From the NCBI GenBank assembly GCA_965285935.1, contig OZ260667.1, positions 31,992,001 through 32,056,000 of the forward strand: DNA of 64,000 nucleotides, in the 5' to 3' direction. The translations under genes were made by a program, and so were the position numbers. This stretch comes from Ophelia neglecta. Its lineage: Eukaryota. Of this stretch, positions 1 to 64,000 are shown piece after piece. The notes under the pieces were generated by a model, which saw nothing but the letters and a program-made list of their open reading frames with translations, was not told the DNA's origin and searched no databases. Position 1 is the stretch's first letter. Each line of letters begins with the position of its first letter.

Positions 1-2251
1 ATCAAGTTCCTTGCTCTACCACCAAGACACGACATATTGGCTCCTTGAAATCATAATTAGCACATTGGAAAAGAATTTGAGGGCCTTGTTCCGGAAAATC
101 ATATATAACAAGTGTACCAGGAGAGCTTGGCTTTGACAGATAGGCCTGGGATTCAGACTGGCAAGAATGTTAATCTTTGGAAATTACTTGTTAGATAGAA
201 CAAACACAGCTTGCTGATGACAAAATTGTCATTGTTACTTATTGTTGACAATATAGTCATCGCTAGTTATTGTTGACATTTATACCACTGTAATACTTCT
301 TTATTGGGCAGGAACTGAATCTTAATTCCCACAGCATTCCCACTGATATATGCTCAGGTGTATATACACATGTATACTGTGTATCATTAATAATAGAAAT
401 ATATAACTACATGTACTAAGTTTAAGGCCAGGAAAACCACTTCTTATTATTAGGCCGCACTTTTAATATTGCTATTATTAATTTCCTTAATTATCTCAAT
501 TATTGGACCACCTAGGTTTTTTCCTAATATTTTCATATTTTGGCCACTCAAACTATAGCGCTGCTTTTGTATACACATGGAACTTTTTGTGAATTATGCC
601 CATAATTTTTGTGTTTAATTTTATTGGTGCACCTTGTATGAACATTTAATCATATAAAAATCTGCCAAGCTCCTGGAAGTATTGAAAACAGTAGGTAGGG
701 CTGTTGCTTGGGGGATAGTTGATATCTATATTTGGACCACCCCTTTGTCTGACTTGGTAGTTCATTTTCATTCCTTAATTAACTATTGTAATTAATTAAC
801 CAATGGTCTAAAAATTAGAACAAAAATCCAAGCCGGTACCACGGCCAATACTCCACCCGTTCTATACTACTATGTTCAGTGCCGTTAAATTCACAAAATA
901 TTAAGGTACTTTAAACATTATGACCCAACTAAGTCTAAGATCATGGAGGCTTCTACCCTTTGCTATGCAGCGTCAAGGTGTTGGCCAGGGATGCTCCCCC
1001 CTCATCTGTGTCAGATCATCTGCGTCACTAGTAGGGTTATGGTTATTTTACTAACAGCAGATAGAGCTTTTTAACGGTATATTATATTTCTAAAGCTACG
1101 ACTTGAGGGTGCTGTTCAGTTCTCAGGTGCTGATGACCGACCACAGCAAGCGTGAGGTAAATGTTTTTATTATGTTTTTGCCACACTTCTGCCATGAAGG
1201 CTTCTGCCATTGAGGTAAAGCGTGTGGTGCTATGTGTTGAGTAGTGTTATCAGGATACAGGAGGTTATACGCCTGGTAACAAGCCGTCTGCCCGCCTGTG
1301 TAAAGTCTCCCCTAATGTGTATTATATTCATGAGCTTACTTATCCACAAGACAGCCACTGCTTCTTCAACAATCTCTAGTGACAAGTTCATCCCAGTGGT
1401 TATGAATATGTTTATATGTAATGTTCAATTCATTATATCCTTTTCATTAGCTCTTAGTCCAAGTAACATATACAATCTCACATATTGCCAACCATGTAAG
1501 CAGCTCTATCTCTATATCATCAAACAGGCAGGCTACATTCATGTGTAATCAAACAAGAACTTGTACTGTACGTACAGTGTGTCTGCCTTACAGTATATAA
1601 CATCCCTCCAATTTCTGTAATATTCATAATCATAAAATTGTCAATATTTTCTTTCAATATACATGATCCTAAAACACTCCCATGATAGAATCTACACAGG
1701 GTGGTTACACTCAAAGCAATGACCCGATCCAAGCCATGTAACCCACAACCCAGGGGCTTGTACGCTGATCAAAGCAGGTAACTCGGGTGAAGATAAACAC
1801 CTCCGGCCTAAGTAAAAGTAAATATATACTGACCAAAAAATTAATTGTGTGGAAAACAGGTGAGGAATGTAGGCTGACCTCAGACCAGTCTCGGTTAGAA
1901 AAAACTGTACATAACACCTGTCCTGTGTGTTAATTGATTCAGCAAAATTGGTTTTACCATAAAACTAAATGATGGCTTATGTATGAAAGAATGCAAGATA
2001 TAAATCTCAAAGTAAAATGTATGTTTAGGAGCTGGTACAAGGATTCAGGTTGCTGGTAAATTTAGATCTTTTATTTGGGGCATTTGATAATGTTTCAGGA
2101 GCAGGTGCTAGCTACCAACTGGAGTAATAGTTAACACATAAAATCTTCACACACTCCAGAGTTGGTTGTCTTTTAAAAGATATCTGCAGTACCAAGCCCC
2201 ACAATACATATGAAATCATTTTTTTAAATTGCCATGCTCTGTTTTGACGGC

Positions 2252-2810
2252 CCTGGTTGAGACAAGTCTTGACTTACAAGGATGTATTTGCTATAAATTT
2301 GAGAGCTGTGGTTGAGACAAATCTTGACTTATAAGGATGTATTTATTTTAACTTCACCAGCTGTGGTTGACACAAGTCTTGACTTAGTAGTATTTATTTT
2401 AACTTCACCAGCTGTGGTTGACACAAGTCTTGACTTACTAGTATTTATTTTAACTTCACCAGCTGTGGGTGACACAAGTCTTGACTTACTAGGATGTATT
2501 TTTACTTCACCAGCTGTGGTTGACACAAGTCTTGACTTACTAGTATTTATTTTAACTTCACCAGCTGTGGTTGACACAAGTCTTGACTTACTAGGATGTA
2601 TTTGTTTTAAATTTGAGAGCTGTGGTTGAGACAAGTCTTGACTTACTAAGATGTATTTGTTTTAAATTTGAGGGCTGTGGTTGAAGGAACTCTGGACTTA
2701 CTAGGATTGTTTGTTTTCACTATGAGGCCCTGGGTAAGATAAGTCTTCACTGACATGTACTAGGATGTATTAAACACAAGTCCTGACTTACTAGGATGGG
2801 TTTGTAGTAA
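2252..2810. repeat. Minisatellite, ~10 copies of a 51-55 bp unit
   Basis: Unit AGCTGTGGTTGACACAAGTCTTGACTTACTAG... recurs at 2359, 2410, 2461, 2512, 2563 (period 51) and 2618 (55), degenerating at both ends. Confidence 0.95.
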
Positions 2811-3011
2811 ACTAAGAGAGGTCCCTAACTTCCAAGGCCACTCTAACTCTATAAACTCTTACATAAATACATAAATTATTTACATAACTGTTAATTTGTT
2901 CAACATTCAAATAAAGTTTAAGATTCAAAACAAAAGGTTTTTTTGTGATTGAAAAACAGTGACATTCTTCATGGACTTTATGTCCATGTACATATGTACA
3001 TGTGGGTGTTG

Positions 3012-3078
3012 GGTACTGATTGAGGTTGTTTCAGGTACAGATCGAGGTTATGTCAGGTACTGATCGAGGTTGTGGCAG
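3012..3078. repeat. Short tandem repeat, 3 x 22 bp
   Basis: GTACTGATCGAGGTTGTTTCAG-like unit repeated three times. Confidence 0.8.
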
Positions 3079-6000
3079 AGATAAATGGCTAGACATAGTG
3101 AACTTGTAGTGTGAATCCTGCAATGTTTAGATTATCAATCTCACTTAGGTTTTATTGAATCGATGTCATTTCTGCGATGTCATTTCTGCAGACCTCTTTT
3201 CATGCTGAAAGCTTTATTAACTGATCCCCAAGCCGCTGGAACCCATAAACCGCAACTACAAGCATGGACTACACAGCCACCAACTTGATTACTGCCACCA
3301 GCTCGGCTCAATGGAGAGATGCTGGCAAGTACCCTGAATAAATGGTGCTGGGGTTCTCACTGGAAATCAGCAGGGTTCTCACTGGAAAGCGGTGGGGCTA
3401 ATAAATCTGCCAACAATCAATCCAGACTCCCCTGCTTTAAAGAGTGCTCCCTTACATAAGAACTACAGATGCTTGGGGGAAAAACAATATATAATTGGTA
3501 ATGAATGACTGACTAGGTAGAACACACAGATAATCAAATTACCTAGTAAAAAATGACATTGGTAGGATGTCTGTTTATTTAATGCAAACAGCATTTTTCA
3601 TTTTGGGCCATAGCTCTCAGCAGCAGTTGATAAAACGTTCCCACAATAAGATGATGGATCTACAGATCAATCCAGGATCACTGTCCTTCATTTTAAATCA
3701 TTTCACAACAAAGTAAATTCCAGCAGGCCACTGCTGCCCTCTAACAGGCGTTATGTTTACTAACAAACAAGACGATAAGTTTGTTTAAAAATACATCGGA
3801 AATCTATTTCGGCTATGGACCACAGACTCAAAAAACTTATAGTAACCTCAATTCAACAAATGATTTTTTCTGTCACAGTTTTCCCTGCTTCTTAGTAATT
3901 TTAAGTGAAACAGCTAGGAGATCCAGGTGTGGAAGACTCTTGATTATCTTGATATTGTGTTGACAGCCAGAACAGGCTGACAAACAATTTGTTTTTGCAT
4001 CACACATGATCAGATAATAAAGTTAATTACTCCCAATGATGATAACTAATATGTTTGGCCTTATCAATAGACCTCAGAGAGGATAAAGAATTCTATCAGA
4101 TGTAGACGCCACCTTGACCTTAGACAGACCTGTTGGAAAGTCATGATTGAGGTAAACTCTGAGTTTCTCTCAATGTGTCTACCATTGAGGGCCGACTTTG
4201 ATCAGAGCATGTCACTGATAATAACCTGAAAACTGTCTCATTAACAGGAAGCTCACTCCAAGAACAACCTGTTAAATAACTCCACACCACCAAATATTTG
4301 ATTATTTGGCACATATTGAAGAAAACAAATCTTAGATTACAGACCAGGTTTTTTTATATAGTCCTTGAGTAATTAGACAACTTAAATTTTATGTAATATG
4401 ATAAATTTCATATGAAAAATGATAATTTCTGCTTCAATGTTATCTTGGTACATCATAGAGATATAAAGTTGGTGTGTTTAGGTACAGGTACTTGTCTCAA
4501 TTCTAAAATTATGTTATCACATCTACATGTACACTGACCTGCTGCCATGCATGTGGGGATTGATAATGTTAACATATAAATTAAGTACTAGGAAATGACC
4601 ATCAGCAAAACAGAGAACAAGCTATTGGCTATGAAATTCAAGCCAGGGAAGGCCTTTAAAAAAAGGAGGCAGTGAAATCATTCACCATGGAATGTGCTGT
4701 TTGTAGATACTGATGAAACAACTTTCCACACTAGGTGACATGCAGACTGTTGTAAAAGGTACACTTTTATTGTTGCAGCACATATGAGACTTTCCCAATT
4801 AACTACGAGTTTAGTTCGAAGAGAGTGCCCTAGGACCATTGTTTGCAGTGCTTCCCAGACCAAAGCCTCGTGATGTGGCAAAGATGATTCAGCAGTAAAT
4901 CGTAGTAACATTTAGTGCTGAAAAAAAGTGGTGATTGGCAGTGTACCATGGGTGGGTCAGTGGGGATTTTACCAGCAGTCAAGTTAATTAACACAAATTC
5001 CTTCTTTAAGCTCTACCCACTCATTATCTCCTCTTACTTCATAAAACAATGGAAAAATTCAAAAAGTAGAGACAGACTGGAAAGTTAAGTTTATGGATCA
5101 AGGAACACTCTAATGATGACATCTTCCAAACGGTTGCACTGGGATGATAGTTATGAACTCTACAGCGTCAGCCAAGAAAAAAACAAACAGCATATGTTAG
5201 TTTGGTCCAAAAAGAGACATGGTTAAGTCCATAAATCTCTGCTACATCTGTGTTACTTCAAAAATCTGTGTTACTTCAAAAATCTGGCCAGTCAAATTTG
5301 GCATTGACCCTATGCCCTATGCCCTATGACTACAGGAAGAGCAACCCAGGGTTTTCTGCACTCAGATGCAAACAAATATGCAGACAAAAATGTAAACTGT
5401 CAGCAAGAAGAGTGACTTAGGGACCAGTGACCACCACCTGACTTGCTTTGTTGTCTAATGGACAGCCCGGTATTTAGAAACACCAATTAGCATCAGGGAG
5501 AAGACAAATTCTCGGTCTGTTGGTGAAGTGTGCCTTCTGAATTTCCAAGAAGGTTAACACCCCAGGATCTGGCCCATGTTATTAAGCAACATAACTTCCT
5601 TCTGATGTAAGAACTTCCAATATTAAATGAAGACTTAAAAAAAATATTTGATTATCCTAAAATCTGTTTAAAAAAACAACAACAGAAAATCAAATTAATT
5701 TGTTGATTGAAAAACAAGTATTAGGTCAAGTTGCTTTTGTATTCTGTAATGGTCTGCTTTTCTCTATGAACAACAAGGGACATTTTTATAGAACAAAATA
5801 AGCTAAGCTTAAGAAATCTACTAAGGTGCTTTGAAAAAGGTCATATAATGGGTCCAGAACGATGCAAGAGGTGTGCTCCCTGGGTGTATGTCATACCCAG
5901 AACGCCTGACACCATCTATCCGGCTCATAGATAAAGTGGTCAAAAACCTCCCGGCCAAACTCTGTTCTCTGCAATTAGGTGTCAACCGATACCTGTGTGC

Positions 6001-9000
6001 CAACATAACTGTGAATTCCAGTGGTTGATCTGGGCTTTGGACTCCATTACTCTGTAATGGATAGTTTACATCGTCGGCTTGAGGGGAAAGGTGGGCCGAC
6101 ACAGCAACAAAATGTATAATAGTGTGTCAGAGTAAGATATTTTAGCAAATTTTGAGAATAAAACTGTGTCGCAAAAATTTTCTGTGTAAAATGAAAACAA
6201 TACTACAAGAATTGGACACAGGCAAAAATCAGACTTCAAGCATTTTTTTGAATTGAGAATTTTGGCTGACACAATAGTATCTCACGGCTGATGATGCAAA
6301 AATTCATGTTGCACAAATATATTTGTTTCTAGTAGTTGACTTAATAGTTAGAGTTAGGAATATTAAGGATTATCATGGCATGTTATTATGGCCTGTATCT
6401 GTGGTATGATGCATGGTTAATATGCATTATGAATATTTTTTTTCCAATTCAGTGTAGCAATAAAGTTAGGGAATTGCATATTTGAACATTTATTATTATC
6501 TGGCCTTGATAAATCTGAAAAAAGGCAGCAACATTAATAAATGGACATACCTTCATATAGGTACAGAATATTTCTAATAATTACTACCTTCATAACTTTT
6601 TCATTTTTGTATTGATGGTGTGTATTACAAATTACATAGCCTACATGGTATGCCATGTCACTGGGGCAGACATGGCAAAAGCCGAAGAAGCCAGGGGCGC
6701 TCTTTACCGAGCAACAATACATCACCCAGTGTACAAACTAGGTAACAGGAGTGTATGGAAACATGAATTTAAAAGAGTGTACAGCGTCTTTAACCAGGTG
6801 TCATAGTAAGATACATATCACTACGCCAGAATAACCAAGCATCCACAAACTGTCTAAACACCATTTATAATTACAATGTAGATGCAAGCAGTGTACGACT
6901 GCGTGTAGGGGGATCCCACGAACTGTAGCAAACTGGATCAGATTATTGTGACAGCACAGTTTAAAGACATATCTTCTCAGAAAATCTTTCTTGAGATCTC
7001 ACCATATTTCCATAAAGTCGAAACAGCCTACAAATTAAGACAACAGACAAATAAGATGACTAATGATATGCAGACCATACTGTGTATATTTTCAATATAG
7101 AATAACCTGTCTAATCAGACCAAATTTGTAATCAGACTAGTATTTTACAGTTTCTTGGGTGGTCTTGAGTCATGAATTTACTGTACAGGCACAGGTACCT
7201 GTATCAATGATTCATTAATTCTGCCATTTTTCTAATCAGGAAGACGTCATCAGAGCGGAAGACAGGAATGTCAGAACACTGCACCGTCTAACCTCCAAAG
7301 AGTCAGCAGACTGGCTGAGTATATAAAGAGAATAAAAATCGCAAAAATTATAAAACTTGGCTCAGTTTGCAAACAGTAAAGGGTTTAAACTGATCATTAC
7401 ATGAGTTTGATGGTGTTGCAATTGGACAAAACTGAGTGGGCCGCCTACCCATCAAAGACCAAGGAGGATGGAAGGGGAGATAAGGGTACAACACTATGAA
7501 GTGGCATTTCTGATAATCATAGCTCAATTTTATTGAGCAGTTACCAGTTTTATACTACTCACTGATACCATAACCAGACAATAATGAGGGGAACCCAGCA
7601 CGGTTCTTATATCACAAAGAAATCATTCCAAGAAGTGGAGTGAGTGCAATTTAAACACATAGAATCAACACTGAGCGGGGAAAGGGGAGATGAACTTGGA
7701 ATTTTCTGGATTAAGGTACTTCAAAGTAACAATATGAGGCATATCTACGTTCTGTTAGGAGACGTCGAGCCCTTCTCATTCAGTAATCAGAAGTTAGGTA
7801 GAAGAAAAGTTTCCTAAAGTTCAGAACATACATGCCAATAGACCTTAGTGGGTAAGAGCTTGATTATGCAAGACAGGGTCTGGAAATTTGTGTACAGCCA
7901 CATTTAATGGAATTTGTATGTATATTGTACCTGCAGTGATTTTGGACAAAAAGCAGGCAAGGGTATTTACAGCAGTTTACTTTGGGGGGCACATATCAAC
8001 GGTCACATATACTGTACAAGGAGGCCCAGGGTGGTCCTTAAATGCACAGTTTTCTGTGTATGTATCCAGAAGTGGTGTGTCTGGTATTTCTAGCACACAG
8101 ATGCTCTCCATCACAAATCTGAGTTTATTGAACTGGCCAACAAACTGTCGGGAAAATCACACTCTTCACACACAGGCACCTGCCCTAGTAGTAACTGATA
8201 TACACACAGTGAATTATCCTCGAATAGGGTTATACTTGTACAATGTGTGTTGGAATGAAAATGGCGGTCCAAGTTACAAATTAAATATTCCCTTTTCTGT
8301 GCTGGACCTAAATTCTAAACAACAGAGGACTAAACTGTAAAATGTGAAAATTACTTGTCTTAAAATGATTAACAAGTTCTACAAAATGAATATGATAGAA
8401 ATCATATTATATTTTTGCATTTGACTCAATCACAAAATTAAGAATAAATGCATGTATGAAAATGTACATTTATACTTATGCTTTTCATCACTTACATCTG
8501 GGATTGAAATGCATTTTAATCCCAGCTTACATGCTGTAAAAGTTTTTTGTCTCTTATCTGTCTTGTGCAAGTGCACTTTTGCTATTTTCTCCTAGAAAAA
8601 TTAAGCATTAATTAAGAACAATAAATTATTTTAAATTGAATTGTAGGCCAGAGAGTATAAAGTCCGAGTCCCATTAATGGAGAAGTTGGTTCACAGTTAT
8701 CCACAAATCGATCGGACACTACCATTTCCTGGCAGTTGAGAAGCTGGATTCCATTGTCTGCTGCCACCTACACTCAAATGGAGTTTTTTCTGCAGTCGGT
8801 TCAACAGATGGACAACCCCAATTTCTGCAACCGGTGCTGCCACCTGGGACATTTGTTTGCACCTTTAACTAGCATTTCAATTTTTTCAATATTTTTACCA
8901 ACCAGTGAAATATATTTTGAAAGTTTAAAATGTGAATACAAATCACATGGTAAAGATAACCGGATTATGTCTATTACCCGCAAGTTAGTATGTGTACAAA

Positions 9001-9954
9001 AATGAAAGTACAAAAACAAACTCTAGCAATAGCAAGTTTACAAAGATTGAGCGTACAGGGATGGAAGGTTCTGCCCTTCCGCCTCCCCCGCCCCCTTGCA
9101 GCTAGCAAAACAGCAAGAGTCAATGGCCAATGCATATGCATAATTTGTGAAATCTATCTGTGTCTGGTGATTGAGTGTGGAAAGATCCCCTTATGTGCTG
9201 GTTTACCAAAACAACACAGCTGTTTCCCCATCACCTAACTCCTATATTGAAATGGAGACGACTAGTTCTGATATCTGTTAATTACAGTTCAGAAGACTGA
9301 GGCCGCCTGCTCGCTGACCTCGTGACCCTGGTCAGCATCCCTTAATCCCTTTTCATAACCTTCCTAGCATTCCCTGTTGCCCACACATGCCAGTTTCCAG
9401 TCTCCTCTGGTGGCCTAGGGTGGCACAGAATCGCCACCTTGGCTCCAGTAGTCAAAAACCTGTCAAAAACATGTCATCAGTGGCATGTGCTCTCCGTCTT
9501 GTGGGTTGATAGGCAGAGCTCGAGGGTTTTTATTGCCGTTTTGAAAAATCTCACAGCATGGCGTGATGACACAAACAGAACTAGGAATGAACAACAAGTA
9601 ATAAATGCATAATTGTGTGGCAATGACATCTGAAAATAAAACCCAACAAAATGGCAATAAAACCAAAGATTCTTTTAAGATATCTCGCCTCAACTAATAA
9701 ATCTTAGAAGGCTCATTATCTTTCTGGGTTATTTATGTACTTAGCAACAAAACAGCTTCTCAACTTGTCAATTTTATGAACATTTGTGAAGTACATTTGT
9801 CAGCATCTGGACCAGACAGAGCGGTCAGAAAATATAAAAAGTATGCCATGAATGTCACTTGAAAGCTGCCAGAGAAGGTCTTACTTCATTTATCTGGCCA
9901 TTCTATGTCACAGGAGTGTGCATCACCTCTGAAAAGCAGCTAATGGCCATTTCA

Positions 9955-10047
9955 TCCATACACACACCTCCCATACCCACACACACCCATATCCCCATAC
10001 CCACACACTACCCCGATACCCATACACACACCTCCCAAACCCATACC
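9955..10047. repeat. CA-rich low-complexity repeat
   Basis: Degenerate CCCATACCCACACA units. Confidence 0.7.
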
Positions 10048-13000
10048 TGATACATGTACCTGCAATTACTGCTCTTGATTTGCACTGTAGGGAATAACTG
10101 TAGGCCTTGGTACTCCCCCATTGACACAAGGCAGGCCGTAATGGCTAAATTATCAATTCATATAAACTGGTCCCTCACACAAAAGTCAAATGTACAGATT
10201 GATTATCAGCTTTATCACTGGTCAAGCGTCTCCTGTTACCAAAAGCCTTTCCTGTTAATGACCTCCAATAGGTCTGCAGATGGGCAAATCATTTAGTCTG
10301 AAGCCAGCATGGCTCTACCCAGAGTGTGCCACTACAAAATGAGCTTTCCAGTTCCAGGCCCCTCAAAAGACACCGGAAAACACATTACCAGTAGATAGAT
10401 CAATTTCAGTTATCACTCAGAATAATAGTCAGGGTCAAAGTTCAAATAAATCTTTGTGCTTCTCAATTTACACCTCATTTTAAACTGTCTAACTTTGTTG
10501 CAGAGAAAATTCATAATATTTTACTAAGTTAATGATATACATTATCAGGCATCTCCTTTGGGATTCTTGTAAATGATAAGAGCAATGAAGACAAATGGGC
10601 ATTCCATAAAGATGAGGCCGGCTGATCACTTGTTGAGCTAATTACTAAGTTGCTAGGGGCGCAGTACACAAAAAGGTGAGAGGCACAGTGCAGATAATTG
10701 TGGCTGACATTCCAAGGCTATATGAACTGCTGTCACATCCACTCAGATCAGACCACAAGTAACTGCTCTCAACAGGAGGCTGCCGGGCCAAAGTATTAGG
10801 CAGTTAGTAACTCCTTGACGACAGACTAAAAGAATTATTACATATATATAAAATATGCTGTATAACTGTACATGCATTCTTGTTTCGTTTTCATTAAACA
10901 GAGATTTGGTCAGTATGAAGGTACTTGCCATACATTTGGACACATGAATATTACTGTATGGATAACTGCTGAGACTTTTAAGAGTTCTCTGGTATGCATA
11001 GTCAATACCAACTGATTAAAATGTCATATTTCTATACTCAATTTCCGCACACACAGTTTCATACATATACACACATGTGCATAGCATTGAGTCTGCCTCA
11101 CACCTGAATTATTGCTACTGATATCAGCCGTTCCTCAAAGACAGGGAAGGCAGATATTGCCCCACTGTCAAGATAGCTGTGAAAAATGGGGGTGAAATGG
11201 CCATGGGCATGCTGGTGTGCTGTTGAGGCCGACCACAGACTCTGGTAAAGAGACAAAACACGCAGCAGGAATTCCCACCGACTAGACCACAGTACAGGTA
11301 GGATTATGATCACAGGAGGAGCAGGGGGGGGGGGGGGGGGGGGGGGGCGGGGCAGGTATATGTATTACAAGGGCATATCATATGTACTCAAAGGTGCACT
11401 AGGCTGTCTGTACTTGAAAGAACTTTTTATCTATTACAAACATATGTTCCTTGAAGGGTTCAGTTATGCTGATGAATGATTGTCTTACGGTTAAAATTAA
11501 TATATTTGGCCTCCTGAGGCATTAAAAATGTACATACAAACATGGAAGGCCAATAAGATTTGAAGAATCTGGTCACAGGTTTTATTAGGTGGGGTTAAGA
11601 TACTCAGGGGGAAAGGATAGAATATCTAACTGGAAAGGGTGGAGCATTGAGCATTGACATATGAGAGGGGTGGACATGTGGAACTCCCAAACTTAGGGCA
11701 ATGAACTGCATAACTCCATGCCCCCCTCCCCCATCCCCTCGCGCACCGACGGACTAGTCACTCGCCACCATCCACCCATTCCTGGGCAAGCCAGTCCTAA
11801 CCCAATGACATTTAGATGCATAACTTCACTGCTCCCAACGCAATAATACAGTCTTTTCCAACGCAGTACTGCCAGGGATGGTTTGAAAAATTAAATGTCA
11901 AGAGTTGAGTTGTAAGAAAGCATGCTAGGTATTGATAACCTAGAAAGGTGAGGCACCATCTCGTCATATTCCAGGATCCTCAACACAAGCTGTTTACAAG
12001 GGATTGTGTTTCTCCAACTAGTTTAAAACCCACAGGGTCTGGGAGAGAGCAGGGGCATTGGGGGTTTGCCACTCTTAGTATTACAAGCTTTGGGCATCCA
12101 AAATCACCAGTACGCATTTAAAATGTTTGAGGAGACCGTCAATTTTGCAGAAAAATATATACTCTATATGAAGAAGCTAAGTTGACAAAATGGCTGAATT
12201 TTTTCACTCTAAATCAGGAACTTTACATATGATCTACCGGGTAAATATATATACATACTCCGTCAGGCAGGTTTTTGTATGAAAAATAAGCTGTCAACTC
12301 CCAGACTCCCCCTCCTCCCTTTGGTATTAACTTTCACTTAAATAACAGTGCCGTTAAATGGAAAACAACATCAACCTGGCTCCAGCTTGTTCTTATTTTA
12401 CAACTTTAATACTTAACATGTTTAAGCATGGTGTTCTCCAACTTCCATGCAGTCTATGCGCATGAATAAGACTTGAGGAAAGACAGTCAACAATTATTTC
12501 AGCTAACTATAAGAAAACAAATTACATTGTAGATCGACTGCTCTTTTTAAACGAGCAACAGATTATTTATTTTACCCTGAGCACAAAAATAAGTACATGT
12601 ATTGTTATTTTCCTCTAAGCTCACCAGCAAAGAAAAACAAGCATTATTGAATGAGAACCACCAATTACTTCCTTAGCTTTAAATCAGTCTGCAAATGGAT
12701 TGGGGAATGGACAGGTCATGTTGCTTGTATTTACATGTCTGATTATACTAACAGTATAATTTGATTGAGGTAGGACACTAAAATAAATTGGCTATTAAAA
12801 GAAATGCTCCCAGACGTCTGTAGTATGAATGAGTGGGAGTTAAGTGGGCTGGGATGATTGTACTCCAGCAAACTGTTCAATCACCCAGCTCATCTACAGT
12901 CACTTAGTTATATAGGAGAGTGCAAATTTGTATATAAACAAACAGTTTATTCACCATTGAGCAGCAGGCTGTAGTGTCTGATGCCAACTGACCATTTGAC

Positions 13001-13483
13001 TAACTTCTCCCCTTCTCCCAGGAGAATTAGGCAGACGGGGGTCGAATACCAGAGAAAATTACCTGCAGGCGGGGGAATAACTGGCTTATGACCACCTGTG
13101 TTACTTGTCAAAGAACACCATCAATCAATCAAACACTTGAAACATCTCAGAAGACCCAAACATTCTTCTACATACACATAAAAGCAACTTCTATTTATGG
13201 ATGACGTTGGTACTGCCTTGGATTGAAAATTTAAGCTACTGAAACAAATTAAAGACCTACAAAACAGATCAGTGTTGAAACTTGGATCTGAGCTATGAGA
13301 AACTTGCAGTTTAATGACATCATAAGGCAGATGCCAAGGCTAGGTTTGGAAATAATCTCTTGATCATATTTCATTTAATTGGCCCAATTCTTGACAGCAC
13401 TCTCAGCAGAAGTTCTCCCCTCATCTCCCTTGAGTCTAATACCCAATTTTACAATTCCATCTGTTTTCAGTGACTTGCTCTGC

Positions 13484-13606
13484 ACCACCCCACCCCTACC
13501 CCTCCCCTCCCCTACCCCTCCCCTACCCCATTTTTAGGCACCCACCACCCCATATCCTGCCCCATCCATCTCCCACCACCTTTCACCCCTCACCCCTTCC
13601 CTTCCT
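13484..13606. repeat. C-rich low-complexity tract (G-rich on the CAP sense strand)
   Basis: Dense CCC/CCCC runs separated by 1-3 nt. Confidence 0.75.
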
Positions 13607-14689
13607 ACAGAGGCTGAAAGTATTTTACATATCAAGGCCCAAGACTGGACTTTTTTTTAAAAAGAGTTGATGAGGTCCCTAATATTTGATCCATTGAGAC
13701 AAGGAGGTTACCTAATTTAAGGGACCCTTTTCACCATCCTGACCGTTTTAACATAAATCATTATCTACATTATTACATACATGATGCACAAGTTATGCCC
13801 AGTAATTATTATAATGGGTTTTAGTTGATAATTAGGTAGTATAGGGAGACATGGTATAATAAATCACTTGTCAACTTTATACTATCATTCTCAGATACAA
13901 AAAGTCTAATTGACTAGTTTACCCAACTGTTTCTTAATCATAGAAGTTGTTGTTAAATACTCATTAAAACTCATTATTATGCAGCACATGCAGTCTGACA
14001 ATTAATGTTTATGCGCTGTGGGGAACAAATGGTTATGTGCACTTACAATTTGAAAAATTGTCTGCAGAACCACAGCCCAGAAATATGAAACAGTCATAAA
14101 GCATTCCTGGCGCATTACAGAAAACTGAGTAATATCTGAGTTCACATAACAGTGATTTAATGGCACTTTGTTATTTGAAGTTCACTGAACACCCGTGTGT
14201 GTATATGTCAGGTTCACTGTATACTGGGAACAACATGTCTACTTTATTTCAAACTCCCCAGCAAGGAACCAGTGTAACATGTCACTTTTTAGAGACAAAG
14301 ACACGTAGGGGAGAAAAGGGCTCTGCAGAAAGTTTTCTCTAATGGTGGTGTCATAAAATGGTTTACAACATTAACATTTCATATGGGTCTGCCATTTTGA
14401 AAGTAGTATATCATAAGAATATCAGAAACACAACAGTATTGAGGAGTGTTTGTGTGGCAAATTTCAGTTCTCTAGCTCATAGATATAACTTGTATTATAT
14501 ACACAGAATCCTAAGGGCTACATTCATATTCCAAATTTCATAGCTCTATTCCTGGCAGTTAAAAACAGAAAAAAGAGTTTTCTTATCCTTTTCAGTGCTG
14601 GGGCCGATGGATTCCTATTACATATATAGTCAATGGGCAATTTTAAGTCAAAAGCTGATCAGAGATCTCCCAGTGATCCTTCCAAATAA

Positions 14690-14975
14690 TCCAGTTTGAA
14701 CTTGAAAATAGGACCCAAGGTCAAATATGAGATCTCCATTGAATTCCTTACATAGGACTTACTATTCGTTGTCATAACATCTAATATGTCTTTCTTCCAC
14801 TGTTAGCTAGTTAGAGTAGTATTAAAAACTGCTGTCTCATATGACCTTGAAAAAGACTCAAGGTCAAAGTCAAGGTCACCACTGAATTCCTTGAATATCA
14901 ATTTGACCTTGAAAAAAGACCCAAGATCCAATTTGAGATCACAACCGGATTTACTTGTATATGATGTCCTATTAG
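14690..14975. repeat. Degenerate interspersed-repeat remnant with TGACCTTGAAAA...CAAGGTCA motifs
   Basis: Three related copies of (T)GACCTTGAAAA-GAC(C/T)CAAGGTCAAA...GAATTCCTT at ~14697, 14842 and 14905; this motif style is common in invertebrate non-autonomous elements. Confidence 0.55.
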
Positions 14976-17788
14976 GGTTTATCGACCGACTATACTTAAT
15001 GCCATAGGTCCCTTTGGGGCAGAGGCATAAAACTGCATCCTAACAGTTGATACACATTCAACAAAAAGTTCACTTTTCTTCAGTGACCTCACTGCATTGT
15101 TATTTAAACACAAGTATCTAGTATTTAGGCAATGTCTTGTTAATTCTTTATCCAACAATCTTTGGCAGTCTTTTGAGCATTGTTGTTGTGGTTTACTAAA
15201 ATGTCTAAATATCTGCATTGGAGGATTTGGAAACATAATTCTAAGGCCAAGAGTAAAAAAACATTAGCCAATTTTAAACCAAAAACCTTAAAAATATACA
15301 AGTTCTTAAAAAAAAACTATTTATTGTGCTTTTGGTGGAGCTTGCACCCATTTTGCCATTATAACTGAAACTGCTAAGGGTTGTGGCTTGTTGTTGTAAA
15401 TTACCAGTCATTGTCTGCCTGCCAGTTCCCAATGGTATTTGCACCTGTGCAAAAAACACAACAAAGTTTGAGTAAAATTGAGTGGATGTTTAGAAAGAGC
15501 TTGATGGTGATGACAAGCATTTTACCAGAGCAAGTCTGAAATGTCAGCAGTGCCAAGTTGTGTGATTTGTTGCTTGAAAAATGTTTTGTTCAAGCTTGTC
15601 ATTTGTTCATTATTTACTCAGTTATAGTGAGACATAATTTTTTGTCACCGGTGATTTTTCTGTCTTTTTTTGTTTTCTTTTTCTGTAAAGCAACCTCCTA
15701 GTGAGCTTCCACACCTGTCTGAGAACGAGTAACTAAAGGCAAGCTTCAATATCTAAACAACAAAGGTAGATTCAGGGTAGGAATTTAACAACCACCATGG
15801 CCGCCTCTTGTCTGGTCCTTAGGACTTAATACCACCTGGTAAGGTGCTGGAATTCAATTATAAATGAGCAAATATTAGCTTAATAATTTATTCACAATGA
15901 TATATAATTATGGTTTCATTTTGATAACAATTTAGACTCAAGTATTCTTGACTCTCATTATCTTGTTAGAAATTACAATGACAAGACTAGCATTTTCCAA
16001 GCTAGGTAGAGAAATCAGAACACAAGAATTGACGTGTAACTCTACACAAAATTATTACAAGTAGTCATATACTGCCATACATCGGTCCTTAAAACAAATT
16101 GCCACAGAATCATTCATTGGACTCCTGACAACTGCAGCATAGTAGCAGGAGTCACTGGCGTCCTGTAAGTCAGATGTTTGGCTATCGACAGACAGCCATG
16201 CGTGCTTATTGGACGTCTGGTAAACTAAGCTCATTAGAGACCAGTATCTCCACTTTGAAGTCAAATGCACTCTCCTAAAAACAACCAGCTTTTTCAAAAT
16301 ATCAAATTTGCAAAATGTATCAACATTCCTCCTGAGAGGATCAACTTCTGCTAGGGAGTATTTCCAGGAATTCACCGCGTTGCGTTGAAGAAGACTTGCA
16401 GCACCGCGTACCTAGAACAACATCTTTCAAGACTGGTAGCGAGGTGGAGAGCGTCATATTCTTTTCATGCTGTTTTTAATTGGTTGTGATGTTTTATTTC
16501 GGCGAGCCTTTCTTCAATACAGCCTGGAACTTCTCAAAGTTGCCAATAGTTAGTTATTTAGTCATAATTTTCATAATGTAATCTAAAGCTCAGCTATCAA
16601 AATATCAGTTCTGATAAATGCATCATGCACATTATGCATTTTTGAGTTACAGTACAATTTCAAAATTTTTTAGGAATTTATGAATTAATGAATATTTTTA
16701 TTTTCTCATATTATTGAATAAATGTGATACAATGGATGGTGTTCTTGCAATCTATAGACATGTACATGTATGTATCTACATGTTAGAGAAGGGGCCAGAG
16801 AAGCAACCTTATGGAGCTGGCCACCCAAATGTAATGCTCTCTGCCCACAATCCAGGCTGGCCACGTCCCTCACATTTACCAGTGAACCCCTTAAATTTAC
16901 TAATCCCTCTGCTCTTTCACAACATCTTAAATCCCCCACAGGTTCACCAATTTCCCCTTTTATATTTCCTTATGTGACTGTTTTTTTTTTGTCTATATAG
17001 ATGTTGAATAGAGGGAATTCGATCATCTGGGTTATGTGCCTTAAAGGCAAGCCATCTATTCAGGGCACACAAGATCTCAAAAAACTGAACCCCCCCCCCC
17101 CTGCAGTGCTATGGGCAACAGACTAACAGACAACTTGTGATATCTGCCAAAGAGGGGAACAAAGATGAAAAGTCATATTTCAAGAATGTTAATATACCAC
17201 TGAAGTTTGACCACTGAGCTCAGTGGGATGAGGTATCATTTCTACTGCCATTAGAATATCATCATTGAGGCCTGAAGAATGTCAGCTGGGATTGAGCAGA
17301 CTGAATAACCCATCAGTCATAGTCAAATAGGCCCGCCCCCTCCTGCCCCCTCCCGACAAACCCTCGAACTAGAGCCCCGCGAAATCCCAGTAATGTATAC
17401 CACCAAGCAATGTGGGTAACTGACTATGAAATGATAAGGTAAGGGGCCAGAGACAGAAAGGGGACACTTGTGTTCTTGTGAAATTCTTAGAAACGCCCGA
17501 ACTTTCCAATAGTGCTCACTGATAATTAGTGAAGGAACTGACCATGTTTCTATCTGTCTGCTTAATTTGTGATTGAACGTGTACAATTTTATAATGGACT
17601 TCACACCTTTCTAAGTGGCAACCCAGCTTTCAAAAGAAATTGTACACGGAAATAAAAATAATAAAAATAAAAGTGATTGAAAAATACTTCAATGGTGAAC
17701 CCAACCTTCAAGCAAAAGCCAAACAGTCTTAAGAAACGGCACAGCATTTCAGAGAACTCAGGTCTCTAAAGATGCTGACCACCTTTAA

Positions 17789-18391
17789 GGCACTGATGAA
17801 TTTTCAAAAATTACTGTCCAGATTTCTAAAGCACTGCTGAACTATCAAAAATTACTGTCCAGCTTTCTAACGCACTGCTGAACTATCAAAAATTACTGTC
17901 CAACCTTTCAAACACACTGCTGAACTTCCAAAAATTACTGTCCATTTTATCTAAGGCACTGCTGAACTATCAAAAATTACTATCCAGCTTTCTAACGCAC
18001 TGCTGAACTATCAAAAATTACTGTCCAGCTATCAAACACACTGCTAAACTTTCAAAAATTACTGTCCAGCTTTCTAAGGCCCTGCTGAACTATCAAAAAT
18101 TACTATTTAGCTTTCTAACACACTGCTGAACTATCAAAATTACTGTCCAGCTTTCAAACACAATGCTGAACTTTCAAAAATTACTGTCCAGCTTTCTAAG
18201 GCACTGCTGAACTATCAAAAATTACTATCCAGCTTTCTAAGGTTCTGCAGAACTTTCAAAAATTATTGTCCAGCTTTATAAGGCACTGCTGAACTATCAA
18301 AAATTACTGCCCAACTTTCTAAGGCATTACATAACTTTCAAAAATGATTGTCCAGCTTTCTAAAGCACTGCTGAACTGTCAAAAAATACTA
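17789..18391. repeat. Minisatellite, ~14-15 copies of a 41-bp unit (left part; continues after the MITE)
   Basis: GCACTGCTGAACTATCAAAAATTACTGTCCAGCTTTCTAAG unit, e.g. at 17831 and 17872. Confidence 0.95.
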
Positions 18392-19395
18392 CTGTATATT
18401 CTGTTATATAAGACTACCGTGCAAAAAAGGACGCACCCCTTGTTTGAAGATAACTTGGGCCCTTTTCTCGGAGCTGAAATATGTTCTTAAAACCCCTTAA
18501 TTAAAGTCGCACCGCTTTTCTTGGAGGCACTAAGTGCGTATGGCTTGGTACCTGATATGATTTGGCGCGCAGGGACGCAGTACTCGTAGTAAACAAACTC
18601 TGTCACAAACATTCCCGGAACAAGTGCTAGACTAGCCTCTAAAGCTACGGCCAGCGTGCATTCACAAGAAATACGTGTTAGATTGGTCTTTGAAGTCTGT
18701 CGATTGCGTATCACCGGCGCCGGCCTAGGCCCCAATTGTTAACAAAAAACTGTGAAAGTTCCCATAGGTGTAAGATTTTGTTATCGTATGATGCCAATTG
18801 AGAAGATGGGATTTGCAATAAAAACCGGGACAGAAATGACTGTTCTTCACTCGCTCTCGAGATTCCCTTAGTACATTCGTATTTTGTTTTTGTTTTTGGG
18901 TTGATTTGTAATAAAACTTGAACTTGGTATCCGTGTCTAGTCTTCCTTATCAGTACTAGTAGTATAAATAGAATGAGTTCTGCTCAGTGTTAACTTGCCT
19001 TTCATATAGATGGCGTCACCAGATAGTGCTGAAAAATACTAGTACTTCCTGTTGTGTTTAAAGCCATGCAAACGAAGTAATGATTATGCTAGTGAATATA
19101 TTTGTTCGTTTAAAAGGAATTGCCATTCAAAAACCAAATACTGGTAAATATGTTATCTCACAATTAACCTGTCATTTATTAGAAATCAGATTATATCGAC
19201 AATCATCATATTTGGTTAAACGCCTATTTTTGCCCATTAAAGTTCTGCATGAATTCTGCCCACCCATCGAGTTTTCGTGAAAATTCTCAGTAATACCATC
19301 TATTACAAGACGCAACCCTTATTTTCTGCTAGATTTTAGGCTTCTAGTCCATCTGAAATTGCCAAAAAACGCGTCTTGTATAGCAGAATGTACGG
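18392..19395. mobile_element. Non-autonomous DNA transposon (MITE), Tc1/mariner-pogo-like, TA target-site duplication
   Basis: Left end TA-CTGTATATTCTGTTATATAAGAC; right end reverse-complemented TA-CCGTACATTCTGCTATACAAGAC (4 C/T mismatches in 23 bp); TA at 18390-91 and 19396-97; subterminal GACGCA(A)CCCTT copies at ~18430 and ~19308; CpG-rich relative to flanks; no recognisable transposase ORF. Confidence 0.85.
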
Positions 19396-19397
19396 TA

Positions 19398-19451
19398 ACC
19401 AGCTTTCTAAGGCATTGCTGAACCATGAACAGTTACTGCCCAGGTTTCTAG
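19398..19451. repeat. Right-hand remainder of the 41-bp minisatellite
   Basis: CCAGCTTTCTAAGGCATTGCTGAAC... resumes the unit where the MITE interrupted it. Confidence 0.85.
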
Positions 19452-21173
19452 CCAGATTTTCAACATGAAGTTGCATACCTCAATCAATTTAAGAGCCTGA
19501 TTGAGTTCCTAAGGGCTGGTTGCACAGGTCATGCTTTTTTGTTGGACTGACCAACTTCCAACAGGACTACCAGTGTGCATACTTAGCTAACATACACATA
19601 ATTAGGGGACCACTGCAATGCTGCCTATGGTCACTGCAATGAAGGCAGCTAAACTTTAAAAAACATCCATCTTTCGATGAAGACATTCACACTTGAGTTT
19701 GGGGTTTGATTGTATCATTTGTATTATCACTCTGTCTATATACTCATATGAAGAGCTGGGCAAAGACCAAACTGACAGTTTTTATCAATTTTACTGCATT
19801 AACAGTAAGTACAGCAGTAGAAGTGCACTCAACCAAGACAAAGGCACCCAGGCCAATCAGAAACGTGTACAGAAAGCAGCCATGACCTGTAGGAATTGAT
19901 TCACAGGTCAGGGCTTCAAGGTCAGTGATCCTACAACTGGTAGCAGACTCACCAGCTATCTACTATACAGGCTACCAAACCTCAAACTAGCAGAAGGTAT
20001 GGCTCTCCCTGGGCCAAAAACTGTATCTAATTACAGGCAAGTCATAAATGTCATCATAAAAACCAGTCTAACGACTCTAAAAAGTAACCTGGTCAACATG
20101 GTGGGGAAAATAAACAGTAAAGTATACATAAAAGTTTTTCTGGTCACATTTTTGGTGGAACTTATGTCAATGGTGGCTATTTGATTCACATTTTTATCTG
20201 AATTGGAGCCATGTAGAAGAAATAAACTACTTAAATCAGGAATAGCATTAACAAGGTGCTTGAAATAATGTTACTCAACCCGATGTCTAACAGATCCTTA
20301 TAGTTTGAAGGCTGAAAACATGCCAACTGGTTCATGTACCAAAAGATTTCAAGATATAAATGTCCCGAGAAGGTTTAATGTGTGTAAATCAGCTGCTGTG
20401 TGAAAAAATATCTGTCGAAAACTCAGAAGGTTTACTCAAAGCTGATGTGTGAGGCTCGAATGTTAGAAATTGTCATATGTTCATGCCTTAGGCACAATGC
20501 CACTTTCTTTTCTTTATTCTGCATGATTTATACACATTAAGTAAATATTGGTTATTTTACCAGGACAATTAAACAGTCCATGAAGCCAATAACCTAACCT
20601 AACAATTTGGCAAATAAGGCTGAAGTTTTGCCTCATTTCTTTCACTGCAAACCTACATCATTTTTTTTAACAGTCCCACTCCCATTTCACTTATAATATT
20701 TTAAGTGTGAATTAAGTGGAGGGGGGGGGGGGGGCGGGTAAAAAATTGGTACTCACACAAGAAATCTTGCACTCACTTTAAGAGAATAATGAGGTTTACT
20801 GGTAAGACATGAGCCCAGTGATGGAATCTCTACATCTACACGTACTAAGCTTGACAGACACAATCAAATTTTAATTTGTATTGGAAGTGAAGCATCATTT
20901 ATAAAAAGTCTATCTGCCCCAGCCGAAAAACCCCTTAGCTTTCACAGAATCAAGCCAAATCAGCCTGCAGCTTGTGGTTGTCGGCACAATGCTTCAATAG
21001 GGGCCAAAGCATCCTACCAATCTAAACCCTGGGGGGGGGGGGAGGGGTCTGTCCCCACTTTACAAGGGTATTAAGGGTATGGAGTTCTTTGTTTCGTCAT
21101 AAAATGAGATGCATACCGGTATTCATGGTGCATGCAAATTTAATTAAATACATGTTGGTGCATTAGTATGTAC

Positions 21174-22283
21174 AACTAGGCCAACGCTGTCGGGGGGCCG
21201 ACAGCAAGGGGTATATCCGCGAATGCGTGCAATAATCGAATGGGGAACATGGCATAAGGCGAGGTAGTGAATATGGTAGTTTTCAGTTGGCACAAGATAA
21301 CGACCTAACTAATTTTTGTTCAGGTCATTAATAAAGTTAAACTAGTTAACTTATTACACAGTACTAGTTAACTTATTACACATATTGTAGTAGGTTCTAT
21401 TTGACCTCAATAATAATGCAGGTCATTCTTAAAGTTGGTGTCATATAACCTCAATAATAGTGCAAAACGACCCTAACTAATTTTTTTTCAGGTCATTAAT
21501 AAAGTGAACTAGTGAACTTATTAGTAGGTTCCATAAGACCTCAATAATAATGTAAAACGACCTTAACTAAAAAAAATTCAGGTCATTAATAAAGTTAACT
21601 AGTTAACTTATTACACACATTGTAGTAGGTTCCATATGACCTCAATAATAATGAAAAACTGCCTAAACTAATTTTTTTTCAGGTCATTAATAAAGTTAAC
21701 TAGTTAACTTATTACACAGTACTAGTTAACTTGTTACACAGATTGTAGTAGCTTCTATATAACCTCAATAATAAGGCAGGTCATTAATAAAGTTGGTTCC
21801 ATATGACCTCAAGAATAATGCAAAACCACCTTAACTAATTTTTTTTCAGGTCATTAATAAAGTTAACTAGTTAACTTATTACACAGATTGTATATAGTTA
21901 TTACATGAATCATGACACAAAACTTCAAGCCAATATCATCTATACTTTGGAATATATAATAAAAAATATGTTTTTGACATAATTAATTAATTATTTAAAC
22001 TAATTAATAATTATCAAAATTTAACCAGAATAAATACAGGTATTCCTCTCAATAAGGTCTATGGCTGTGTCAAATTAGAAAAAGATGTATAAAATATTTT
22101 TTGTTTTATTGCAGAAAATGCGTTTCTGACGTAATTAATTAATTTTTTTTACTAATTAATAATTATTGGATTTTCACCAGAATCTAATCAGTTCCTCCTC
22201 TCAATAAGGTCTATGGCTGTGTTGAATTTTAAAAAGATGTACGAAATGGTTTTTGAGTTATCGCGTTAACGACTAAAATCTGC

Positions 22284-22339
<56 letters not shown>

Positions 22340-22376
22340 TGCTGAAAACATAATATCCGCATTTCGCGGATATAAT
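21174..22376 (-). mobile_element. Helentron-associated non-autonomous element (HINE/DINE-1-like) with internal tandem repeats and (GCC)n microsatellite
   Basis: Sub-terminal inverted repeats TATATCCGCGAA (21212-21223) / TTCGCGGATATA (22363-22374); adjacent short IR ATATCCGC (22353-22360); hairpin GCTGTCGG-GGGG-CCGACAGC (21186-21205); minus-strand 3' end ...CCTAGTT; (GGC)n at 22283-22338. Confidence 0.85.
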
Positions 22377-25300
22377 TAGATGTACAAATATAACAAACTG
22401 ATGAGGACACAAAGAACTAGACCAAGTTCCTTCTTTTGGGATTCACAATGTTATTAGTTGGCTTTTCAATTTATAGTGCCCCTTGATTAGTCAGAACTGA
22501 GGGCTATACTTTCAATGCTACTTTTTAAGTGCCCATGAAAACTGTGGTCTTGTCCAGATACACATGTAGCTATTGCCTATGTACTCACCACCAGGGTACC
22601 CCAGTAAACCATGATTCATATCATTAGCCACAGAGCATTCCTGGAGAAATGACATTGTAGTGATCCCTAGCAACAGGATACAGATATACAGATAGGATGC
22701 ATTACAAGTAGAGGAGGGGCATGACTCTTTTTTTTTTGGGGGGGGGGGGATGGCAACCATGGTAAGGGTGTGGGATGGGTGTCTCCTGAGGCCTGGCGGC
22801 TGACCCAAATACCCACTTAGAGGAGACTCCTCACACAGGGAAGCCAGGGGACTGGCCCAAATCCCACTGGGAGGAGACACTCACAAGAGCAAATTAGGGA
22901 AGAAAATTAAAAACTATGACCTCCATGAGCCCAAACCCCTAGGGTGCCCCCCCCCCTCCCTCCACCACCTGACCTCTAATCATCTTCTAGTGTAAAACTC
23001 AAATTCTACCCTTCACAATCCATCCCTGAGTGTGTGTGGGGGGGGGGGAGGGGATGGGAGGCTTGACATGAGCATGCACGTTGCTTGATACTGCAGTTCT
23101 TTGTAACTAAATCTAGGCAAGGCACTGTATCTATGATATCTGCCTATCAGTAGACTAATTAGTCCTGATAATTAACTCAATGCCTCTGAAATTATCAAAA
23201 TTCTCCATTTATCACTACTAACCATAGCTGGAATTGATTTTACACTTATGGTGCTACCAGCCCAACTTTAACAGTCCAACAAAAATAATATGTTTCTTTG
23301 TACAAAGAATTGGTGGTTTTCTTCTATTATCAGTTTAGTATCCAGGGCAATGTTCTGAGAGTCCCCAGCCATGACAAAATTAGGCTTTCGTGGAAAGAAA
23401 ACTGAACATTTAGGCCACAAGGGGAATAATTAGTACCACTCTACCAGATATAGGACAAAATGTACTCTACATGTTTCGACAACATTTTCTGACAAAAAAA
23501 GACATAAAAAAGAGAACTATACTTTGAGATCACAAGACTATATTAATAATTCTTGGTACACACTATAATTCATGGTGCTACTTGATTTGGAATGTATTGG
23601 AGTGAAACAGAGAGAGAGACTCAATGAATCGTCAAAAAATGTAAGTACCAGATATGATTTTATAAGGGCCTGCATTGAGTGGTTATTGTCATGTGTAAAT
23701 CTAAATTGAACTTAGTTATTTTCATAAACACACTGAAAATCAATCATACCTCAATTAATAAAATAGTAGCCACATTCTTTGAGGACATAATTTTTAAAGA
23801 TCTCTTTTGCTCTGCCATTTCAATGAACTAATATAGGTTCTTGATTATGTTTAATCATCTGTAAATCTGCCATTTTTTTTCTTAAAATACTTAACTATAC
23901 TTTAAACAAATAATTCAACCATCTTCATTAATTAGGAGAAATGTTTCAGATTATCCGATAATGAAAGAAACATTTACTGATTTACCAGATCTCAACTGCC
24001 ATCAGGAAGCTGATTAAAAAACCCCCGTTTTCACCCCTTCCTCACAACCACACTCTCACCCGTCCCCTAAACCCCTTCCTATCAATGTAGATCTCCAACC
24101 ACCAGACGCCACTGTGGTAAAATTAGAACTGGGCAGACACAATCAACGGTGGGTAAAGGTTTTTAGGACTGCTCTTTAGGCCCCCTTGTAACATCCTACA
24201 TGTGCACATACCAGAGAGTTATGTCGGAGAAAAATGAACCCATGGAAAAATATGAGACGGCACACTGCCTGTCTTATATCATATGTCATATATAATAACT
24301 GAGGTTAGTTTGCGGCCTACTAAGTATACAGGAAAAGGTAAGTAGACATGCAACAATGCGAAAGGGGGGGGGGAGGTACAATTTGGGAAAATGTCCCATT
24401 AATAATGCTGTTTAATTTATGTCAATTAATTACTTCTAGCAACAAACAACCTCTAACAATTTTTGAAATTTTCCAAATAGGCGTAACACTGATATTCATG
24501 AATCACATTCTTAATATTTTCAACCAATGAAAATCAGCAGTTTACTCTGGCCATTTTGCGTATGAAGATTCAATGCAATTTAACAGCTACCAGAACTGAT
24601 GCTACATAAATTCTATTAGAAATGTGTTAAAATAGGGCTTAAAGAGATAAATCAATGGTATGATTAGTTAGAAGAAGTATTAATATACAGAATAGGAACA
24701 GTAGTTATTAATTCTGATGTAAGGTGGCGCTAGCAAAGCATGTAATACATGGGTCATTCCAAAACAAGTCGATAGCTACTTCGGTTACAATTTGGCAGCC
24801 TTTGACTTTTTTGGCCAATAGAATCTGAAATAAACCCCGTAAGCTCCAGGCCATAGACACGTTCTAAACGTTCGATCAAGAAATGTAAACAGTTGAAAAT
24901 ATCAAAAATGTGATCCATGAATATTGGTATTATGACTATTTGGAAAGTTTCTAAAATTGCTGCAAAATTTTGTTGCTAAAGTAATTGACAAACTAATGAG
25001 GAGGGACCGTAAAATAGCCTCTCCCTTTTTGTTTAATCCTAATAAATATGGAATGTTTTTCCTTCATACTGGACAAGAATAAAAATGAAAGCCATTTTGG
25101 GTTATTATTGTTATACTCTTAATGCTCTTCTTTATCTCTAGGACCAAAAGAAAAAAATGTGTGTGGTTTTCCAGGTCAAAAGTCAGTTTTTGGATCTGTC
25201 ATCCTTTTTTTGTCATTTGTCCATCCATTTCTTTAACATTACTTTTTTTTATAGCCCAACTATACACTATGCTTACTTGTTCACTGTAATTTGTTGTTAG

Positions 25301-25551
25301 TTAGATAGTTTTGTTTTGATACATTTCAGGAAGGAATATATAACAAGATTAAATCATAAAATAATCCGTTAAGGCATATACCAAGGGCCGAGGTCCTCAA
25401 AAATATAGAATGTGACTTTGGTCAAATATGAGCAGTAGCCATTACTGGTAGTCTGGCTCTCTTCAATTCTATAAAATTGAAAGGAGAGGTATGATACAAA
25501 GCGAGGGCCATTTTATGAGGTATATAAAAGTACTATGAGCTTGGTACTGAC

Positions 25552-25657
25552 CTGTTTGTTCCATGTGACCCCAGTGGTGTGGTACTGTTTGATGTAGGCC
25601 TGAATCTCTCCCAAAGTCTGTAGCCAGGCCTTCACCCAATCAACATGAGTGGCATCC
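25552..25657 (-). CDS. CAP: CAP coding exon 7 (end of helical folded domain): (K)DATHVDWVKAWLQTLGEIQAYIKQYHTTGVTWNKQ
   Basis: Recognisable CAP HVDWVK..HTTG.W motif; acceptor atttcag, donor gtcagt; phase 2 to 0; 106 nt. Confidence 0.95.
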
Positions 25658-28600
25658 CTGAAATCACAATCAAACACTGTCAAAAAGGAAATTTTGGTGC
25701 ATGAAATTTTCTCGGAAAGGGCTACCTTAATTTTTGGCTCATGTTCACAGAGGTAAATCTGATTCATTGCGGTCCTGTTATGATGAATGCTGTCCATGTC
25801 TCAACAACCACCGGGCACAACAACTCCCCTTACAAATATTGATAATAATGACAAGGCACATATCAGGAGATTTAACATGAATAAAAAGAACAAAAATAAT
25901 TGGGATTATTCTAGTTGGCCTCAAATGTAGAATATGAGAAACTACAGTAATAAATCACTGACAGCATCTAGAAAGTTTCTATCTAACACCACATATACAG
26001 AACCACATACGTTTATCAGGATATACAGCATTAGATAACTGGGGGCTTTTTCAGAAGATTTTTTCACAAGTTTGTTGGTTTTATTTGGAAAGAGAAAACA
26101 GTTTTTTTTCCAACCAAAAAATGTTTGGGCCACAGTAAGTAGAAATGTTGTTTTGCTGCAAAATAAATAGTTTGTTGCTTCAATCATGTAAAAAAATATT
26201 AATGTTTACGATAATTGTTGATATAAAAATAGGTTTGTTTGAAAGTAATCTTATAGGCCCCCTCAATTTATGTCATGGTGTATTTCAAAGAAACTGCCAT
26301 GTATTTCAACCACCCAGCAGCAAATGAAGATTGGATCATGGTTACTACGATGACAGATCTGCTTACTCGGTTTTTTAGATACGCAATGAAAATGCAATGA
26401 TTCTGTCGCAAAGTGAGTAAATCTCTCAAATTTAGCGTACATATTCCTAAATTACCCACATACGGCCACCAATAGTTGCCTGAGTTTCCCTCCAGTAGAT
26501 ATAGTTATCAAATTTATAGAGTGCCCTATCTATAGCTTGGCAGTTTACCTTGCATAGTAAATAAATATCTTAGGGGGTTGGCTTGTTTTTAATGTATTAT
26601 ATGCCCTTTTGTACTAAGCACTGTGAAGTAGAGGCAAAGTGTGGGCATGTTGACAGACCGACCAGCAAAACTGAAGGGCACTTCTCAGATCCTTGTGGCA
26701 TGAACTCTACCACTGCTCATCGGCATGTATGTTTATTAGGACAGCACAGCACATTAAATTTGCATCCAGGATAGCGGTCTAGATATTTCTAGGTCCATGA
26801 GTAGCATGCCTGGATGTGGGTGGTCATACCGAGGTGGAAATAACCAGTAAGAAAATTACGCTAATGCTGACATATGATGCTACACAATATGTGAGAAGTA
26901 AAATTACAAATTTTGTTAAAAAACAATTCTATCCTGTGTGAAGTTTTAAATTAAATAACGGCATAGAAGGGGAGTGATGATATTTATTTGTACCAGCAGC
27001 ACATTATTCTGAAGGTTCAAATAGATTCTGTGCATTTCTCCTACTAAAGATATCAACAATTCGTAATGTAAATCAGCAATAGAATATCATTTAACAAGCT
27101 TGTTTCTAATTATATGATATAGTGAAAATTCAAACTGACAACATTAGCACCCTAGTAAAACTAAGAAGTCAGGGCAATGTCCTATCATTAAAGCAACAGC
27201 TGGTGGACGTACCAGAAAAAAATGTTTTACTTTTCATCACAACAAGGTCAAGACAGCAGTATACTTTGTGGCATCTTCAAATCATCCGACAACTTACTCT
27301 TACAGAGTCTTAATTTACAAGATTATCCATCTAAATGCTCTTCACCGCCTATAAAAACTTGGTCTCCAGAGCTAAATAAATCCCAAAATGCACTTGTGTT
27401 CTTAAGTTGTTTCTGCCTTGGCTTTCAGCAGTTCCATAAATACATATAACTATGCTCACCCCCTCCCTGCTGGTTCACCCTTGTTCCGAGAAACATGATA
27501 TAGTGGAGTACTAATTTAATAAACCACATGCTTTTTTAGCATAAGGTCTATGGCACTTAATTGCAAGTTAAGTCACTGGTTTACAATGAGAGCAATATTT
27601 TAAATGAAGGCGCATAAAATCTGCTTAGAAGCTTACTGTTTCAGTTGGGGGGTAGCCGAGGATGCCTTCAGACAGAGGGACAGTGGTGCACCTTTGTTAT
27701 ATAGTACAACAGACTTGTGACATGCCTATTTGTATACAGACATATCAATAATTACTTTAATTTTAATTTGGCTTCCAATATCTTAGTAAAGTCAAAAGAA
27801 CACAGAGGTGAGCAATGTGGTTTCTAATCTACATATAACAAACTATGACAGCTAAATCAACAACGTGCATCAAATCTAGACAGGTTCCCATGAAAGAGTC
27901 ACAAAATAACCTTTTACAATCAATGTATCTGAAATAAGAAGTGTTCCATCATAAAATTGCACCCAAAAAAATCAGTAAACTGCCTGGTACCCTACTGCAC
28001 AAGTTGATTTTTTTGCATGTTTACATGTAAAAACAGTTCTAGCACTCCATACATTAAGAGTGACATATAAACATGATAAATCTTTTTGCCACAGAAATCA
28101 ACAGGCCGGAACCCTCCTGGAAGATGATAAACAGTTCCTTGTTATCACGCAACAAGTTATTGTCACTGAACCACACTCAGTCCAAAAGTCTGCCTGTACT
28201 TGAAAGGTACTATACATGTATAAACCTGTATAAAACTTGTCCTTCATCCTTAATCATCATGGATAGTCTGATAACCTACAAGTACTGTTATATTAGGTGG
28301 TCAGTCTGTTAGTAATTTACTGACAATCTTTCCTTAATTTTGATTTGTACCTTGCAGGGTCGGGGATGATGCCTTGAAGCAGAAGGTTTGAATGATAATT
28401 CACAGAGAAAGGTTTTTATAACATCTCAAACTAAAATATTTGTGCTGATTTATGCCCGACCACTTACCAAATAAGGCAGATCGCAATGCATGCCCCCTTC
28501 CCCCCCCCCCCTTACCCACAGCCGCATAAACACAACTATGAAAAGGGATAAAAAATTAAAGCCAGGGCAATCTGTCTGCCGACTGCAACAATTGGAAGCC

Positions 28601-29454
28601 CAATGCAGCAGCTTCATAAGTTTTAAATACCACTGACTTAAATTAAGATATTAAACCATTTTTGTTTGACATTTTTTATGATTTGAACTTGAAGTTTAAG
28701 GTGATATCAGAGTGTTGGAACCACAGTAAATCATTTTCTATATGCTCTATATACATTTGAGAGCCTACTTGTACAAATACAAAATTTGAAACAATTTGAA
28801 ATTATGGCATTATTTTGCTTAACATTTCCATGGCACCTGTATATTGTCAGATTTCACCCAAAATTAAATCAACTGATGTCATCATCCCTGATTTTATCCA
28901 CTTTGCATTTCTAATACTTTAGGCTGCAGAGTGCACATAAACTTTTATGAAGTAGTATGGGTTGTAGTGTCCTGAATACTATTGGTAAAAAATCACCAGG
29001 CCTAAACACTCCAAGTGTACTAGGTCTAAGGCTCAAGGCTTTGGGCATTAAAACACATTTAAAAGTTGGCAGCAGCTTCTGCTGGGAGGCTTGATACATA
29101 TAACCCTAAATTTTTCTCTGCATAAATGTGTTTTATATATTTTATTGACTTTCACCATGTAAAAAAGTAATTAATAGTGTGTCAGGATATGGGGAGGAGG
29201 CTTGGAAATCCCTAATCACTAAATTATTATCAACAAAATCAAAATATTACAAACATTTTACATTGAGTTTGAATGTTCATTATTGTTGAACTTTGCATTA
29301 TTTGCTATAATATGGTGCAATTTGTTATGAAATTTCACCATAATCATTAAAATTACCACTTTTTTTATTCATTAAAAGATCTCCTACTCACTAGTGACAG
29401 ACAGAGCTGTAGTACGGAGATTTCCAGGGATTCTATTGGCCGGTATTTACTTAC

Positions 29455-29540
29455 TTGTCTCGGTACTCCTTGAGGACCCGGTTGGTGTAGAACTGTCCAG
29501 CATCCGACATCTCTTTGACATAGGGCCCAGGAGCCGGAGA
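29455..29540 (-). CDS. CAP: CAP coding exon 6: [28 protein letters not shown](K)
   Basis: CAP signature [19 protein letters not shown]; acceptor tctttccag, donor gtaagt; phase 0 to 2; 86 nt. Confidence 0.97.
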
Positions 29541-31507
29541 CTGGAAAGAAAGAAGAAAACTGTTTCAGCAAGATCCAAAACTTATTCTACTACAAGCAGA
29601 GTCTGAAGTTATTCTTTCATATCTTGATTATGTTCAACAATATTAACACTTTATTTTTCTATATATATTTTCTTTACCTTAGGATCTGGTCATCGTAAAG
29701 AACCAATGGGATTTATTTCACAGTTTCTACCCATGCTAACATGTTAAAGTGTCAGCAAAAACCAATTACCAATGTTAAAATTTCTTTATCATTATTCTTA
29801 CAACTACAAGACGAAACAAATTGTAACACAACTGGGCACAAAACTGGACTTCAAAGCAAACCAGATAATATTTGAAGAAACAAAAGTTGTGTATGTTAGC
29901 CCTAGCTATCTCAATTGGCAAGAAGCCATCTGGCAATGAACATGCCCATGTTGAGAATTTACTAAGAAGTGACAAGAACTCTTTAGTCATGAAGGTTAAA
30001 AGGTCATGTCACAATAATGCAGAAAGTATGCCATATTTTTAGCTGCGGTGACATAAAAGCTCACTTGTCAGTGAATTATCAACATACATGCAATGACCAC
30101 TAGGCCTGGATCTATTGAAAAACCATTTAATTTAATGGCCCATAATATTCATTGTTTTGGCTCTCAGATTATTTCGCTGCCCTGCTCTTTTGCATTTCAA
30201 TGGTATCCTCATCAGGCACTCACTGTGCCTCTTGATTTTGTGAACCTTCTTATTCTTGGAACAAATAAGGGGCTCACAAAATGTCCAAATAATCTTTTAT
30301 TTTTTCAGCCTAGTCTATGATTTAAGACTGTCGCCATCTATTTCTTTACACATTATAAATTGATTTAGGCCATTTAATGAATTTTCCACTTAAAGCAGGC
30401 AACATTGGTCTGCATTAAAAAAGTTACAACACCCCATCAATGTCTTCTATATTTTAATAACCTGCAGACATGTTTACCGGAATATTTAAGGACAAAACAG
30501 GTAAAAAACCCGGCCAACTGTCACCACCAGCTTATAACCTGTCAACATTAGTCATAGCGTACGGCTGTATATCAAGTGATATGTTAGAATAAGTCAAAGT
30601 TTAATATAAAAAAAATGACTGGCAAGATGACTCTGGGCAGACACCCACATGCTTACCACACAGTTAGTGTATCATAGGCCTTGTTTAAACACTTGTCAGA
30701 TTATTCATTCTATTAATTAGTTTTTAATTAATACATTCTGATATCATATTCATAAGAAAACAAATAGGTATATATCGTTTGGATCTGCAGCAATCATTAA
30801 AGTATAATTGAACAAAAAATTCAAGCCTGTTCGGAAAGCAATGATAAATACTGGTGTAAGATCCACTATGCATGTACATGTATCTGGAATATGCTATAAG
30901 AAGTGACCAATACTGAAACACACTTAGCCAGTGCGAGCTGGCTGTTTTTGTTTTCTAGAGACAGCATGCTTAGTGGATTATATAGGGTAATATTTATATA
31001 AAATCAATAAAAATTGGGTGCAAAAGGAATTAAAACAGAAAACTTGGAGATAATATCAACAAAACTGTACAAAATTAAACAATGTCCTACCCCAGGAAGG
31101 GCAATATACTGAAAAGAAATCAGGTTATGGAATTACAACATGTGACCCCATTATTCCCAATCTTAGATGACTAAATATTAATTTTCTATATCAAGCAAGC
31201 TTTGTCAGGCACCATGTGATTATAACATTAAACTTATAGCGATTGTCAATAAAACTGAGTTGGAAACTAAACTTTTCTATATATATGCATATCCGAGCTT
31301 AAAATGTGAACACAATAATTTATTGGAAACAACCTGAGAAATCCCATTACTAATTTCATATTTTATTAAGAATCCCTCGTCATGCCCTCTAAGGACTGGG
31401 GGCAACTAATAAGCTGTCATTTTCAACTTGTTGCAAAAAAGGTTGCCTGCAGCACATCTTTCATCAGTTACAGCATATCAGATTACAAAAAAACAGTAGA
31501 TTCTTAC

Positions 31508-31597
31508 GATGGCAACCCATCCAAGGGCTGGTATGGACTCTGAGATGGCACTTAAGTGGTTGAAGAAGGAGCTGCCGCGGTTCTTCTCTCGGAACTC
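31508..31597 (-). CDS. CAP: CAP coding exon 5: [30 protein letters not shown]
   Basis: CAP signature FREKNR.S..FNHLSA.SE.IPALGWV; acceptor ttttgtag, donor gtaaga; phase 0 to 0; 90 nt. Confidence 0.97.
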
Positions 31598-31958
31598 CTA
31601 CAAAAGTAAAGTCGGACAATCAGTCTGTTTCTAGAAGCAACCATTCATACTAACACTTGCGTTAATTTGAATATCCATTCAAGTTGGCTTGCTAACACTA
31701 GTTACTTTCCATCCTGTCTGTTTCCTACAGCCTGTTACTTTTCCTGAATCGCACTGTTGTATAGCTAGAGATAGGAACAATCTTGTACTATGTAACTAAT
31801 AAAAAAAATCATTTTCATATAAAACTACTGCCTTGAAAGTTGTACTTTGATTGGTTTAGGGTTATTTTAAGTATACATGGCACAGCAAATGCTACCCGTT
31901 TTATATTATGGGATCATAAATATTAATTTAGAAATGTGTTTTTAATTCAGATTATTAC

Positions 31959-32012
31959 CTGTATGGCCTGTATTCCGTTGGCCTGAGGCATAAGGGCTTG
32001 CTGGAGGTCGTT
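31959..32012 (-). CDS. CAP: CAP coding exon 4: NDLQQALMPQANGIQAIQ
   Basis: Acceptor ggtttatag, donor gtaata; phase 0 to 0; 54 nt; fills the expected helix between flanking exons. Confidence 0.9.
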
Positions 32013-32462
32013 CTATAAACCAGAAAATATAAATAACAAATGATTGATACTGAGATAAACAAAATGGTAAGTTAATACTAAATCACAACTCCCTCTTAAA
32101 TTTAATATCATTAACTATGCAGTAAATAAAAATCATATGGTTACATTGCAATTATTTAACAGTGGTACCAGCACTATCCATGACCAGAGTGAGGGAAATG
32201 CATGGCTCTCTCCTGGACCATGTCAAATGTACTTATTTCATCACAAGTGACTAGGTCAGATATCAACACTTGTTTAGCAGCAGGCTGGGTCATAAGTCAG
32301 TTAATCAAGGAGTGTTTTGCGTCAGAGGTTAAGATAAATCTAAATATAGTGTGCTAATGTTTAAGAGATTTAAGACCAGAAATTTGGGAATATATTAATC
32401 GGAGGAAAGTCTGGTATGCCGATTCAGTCTAAGTTAACCTTTTTCCATGTACATGTACATAC

Positions 32463-32540
32463 CTGAGCAGGTTGTTTACATTTTGAAGCTTTCACCAGGA
32501 ATTCTCTCTGGGAATCAAACCCAGATTTGACCATGGCCAC
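32463..32540 (-). CDS. CAP: CAP coding exon 3: VAMVKSGFDSQREFLVKASKCKQPAQ
   Basis: Acceptor ctttcccag, donor gtatgt; phase 0 to 0; 78 nt; CAP-like QR.FL..AS...QP. Confidence 0.93.
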
Positions 32541-32800
32541 CTGGGAAAGAACAGTACGAAATGGTAGGTAAAAATCAGCCAGGTGATATTAATAAGGTTG
32601 AATTAATCATCATCTAAAATGTCATTAGTATAAACATCATACATGTTATATCTTAACAAACCTAATTGAGATTCCTCATATTGCTAATAATTCTGCCAGG
32701 GAGGTCACACTAAATGTAAATTAGATAAAGTTTATGCCTCTTTTCTCTATCTATAAGTTCATTTAATAATAAATAAAGATAAATCAGTTGCTATGGTTAC

Positions 32801-32904
32801 CTGGGTCTGAACATCACCGCCTATCTGGTTGCTAAGGGAGACAAACTTGGTAAAAGGTCCATTTAAAATGTCGTCGTAGGCGACAACAAATTGAGCCAAC
32901 ACCT
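32801..32904 (-). CDS. CAP: CAP coding exon 2: (E)VLAQFVVAYDDILNGPFTKFVSLSNQIGGDVQTQ
   Basis: Acceptor gtttttcag, donor gtaacc; phase 1 to 0; 104 nt; CAP-like V.AYD..L.GP...S..IGGDV. Confidence 0.95.
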
Positions 32905-33561
32905 CTGAAAAACATTTTACAAAAAAAAATTAATACTGAAATGAACAACAATTTTTTAAGACTCCTTCCTTATTACAGTTGGAGGTGCATTGTTAGGTCA
33001 AGCAAAAACACCTATCTACACATACATGTACTCCAAGAGGGATTGCCACGTCTTTGAGATAGGGGCAAGCCTTGTCCAAACTAACAGTGAAAGTTGCCAA
33101 GACCACTGCTAATGAAAATTATTATTGGTTTTGCTTATTTAATATCGCAACATTTAGAGGTGGGCAGCAAATATCAACATTATTGTTATAAGTGCTGAAG
33201 CCACCGGTTATTAATTTTGGGAAAGGCTACCATTTTTGTCAGAATTTCTGCATAAGAAACACACCACAATAAATCAGTGGAGTACAGTTAAGTTTTATTT
33301 ATGTGCGGGTGGGCTGTATAAATGTCCAACCCCATACTCTACCTGAGGGTAGATATATACTCTAACTGAAAGGGACTGAGCTGTAGTCAATTCATCAGCT
33401 GAATCAAGCCTCATAAAAAACATGTACAGCTTGCTGTGGACTTGTAAAACACAAGACACATTACAAGAACAATTCAACAAACAACCTTCAACATCTTTCT
33501 GAGTGAGTTTTATTTTTCTATTAAAAACTAGGCATATCAATGGTATTTTCCTGCAATTTAC

Positions 33562-33970
33562 CTTCCTCTTGAGCTTCAGGCCTCATGGCGACGGCCTGAG
33601 GTGTCTTCGGTGCCTTAAACCTAATGACTTGAGTTTGTTTGATGTTGTTGAGATCCAGTTTTCCTGGCCTATGGATAAAGGTAGAGTGGGTAGTTATCTG
33701 ATGCGCAGGGTTTTTCCACTTTTTGCCTTCCCCATTGCCTTGTAGCCCAATCTTGTTAGACGAGGGCAGGATCTTGTTCATGGTCTGGGCAAGTGGAACT
33801 TGGCCAGTTTTTTCCACCACAACTACAGTGGTTGCAACGTCCTTGTCCGAGCTTTTGGACGTGTGCGGCTCGAGAGCAGACGCAGAGCTTTCATCACCTC
33901 GCTTGCAGTCCGACGCTTTAGTGGGTCGCCGAGAGATGGGCCTCAAAACAACATTGAAAGGGCCATACAT
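33562..33970 (-). CDS. CAP: Putative alternative first coding exon of CAP (136 codons, MYGPFNVVLRPISRRP...RPEAQEE); exon probably starts at 34043
   Basis: Acceptor tgtcttatttatccag before 34043; ATG at 33970 is the first ATG downstream, with an in-frame TAA 4 codons upstream; phase-1 donor GAA G|gtaaat matches the phase-1 acceptor at 32904; CpG retained in an otherwise depleted intron. Confidence 0.65.
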
Positions 33971-36900
33971 ATTGGGATGTTATCTGTGTAATACCACCTG
34001 ATGACTGCCTTAACGTGCAACACAACCCACAATCACCAGCCAACTGGATAAATAAGACACAAATCAAGACACAAATCAAATCCCAATCAAGAGGGCAGTT
34101 TACCACTGCTTCAGTAAATCTAAACCCACTCCCTGTCCACAAATCAGCTTCTTGTAAGTTTACAGTAAACAAGTTCGTAGAAATGTCAGCAGATTCTAAT
34201 CTCACACATCCAACAGGGTACCTGATCTAGTGTTTTATGGAAATTTTAATATAACCTTCTACACTAATGCTCCTTGAAGATTCCAGACACCTCACAGGTA
34301 GATGATATAATTATTAGGTTTCTTGAATCCGACAGAAAGCACAAGGTTAGACAAGTCTTATCAAAATTGTAAGAACACAGACATTCCGGTAGCCCTACAA
34401 GTAGTCGAAGAAGTATACAGAATATCTACATGGTCGTATGGACCAGCAATAAATGGTACTTGACTTCATAAATCACAACTAGTTTGATATATCACAAGAT
34501 GCACTTGAAGCAGCTGGTCTGCACGGTGGTGCTGATACAGTAATGTTTCGTTAATAAACTTGGCATCAAACCGATTCATACATAACCCAAGCCTCTGGGC
34601 TAAAACAAATCAAATCTACTTGGCGCATTATGCCCCTTGTATGATTAACATGTCTACCATATGATTAGAACTGTCCTCTAGGCAAAGAGAATAGTGGAAT
34701 GAGACAACAAGTCTACTTCGTAGTTGGAATTCATATACATGCCTACTCGTAAAAGCAGACTTTCTGGCCCAATTTGGCCAACATCTGTCACAATGGCAGG
34801 CTGATTCATTCAAACATTCATGACTGCTCAACTGTCACCATAGTTACATGCCTTCAGTGATATTCAGCTTGGACAACAAACAAACAATGACTTTATAAAG
34901 ACGTCACTGCCATCTTTTAATAAGTAAATTATATATATATATGTATATGGTATTTGCTCCTGTTCTGGAACATTTTCTGGCACACCTGGTAAGGTGGGGT
35001 GATAGGACAGGTTATACCCCTTGTATCTTTATTGGGTTCTCACTGAGAGGCCACCACATGTCCACTGAAAATGTTAAAGGAATGCCCGGGGCTTTACATG
35101 TCAAGAACAGGTAATATAAACATGTACATACAAATACAGGTGCAAAAACAACTTTCCAAAAAAAAACCTTGTCTAACAGTTACCTAGGCACAAAAAACTT
35201 ACAGAAAAAAAAGTTTACAGGGTCTCCTGAAACTGGAGGGCCTCATCTTTAGTTAAGATTTTTCTGAAATCACCCACAACTTTCATTAAGGACAAAGGTT
35301 ATTTTTAAATATTCGTTTAAAGCTAACTTTGAAGCTGGGCACAACACAACATCTCTACAAAAATTAGACTGAAGTTAACTGTTACAAAATTGTTGGCTGT
35401 TAATTAACATGTACCTTGAAAACTTTGAATGGGATGCCTAAGTATTATCATAGGTGCCACACCAGAACCGCACCCATCCTCCAACTATCATATTATGTAT
35501 TGGTTTGTTAATGGAAGGTGTCGGCAAATCCAAGTAAATAAATAAATATTAAATAGGAATTGGTCACCTCAGAGACTCGTGTTCCTCTACTTTAGACTCC
35601 TATACTCACTGTAATGTTTGTGTTTTTCAGAAGGTACCCCTTTAAAATCTCTACCCGAGCACCTTGCTGCACTGGGGTATGTAAATTAATAATCTTGTCT
35701 CAATTGAGTCATGCCACTTTCAGCAGTGTAAAAATTAGAGAAGAAAACCTGCGAGATAACCTTACAAATTTAGCACACTCTTAAGACTTTTCAATCCATT
35801 TGCACATTCTCATTGATTAACACAATAGGTTTTTGCATTATCCCCAAGCAAAATTTAACAGTTATGGAATTTAAACAAAAATAACCTGAGCCTTCACCTA
35901 ATTCCTACTTAAGGAAAAAAACCCAGAATGAGGGAAACCAGGAGCATGTAATCAGTTATAAAACAGGAGTGAATCTTAACTGATAAGTCACACCCTAAAT
36001 ATTGTATTCGAGTGGTAGTAGTCAACAATCAGGAAGTCACAACCTTTAGTGGCTATTTCACTGCGTGATTTAGAGGAATCCCCTACAGAAAAGCAGAAGT
36101 TAATGTAAATGATTAAGTTTGCCTTTTCTACTAGACAATAACGACCGCTTTTGGGAATTAGATCCCTGCAAGTGTAGTTTTGTTCAGTGCTATTTTGTTT
36201 CTAGGTTTATATTAAAGTAATAACGTTGTTCTCCATATTTTTTCATGTATACAAGACCTAAAGCTAGGTCAGCCTGCAGCGATAAGTCAGGGATTGGTTT
36301 TAAAGGGTTGGAGGAGAGGGGGGGGGGGATGTGTGTACACTCACAATGGGTTCAGGAGCTTAGTCACATGTTAACTCTATCTATATCATCGAGTCTCCCT
36401 CTCAATCAGCAGCACATATAGAGGGTAAACTGACCCCCAACACCCCCACCCCACCCACAGTATTCTTCACCCCCAAGTCTTCTCCTGATATTTCAATATA
36501 TCACTTCTTCATCGCCAGTCTATAATATAAGATCAAAATACCAGAAGGCTTTCATGGTATCTAGCGTAAAACAAAAAAGATATACGCTTTATTCTAAAAA
36601 AAAAGGTCTCTGAATGCCCTACTTTCACAGGATTTGATGGCCAACAATTTGTTACCTGATAATACCTAGACAGTTTGAATCTTATGGTAGATAGCAATAA
36701 ATCATCTTCTTACACTGATTATAAATTTTGCAATATACATTAAGTTGCATAAATATTTCTTTAACAGTCAACAATTTTTAAGCAGCAAGGCTATTATACA
36801 ACACTGCCAGACTAATACTTTATAATGTCTTCCTTCAGCTCAATTTTATAGACGAAAATAAACAGACATTGCTGCTCCACTAAAACATCATATTGGCTAG

Positions 36901-38945
36901 TAATTGCCGCATTGATCGGTGTATTGCATGCCAACACACAGTTATTGGAGATTATTCTAATATTCCCAAAGGATATGAATAGAGCTGCATGGATCTGGGC
37001 TGATCACCTGACCACCATTGACTACATCGGCCAGTGGACTATAGGGGCCTCAATTTCATCTTTCATATGGTAATCTCATCAATTTAGCCAGCAGAAGGCT
37101 ACTGAAAACTGTACTGAATAAAAGGATACTCCTATTGGCTAAACTTACAAAGTTCCGTATTGAACTTGCATTTTGACTACAGTTTGGCTAAATAACCATG
37201 TGCATGGCAGGGACAACCATCGACTATTCTGAGACCAATAATCAATTTCAAGTTACAAAATATTCATTTCTAGAGCCAGAATATACCTTTATCTGCCCTT
37301 GTAGGTGACTAAGAGAATTAGTAGTTAAAGGGGGAGGGGGGAGGGGGTAAGTGAACTGTACACACATATCTGAATCTGAGTGGGGAGGGGGGGGGGGGAA
37401 TCAACACACACTCCTGTACGGTCAGTGGTGGATATGTAATACATAAATATTATGTTCCCTGGGCACCTTTCAATCCACACGTATATGCTCCCTCTCCCAA
37501 GTGATAAGTCTATTATTTATCAATTGTCTTTTAACTACAAAGAGGATGAACAAAAAACAAAATGTAATGTAGACTTTTTTATATCAAATTATTTGCAAGC
37601 CACAATAGCCTAGTGACAACTCTTTCAGAGGTTTACACCATAAAACCTGGACAGCTTTTCAACACAGTTGTTCACACAACATGACATACTACAGAATCAG
37701 TTACAGAACAAGCTGCCAGCCTCATAAGGTATGAATTCATTAATCAATATAATTAAGATTCACAGTAAATACCACATCATGTTCCTCAACCAATTGCATG
37801 GTCACGGCCTGGACAGAAGCTTTCATCAGATAACACAATAACCACTGATTGAACAATACTCTCACACTATCTAGTAAGAGAATGTATGCCTGTTTGGCAA
37901 TCGTTCTATAATTTCTTACGTTCACACATTTTTTCAGCTAAATAAAAATGGGTCAGCCAGTTAAAAGGAAATCATACCCTTTCTTCTGTAATGGAAAAGG
38001 CCCAATTTATTTTGGGTCAGGTCATTCAGCAACATATTGGGGAGCTGGTAAACAAAGGTATCGAAAAATATACAGCTAAAGATGTAATATACATGTACAT
38101 GTTAATGTAGTTATCATATAAATGGTGTTTATTACTGTATTATCATGATTCTCAGTTTTGGAATACTTTTTTTTGTGTAAATGGAAATTTAGAAAGAATT
38201 ACATTTTATATATATATATATATATCAGTAACAATATTTTTTAATGTATAAATATTTCATTGAGGGCAGCAATATGAAAAAATCATGTCCTTATGACAGC
38301 ACTGCGGCACATGAATACACACAAGACAGCTCATTATTTATTAAGAAAAGTAACATTAATTTTAGTATAAGTTACAGTTACATCTCTGCAGGGTACCTCC
38401 CCGGCTGTCTGGTGACATTTTCTGATGTATTACTTTGATACATACATTATACATGTAAACACAATTTGTTTCACACAGACTTTGACAACACCAGGTTTTC
38501 CATAAAAACTCACAAGTGTGTTGAAATGTACAAGCAGTATTACTAGGGCTTTTTCTGTGTGACAAGAATAGAGCCATGTAGCTTTGTCTTTTCTAAAGGT
38601 TATAATTATATTCATTCACCCCATGTTTGAAACGGAGGGGGGGAGGGGTCAAAAGCAAATGAGGAACATAATTGAAGTTGGCAAATATTTACAATGTATT
38701 GTTCTGGAAGGATTTTATCTGATGGTAGGGGGCGGGGGGGGGGGGGAGAGGTTAAACCGAGGGGGTAGGGGTGGGGGGGGGAAACAAGAATTACATGTAT
38801 AAAAGTAAATACTGGAAAATATCCTAGCTTTATGAACTTTATCATCAGGGTAAGTTTAATTCTGAGAATAGGTACAGTTAGGGCAGAAACATTATATATG
38901 AAAAACGTTAGGATTACCATAGTCTCTCACTAGTATGTTAAGATC

Positions 38946-38948
38946 TAA

Positions 38949-38980
<32 letters not shown>

Positions 38981-39020
38981 GAATATATGTACATTTTAAA
39001 CCTGCTATATACATATATAT
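38946..39020. repeat. (TA)n microsatellite
   Basis: Interrupted ATATAT runs. Confidence 0.85.
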
Positions 39021-40389
39021 GATTGTATGTTAATCATTATACATGAAAGATCATCTTTCATTTTGTGTCAGAATTTATTTTAGGTCTAAATTGACACCAC
39101 ACACAAGGAAGTAATAGGGGATGTTTAATAAACACTTCTATTTATTCACTTCCTGACTGTGACTCTAATAGGACAGACTTCATGTTCATCACATCACAGA
39201 CTGTATGTCTGTTTGAATGTGGGTCTTGTAACCTGCCCATGGGTCAAACTATGGCTGACAAAATGGCAACATTATACATACTAATGCAGCTTCATATTGC
39301 TAATCATAAACAAACATCGTTATATTTATAGAATGGTTTCATCAACACTTGAAACACCAATTTAAGGTGTCATCTGACATGCATTTAAAAGATAATATCG
39401 ATAATTGACATGTTGTTTACATATCAGTAATTATACACAATGTTTGTATATTTTTAATTAATGTATTTGCTATATTATATGTATTAATGGTAAATACTAG
39501 TAATCCATGTCCATAATCCATTTGTGCATTCAATAGTTGTTACTTCCATTACAAATAAATGTTTTTTTAGATCAGAACACAACACATTAGCTGAAGTCAC
39601 TTTGAGTGTACCAGTGTGACAGGTACTTCTACCAGAAGCTGATCCTAATGGTTTATGAGGACACCTGACAAGAACTCTCTAGTGTCTGATTGCATTAACA
39701 ATGTCCCCTCTCTCTTAACAACATCCTTTTAACTTCCTTTTTTGCTTTTCTGGTTCACATGTGCATTGCATAGCATTTTATCATTAACAAAAAATATAAT
39801 AATTTAGATCAATATAAAACAACCACAATTTGTACTTCATATTAATTGCTATCTTAGATAACCTATCTTCAAAGTAAGTTTAAATGTTTTCTCAGGTACG
39901 AGTTCGTCCGCTTGACACTTAAGGGCCAAGTATTGAAAATTCAACAGTGATACAGCTGTTAAATATTCTTGACGAGTGGTTGTACATGCTGTAACTAAGT
40001 AATATTTAATACTGTAAAAACTATGATTTAATCAAAGCCAATACCAGCCCTCTTGAATCATAAATCTTAACAATTTATCAAATGCACATTAATCTGTTTA
40101 TGCAATCAAGTTTGTCAATAAGCCATCACATTTAGCCTAAAGAAACACTGACGAAGATTACATTTATTGTGATTTCATCAGATATTTGATTCTTTTCTCC
40201 AGAACAAAATCAGAGGCAAATCTGCCACCACCACACACCCCTGGTGATAATTTAACTTCAGGTTAGCCTTTCCCTCTCCCCTCCCATTCAAAAATGGAAT
40301 AGTCTTAAATAGAAACCCAAACCTTTTCTATTTTGTGTTATCATAATGTTGTTGCAAAGAAGAAGGACAATTTTATCAGTCCTACTTAC

Positions 40390-40498
40390 CGGGACTAGAG
40401 GCGGATCCCCCGCCACCACCACCGCCACCAGTGGCATTTTCCAGACGTGCTGTCACTGCCTCTAGACGGGCTACCAGTCCAGCGATCTCGGCGGCCAT
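40390..40498 (-). CDS. CAP: CAP coding exon 1, canonical start: MAAEIAGLVARLEAVTARLENATGGGGGGGGSASSP (RLE oligomerisation motif)
   Basis: LVARLE.VT.RLE motif typical of CAP N-termini; strong context AACATGG; donor CCC G|gtaagt, phase 1; 109 nt. Confidence 0.95.
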
Positions 40499-40747
40499 GT
40501 TCGGTTCAATATCTTCAGTCCGATGACTCTGTTCTAGCTTGACGTGTTCTGGATTTACAACGGTATTGTTGTTATAGGCAAACTGCGATTGGCTGAAACC
40601 TGGGTTAACGTTTGCGTTAAGATTTGCCTTCTTCTTTTTCCGCTCTTCCCAAATTAAGTTCTCCTGGCTTCTCGCCTTACGAACCTCTGGAGGCGAATGA
40701 TTTTTGAGACAACAATAAAAGATACTTCCTGTGTGTTTTTCGGACAT
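40499..40747 (-). CDS. CAP: In-frame 83-aa N-terminal extension of CAP from an upstream ATG (MSEKHTGSIFYCCLK...RKKKK...)
   Basis: Open frame continuous with MAAE; no convincing polypyrimidine acceptor between the two ATGs; nearest good acceptors at 40808, 40849 and 40912; CpG retained. Confidence 0.6.
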
Positions 40748-40757
40748 TCCGTTTATC

Positions 40758-40769
40758 TTATGTCCACAT
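40758..40769 (-). promoter_or_regulatory. Three-codon uORF (ATG TGG ACA TAA) ending 10 nt before the upstream CAP ATG
   Basis: Read directly; lies inside the exon whichever of the acceptors 40808/40849/40912 is used. Confidence 0.55.
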
Positions 40770-43700
40770 CCTCTGGTGGAGAGTGTACTTAACTCAGATG
40801 ATCTGTTCCTGCAAAAGGCTCTGGGTCCTTTCTGGTTTGATACGAGTACCTATATAAACAGGTCAATCAAAGTTCAATTTGGAAAATGTCACCATGCATG
40901 GTCTATTCTGAACTGTTGAAATTGGAAAATATCTACAGTAACTTTTAAATCTAAGATTTAGAATTTGAAGGAGTAGCATACAGTGTGTCACAAATAGGGG
41001 GCAGACAAACAACGGCTTACAGAACTCATGGACATAAATAGCTATAAGTGTGTGAGGAGTAAGGTAGGGAGGGTTGTCATACTCTCAGTTAGAATGTCAG
41101 GTCATTAACTTTGTAATTCAAGAAGGTTCTAGAATTAGGCATAAATCCTACCTTGGAATGCTACATCTACGGTGGATTATACATAACACCAGTTAAAATA
41201 GCCCCCATGGCACCTGGGAGGTGCAGATATGTTATCAGTTTGTCGGAATTAAAGATACCGGTACATGAAGTTAGAAATACACCTGTACAAACTAAGGCTC
41301 ATCATTGTATTTGAAAACACATTACACTAAAACATTGTCATTTCATTAGTAATTTATTCTAGACTTATTATAAGACTCAAGTCAAATAATGTTACTATTT
41401 TCGGACTAAAAGTTTTAATAAACTTCCAGCAGTTTCATGTCAATTAAGAAATGAGAGGTGTTTTACACTAAATCTGTCTTTATTGGTCTCACATCTGATA
41501 TCAAATTTGCCGATAGCCAATACTTGCTGTCATAAGTGTCATTGCTAAAAGTGAATTTCTAACCTCCTTCGAGTTCCGACAAGCCCGAAAAACAGTTACC
41601 TCATCACCTCTCAGTGCCATAGAGACTCTTTTAGTCCAGGACTTGTAGGTGTATACATGCTATCTCTAGATCATGCTCTAATACTGGTATCTGAATATTA
41701 TCATTTTCTAAATTATATAAAGTGCCAGCACTGAGCATTAAATTATTTCAATGTCAAACTGAAACAATCGGATAAATTATTGGAATAGCATAAAATTACA
41801 AAATTTTGGGAAAACAAAGTTAGGCTGGTATTAAGGAGTTTGCAAATTTAAATTTTCAATACAGATTCAATTTAATGCTTCAAAGTTTCATGTGGTACAA
41901 TATCTATAAAATGCCTGGGAGCATTAGCCCAGTGTGATTTAAAGTCAAACTTCTTCCTTTTTCAGTAAGCACAACACAACCGAATTTAAGCACATTCCTA
42001 CAGCATGAGCACCGGTAAGTTGTGAAGAGGGTGACCAATTGTTAAAACCTTTTAAGCACATTGTGAGTGGCATTATATGGTAGACAGCTAAAGATTTTGT
42101 AGTACTAAAATCTTTCTTTATTCAACTGACCAGAAAGCACCCAGTTAACCAAAAAACTAAAGCTATTACTCCTTTTTTTCCGAACTGGCCTATGATGTAT
42201 CTTGGGAACCTGTCAGGAAAATAAATAATTAAGAAGACAGTGATTAAAACAAACATAAAATAGAGGTAAACTGTGTCTGGCCCAAATACTCTCAGAGAGA
42301 GCTTATTGAAAATAGTTAACTTGAAAAATTGCATTGGAAATATACACCGTAAAGAAAGAGAAGTCACTAATACTGAAAACAAAAAATTCAGCAAGTACAG
42401 TAGTTCCAGCCTAATTTACCCATGAATGCGTATGCCAAGTTTTTTGGGGGGAGGGGGGGGGGGCTCTTTTATGCATCCCCTTTTTTTTACTTCATTTCAA
42501 GAGTTTTTATTTACTTAAAGTTACATAAGTTACAAATTATTTCTGGTCTTGTTTAATATATATCATACGCTGGAGGGGAAATATTAGGGTTGCAACTACT
42601 GTAAACTTTGTAATCCCTGATATTGCTGTATAACACCATATATATAAGACAGGATCAACAAGTTGACATGATGGGGAGTATGAAAGAGTTGTCTGTTACG
42701 GCTAGCTAGTTATGTCATAAAAATATGATTGCTTACCATATTTAACCATGTATAAAATATTATATCAGATAAGTGAATTATTATGTGAAAATGTCAAATA
42801 TAGATGGGACATTAATGAAACCCTGTCTCACTCCTCTGTCAATCATTGCTCACCCTGAATATCATGGTGACATACTTGAAAATTTAACCACATGCAATCT
42901 AATAGAATTCTATGCAAAATGCAATGTTAGTATTACTAAGAAATACTTTTGACTTTTTGTAAGTTCAATAGTTGTGAACTAGGTTTAGTAAAGATAGAAA
43001 GAGAGGTCCACAGCCATAGCTACAGCACCCAATGCACCTATGTTTGAAATAAAGAAATAAACATTATTAACTCAATCATTAAGTAATGTGAATCAATACA
43101 GACACTAATAGATAATACAAGTTTCTATTTAAAGAAAATAATCCATACATAGTTCTGCAACGTAAACATTAAGTACAAGATCAACATATATCAAAAGTAT
43201 CAAGTAATTATTCAATGAGGGACCAAAATCAATTAGAGAATGTCTACATTAAAAATAAAACCAATAAAACACTGTTTTGTTGCTGGAGTTCAATGCAATT
43301 GGGTAAAGCAATAAAACCCTGGTGGATGGTAAAACCCTATCACTAGTTTTAAGCATTAGGCTCTGAAATCAATATTTTAATTGTTTTGATTAAACAAATA
43401 ATGCAGCCCTTTACGAATTTATCTCAGGGTAATCTATACTCCAAACTCATGAGTAATTACTTTGGAATTTCTGCACATGTATTGCTGTCAGGAATTTCTC
43501 TGCTTTTAACTGATTAAAATATACTTTACTGAATTTTCAATACACTCTTTAAATGAGCTAATAATTTTCAGACTGGCCACTGTTATCCTAGGACAGTTAG
43601 GTGTCTGGAAGCAGTTATATTTTTGGCCTTAACGGGTTGGGAATTCAAGGGGGAAAATTCTTGGTCTACTTGAGTGTTTCTTTCTGCTAACTTTCAACTT

Positions 43701-44421
43701 GGATATTTCCATTTTACTCATACAGTGGTAACAATGATAAAATGTGATCTAAATAGGGTTTACATTCACTCTTTCAGATTCAGAAGTGTCCAAGTTTTTT
43801 CTGAGTTACAAATGCATCTCCATTAGAAATAGGTATCAAAGTCCGAACCTGGTCCATGTTTGGAGTTTTTCAACCCTCATTTAAAAGCATGAAGAAATTT
43901 TCTTTGGGGATTTAACACACCCACGGGAAGAAAAGTGTCAAACATACAAGGTGGATTGAACATTTGTGTATCAAATCAACTATATTAAGTTAATTGTTTT
44001 ATTTACAAATATTGAAATGAGAAACAAACTATAAGAACCATCTAGATTTTAAAAGAGATAAACGAATAAACATGATGCTACTGCTGTGTGTAATATTCAA
44101 GGCAAGATTTTAAAGCTTAATAACAACATTTTCAAACTAATTATGATAAAAACAATATATTTATAGATAGTGATAGCAATAGTGATGTTCTTGATTGTTT
44201 GACCATCGCCCAGCTGTTGGCCCTTACCCAAAAAAATATCTAAGACGTGTAAGGCTCTTTCGACAGTTGGCCCAAGCCGGCTTGTTGACAGTTCATTCTG
44301 TTCCGGTTGGGAAATAATAAGATTCTACGAGAACATTTCTCTGTAATACTCTTAACGGGGGCCATAAAATTAACTATCATGGGTGACTAGACGGTGTTTT
44401 ATGGTTTGTTATCCTTGATCA

Positions 44422-44431
44422 CCAAATATGG
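44422..44431. promoter_or_regulatory. Consensus CArG box (CCAAATATGG) in putative CAP intron 1
   Basis: Matches CC(A/T)6GG; ~230 bp from the putative exon-1 donor. Confidence 0.4.
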
Positions 44432-44662
44432 CTTTATTTACGGAGATACGCCTAGATAAATCAAGGAATTCAGCCGGTGATTCATGGGGGCGGCCATCTT
44501 GGAACTAAGTAGGAAGATGCCTGCAAATTTTCTAAGTTGATAGCTCTATTAGCAAGACTCGATTTGAGGTCATACTCAGGGGAACTAAGCCCACCCATAA
44601 GATTTCTAATACAAGTCAATTTTTAAGAGATTACATGAACGTTTACAAAGACATCATCGTAC

Positions 44663-44800
44663 CTTTTCTGCCGGAGGGAGTGTCAGCAATTCCGCTACAG
44701 GGGTCGCTGCAATAGGCGGAAGTCCTGTTCTTTACGTGCAGAGTGGAGTATGCATCGGCTACTGCCAGCTAACTCGCAATCCAGCACAGCAGTTCGCACG
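44663..44800 (-). other. CAP: Putative non-coding first exon of CAP (5' end approximate)
   Basis: Donor AAAG|gtacga at 44663/44662; GC/CpG-rich; lies at the boundary between CpG-depleted and CpG-normal DNA; its only ATG (44755) opens a 7-codon ORF. Confidence 0.6.
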
Positions 44801-45571
44801 GTAGTACTACTTCGCCTTCGTTAAATAGCAATGGCAGACATCATCATAAGTATATTTAGCGAAACCTGTAGATTGTGACCACACAAAGTCTGTTTTGACA
44901 GGTTGATTTTACTTTGTAAGGGACCATGGTTCCCATATAGAATATAGGCCTAGTATTCGCAATTGTCCCGATATTCTTCTGATATCGATTTTTTTTTGTT
45001 AAATATATTTCTTAAAATATATATATTAGCCAAATACATTTGCAATATAATAAACATGACCATTTTTTTTATAAAATTGTCAAACCTTGTCGAAAACACC
45101 AATTTTGCATGACATACTCCCAACTTTCATGCATTCTGAACCCATTACAACTTCGTTGATATTTACGATGGCGGCCATTTACAAGAGGGCCTCATTTGGC
45201 AAATCAAAAGAGGAATTTTACAGAACTTCATTTGTTTTGAGTACCACAAGTAACGAAAATGTTCTTGTTAATGTTAGTTTTAAAATTTGTTGAAAGTTAC
45301 TTTAGATTTTTGAACATACGAACCAGAGGTACAATGAAAAGTATCATGAAAAGTGTCGACTTCTATTTACAAATGCTTGGTGATTGGATACCCGGCAGCT
45401 AATCTCAATCAGTTTTCAAGAAAGTACCCATTAACTTGGCCCCAATACATCAGAACCACCAGTTCCCTGGCCAACATCGATTCCGATGTCAGTAAACTTA
45501 AAAGAGGATGGTAAACAAATAAAATATAAAATCTGTATAGCAACGAAAAATAATCAACAGTTTTCAAAATG

Positions 45572-45705
45572 TATGACGAGTCATATCACGGTAACGGACA
45601 GTAAACTATACGCTGAGCAATATCACATTAAACTGAGAGTAAACCCTACTTCGAGTCATATCATAGTACCTGACAGTAAACCCAGTGTTGAGTCATATCA
45701 CAATG
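45572..45705. repeat. Degenerate tandem repeat, ~4 x 37-38 bp
   Basis: GAGTCATATCA...GACAGTAAAC recurs at ~45577, 45614, 45652 and 45690. Confidence 0.7.
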
Positions 45706-46169
45706 ATATATCAACCAGGTCTTTGCGTGGACTCCAAGGACCTATTTAATCAACTTCAACATTCTGTGATCTTAATAAATTAACTTAATTTTTCCTCAAG
45801 TTAATTAAGTTAATAAATAGGTAAATAAATGGAATTTATAATATTATTATTCATCATGATTTCCATATTCTGCGTATTATGTGAGAACAAATTTGAATGT
45901 ACCACGGAAAAGTGCCAGTCCTTTTGGAATAAAATAAGAAAGAAATAATCACACATATGGATAAGTCAAGGACATGTCTTGATATTGGTATACTCTTTGA
46001 AATTCGATATAAATGTGTGTTTCTTGTGTAACTTGAAATGGCTGCCAGCATGACAATACAAAGATTCATTGGATTTTGAAAATATGCATGCAAAAAAGTC
46101 TTTTTCCTAAATAGTTGGTGCTTTTATGCACGAAAAAAACTAAAAATGGGATATATTTCTCTATTTCAG

Positions 46170-46620
46170 ATGTGTCAAATGGCGGCCACATTGGAAATTG
46201 CGACCACCTTTTTATAGCAAAGAGTATATCCTGATATTTTGGTGCTTCTTCTCAACAGAATTGAACTTATATAAATATTTCTTTTCTTATAAATAAATGG
46301 CACCCATTTTGAAAAGGGTGGACTTCTTGAAAATTCAAAGTGGATTACAATAAAGTTTCTAGGTAGGCCTATGCAAATAAAAGATAGTTTCCTGAAGGTT
46401 AGTTCTACTATTGTCATCAAAAGAACTAAAGTTTTGTAAGTATTCTTATTTCTGGTTGGTCAAATGACGGCCATCATGCGAATGGTGGCCATCTTGAAAA
46501 TTCAAGCTAACAGTCGATGTTAAAAATATAGATTTTGAAGGGTATTTCCTGAAAATTTGGTGCTGTTATCATTATTTGAACGTTTCGCATAATGTTTCGC
46601 CTTGCTCTTCTCCACTACAC
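46170..46620. repeat. Old interspersed-repeat remnant with AAATGGCGGCCAT-type motifs
   Basis: Motif copies at ~46177, 46296, 46462 and 46481 (also 45168); no intact termini found. Confidence 0.4.
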
Positions 46621-48497
46621 AAGTCAGCAGTGACATAAATGAAACCCTTTACCAATGAATATTTTACCATATTTCAAAAAGTCGACTTATGGTTTAATTT
46701 CCCATTATAATGTACATTATGGTTTTGGTTTATGTAAAGAGGTCACCGTTTCAAGCAAATAAGAATCAGTACCCAGCCCTATGCTGGCCAGAATGTGATG
46801 GAAGAATCACTGATATCTTATCACTCATATAGTTCTTTGACCAGGAACAATTAATATTTATAGTGGACTAGTGAAGTGGGATATTTTTTCCACATAGAGT
46901 GCAAATTACTTAATTTATTATTGGTCTTTCTGGCAACTTATTTGTCTCTAATGCATGTCTCGAGTGCAATTCCTAAAAATCACATGGTAATTTTCACCAC
47001 CTTCTACAGAGACTGCTTACAACATCTATTCAGTCAGCAGTGGCTAAACTGAAAATATGAATTTATTATTTTCTTGCATGCTTTAGTGTCCTATGCAAAA
47101 TAGAAGGTTTTAATTATGATAACAAGATAACAAGACTTGCCCTATAAGTATACGAATTCATTGAACTGTCCGAGTGCCAGTGCAAAAAGACTGTTGTAAA
47201 GCAGCCGTCCTATTATGGAGCCTCTGAGAACAAGAACAAACCCCATTTTTCAGGAATTTCTTTGACTTTTTTTAATGTTATTTAAGACTCGATAGACAAC
47301 CTTATAAAGTAAACAGTAAACACGCTGCAAGAAAATAAAACACTACATGCCAGCGAATATTTTTTAAATGTAGCTCCTGGTAATTTTATGAAAACCAGAA
47401 GAAAGTAGTTGCTTGACATCAAAAATATTTTGGCTCTGAATTATCAGAATTATTTGATGATACATTATACTTATGCATTTATATGCAACACAAATATGTG
47501 TGCCTGTATGTCTTATAGTGATTATCGAGAAATGCTTATTTGATAATTGAAAAGCGAATAATCAAGCAAAAGTATAATGATTCTAGCTAATATAAAGTAC
47601 TTTTTAATGAATGACATTTTTTGTCCTTTCCGCCAACGCTTAGTGACCATTGGTTTTAGACCCGTTGAGCACTTAAGCATCTCCTAGTGCAGGTAGGCTC
47701 TATATATGTTAATTTAAGCATGTCATTTTAATAAGTTTCGTCTTTTTTACGCCTGTTTCAACAGTGAACCTGTAACCAACATTAAAAAACGGAAACTTAA
47801 TACATATGCTTTATAAATTGAAATCAGCAGAGTACATTTGGACATTCATCAAACTGACTTTTTTTCGTCAATTCAAGTTTGTTTTAATGTTGGATTAATG
47901 CGTTGGATATGCTTTACTTACTACAAAACAGGCGTTGACAATCAGCCGGTCCCTCAGAACATGTATCATATTATTATTGAAGTCTCTTTCCTCATACCGT
48001 GCATTATTTATATTGTTTATTTATGGAAAAAGAAGATTCAAATTAATCAACTGTATCACAATTTAGCCGCAATTTACCATATCCCCTATGCAATATTCAG
48101 GTCACCCACGTCATCCAGATACATCTGACATGTTCATGTATAATGGTTTTTTCATATCGAGAGACACGTCTTTAAGTTCTTATGTTTGCATTGGGTCTGA
48201 CACTTCTACATCGCTTTATAGAGTTAGAAAAGTAGAAATATACCCTATTTAGTTGATCAGCATGCTGTATAATTTGACGTACCCTTTTCCCATGCACATA
48301 CACGGGTAAAACACTCGAGCCGACTTGGGTAAATGCGTGTAGAGCAATGCTCTGTTCGCGTTTCAGAATAACGAATTTTAATGAGCGTTCGTACATCTAA
48401 ATGTTGATTTGTTTCCTGTGTCTATGCACAGCTTCTTTTGAGTTCGAGCCTTATATAAGGAGCTAAAGAAGAGAAATGGCATTGGATACCCTGTCAA

Positions 48498-49052
48498 TGA
48501 AACTCATTCTGAAGGAAGCGAGCTCTGAAAGCGGCCTCTTCTAAAAAAAAACAGGCTCTGAAGGAAGCTCCCACTGAAAGAAACTCACCCGGAAGGAAGC
48601 TCCATCTAAAGGAAACACGCTCTCAAGGAAGCTGCCTCTTAAGGAAGCATACTCTCCAGGAAACTTACTCTGAAAGATCCACGATTTTAAAGAAATTTAC
48701 TCTGAAGGCAGCTCCCTCGGAAGGAAGCTCACTCTGAAAAAAATCTCATTCTGAAGAAAGCATACTATAAAGGAAGCTCACCCTGAAGGAAGCATACTCT
48801 GCAGGAAGCTTAATCATATGGAAGCTCACCCTGAAAGAAACATGAAGGAAACTCAATCCGAAGGAAGCATGTTGTCAATGAGCTCAGTCTGGAGTATACA
48901 TGATCTCAAGAAAGTTTACACTGAAGGTCATTTCCTCTCAAGAAAGCAGCATCTGAAGGAACATGCTCTGGAGGAAGCCCCTTCAGAAGAAATGGTTTCT
49001 GGACAAAGCTCGCACTGAAGAAAGCTCACTTTGAAGGAAGCTCAATTTGAAA
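48498..49052. repeat. Degenerate minisatellite, ~16-bp unit CTCACTCTGAAGGAAG
   Basis: Some 30 diverged copies of (A)CTCTGAAGGAAGC. Confidence 0.9.
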
Positions 49053-52000
49053 TTTGCAAAACGGTGGGTCCTTAAATAAGTCCCAGAGTAATACCCTTCA
49101 TTTGGATTCTTTCCGATATGAGTTGATATGGTCATTAATTCCGTATCATTTAAGGCCTATCCATATCCATGCATGTGGTGTGTTACGCTCTTCCAGACGG
49201 GGACTTTGTCTTGTCCAGGGAGACACAGGTACGTGGCGTGTTCCATTCCCAATAGCATAGAAAGTGAATATCAGTCAAGTTTTGTTTTCGTCTCCATTCA
49301 AATTTCAAGACATACCTGCCCGTTTAAGCGGTTTTAAAGCATTAGATATTTTTCTCGGTTTCCCCGACCAATCAAGATACCCTGAGTGTCGTACTTTCTA
49401 CTTTCTGGTATTAAGTAGATGGGCCACACGCTTTCATTCTATTTACTGATGTAGATTGTATGTAGAAAGCGACCAGTGTGCGCAGACTGACTTAAATTAT
49501 GATCTTGTAAAAGGTATTTCAAAATTGTAAAAGGAAGGAGAGTCCCAGGGAACGTGCGGTCCCTGGTCCTTCGGGGATATTGCTTATGGACTTTCTGTCC
49601 TATATAGGAGTAGCTTACACCGTCTAGTATCGGTGTAGATCAATATCAGTGTCTTGCCTAAAGTGACACATGCATATCTGTCTCGTATAGGGATAAGAAA
49701 TAATGTTCCCGCTTTTGACGGCCTTTAATTTATCCATGCACCATCACCTCAGAGAAACCGACTAGACATATAGTAGTAGAGTGTATTATATACTTGTAGG
49801 ACAAACACTGAATGTTATCCACTGGTCCTGTTGACCGAGGTACTGTTTGTTATGTTACCCGGACATCTGCTAGTGCATGGTACAGTTGTTTTGTTTTCTT
49901 TTATTCTTGGAAAGATATGCTAGTGAGATCTGGAATAATTTGTATCAAATAACGGACATCAGGTTGATCCTTAAAATGTTCCACGAACTTATAAACTTTA
50001 ATAATTAATAGTCTGTTCGGTTTCCGGTTCATTTCTCATAAATTACTGTTTTTTTTAATTTGTTTAACGTAGGCCTACCACTAATTTTATTGATTTATCT
50101 ATTTTATTAATACATTTTACGTATCATTTAATTATTTGGCATTTTTTTGTTATTTCGTACTTTAGCCTAAAGTACACCCGTTCTACCACGTTCGATTTTT
50201 TGGGAATATTGATGCTCGGAACTTAATTTGCCGGCGTCTTCTGTTTAGGCGGGGAGGTACCTTATAGAAATTTTGAATACCCGATCCACCTATATGTAAA
50301 TAATATCTTATATGTACCCATGCCTACAGGTAAAACAGTGAAGTAATATTTTAATACTATATTCCCCACCGACCCCCCATACAGTGAAAAAGACCTGCTC
50401 TAATCATATGATTGAATGCGTTTTTATAACAAATAGAGCGATCACCTCTTTATTTTGTCCAAGCAAAAACTGACGAACAACATTGAAGAATTTAAAGCCG
50501 AAATCAGTATGTCACCGACAGAAATATCTTTGTGACACGGGGAATTGATGGTCGGCTTAAGACAGATTTCACGGGCAAGTCCCGATTGCAGCGATAAGGA
50601 TTCTGGGACAGAAGACACGCGTAATGTACGCGTAGTGAATACAAACGATAGAGAGGTCCCGTAAGTTCGGCGTTTGAAGTGATGCTATTTCCGGCCGCCT
50701 CCGGCATGCCGGGCGAGCCCTGAAGTCTTAGTCGAGCTCTGCATCTGTTGCAGTCTGTTTGCTGACCCAACGCGACAAACTTAAGATACAAACTCCTATC
50801 AGGTGAGGATTGAGTCAGCTCTCATAGATGGCTCGTATAGACAGTTTATGAACAAAAACTTAATCTGGTAACAGTGCATGGCAGGGCAGACGCCTAGAAA
50901 TGCGACCGGTTTTGCCCAATATATTTTGTTTTAGTCTATTGCTTACCCAATGCGACAATGTTGGGATTCTCACCCCTAACTATTGGGTTAAAATTCAGCT
51001 CTTAGGCAGGTTATGGCTTGACCAGCTGCCGACCAAGCTGCAAGGTGTCATCGTTATAGGCAACAAGTCTATAGACCGGAAGGTCTAATCGTTTCTCACC
51101 GACACTTCACGGACACCCTCTATTCCTTGGGCTTCGGATTTTACTTGATTCATTTTAACGACTAAGATTCTCGGATTCTTTTGGCCCGAGGGACATAAAA
51201 ACATCCCAGGATATAAGAATCCGTAAACACACTTCCATTGTATTCAGAGTCAAAGACATTGAATACTGTAAACAAATGTCCAACGGTCGAAAAATCATTG
51301 GGAATCAGAATCCAGAATTGATTTTGACAGAAGGAATCTGAGTATGGTACGAACACATGTCAGTAGTAGGCCTACGGTGCTGACATATTAAAGGACTCTT
51401 ATTCCGTACTAAAATAAAAGTCGCATTTTTGTTAAGACACTGATTCCGGCACAGGATATTAAAATAACGTGTTCCTATAGAAGCTAAAAGATAGAATAAG
51501 ACGCCCGTTGACAATATAACCCGAAACCATGCAGGAAGACTGCTGATCCTTTTACGCAGGAATAAAATATGAAATAGTGTAAGGTCAAATTCTGTTGGTC
51601 TGCAAAAGTATTAGTAAATTGGAAGTAAGGTGTAAAACGCACCAAAAATTACCGAGAAACTTCCTACGTTGAACATTGCGTACAAACATTACTTCTTTCA
51701 GCAGTTTGTCTAATCCAATTCATGACATGCTGAACCTCGAGCTCGAGAGTCCTAGGCCTAATGAGTATTCATTCTCGTGCCAATTGCGCATATTTCTTAT
51801 ATCGTCGAAGCCTTTCATGTTTATTTTTTCAATTCCACACCTGCCCGACCTGGGCAGCCAATTTGTAATCATTCGGACCCATGTGTCATACACCAAGTTT
51901 TAGGATTCCCTTGTGCTAATGACAGTAATAAGCAGCCACATCTAGCCACAAATATGAAAACCCTACAACACACTCATAATATTGTATAATAACTAACAAT

Positions 52001-52758
52001 TCCTTTTTTATCAGCTATTATATATGGGACACAATAGCTTCGCCTGGGCTACGAAGAGCATTTCTTGTTTGCTTGCTAATATTTTTGAGAATCTTTGTTT
52101 ACAACCACCCACAACTAATTCACTAGGCCTATTATGAAACGAAGGGCTCGCTTTTGCTCTTAGGCAGATGAATATTACCTATCTGACAATAACTGCTGTA
52201 AGGAGAGCATATTTATTTCTCTACTGCACAAGTAGACTATTAAAGAACCAGTAATTAGGAGAACGCTTGTGATGCCGAAATCTCTCGGGCCAGCATTAAG
52301 CCGCACAGCAATTATGAAAAATTAACTTGACTAGCCTACCAACCGACAGAAAACCTTCTCTACCGATGCATGCAGGCAACTGTTAAGTGTAAGTTTGTGT
52401 ATATATGCTTGTTATGATAAATAATGTAATATATTACATGGCGCATTTCGTCGAAGAGCTTATGTTAGGTTTTGGCTTGAAGGCAGAAACAAATATGCCT
52501 AGCTTTTTTTCGGAAAAGGGTGTTTTTCAAGTTGTGTGCTTTTGAAGTTTTTTAGGGATATAAAGTGAGGTATTTGCTTAAAACGTGTGAAGAAGTCACT
52601 CAGCAAAACGATTTGCATCTTTTGGCGTCTCAGACCGGATCCTATACCTTAGACACTAGTTAATTTGTAATCAGTATTCGTCGCATCTGGGAAGAATTCT
52701 GACACGGAGTAAAATAATTTTTGGGTCGTTGTTCATCGTCATGAAGGAGGTATGGATT

Positions 52759-52876
52759 GATAAATATCGGCTTGCTGAGGAAGCAATATGCAGTTATATT
52801 GGCTTGAAGCAAGTGGATATTATTTGCTGAATGCCAATATAGCTCATATTGCTACCACGTCAAGTCAATATTTATC
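52759..52876. repeat. Imperfect inverted repeat / ~118-nt hairpin
   Basis: GATAAATATCGGCTTG..AGCAATATGCAGTTATATTGGC pairs with GCCAATATAGCTCATATTGCT..CAAGTCAATATTTATC. Confidence 0.7.
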
Positions 52877-55800
52877 ATATTACATTTTTCTGTAATGTTT
52901 GAAAAAAACCTTTATTTTTCCATCGCAACAACGTTTGGGTAAACTAAACCGCTATGAGCAAACATGGTCAACGTCAACTCCAGCGAAGAAAATCAATAAA
53001 ATTAAGGCAATACCGCTAATTATTGTCTTGACATGTGAGCGGGGTTGACCAATCACACTATCCCATCCTTCTTACATACGTAATATAGGTTGATAATGTC
53101 TGTACGCTTTGAGTGGGCCTGGTACTTATGGCACCCAAACGCAAAGTCTAAAGGTAATAAATATTAAATAATAAATCGAATGTTAGTTCATGGTGCATCA
53201 GTTAATTACGGCGAAAAAATGAAAAGCCAAAGGCCAGGAGAGCTTGTATCAATTACCAAGAGAGCTGGATTCCAGGGAGGATTTTAAACTGACTGCATAC
53301 GTTGGGTTGCATGTGGTGCTTCCTGTCATGAAGTCCAACCTGCTTGGGGTAGAAGGCAATGATAGTCTAAATAGAACTTCTTAATAGCTTTAGCAGGAAA
53401 GTAAAATTGCTCAACAATAAAAGCTCCTGTGGTCTACACATCACAACAAGAGGAAGTATCTGTGGGCAGCAAAATGGAGCTTATTTACTGACAAAAGAAG
53501 GGCAGTAAATAAGGATTGCGCAGGGAGATATCTTTCATGAAGCTTATAAATCCATAACAAACAAAAACATTTGAGCACTCAGCCAGCCATTTGTTCATCT
53601 TTGAACTTGACTGTAAGGTGAGTGAGTAGCGTTACTGGGCCATTTCTATCAGTGCCTGAAGACAACAGCGGCAGCGCTCGAGGGCACAACTGCCTCTTAA
53701 TCTATAAACGCCCAATTATTCCGGGGCTTTAACAGTGAAGATGGTTGGTGTATATTTATATCACAGCATCCAACTTACGCGGACGATAATCGAAGGCGTT
53801 ATTACATGGATCAGCAATGCAACAGCTCACCAATATAATATTTATCTGTCGGTAACAACAGGTGGATTGAAGTGCGGGTACATGTCGAGATGAGCAGTTT
53901 GCCTGTAAATCTACAGTATGTCGGCTGTTTTCCGTCTCTCTGTACCACCTTCTTTGTGTTTTGTTTTATTTTACTGTGTTTCGATGGTAAACTCGCCGAG
54001 GTAATGAACCCAGCCAGATGCGGCTCATCCACCGCTCAGCGCGAGTAGCTCCAAAAAAATGACAACTAACAGCGTTCCCTGTGAATAGATGTCCTTGAAT
54101 TATCGCCCTCCAAATACTAAAAAATCAATTCCATGGATTCAAATGAAAAGGATTAAGACTCGATTGTCATTCTCTAGCAACCACTGTATAACCTTCAGAC
54201 ATATCAGGAACGACAACAAGTTAGTTTGATCGTTGTCGGTTGTGCCACCTATAGAAGTGCTTTACTATAGTCCGAAGATAAAGCTTGGTAATTGGTTGTC
54301 TTCGCCGAAGCCAAGCTTTTAATTTGCCGCTGCTGTGTCTGCTTAGCGAAATATCATCTGTCTTTGTCTCTTGGTGGGAATATGTGATCCGTCTTCGAGC
54401 AAGATACGATAAAAGACTTATAGCGTTCATTTTTATTTCAAATATCGACGAGTAACCACGGTGCTAATAGAACTTTCTCGCCTGCTAACTCGAACCCTCA
54501 TCCCTCCATCTACGGGTGCCTATCTTCCGGCCTTTACGTCCTTTTTCATCCGATTCATTGTGGCGCCATTTCCGTTGTCGAGTAGTTTTTCTCGCCTACG
54601 ATAACCACCATCGTCTGCTCCTGTTGGACTTTTTGCGGGTGGCCGTTCCCAGAGACTCCGAGTCCCTTCTGAGCTATTGAATGAGTTTGGTTGAATGGGG
54701 TTAATCTCAGGGCTGTAATCAAGTCAATATCGACTCCTGAGTTGCAAGGTTATAATCACACAAACAGAAATATCAACACCCCTCCTTTATCGCTGCTGCT
54801 ATCTGCACAGTCATATAAAACAATAGGTACAGGCATTGTTCGGAGTGCATTTCTCTGTAACTTTCCTTTCTACCCATTTCCACGACAGTGACCTTCTTAT
54901 TTCTCTACACTCAACAGTATGGTGTTAAATGAGCGTGTGGCTTTCTACAACTGTGCGTTATGAAAAGCCATAAAAAGAAAAATGGCTGTTAGGAAGAGAC
55001 CGAAATGTATGAGCAAATATAAATATGAACTATATTTACCCTGGAAAGAACTTGCCTAAGAGATTATATAAAAATATCCACCATATGATGAAGGGGTATT
55101 GCATCGAAGACATTATGGGCCTACCCACAAACGCCTTCCTCGCTACCCCCCCCCCCCCCCCCCCCCCGACAAAGCAAATTAACCCCCTTGCATTAGAAGT
55201 AAATTAAAGACCGGGCGTCCTTGGTCCCATGTGAAAAACTTATTTTCCAATATAAAATTCGCAATAGTTTTATTATTATATCTCGCAAGTTTTATACCGT
55301 TTAACTCTTGATTTGTGACTCGGTCTGGTAGCGTGCAGCTTGAGTACGTTAAGTATGCCTGCAAGCTACCCGTCCGACCTTCAGCGAAACTGTCGCCAAC
55401 TCCAGGATGTTGGCCAGATGACTGAACCTGTTAACGATAACCCCATCCTTGGAGAGCGTGTAAAGATAACTTAATCAGGGCTGTAGTAGCGTCTGGTGGG
55501 CTCATTTCTATGAGTAAAATAAGACTCAGAAAACTCAGAATATGACGTCTTGCAGCCTGGAATTTTCCTTGTTCAAAATCCCAAAGGTCGGTTCTTAAAT
55601 TTTATGCACACGCTAGCGCGTGCCAGAGGCTGTTTGGAATTAAGATTTATTTAAACAACCTGTGACTGCTCGAGCTGTCGGATAATCACCTAACTGAAAT
55701 TGATAAGGTCGACTCATCAAATTTAGATGATACACTTCATGCCTAAACGTCGCATGTTTCTTTGTTTACATCCGAATTACGGTGATACAAGAAATTGTAC

Positions 55801-58800
55801 TTTATTCCCATATAGCCGCCAATTTAAGCTAGTCGTCTTCGTCAGTTGGGAGCTCTGCTAATATCTGAAATTTCCAAAGTAGACATGGCATCTGCATTAA
55901 TATATTCGGCCTATATATTCATAGTGTACTCAAGGCTCATTAGATCGACTGACACTGAATTCCAAATCGTTTTGACGCAATTATGCTATCAGTGCATCAA
56001 TAATCTTTGTGTTTCATGTAATTGGTCCGTATTTGTAAACCAGAATTCTGCTTAGTGACCACTTTGAACGGGGTATATGATGGGAATATTTCTGATAGCA
56101 GAGAGTAGGCTATGCGGAAAAAATATTAAAGGAAAATCGTGAAAAATAACGTATGGTTTATTTTCATGCAGTACCGCCTTATTCCATCAAAATGTTACTT
56201 ACAGACTTACGAATTTATCCGATTTTACTTTTTACAAAACAATAAGATTAAAGAAAATTGACAATATGATGTCTTTGATAATGTCTTTAATATGATGAAT
56301 GTAATTCTAGCAAATGTCTCATTGTCAGTTTAATATCTAGATTGTCTAGGCCCTAGATAATATGCCTTTCATAAATTTGCGGCCGCTTGATACAGCACAT
56401 GTCTGAGATTCCCAAGCAAATTTATACAAAAATGTGCATCATGCAGGAAACAGTGTCCCTCTCAACAATTAAAAAACATGTCTTGGAATAGGCCTAAATG
56501 AAACGTCAAAATAAGGGTGTGCCTTTGAGGGGCCCATCCTTCGACATGCAAATCACCAGGCACAACGAGCTCCTTCTCTGATATTTTGGAGCATACGAGG
56601 CCTACGGGTAAATATAAAACTGTGATATGCAATATATCACCTGTATTCAATATGCGATAATGATATTTGGAGATAGGCTTATAAACATGTTTTAAAGTGG
56701 ATCTTTTTTTTCCATACACCTCTTCCAAGGAAACATTTGAAGATCTTTTGTTTTCTGTGATCTTGTATAGTTAACCCCAGGATGTGCTTGTGGTGTTGAT
56801 AAAATGAAGGGGCGAGATCACTTTAGTACTCTTAACCGGCGTCAGTTGTGTTTTAGGTTCTTTGTGCGTCTCCAACATCACGTCCTGAGCCCCAAACCAG
56901 AAATGCCATAAATTCGATCTTTGGCACAGAGTCCAACCTTGATAAATGGAAAGAGTATCTTAGATCGAAAACCCTCATGTTTACATATTTTGTTTCCAGT
57001 GTCACTTTTACCCTGGAAACATATATCTAATAATAAAAATAGGCTCAGTTCTTTTAATAAGTGTTTCCACCTTTAGCGTTGCTTGTGATTTCCAACTCAG
57101 ATTGTCCATTGTTGGCCCATAATCTTGGCATTTCAATATACACCGCGTGAAATCCGTTTATAGATTCAGATATAGGCCTAGATTGAGTTTTTGCCAGTGT
57201 TATCTCCACACACTGCACCCTTGATACATCCTTTTTTTACTAAAATCTCTCCCAGCACTACTTCGTGCTCTCGCACGCAAACTTGAAACCAGTGCTCGTG
57301 TTAAATTATTATTTCACAGGCACTTTTGATTTGAAACTGTATATCCAAAATACCTATCACTCCACTTGTAGCAGCCATTTTGAGTTAAGTGGGGTCGAGC
57401 CTTATGCGTTTTTTGTTCTCGGAGTTGGAGGGCATGCACTTACAGAGGTACTGGTTGTGTCGCCTGATGACAATTTAGAAAAGGGTTTTGTTATCTAACA
57501 CTATGACTATTTTACTTTTACCACAGATCTATTTACATCCAACCAAATTCTGGGCTATGAAGCTGTAAGTGGGTGAAAAACAAAATAGTGGTTTATTTAT
57601 TGCAAACTCTTGTTTATTCGTCATCGCTACCCAATAATCTACTCAGCACAATTTTATGGTTTTGCAATTCCCAATCTGCCGCCGCCATTACATTTGGAAA
57701 GTGGAGTCCTTAGGTGAACAACATTCTTTTATTCTTTTAGGAAGCTATGAACACAACTTGGTACAGCCATAAATATCTCACCAATTAACTGATAGACTTA
57801 CAAAAACTTATCTTTATTAGCACAAAGACAATAGGCCCATCATCTTTTAGGTAAAAATTCTTTTCTTACGTCTTTCAGTTGCACGAAGTTAAGGATTCTT
57901 GTTTGAATTGACTGGAGTAAAGCTAGTCTATTTCCTCCTAAATTGTAATTGGGAACATTTCCTTTTCAACATTTTTGCTTTCAAAAAAAGAAATGTTGGG
58001 ACAATATGCCCATGGCCATGTGTATAGCAAAATTCACATTCTTTGAACCCCTCCCTGTCCAGTCCTTTCTGATTCTAAGCCTCTTGTTTTGTCGTATAAA
58101 TATGAATACTAAATCTCATGACTAATTTTACCATAAGATTTAAAGTCGCCCTAGAATGTATTAGGCTTTTGAATTTGGATAACGGCATATATGTGTATGA
58201 AATTGATGTATGTGCTGTAAACACTGAATTTCGAAATTATTATAGCAACACAATTTTGAAAAAACATTGTTCCTACATATAGTTATACAGCTTTTTTGAA
58301 AGTTTGGTACCCCGAACCTTAGAAAATGTGTGTGGCTGTACGATAGGATAATCCATCAGTTTTTGATATATGATGCGTGCCATGTGCAGTGCCCTGCACC
58401 CCCCCCCCCTTCCCCCACCGACAATCATCGGCTCAGCCCCTCCTCGTGTATGGGCCCTTTAGTAATACATAACTACTGGCTTAAGTCGCCCGCCTTAACC
58501 CATAAAACCAAAGTCTTGTGACATCAACTTCTGAATAAACCATCCAATGGTTCTCACTAACCAGATTTTGGGTGTTTTGGAGGATAAGAAAGTCCATGAA
58601 TGATAGAGGGCCTCATTTTCTGGTGTAAACTGTCAATTAATAAGATAATACATATCGGCTATATCCCCAGTGGGTCGAAGTTTGTTAATTGTAAAGTGAA
58701 TTTCCGTGTCTAGAGTCTGTGCCTTGTACAACTACTTTCTATCATTCTGCCATTGCCTGATTCGATTTCCGCGGCTTCCTCGATCCAAGTTCGTTCTGCT

Positions 58801-61800
58801 TTCATATACCGCTTAAGGAAATGCTACCTTTAAGCAACACTACTACCCTGTTGTAGTTTGGTATTTTCGATAACCAACGTGAGTCAGCACTTGAGCCAGT
58901 CCACGTGATCTGGCCGCGAGCCATGGCCCCGGGCCAATATGGCGTTTGTGCATCGAGATGACAGAGAGCTTTTTGGACGAGCCTGACACTGTTAGAAAGC
59001 AATAACAATGTGAACCACAGCAATATGACTGCGCAATTTCTTGATATTGACGCTTGTTCTGCCATTTAGGCAACTGTTCTTCTGCCAAGTTTTCCGAAGC
59101 ATTGAACATATATGTCATGAGCAAGCTTAATCAAACCTTGCTGTGGCTTATTGCACCATGCAGGTATGATTGGCCTCTAGTTGTCCATGATGATTTCCAC
59201 ATTAAAGCCCATTTTCCTTTGGGCCTTAATTCCTTTGGTCAATGATAGTTGTGCAGTGTACTCATACATGAGACCCATCCTTTAAAAAGATGCAAGTGTA
59301 TGTTTTATAGGCGTAGGGCTTTCAATTACTGAGCTTATTTGAAATTCCTAACCAATGCTCTTGGCTTTCATCCGGGGCTTTAATATTTACGTTTTGCAGA
59401 TGTTTGCCAGCTCGGCGTTTGCCTGAAGTGGGCAGGATGTATACCCATAAGATGTTTGATGTGCACTTCATTGCCCATTTAAGAAAAACATACAGTATAA
59501 CACGGTCAACTCAAAAGTCGAAAGCGAATAATAATTAACATTATTTAGAAAACTAACTGTTCAATAAGTTAGGTTCTGTTAGAGAGTGAGGGAAGAGGTA
59601 TTGGAATTAATGTCACGGTGAAGCGAGGTTTGTTATTGTTATTGTTGTGAAGTTCGGCAAAATCATTCCAAAAATCAATAAATGTGATCAAGATCGACTG
59701 GAGGTGCTCCGAACGAAAAACAACTGTGCCGATAGGACTTATTTCCTTAAAAATAAAAAAAATGCCACAGGCGTTTGTTTGTGGCATTTTGTAAGAAAGG
59801 GGGCGGTGTTAGATGTGGAAGGGTGGCGAAAAGGGGTTGTTGAGGGGGTCTGTTGCCGAAGAAGATGGGTTTATTCGGGCGCTTCCCTAAAAATGGTTGT
59901 TGATAGTACCTTTATGACAAAGTTTTAAACACCCTCATATGCAATTGACAAAAAATAGCCCCTTTACACCCACCACTTTCACTTAAAGTTTTATTCTGTA
60001 GCGCAACTTATGTTACATTGATACTAAAACACAAATCATTGGGTTTTAAAACCAATAAGGCTATATTATGCATATATATATGTATTATATAACAATTATG
60101 CATTCAAATCTTACTAAACATAAAACTCCTTTTGTTGAACCAAAAACATATTATAACATTTTATGTTCTTCCATAATTTCTATATCATCTATATTAATCT
60201 TTGTGTCTACTGATGATTAATACTAATTTATATTTCTATGAGTTAAAGACACTAATTGGCTTATTTCTTGGTGATGGGAAGCAGCCTCATCCACAATGGC
60301 TTTTCGCCAGCCCAGGGAGGTATATCGCAAGTACTTTAATTACGTCAAGAATATGCTGGCGGGTTTATCTAGATCAGTCTGGTATTTTATGAGTATATAA
60401 TTGGTAATAAACATATCATATAAAATATTTCTAATAATCATGCAATGTTGCCAGAAACCAATGTATAGAGAGCCGAGCGAGTCTAGGCGTGTAGACGAAA
60501 GGCGACCACACCACGTCTGGTGTCATATTTTATTGTATTGTGCTCCTGTCCGGATATCAGTGATTTTAGATAAAGGTAATTCTTATGCCTTCATATAGTT
60601 AACAGGTACGAAATCGTCGAACCTGAGTCTCCTGTGACTAAAATGGCAGCTAGGAGCGGCGCTACTCCTAACAACAAGAACTCGACTTTTTTGCGGAGTT
60701 TGTTCGATATACAAACATAACATTACTCTCAATTTGTCCCCACCAAAAACTTTAAAAGTTTGTTGGACATGCCTTTATTTATGGGACCATTCGTATGCTA
60801 ATCACGCCTATATTACCCGTCAATATCTTACATTAATGCGTTTTTAAACGCTTATTAATATGTCCAGTTATTTTTGCTGCCGGCTTCTTGAATGTGCGTG
60901 TTGGCTCATCTCTTTAAGTTAATATTAGTCTTCATTTTGCTTACACAGACGACACGACTCGCCTATTTCAAAGACGTGTGTGTCATTTTACCAGGCATGT
61001 ATTGACTAATCCTTAGTCACTGCAGTTTTCACTTCATGTTGATCCATTATCAGACTTAGTTTAGTTGAACATATTTTTTCACTAGTGAGATTTATCAATT
61101 AGGTCTATATTTATGTTATTCTTATTGTTGGCTATATAGTCAACTATGCATAAACAATCTATTGAGCAACCAAGTTTGATCCAACTTTAACCACGTTAAC
61201 CGAATTAACATATAGTTTAACTAATGACTTATTATTATTAATATATAAACATTAAAGTACATGGCACTGATTTTTAATTTAAAGACTTGTTTAGCTAGCA
61301 AAACGTTTTAAAAACGTAATTATCTACACATCAGTCATCAGTTATATGTACTCTTAAGTATGTATCAATTTTAGAATCTGTTTCCTTTACTAAGTTCTAT
61401 CTTACATATATATGTCACAAACCAATGTAAATTTATTGGGGGGTTTTCTCTACGACCACAAACATAGGTCAAGGCCGTACTTGATTACATACGCAACATA
61501 TTAAATTACATTTCCTCACAAGATATGCGTCTTTCATCCCAAGCATCGTTATTAATTTTATTTTAAATTCTTAAATACAAGTATTGTTAAAACCACCTGC
61601 GACATATTCAGTAATTAAGCAGACGGACGCTCTATACATTTATAAGGGTTTTGTGTTGTTTTTATCGTCGTATACTCGCCTCATTTATGGAATGTCGTCA
61701 AAACTGTCTGTCTTCAAGACAACAGCGGGGAAAGAGTAAAAATCAAATGACCAGGTTAATGTATAAAAATGATTTGTTTCATTATATCATGCCAACTTGA

Positions 61801-64000
61801 ACACACAATGTCGCCCAAGCTAGGGTTCAAAATCAGTTAAATCTTGTTGAAGTTAATAAACTGTGAATTGCCTTTCGTGGTAGGCTTGATTGAATTTGCA
61901 AGTTTCTGAAAGCACACAATCTCGATTATAAATGGGTGCTTATGTTCACTAACCGACTAGAGCCGGTTTTGATTAATTAAACCGATTAAGCTTGATTGTA
62001 TTAGTGGCGTACACGATATTTATTCTATAATTAAGTTTCAACATAGCGACTTGGCTACCCCCAGAAGTTTAGTCACAAAGCCTTCGTTCTTGTGGATTAA
62101 ATGTAGCTTCACTAAACTCTGACGCAATGTCACGTGGATGGGTATACATAATAAATCAAAAATATTGAATGATTGCAAGAGGCCCGTGTTTTAGAGATGA
62201 GCAGTTTGACAGTCATTTTTATTGCATGTGCTGGCGCAGTATTATGACTAGGCATTTTTCCCAAGCACAGCCAAAGGCTAAGTACTATTTATTTCATTTT
62301 TTTTCAAGCATCACCTATCGAATAAAATTCCCCCCATCGCAGCATAAATGCACGTGAGCGAACGCACGTAAATATTGTAAGTTTTGTACCTTTTATAGAT
62401 AAGGGTGAATTTAAAACGATACTGCTTTGACATTCAAACGTTTACTGAGTAACACGGTAAATAATGGTAGTCGCATGTAACCAGCTGATATATATAACGT
62501 AAAGTACTTATGTTATTTCGAGCAGCGAAGTAAATAGGTCTATTCCCGCAAGTAAACTTATTTCGTGTACAATTATATACAGACAAATAATATAATGCTT
62601 CTTTAATTCTGGATTAAGTACGCAATAGCGCGCACGGAATAAGCTTATGTACTGCGCTGAATTGAGCGATGCGCGTTTTGTGACGTCACACCTTTGATCA
62701 TACAGTAGGTTCCAAAGCACGAATCTACTGATGACACTAGATTCATCTACTCTCTCACGTTTGTAGGTATGAATATACTGGTATATTGTCTGGCGTACCT
62801 TGCAATGACTGGAGAGGTTAAAGGCATAGAACTCGTAGTAGAACACCGTGTTTGGAGGGGTTTGGAGTATATATACACTTCACTGAAATATGTTCAGTAA
62901 GAGAATGACCTGGTAAACAGACATATTCGTAGTAAATAAATTCCTCCGCCTTTTGATCCACGAATCTACAGTCAATGGTCCATTCTCTACTATAGAACAC
63001 ATCATAAGAGACAACAAACTCCCAAGTAGCTCTCGCCATGGCGATAAATACCTCCTTTATTGAGAGTCACATTGACTTCAATAAATAACCATAATTCATT
63101 TCTTATATATACTGTAGTAACAATAAGATTTATATTGTAGTTCACATCCTTATTCTTTCCATTGGTCTAAATAAATACGTTCTGGGGCTGAGTCATACTA
63201 AAACCTTGAAATATCGCTTTGATTCATAAATGTAATATTTGATTGCTTTAGAAGATAGTGACCAAAAAAAACCCCGTAAAGTTTATACCTTTTTCGTTGA
63301 AATTTCTTGAGTGCTTGATTTTATAAAAAAAAATCTAAACATTTTCCTAGCAGTATTTTGCTATAATATTTGCACAAACCATTGTGGTACCTTCCTGGTG
63401 CATATCATGGAAAACTGTGAGTTAAAAGACTAAAAGTGAACATTGTGATAGGCCTAGGATATTATATTTTGTAATAAACATATATTTTCCAAGACGATTC
63501 ATAATTTTTGGACGCTGAGAGTGTTTATAGTGTTTCATTAAAAAAACACCATAGTAATAACAACGCTATATAGGCCTAGGCCTACTTATAAAATACTTAA
63601 CGCACCGTGGACTTTGAATTGGACGCAATAAACGTTTTTAGGATAATTAGATGAAAATATACCCAAGCAAATTGAACAAAGTTTAACATGCCTTGACTGC
63701 ACACTTTCCTTTCAAGCCTAAATTTTGAAGTGCACTCTTACGAAAATAAGCTGTTTTAAAGCCGTAATCTTCAGAAACATTATCAGGTATAGATACCCTA
63801 TTCCTATGGTCAACTTATATTCTTTTGGCCGTTGCGTAAATGTTAGTGAACCACGCAGATACGGAAATTAAGGAGGTCTATGTATTGGTTCATGTTTTGA
63901 TCAAGTTTAACATCCGGTTATAAATGTACTACCCGACACATCCTTACTTTAATTCTCGATGGTGTTCACTTGTCCCCTTGCCACGTCTGAAATCTAGTCT

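What the first reader, a model, noticed from the sequence alone, without database searches (positions are those of the whole stretch)
33562..34043. Hidden alternative exon that would swap CAP's RLE oligomerisation motif for a novel 136-aa N-terminus
Seen: strong acceptor at 34043, first ATG at 33970 (A at -3), 136 open codons, and a phase-1 donor ~650 nt upstream of the phase-1 acceptor of exon 2, giving ...AQEE-E-VLAQFVV in frame. An in-frame stop before the ATG means it is a first coding exon, alternative to the RLE exon. Known: the N-terminal RLE coiled coil drives CAP oligomerisation, which promotes cofilin-dependent actin disassembly. Inference: this isoform would lack that motif and carry a basic, probably disordered leader (FNVVLRPISRRP, KLDLNNIK), so it could have a different activity or tissue distribution.
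Basis: partly seen in the sequence, partly recalled or inferred. Interest (0 to 1): 0.7.

Follow-up and report, generated by a model that had tools for sequence, protein, structure and literature searches.

The report
Conserved alternative start exon of CAP
Inside the single gene for the actin regulator CAP lies a hidden protein-coding exon, conserved in at least one other organism, that likely replaces the protein's self-assembly tip with a floppy 136-residue leader and would give one gene two differently assembled forms of CAP.

Summary
Observation confirmed. Acceptor at 34043 (top 0.7% of AGs), ATG at 33970 behind in-frame stops, 136 codons, and a phase-1 donor at 33562 matching exon 2; joined in silico it gives an intact 580-aa CAP versus 480 aa for the RLE form. 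It is single-copy, has no Pfam match and is exon-like in GC. New evidence: one homologue elsewhere (P0002, E 2.4e-19) starts at the same Met and keeps two blocks (19/24 and 24/32 identical) across a saturated, indel-bearing linker, which is protein-level conservation. Use as a cassette after the RLE exon fails (stop after 39 codons). Not shown: any RNA junction, and whether P0002 lies in a CAP gene. New rival: an AATAAA 7 nt after the unspliced stop, followed by the most UG-rich downstream stretch of 229 such sites, could instead or also give a free 149-aa protein by intronic polyadenylation. An RLE-less CAP would likely remain a CARP dimer, so depolymerising activity would be reduced, not lost. 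An RBM24/38-type gene sits directly upstream. Verdict: real, a new variant of a known kind, moderate interest.

The parts
33971..34043 (-). 5' untranslated part of the alternative exon, behind the acceptor at 34043
   Evidence: two in-frame stops, no ATG; acceptor top 0.67%
33562..33970 (-). coding part of the alternative exon: 136 codons + 1 nt, phase-1 donor at 33562
   Evidence: homologue P0002
33899..33970 (-). conserved block 1 (codons 1-24), 19 of 24 identical to P0002, same start Met
33599..33694 (-). conserved block 2 (codons 93-124), 24 of 32 identical to P0002
33521..33561 (-). read-through tail if the donor is skipped: 13 more codons and a stop (149-aa product)
33509..33514 (-). AATAAA 7 nt after the unspliced stop; candidate intronic poly(A) signal
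33450..33494 (-). UG-rich element; intronic splicing enhancer or poly(A) downstream element (inferred)
   Evidence: 1 of 7 such places in 203,325 windows; top of 229 AATAAA sites; top of 9 CAP donors
32801..32904 (-). CAP exon 2 (start of the helical folded domain), phase-1 acceptor shared by both first exons
40390..40498 (-). canonical first coding exon with the RLE coiled-coil motif, phase-1 donor
   Evidence: (PF01213, 1.9e-6)
44663..44800 (-). candidate upstream non-coding exon ending at the 44663 donor (5' limit not defined, link untested)
   Evidence: donor top 6%; CpG-rich

Best explanation
The stretch is a conserved protein-coding exon in the first intron of this animal's only CAP gene, and it is likely spliced to exon 2 as an alternative first coding exon, which would give a 580-residue CAP lacking the RLE coiled coil. 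Shown: splice sites and phases, an intact joined frame, single copy, and two blocks conserved at protein level. Inferred: the isoform would stay a dimer through its C-terminal CARP domain instead of forming tetramers or hexamers, so pointed-end depolymerisation would be weaker per molecule while monomer recharging is kept; the two conserved blocks in the disordered leader likely act as short docking motifs that target this form to a particular structure; the UG-rich element after the donor likely helps a tissue-specific RNA-binding protein select the exon. Muscle is a guess.
For: Homologue P0002 among 1.84 billion representatives, E 2.4e-19: same first Met, blocks 19/24 and 24/32 identical, linker 15/68 with indels yet no stop; block substitutions are conservative. 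P0002 has Gly-Asn at the matching place, compatible with the same G|GTAA phase-1 donor (inference). Best donor of 20 in the ORF is phase 1 and fits exon 2; joined frame intact to the CAP end, 580 aa vs 480 aa. GC 50.6%; synonymous codon score in the top 1% of intron pieces and best in the used frame. One copy; one CAP_C locus in the genome. AlphaFold2: no fold, pLDDT highest at the two blocks. Oligomer state sets activity: PMC6876575 and PMC6888645 (passages).
Against: No junction was observed. Only 1 homologue was found and its genomic context is unknown. Searches for longer proteins carrying the leader found none (weak tests by the tool's own note). The codon score, though above introns, is negative against the coding training set (-19 bits). 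The donor is weaker than 11 of 12 constitutive donors. An AATAAA plus UG-rich stretch directly after the unspliced stop fits a terminal exon. The single allelic difference seen in the exon changes an amino acid (codon 49, in the linker).
Confidence: 0.72

Rival explanations
1. Terminal exon only: the donor is ignored, the transcript is cleaved after the AATAAA at 33514, and the product is a free 149-aa disordered protein made from the CAP locus.
For: AATAAA 7 nt after the stop; the 45 nt downstream hold 20 TG/GT dinucleotides, the highest of 229 AATAAA sites (next 15). P0002 also ends 13-14 residues after the matching Gly and shares Gly-x-[Leu/Ile]-Gln-x-Asn there (seen post hoc).
Against: BLASTP does not extend into the tail. 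A top-3% donor of the right phase near the ORF end would be a coincidence. AATAAA occurs 1.3 times per kb. The 8 AATAAA sites found after 4 distinct actin stops score only 3-13 (weak control, true sites unknown), so the UG block looks more like a splicing element.
Confidence: 0.15
2. Not protein-coding in practice: a conserved non-coding element (for example an enhancer of the neighbouring RBM24-type gene) or a decaying exon whose translation merely looks conserved.
For: An RRM gene lies directly upstream and the CAP gene has a 72-kb intron, an arrangement where enhancers sit in a neighbour's introns (own knowledge). Only one homologue.
Against: Conservation starts exactly at the Met, substitutions are conservative, and the frame stays open across a saturated linker of different length in both species. 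No Rfam match.
Confidence: 0.07
3. Cassette with re-initiation: the RLE exon is spliced to 34043, its frame stops after 39 codons, and ribosomes restart at ATG 33970. Same protein as the best reading, different route; otherwise a decay-triggering poison exon.
For: The RLE exon has no good acceptor upstream (four candidates rank 8-28%) and a TATA-like word at 40856, so it may be a first exon and is the nearest sure donor for 34043.
Against: Re-initiation after 39 codons is usually inefficient (own knowledge); a candidate non-coding donor exists at 44663; a pure poison exon would not conserve protein blocks.
Confidence: 0.06

Closest known systems
CAP/Srv2 family (human CAP1/CAP2, Drosophila capulet, yeast Srv2)
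   Same: Host gene has the full order: RLE motif (PF01213), helical folded domain (PF21938), P1, WH2, P2, CARP (PF08603); domain scheme from PMC7543520 section 5 part 1.
   Different: A second first coding exon would replace the oligomerisation domain with an unrelated 136-aa leader; no such isoform appeared in the search listings.
Toxoplasma gondii longCAP and shortCAP (PMC6785269, passages)
   Same: One CAP gene, two N-termini; the extra N-terminus sets localisation.
   Different: Made by alternative start codons, 36-aa palmitoylated extension on a CARP-type CAP; here an alternative exon swaps, not extends, the N-terminus of a full-length CAP.
Engineered coiled-coil-deleted or dimerised CAP fragments (PMC6876575, PMC6888645; passages)
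   Same: Define what loss of the oligomerisation domain does: monomeric HFD needs over 20-fold more protein, a dimer recovers much activity.
   Different: Laboratory constructs of the N-terminal half; this would be a natural full-length form.
C. elegans cas-1 isoforms CAS-1A/CAS-1B (recalled; the paper was not held)
   Same: Recalled as a muscle CAP gene with a short and a much longer N-terminal isoform.
   Different: Not checked here; whether the long form keeps the RLE motif is unknown to me, and no sequence similarity was tested.
C. elegans unc-60A/B switch by SUP-12 and ASD-2 (PMC3469465, abstract)
   Same: Tissue-specific isoform switch in an actin-turnover gene through a UG-rich intronic element; SUP-12 is recalled as the RBM24/38 orthologue.
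   Different: That gene is cofilin and swaps all downstream exons; here only the first coding exon, and regulation is untested.

Membership tests
CAP/Srv2 (host gene) | HFD, P1-WH2-P2 and CARP in one intact frame | tested here: met
   12 shared exons with AG/GT ends, frame open to the end
CAP/Srv2 (isoform from this exon) | N-terminal RLE coiled-coil oligomerisation domain | tested here: not met
   no PF01213 or other Pfam match for P0001 or P0002; no RLE; no helix of 4 or more residues in the model
Alternative first coding exon | own start codon closed upstream by in-frame stops; donor phase fits the next exon | tested here: met
Alternative first coding exon | protein-level conservation | tested here: met
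   1 homologue, E 2.4e-19; its linkage to CAP unknown
Alternative first coding exon | junction to exon 2 seen in RNA | not testable with these tools
   the three runs available behave as genomic DNA
Composite (intronic poly(A)) terminal exon | poly(A) hexamer and U/GU-rich downstream element after a skipped donor | tested here: inconclusive
   both present but cleavage not observable; UG block may be a splicing element
Transposon fragment | multiple genomic copies or a mobile-element domain | tested here: not met
   1 match by DNA and by protein; no Pfam; these searches give lower bounds
WH2-like actin-binding motif | amphipathic helix followed by an LKKT-like motif that binds actin | tested here: inconclusive
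   block 1 has a Leu-Arg-Pro-Ile word (resemblance recalled) but no preceding helix in the model and no Pfam or PDB match

The most novel reading that the evidence does not exclude
The exon is a dual-output switch: spliced, it yields a dimeric, RLE-less CAP with two new docking motifs; read through and polyadenylated, it yields the same motifs as a free 149-aa protein; and the choice is made in muscle by the RBM24-type protein encoded next door through the UG-rich element. One invertebrate CAP gene would then do by RNA processing what vertebrates and nematodes do with two CAP genes.
Probability: 0.12. Interest if true: 0.72.

Novelty: new variant of a known kind. Interest (0 to 1): 0.46.

Why it matters
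CAP activity scales with oligomer state in vitro (PMC6888645, PMC6876575), yet natural control of that state is little described; a conserved exon swap that removes the oligomerisation domain would be a natural experiment and a way for single-CAP invertebrates to make a tissue-specific form. The two conserved blocks are unannotated short motifs whose partner can be sought directly. It remains an isoform of a well-known gene, in a lineage of unknown breadth (2 sequences), without expression data.

Tried and rejected
Expression: no RNA holder listed; the 3 runs laid cover introns evenly with no splice joints and are one sample, so they say nothing on splicing. Complex prediction of the leader with this genome's actin plus ATP: no verdict, score 0.05 against a mark of 0.34, alignment not used; not evidence either way. 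Protein Atlas look-alikes could not be obtained. Longer proteins with the leader: 0 of 101 and 0 of 2180 candidates scored. Exon-2 query for relatives' N-termini: 0 of 4 candidates, so the clade and relatives' isoforms stay unknown. Metagenome scans: 0 of 37 pattern matches confirmed and 0 matches to a block-2 pattern. PDB: 0. Rfam 32000-46000: 0. P0002's cluster has 1 unnamed member on 1 contig of 44 kb. In-frame cassette after the RLE exon: rejected. Splicing-motif counts (TGCATG, ACTAAY, TGTG) near the exons were post hoc and weak (TGTG at the acceptor top 2.5%); not used. The donor matrix had one site off by a base and is replaced. The (CCG)n run at 22345 is not the P1 exon (P1 is in L007). 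Earlier-finding look-ups gave nothing on this locus; two notes on other genomes do not bear on it. Papers read as passages without relevant content: PMC4663486, PMC2963174, PMC13733786.

Full report
Observation. The minus strand shows an AG acceptor before 34043, a 73-nt leader with two in-frame stops and no ATG, ATG 33970 with A at -3, and 409 nt to a G|GT donor at 33562. Exon 2 begins at 32904 in phase 1, 657 nt further on. The canonical first coding exon (40498-40390) carries the RLE motif (PF01213) and is also phase 1. Scored with matrices from the gene's own 12 donors and 12 acceptors, the acceptor is in the top 0.67% of 7473 AGs and the donor in the top 3.3% of 7481 GTs, best of 20 GTs in the ORF, though weaker than 11 of the 12 training donors. 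Only 2 stop-free runs this long occur in 75,382 background bases. GC is 50.6% against 36-38% in the flanks, and synonymous codon use lies in the top 1% of intron pieces although still negative against the actin-dominated coding set.

The host gene. CAP_C matches one locus in the genome, about 52 kb left of the window. Twelve shared exons were placed, with a 72,090-nt intron between the HFD and P1 exons; the frame is intact to the end from either first exon, 480 aa with RLE and 580 aa with the new leader. Splicing the RLE exon into 34043 stops after 39 codons, so the exon is not an in-frame cassette.

Is it coding? It is single-copy by DNA and protein search (lower bounds) with no Pfam, PDB or Rfam match. 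A search of 1.84 billion representatives returned exactly 1 hit, P0002, 163 aa, E 2.4e-19, an unnamed singleton on a 44-kb contig. It starts at the same Met; identity is 19/24 in codons 1-24, 15/68 in the linker, 24/32 in codons 93-124 and 2/12 after. The linker differs in length but stays open, and block substitutions are conservative. This is the pattern of a disordered protein with two short motifs, and AlphaFold2 on the two-sequence alignment gives no fold, with pLDDT highest at the blocks. P0002 has Gly-Asn where the window has the Gly-Lys that spans the donor, compatible with a like donor and read-through into an intron; this is inference, since its DNA and neighbours could not be seen. 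No longer protein carrying the leader was found, a weak negative. One allelic change in the exon is non-synonymous, in the linker.

If the donor is skipped the frame stops at 33521 (149 aa). An AATAAA follows 7 nt later, and the 45 nt downstream hold 20 TG/GT dinucleotides: highest of 229 AATAAA sites, one of 7 such places in 203,325 windows, and the strongest after any of 9 CAP donors tested (21 vs at most 13). It reads either as a poly(A) downstream element or as an intronic splicing enhancer. AATAAA sites after actin stops score 3-13 and BLASTP does not extend into the tail, which leans to the splicing reading; a four-residue resemblance in the tails leans slightly the other way.

Mechanism. 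Shown: sites, phases, frame, conservation. Inferred: the leader form lacks the roughly 40-residue oligomerisation domain (PMC7543520, section 5 part 1) but keeps the CARP dimer. Monomeric HFD needs over 20-fold more protein for pointed-end depolymerisation while a dimerised HFD recovers much of it (PMC6876575, passages), and activity rises from monomer to tetramer (PMC6888645, passages). The expected outcome is a dimer with lower disassembly potency, intact recharging, and new targeting through the two blocks. The partner is unknown. An RRM gene of the RBM24/38 type (name recalled from its sequence features; RRM_1 6e-17) lies directly upstream on the same strand; in C. elegans SUP-12 switches cofilin isoforms in muscle through a UGUGUG stretch (PMC3469465, abstract). 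A link to this exon is speculation. How the 5' end is built is open: the 44663 donor is modest (top 6%), and the RLE exon lacks a good acceptor and has a TATA-like word upstream.

Comparison. N-terminal CAP isoforms are known in Toxoplasma by alternative start codons (PMC6785269, passages) and are recalled for C. elegans cas-1, whose paper was not held. Six full-text searches (listings only) showed no exon swap that removes the RLE domain; subscription papers, database annotations and supplements were not seen, so prior annotation in related genomes is not excluded.

Verdict. A real, conserved coding exon; most likely an alternative first coding exon of CAP (0.72); stand-alone product only 0.15; non-coding or relic 0.07; cassette with re-initiation 0.06. 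New variant of a known kind; interest 0.46.

Noticed in passing
L026:3307-3561, L025:5021-5233, L012:7897-8259 (all - strand; 8-44 kb right of the window): An RBM24/38-type RRM gene lies directly upstream of CAP on the same strand. Human RBM24 and CAP2 are recalled as tandem neighbours, which would make this an ancient gene pair; one paper search for it found nothing.
   Followed up: partly
window 25551 down to L007:3462: A 72,090-nt intron splits the CAP gene between the helical domain and the P1 exon, while most other introns are under 4 kb; no convincing long exon was seen inside.
   Followed up: partly
window 40499-40849 (-): The RLE exon is preceded in frame by 117 open codons with an ATG at 40747 and a Cys-Cys pair near that start (P about 7e-4 by composition), a possible longer, lipid-anchored N-terminus as in Toxoplasma; codon use is not coding-like (25th percentile of introns).
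   Followed up: partly
window 22285-22340: A pure (CCG)n run reading as poly-Pro, poly-Ala or poly-Arg sits in the large intron; it lacks a donor and the true P1 exon is elsewhere.
   Followed up: yes
window 2303-2661, 48513-49018; L007:7505-8764; L008:219-578; L012:734-1404: Several minisatellite arrays give long repetitive open frames.
   Followed up: no
window 31712-31809, 43504-43595, 45673-45861: Allelic deletions of 96, 90 and 187 nt in intron or upstream DNA seen in the DNA contigs.
   Followed up: no

What the first reader, a model, noticed from the sequence alone, without database searches (positions are those of the whole stretch)
40390..40747. Two in-frame start codons: a possible membrane-targeted long CAP and cytosolic short CAP from one exon
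Seen: an ATG at 40747 (context GGAATGT) is in frame with the canonical ATG at 40498 (strong context AACATGG). It adds 83 aa containing IFYCCLK and RKKKK. The 246 nt between the two ATGs contain no ATG in any frame (about 4 expected in random sequence) and no good splice acceptor. Known: N-terminal di-cysteine plus polybasic clusters are typical S-palmitoylation/membrane-targeting signals, and Toxoplasma CAP makes a membrane-associated long and a cytosolic short isoform by alternative translation initiation. Inference: this animal CAP may have arrived at the same arrangement independently.
Basis: partly seen in the sequence, partly recalled or inferred. Interest (0 to 1): 0.72.

Follow-up and report, generated by a model that had tools for sequence, protein, structure and literature searches.

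The report
Conserved membrane-anchor isoform of invertebrate CAP
This worm's gene for the actin regulator CAP has an extra upstream start that adds a tail with a cysteine pair, also seen in long CAP models of molluscs, ribbon worms and insects, which likely works as an overlooked lipid anchor tying CAP to membranes.

Summary
In detail: an in-frame ATG at 40747 (minus strand) adds 83 residues to an intact, single-copy CAP of an annelid-like animal. Of 28 invertebrate long CAP forms (one per lineage, this one included), 22 carry at least two cysteines in the first 15 residues: annelids, molluscs, nemerteans and insects including Drosophila. None of 208 short forms and none of 11 extended fish models do. 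Only the cysteine motif is conserved; RKKKK is not (2 of 28 have such a run). The motif resembles the GAP-43 di-cysteine anchor, so S-acylation is likely but untested, and a Drosophila acyl-RAC screen with pooled isoforms did not enrich capt. How the short form arises here is open. Leaky scanning fits (no good internal acceptor, weaker first start, a tiny uORF ending 10 nt before it), but two transcript-like contigs of related animals carry a short-form leader joined near the second ATG. No RNA data exist for this species. Ten literature searches found no description of this animal isoform.

The parts
40499..40747 (-). 83-codon N-terminal extension of CAP, from ATG1 (40747) to just before the canonical ATG2
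   Evidence: CpG retention; unchanged in DNA contigs
40703..40723 (-). IFYCCLK motif (Cys12-Cys13 at 40709-40714), the conserved predicted S-acylation site
   Evidence: aligned Cys pair invariant in 10 of 10 chosen long forms
40628..40642 (-). RKKKK basic run (residues 36-40), not conserved in other long CAPs
40390..40498 (-). canonical CAP start (ATG2) with the RLE oligomerisation motif PF01213 and phase-1 donor CCG|GTAAGT
40758..40769 (-). 3-codon upstream ORF (Met-Trp-Thr-stop, -3 A) ending 10 nt before ATG1; candidate bypass element
   Evidence: sequence; function inferred
40808..40912 (-). candidate splice acceptors upstream of ATG1 (first exon base 40849 best, then 40808; 40912 weaker)
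   Evidence: 12-site model; no RNA
42131..42209 (-). predicted non-coding 5' exon without ATG (acceptor 3.5, donor 6.9, the best of 270 GT sites scanned)
   Evidence: prediction only
44663..44830 (-). candidate non-coding first exon and promoter, at the border between CpG-normal and CpG-depleted DNA; donor AAG|GTACGA is weak (1.8); 5' end unknown
   Evidence: prediction only
33562..34043 (-). candidate alternative first coding exon (acceptor 6.7, ATG 33970, 136 codons, phase-1 donor) that would replace the extension and RLE exon
   Evidence: no Pfam hit; single copy
25552..32904 (-). six exons of the CAP helical-folded domain (32801-32904, 32463-32540, 31959-32012, 31508-31597, 29455-29540, 25552-25657); six further exons lie 46-53 kb beyond the window start

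Best explanation
The exon encodes an in-frame long form of the animal's single CAP whose N-terminal cysteine pair is shared with long CAP models of other annelids, molluscs, ribbon worms and insects and is likely S-acylated, which would tether CAP to membranes through a fast-evolving spacer. Shown: the open frame, the intact 563-residue long and 480-residue short products, and the cross-phylum cysteine motif. Inferred: a zDHHC enzyme acylates Cys12/Cys13; the 70-residue spacer is disordered and lets the RLE oligomerisation motif and the actin-binding domains work near the bilayer; long subunits could co-assemble with short ones through the shared RLE motif and so localise cofilin-assisted filament disassembly and monomer recycling at a cortex. 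The short form starting at ATG2 would be cytosolic. For this species I commit, at about even odds, to one mRNA giving both forms: ribosomes that skip the weaker ATG1, or that translate the 3-codon uORF and cannot restart 10 nt later, would scan 246 ATG-free bases to the strong ATG2. In relatives the same two proteins seem to come from differently spliced mRNAs. The anchor is most simply an old protostome trait, convergent only with Toxoplasma longCAP.
For: Frame and contexts. Intact spliced model of 13 coding exons; one CAP locus in the genome; groups with Capitella and Paralvinella, SH-aLRT 96 in a quick tree of 50 rows. 22 of 28 long forms have 2 or more Cys in residues 1-15; Cys is 63 of 420 residues there and 58 of 5632 from residue 21 on (lineages are related, so not 28 independent events). 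An adjacent CC is present in 20 of the 22, preceded by F, L, M, W or Y in all 15 annelid and mollusc cases and by F-S or F-K in all 5 insects. Named carriers: Capitella, Liolophura, Patella, Babylonia, Pomacea, Elysia, Lymnaea, Biomphalaria, Arion, Crassostrea, Saccostrea, Mya, Mactra, Lineus, Tubulanus, Anopheles, Wyeomyia, Drosophila grimshawi, Harpegnathos. Controls: 0 of 208 short forms and 0 of 11 extended fish models. Extensions range from about 60 to 750 residues and do not align beyond the motif (best blastp hit Capitella 4-20, E 0.029). RefSeq lists long and short isoforms for the same species, e.g. Liolophura 642/480, Babylonia 666/473, Crassostrea 618/479. GAP-43 and MAP6 use a di-cysteine with adjacent basic residues as a membrane anchor (PMC8946247, passages). 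The D. melanogaster entry Q9VPX6 has CSS-Palm-predicted sites at Cys4 and Cys5 (PMC9374236 supplement 5).
Against: No acylation or localisation data for any animal long form. In Drosophila S2R+ acyl-RAC the capt protein group was detected but not enriched (fold change 0.82, FDR 0.56; three entries pooled, so the long form may be minor). 6 of 28 long forms lack the motif (Ostrea, Mytilus, Sinanodonta, Ylistrum partial, Octopus, one unnamed), and where a genus had several long forms I took the Cys-bearing one. Basic residues after the cysteines are absent in 5 of the 22 carriers. Many of the long forms are gene models, not sequenced proteins. A motif of 4-6 residues can arise twice, so spiralian-insect homology is parsimony, not proof. 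For leaky scanning: loci L010 and L011 carry a shared 35-nt leader, an in-frame stop and only the last 13-18 codons of the extension before ATG2, a splicing-level route; ATG1 has a purine at -3; the ATG-free statistic is modest; all 5 insect extensions contain internal Met.
Confidence: 0.66

Rival explanations
1. Same conserved anchor, but in this species too the short form comes from a separate mRNA (an internal promoter inside the exon, or a weak acceptor such as 40548), not from leaky scanning.
For: Short-form transcript-like contigs of relatives join a leader a few codons upstream of ATG2 (L010, L011); RefSeq assigns long and short forms to different transcripts in molluscs and flies; the exon is a CpG-retaining patch (1.08) above even this gene's other coding exons (0.42), as an unmethylated internal promoter might be.
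Against: No internal AG scores above -1.8, and the AG at the position equivalent to the relatives' junction (40528) scores -9.8; only 12 CpGs carry the promoter argument; no RNA.
Confidence: 0.35
2. The long form is real but its cysteines are not a lipid anchor (for example metal binding, disulphide or redox sensing, or a protein-binding motif).
For: Several forms have three or four Cys in CCxC or CxxC spacing; Drosophila capt was not enriched by acyl-RAC.
Against: Position at the extreme N-terminus with a hydrophobic residue before it matches known di-cysteine acylation signals; spacing and number of Cys vary, unlike a metal site; other long forms begin with Met-Gly-x-x-x-Ser, a myristoylation-type start (recalled consensus), which suggests repeated use of lipid anchors.
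Confidence: 0.2
3. The stretch is 5' UTR or intron with a chance open frame, and only ATG2 is used in this species.
For: No RNA or peptide evidence here; two direct searches with the exon found no relative; the extension aligns to others only over the motif.
Against: Chance open frame of this length about 0.2%; it begins with the same motif at the same place as in Capitella and a chiton; CpG retention starts at ATG1.
Confidence: 0.07
4. One reading: this animal evolved the arrangement independently.
For: The spacer sequence is unique to this species; encoding both starts in one exon without an internal acceptor may be lineage-specific.
Confidence: 0.05

Closest known systems
Toxoplasma gondii longCAP/shortCAP (PMC6785269, passages read)
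   Same: One CAP gene, two in-frame starts, weaker context at the first; two N-terminal Cys in an extension; long form membrane-bound and short form cytosolic there.
   Different: There the 36-residue extension, both start codons and the C6/C8 dependence were tested by mutation; here nothing is tested. The paper describes the extension as limited to Toxoplasma, Neospora and Hammondia. The animal protein has the full RLE, helical, polyproline, WH2 and CARP layout. Convergence between the two is inferred, not tested.
Canonical animal CAP / Srv2 / capulet (PF01213, PF21938, PF08603)
   Same: All three domains in order in an intact single-copy gene.
   Different: Carries an N-terminal di-cysteine extension; the 2020 review PMC7543520 has 0 occurrences of 'palmitoyl', 'splice' or 'N-terminal extension' (term search and passages only).
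GAP-43 / MAP6 / paralemmin di-cysteine anchors (PMC8946247, passages)
   Same: Adjacent Cys near a terminus, hydrophobic residue before and often basic residues after; several mollusc CAPs begin Met-Leu-Cys-Cys exactly as GAP-43 does.
   Different: Unrelated proteins; the basic residues are not constant in CAP; acylation of CAP is not shown.
uORF-controlled isoform ratio as in C/EBP alpha/beta (recalled, no call)
   Same: A short uORF ends just before an in-frame start, so that re-initiating ribosomes would favour a downstream start.
   Different: Here it is one unconfirmed 3-codon uORF; conservation could not be tested and its presence in the mRNA depends on the acceptor used.

Membership tests
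CAP/Srv2 family | N-terminal RLE motif (PF01213) | tested here: met
   E 1.2e-06, residues 90-117 of the exon product
CAP/Srv2 family | Helical-folded domain (PF21938) and C-terminal CARP domain (PF08603) in one frame | tested here: met
   exon matches; joined model open for 563 residues
N-terminal di-cysteine S-acylation anchor (GAP-43 type) | Adjacent Cys near the N-terminus with hydrophobic neighbours, conserved | tested here: met
   Cys12-Cys13 after I-F-Y; CC in 20 of 28 long forms, 2 or more Cys in 22 of 28
N-terminal di-cysteine S-acylation anchor (GAP-43 type) | Adjacent basic residues | tested here: inconclusive
   2 K/R in the 10 residues after the Cys here; none in 5 of 22 carriers; RKKKK lies 23 residues away and is not conserved
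N-terminal di-cysteine S-acylation anchor (GAP-43 type) | Thioester-linked fatty acid and Cys-dependent membrane localisation | not testable with these tools
   only indirect: Drosophila capt group not enriched in acyl-RAC, isoforms pooled
Toxoplasma-type alternative initiation from one mRNA | Two in-frame ATGs, weaker context first, no ATG between | tested here: met
   the first still has a purine at -3
Toxoplasma-type alternative initiation from one mRNA | Both ATGs on the same mRNA, no short-only transcript | tested here: inconclusive
   no internal acceptor predicted; no RNA holder listed; relatives show short-only leaders
Toxoplasma-type alternative initiation from one mRNA | Both starts used in cells | not testable with these tools
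   needs Ribo-seq or start-codon mutants

The most novel reading that the evidence does not exclude
Protostome animals share an ancient, unrecognised lipid-anchored CAP isoform. In flies it may also be the form that carries the RLE oligomerisation motif, which the 425-residue short form of D. grimshawi lacks, so membrane-tethered CAP oligomers could be what confines actin disassembly to the cortex. Lineages reach the long/short split by different routes (splicing in most, uORF-tuned leaky scanning within one exon in this worm) and swap di-cysteine for myristoylation-type starts in some crustaceans.
Probability: 0.45. Interest if true: 0.78.

Novelty: new variant of a known kind. Interest (0 to 1): 0.6.

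Why it matters
CAP is a core actin-turnover factor studied as a soluble protein, yet its loss in fly epithelia causes actin build-up specifically at the apical cortex (bioRxiv 10.1101/2025.09.12.675872, abstract and passages). A conserved acylated isoform would give a direct way to place CAP at membranes in most invertebrate phyla and is testable at once in Drosophila (Cys4/Cys5 of the long entry). That preprint cloned only the part matching the short CAPT-RA isoform for its transgenes, so such work may miss the anchored form. It would also make Toxoplasma longCAP one case of a recurring solution.

Tried and rejected
Direct homologue search with the 121-residue exon product, longer proteins only: 0 of 7991 candidates at E 10 or less; weak evidence, overcome by searching with a conserved C-terminal exon and Capitella CAP. 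Sequencing runs: no RNA holder listed; 3 DNA contig sets of one sample, with no splice information. ESM Atlas gave no result for this sequence. Earlier scan findings: none by place, words or sequence. Supplements of PMC6368284 (larval palmitoylome) held only 4,591 characters with 0 hits, so its protein table was not seen and may bear on acylation of capt. The BioID row for capt lists 10 low-confidence and 0 high-confidence DHHC interactions; not used as evidence. A recalled review id was not held. PMC2516187 had 0 hits for 'isoform'. Met depletion in extensions (10 of 2659 residues in 17 spiralian forms, 27 of 2460 in 5 insect forms, 1.9% in cores) was considered as support for leaky scanning and set aside, because these spacers are poor in hydrophobic residues generally. 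RKKKK as conserved polybasic signal: rejected. A retrocopy that could reveal splicing: only one CAP locus found. The careful tree did not finish; the quick tree was used only for broad placement. No structure or complex prediction was run: the extension is low-complexity and unalignable. Not-in-print claim rests on 10 full-text searches of the held library, seen as listings with abstract starts; subscription journals and bioRxiv supplements are not covered.

Full report
Observation. On the minus strand, ATG 40747 and ATG 40498 are in frame, 83 codons apart, with no stop and no ATG in the 246 nt between; 3.99 are expected from composition, P(0) is 0.0145 by shuffling and 69 of 6376 windows. The extension contains IFYCCLK and RKKKK as reported. 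An open in-frame ATG that far upstream occurs at 21 of 9786 sampled intronic positions. CpG is retained in the extension (12 observed, ratio 1.08) but not in the 165 nt before ATG1 (0.29), the flanking introns (0.27) or exons 2-13 (0.42). Three DNA contig sets from one sample match the extension without change.

The gene. The genome has one CAP locus. Thirteen predicted coding exons over about 93 kb join into an open frame of 563 residues from ATG1 and 480 from ATG2. A quick tree of 50 rows places it with Capitella and Paralvinella (SH-aLRT 96), so the animal is probably an annelid. CpG depletion starts near 44,000, where a candidate non-coding first exon ends at 44663; a second predicted non-coding exon lies at 42209-42131. 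With a model from the gene's own 12 acceptors (leave-one-out scores 3.4-7.4), the best acceptors for the exon lie upstream of ATG1 (40849: 2.4; 40808: 1.5) and none inside the extension exceeds -1.8. All of this is prediction; no RNA run was listed.

The extension is not unique to this animal. A search with the exon itself found nothing, but searches with a conserved exon, with Capitella CAP and with a profile of long forms, followed by cluster look-ups, gave many long CAPs. I took one long form with 50 or more residues before the RLE motif per genus or unnamed lineage, choosing the Cys-bearing one where a genus had several and leaving out further unnamed gastropod- and mussel-like duplicates, fungal or fused models and RLE-less forms: 28 rows with this one. 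22 of 28 have two or more Cys in residues 1-15; Cys makes up 63 of 420 residues there and 58 of 5632 from residue 21 on. 20 of the 22 have an adjacent CC, and the two nemerteans have spaced Cys. Carriers include Capitella, a chiton, gastropods, bivalves, Lineus, Tubulanus, two mosquitoes, an ant and Drosophila grimshawi. The six misses are Ostrea, Mytilus, Sinanodonta, a partial Ylistrum model, Octopus and one unnamed protein. No short form (0 of 208) and no extended fish model (0 of 11) has the pattern. Beyond the motif the extensions vary from about 60 to 750 residues and do not align; the best hit to this worm's extension is Capitella residues 4-20 (E 0.029). A run of four or more K/R occurs in 2 of 28. 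The rows are related, so the counts show breadth, not independent trials, and many are gene models.

Likely function. A conserved N-terminal di-cysteine after a hydrophobic residue, followed by an unconserved spacer, matches the GAP-43/MAP6 class of acylation anchors (PMC8946247, passages) and parallels Toxoplasma longCAP, where mutating the two Cys removed apical localisation (PMC6785269, passages). The fly entry Q9VPX6 has predicted sites at Cys4/Cys5, but the capt protein group was not enriched in S2R+ acyl-RAC (fold change 0.82, FDR 0.56, three entries pooled; PMC9374236 supplement 5 and passages). This counts against the reading but is weak, because the long form may be minor in those cells. 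I infer S-acylation and membrane tethering at about 70%. Since the long form keeps the RLE motif, it could recruit short forms into mixed oligomers (inference from the known oligomerisation role of this region, PMC7543520 passage). In D. grimshawi the 425-residue form lacks PF01213 while the CC-bearing 829-residue form has it.

How the short form is made. Against: among 80 metagenome loci, L010 and L011, from the group that includes the unnamed long form P0170 (L010 encodes P0165; L011 is 84% identical to it), share a 35-nt leader, then an in-frame stop and only the last 13-18 codons resembling P0170's extension tail before ATG2. That points to splicing (cis or trans) in those animals, which are different species from P0170's. 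RefSeq also gives long and short forms as separate transcripts. The equivalent AG in this worm scores -9.8, and the CpG patch could mark an internal promoter. My odds for this species: one mRNA 50%, separate mRNA 35%, no RLE-bearing short form 15%.

Comparison and novelty. It is a member of the CAP family by all tested domain criteria. It works, most likely, like Toxoplasma longCAP, but membership of the 'alternative initiation' class is unproven. Ten searches of the held library (listings) and term searches in a CAP review, a capulet paper and a recent capt preprint found no account of an acylated animal CAP isoform; older subscription papers are not covered. The sequences themselves are in public databases.

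Verdict. Real feature, broader than reported: a new variant of a known kind. Confidence in a conserved, likely acylated long isoform 0.66; interest 0.6; most novel reading probability 0.45, interest 0.78 if true.

Noticed in passing
window 33562-34043 (-): Candidate alternative first coding exon: strong acceptor (6.7, above 99.7% of 4499 intronic AGs), ATG 33970, 136 codons, phase-1 donor matching the next exon; would give an RLE-less CAP. Oyster, Artemia and crayfish models also have alternative N-termini joined at about this point.
   Followed up: partly
P0010, P0293/P0439, P0290/P0432, L037:70-110: A second class of long CAP starts with Met-Gly-x-x-x-Ser (Artemia, Cherax, two mosquitoes; Met-Gly-Cys-Val-Ser-Ser in locus L037), a myristoylation-type start by recalled consensus.
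   Followed up: no
P0305, P0308, P0316 (Anisakis), P0320, P0332: A third class of long CAP without the RLE motif begins with a shared short aromatic/proline motif of the type PKP(F/Y)G.
   Followed up: no
L019, L022, L025, L039, L059 (first 35 bases): Five CAP transcripts of different animals share a near-identical 5' leader ending just before the short-form start; looks like a trans-spliced leader.
   Followed up: no
window 25551 to 46.5 kb beyond the window start: A 72-kb intron separates the helical domain from the polyproline exon; ORFs of 95 or more codons in window 1-25500 look non-coding or repetitive by eye, including a tandem repeat at 2303-2661.
   Followed up: no
window 40861: The sequenced runs differ from the assembly here; that allele creates an in-frame ATG followed by two codons and a stop inside the tract of the predicted 40849 acceptor.
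   Followed up: no
P0177, P0259 (Asterias): Starfish CAP models are 678-679 residues through an apparently duplicated helical domain and have no Cys extension.
   Followed up: no
window 52700-53363: About ten-fold higher contig depth and many loose ends mark a repeated element.
   Followed up: no
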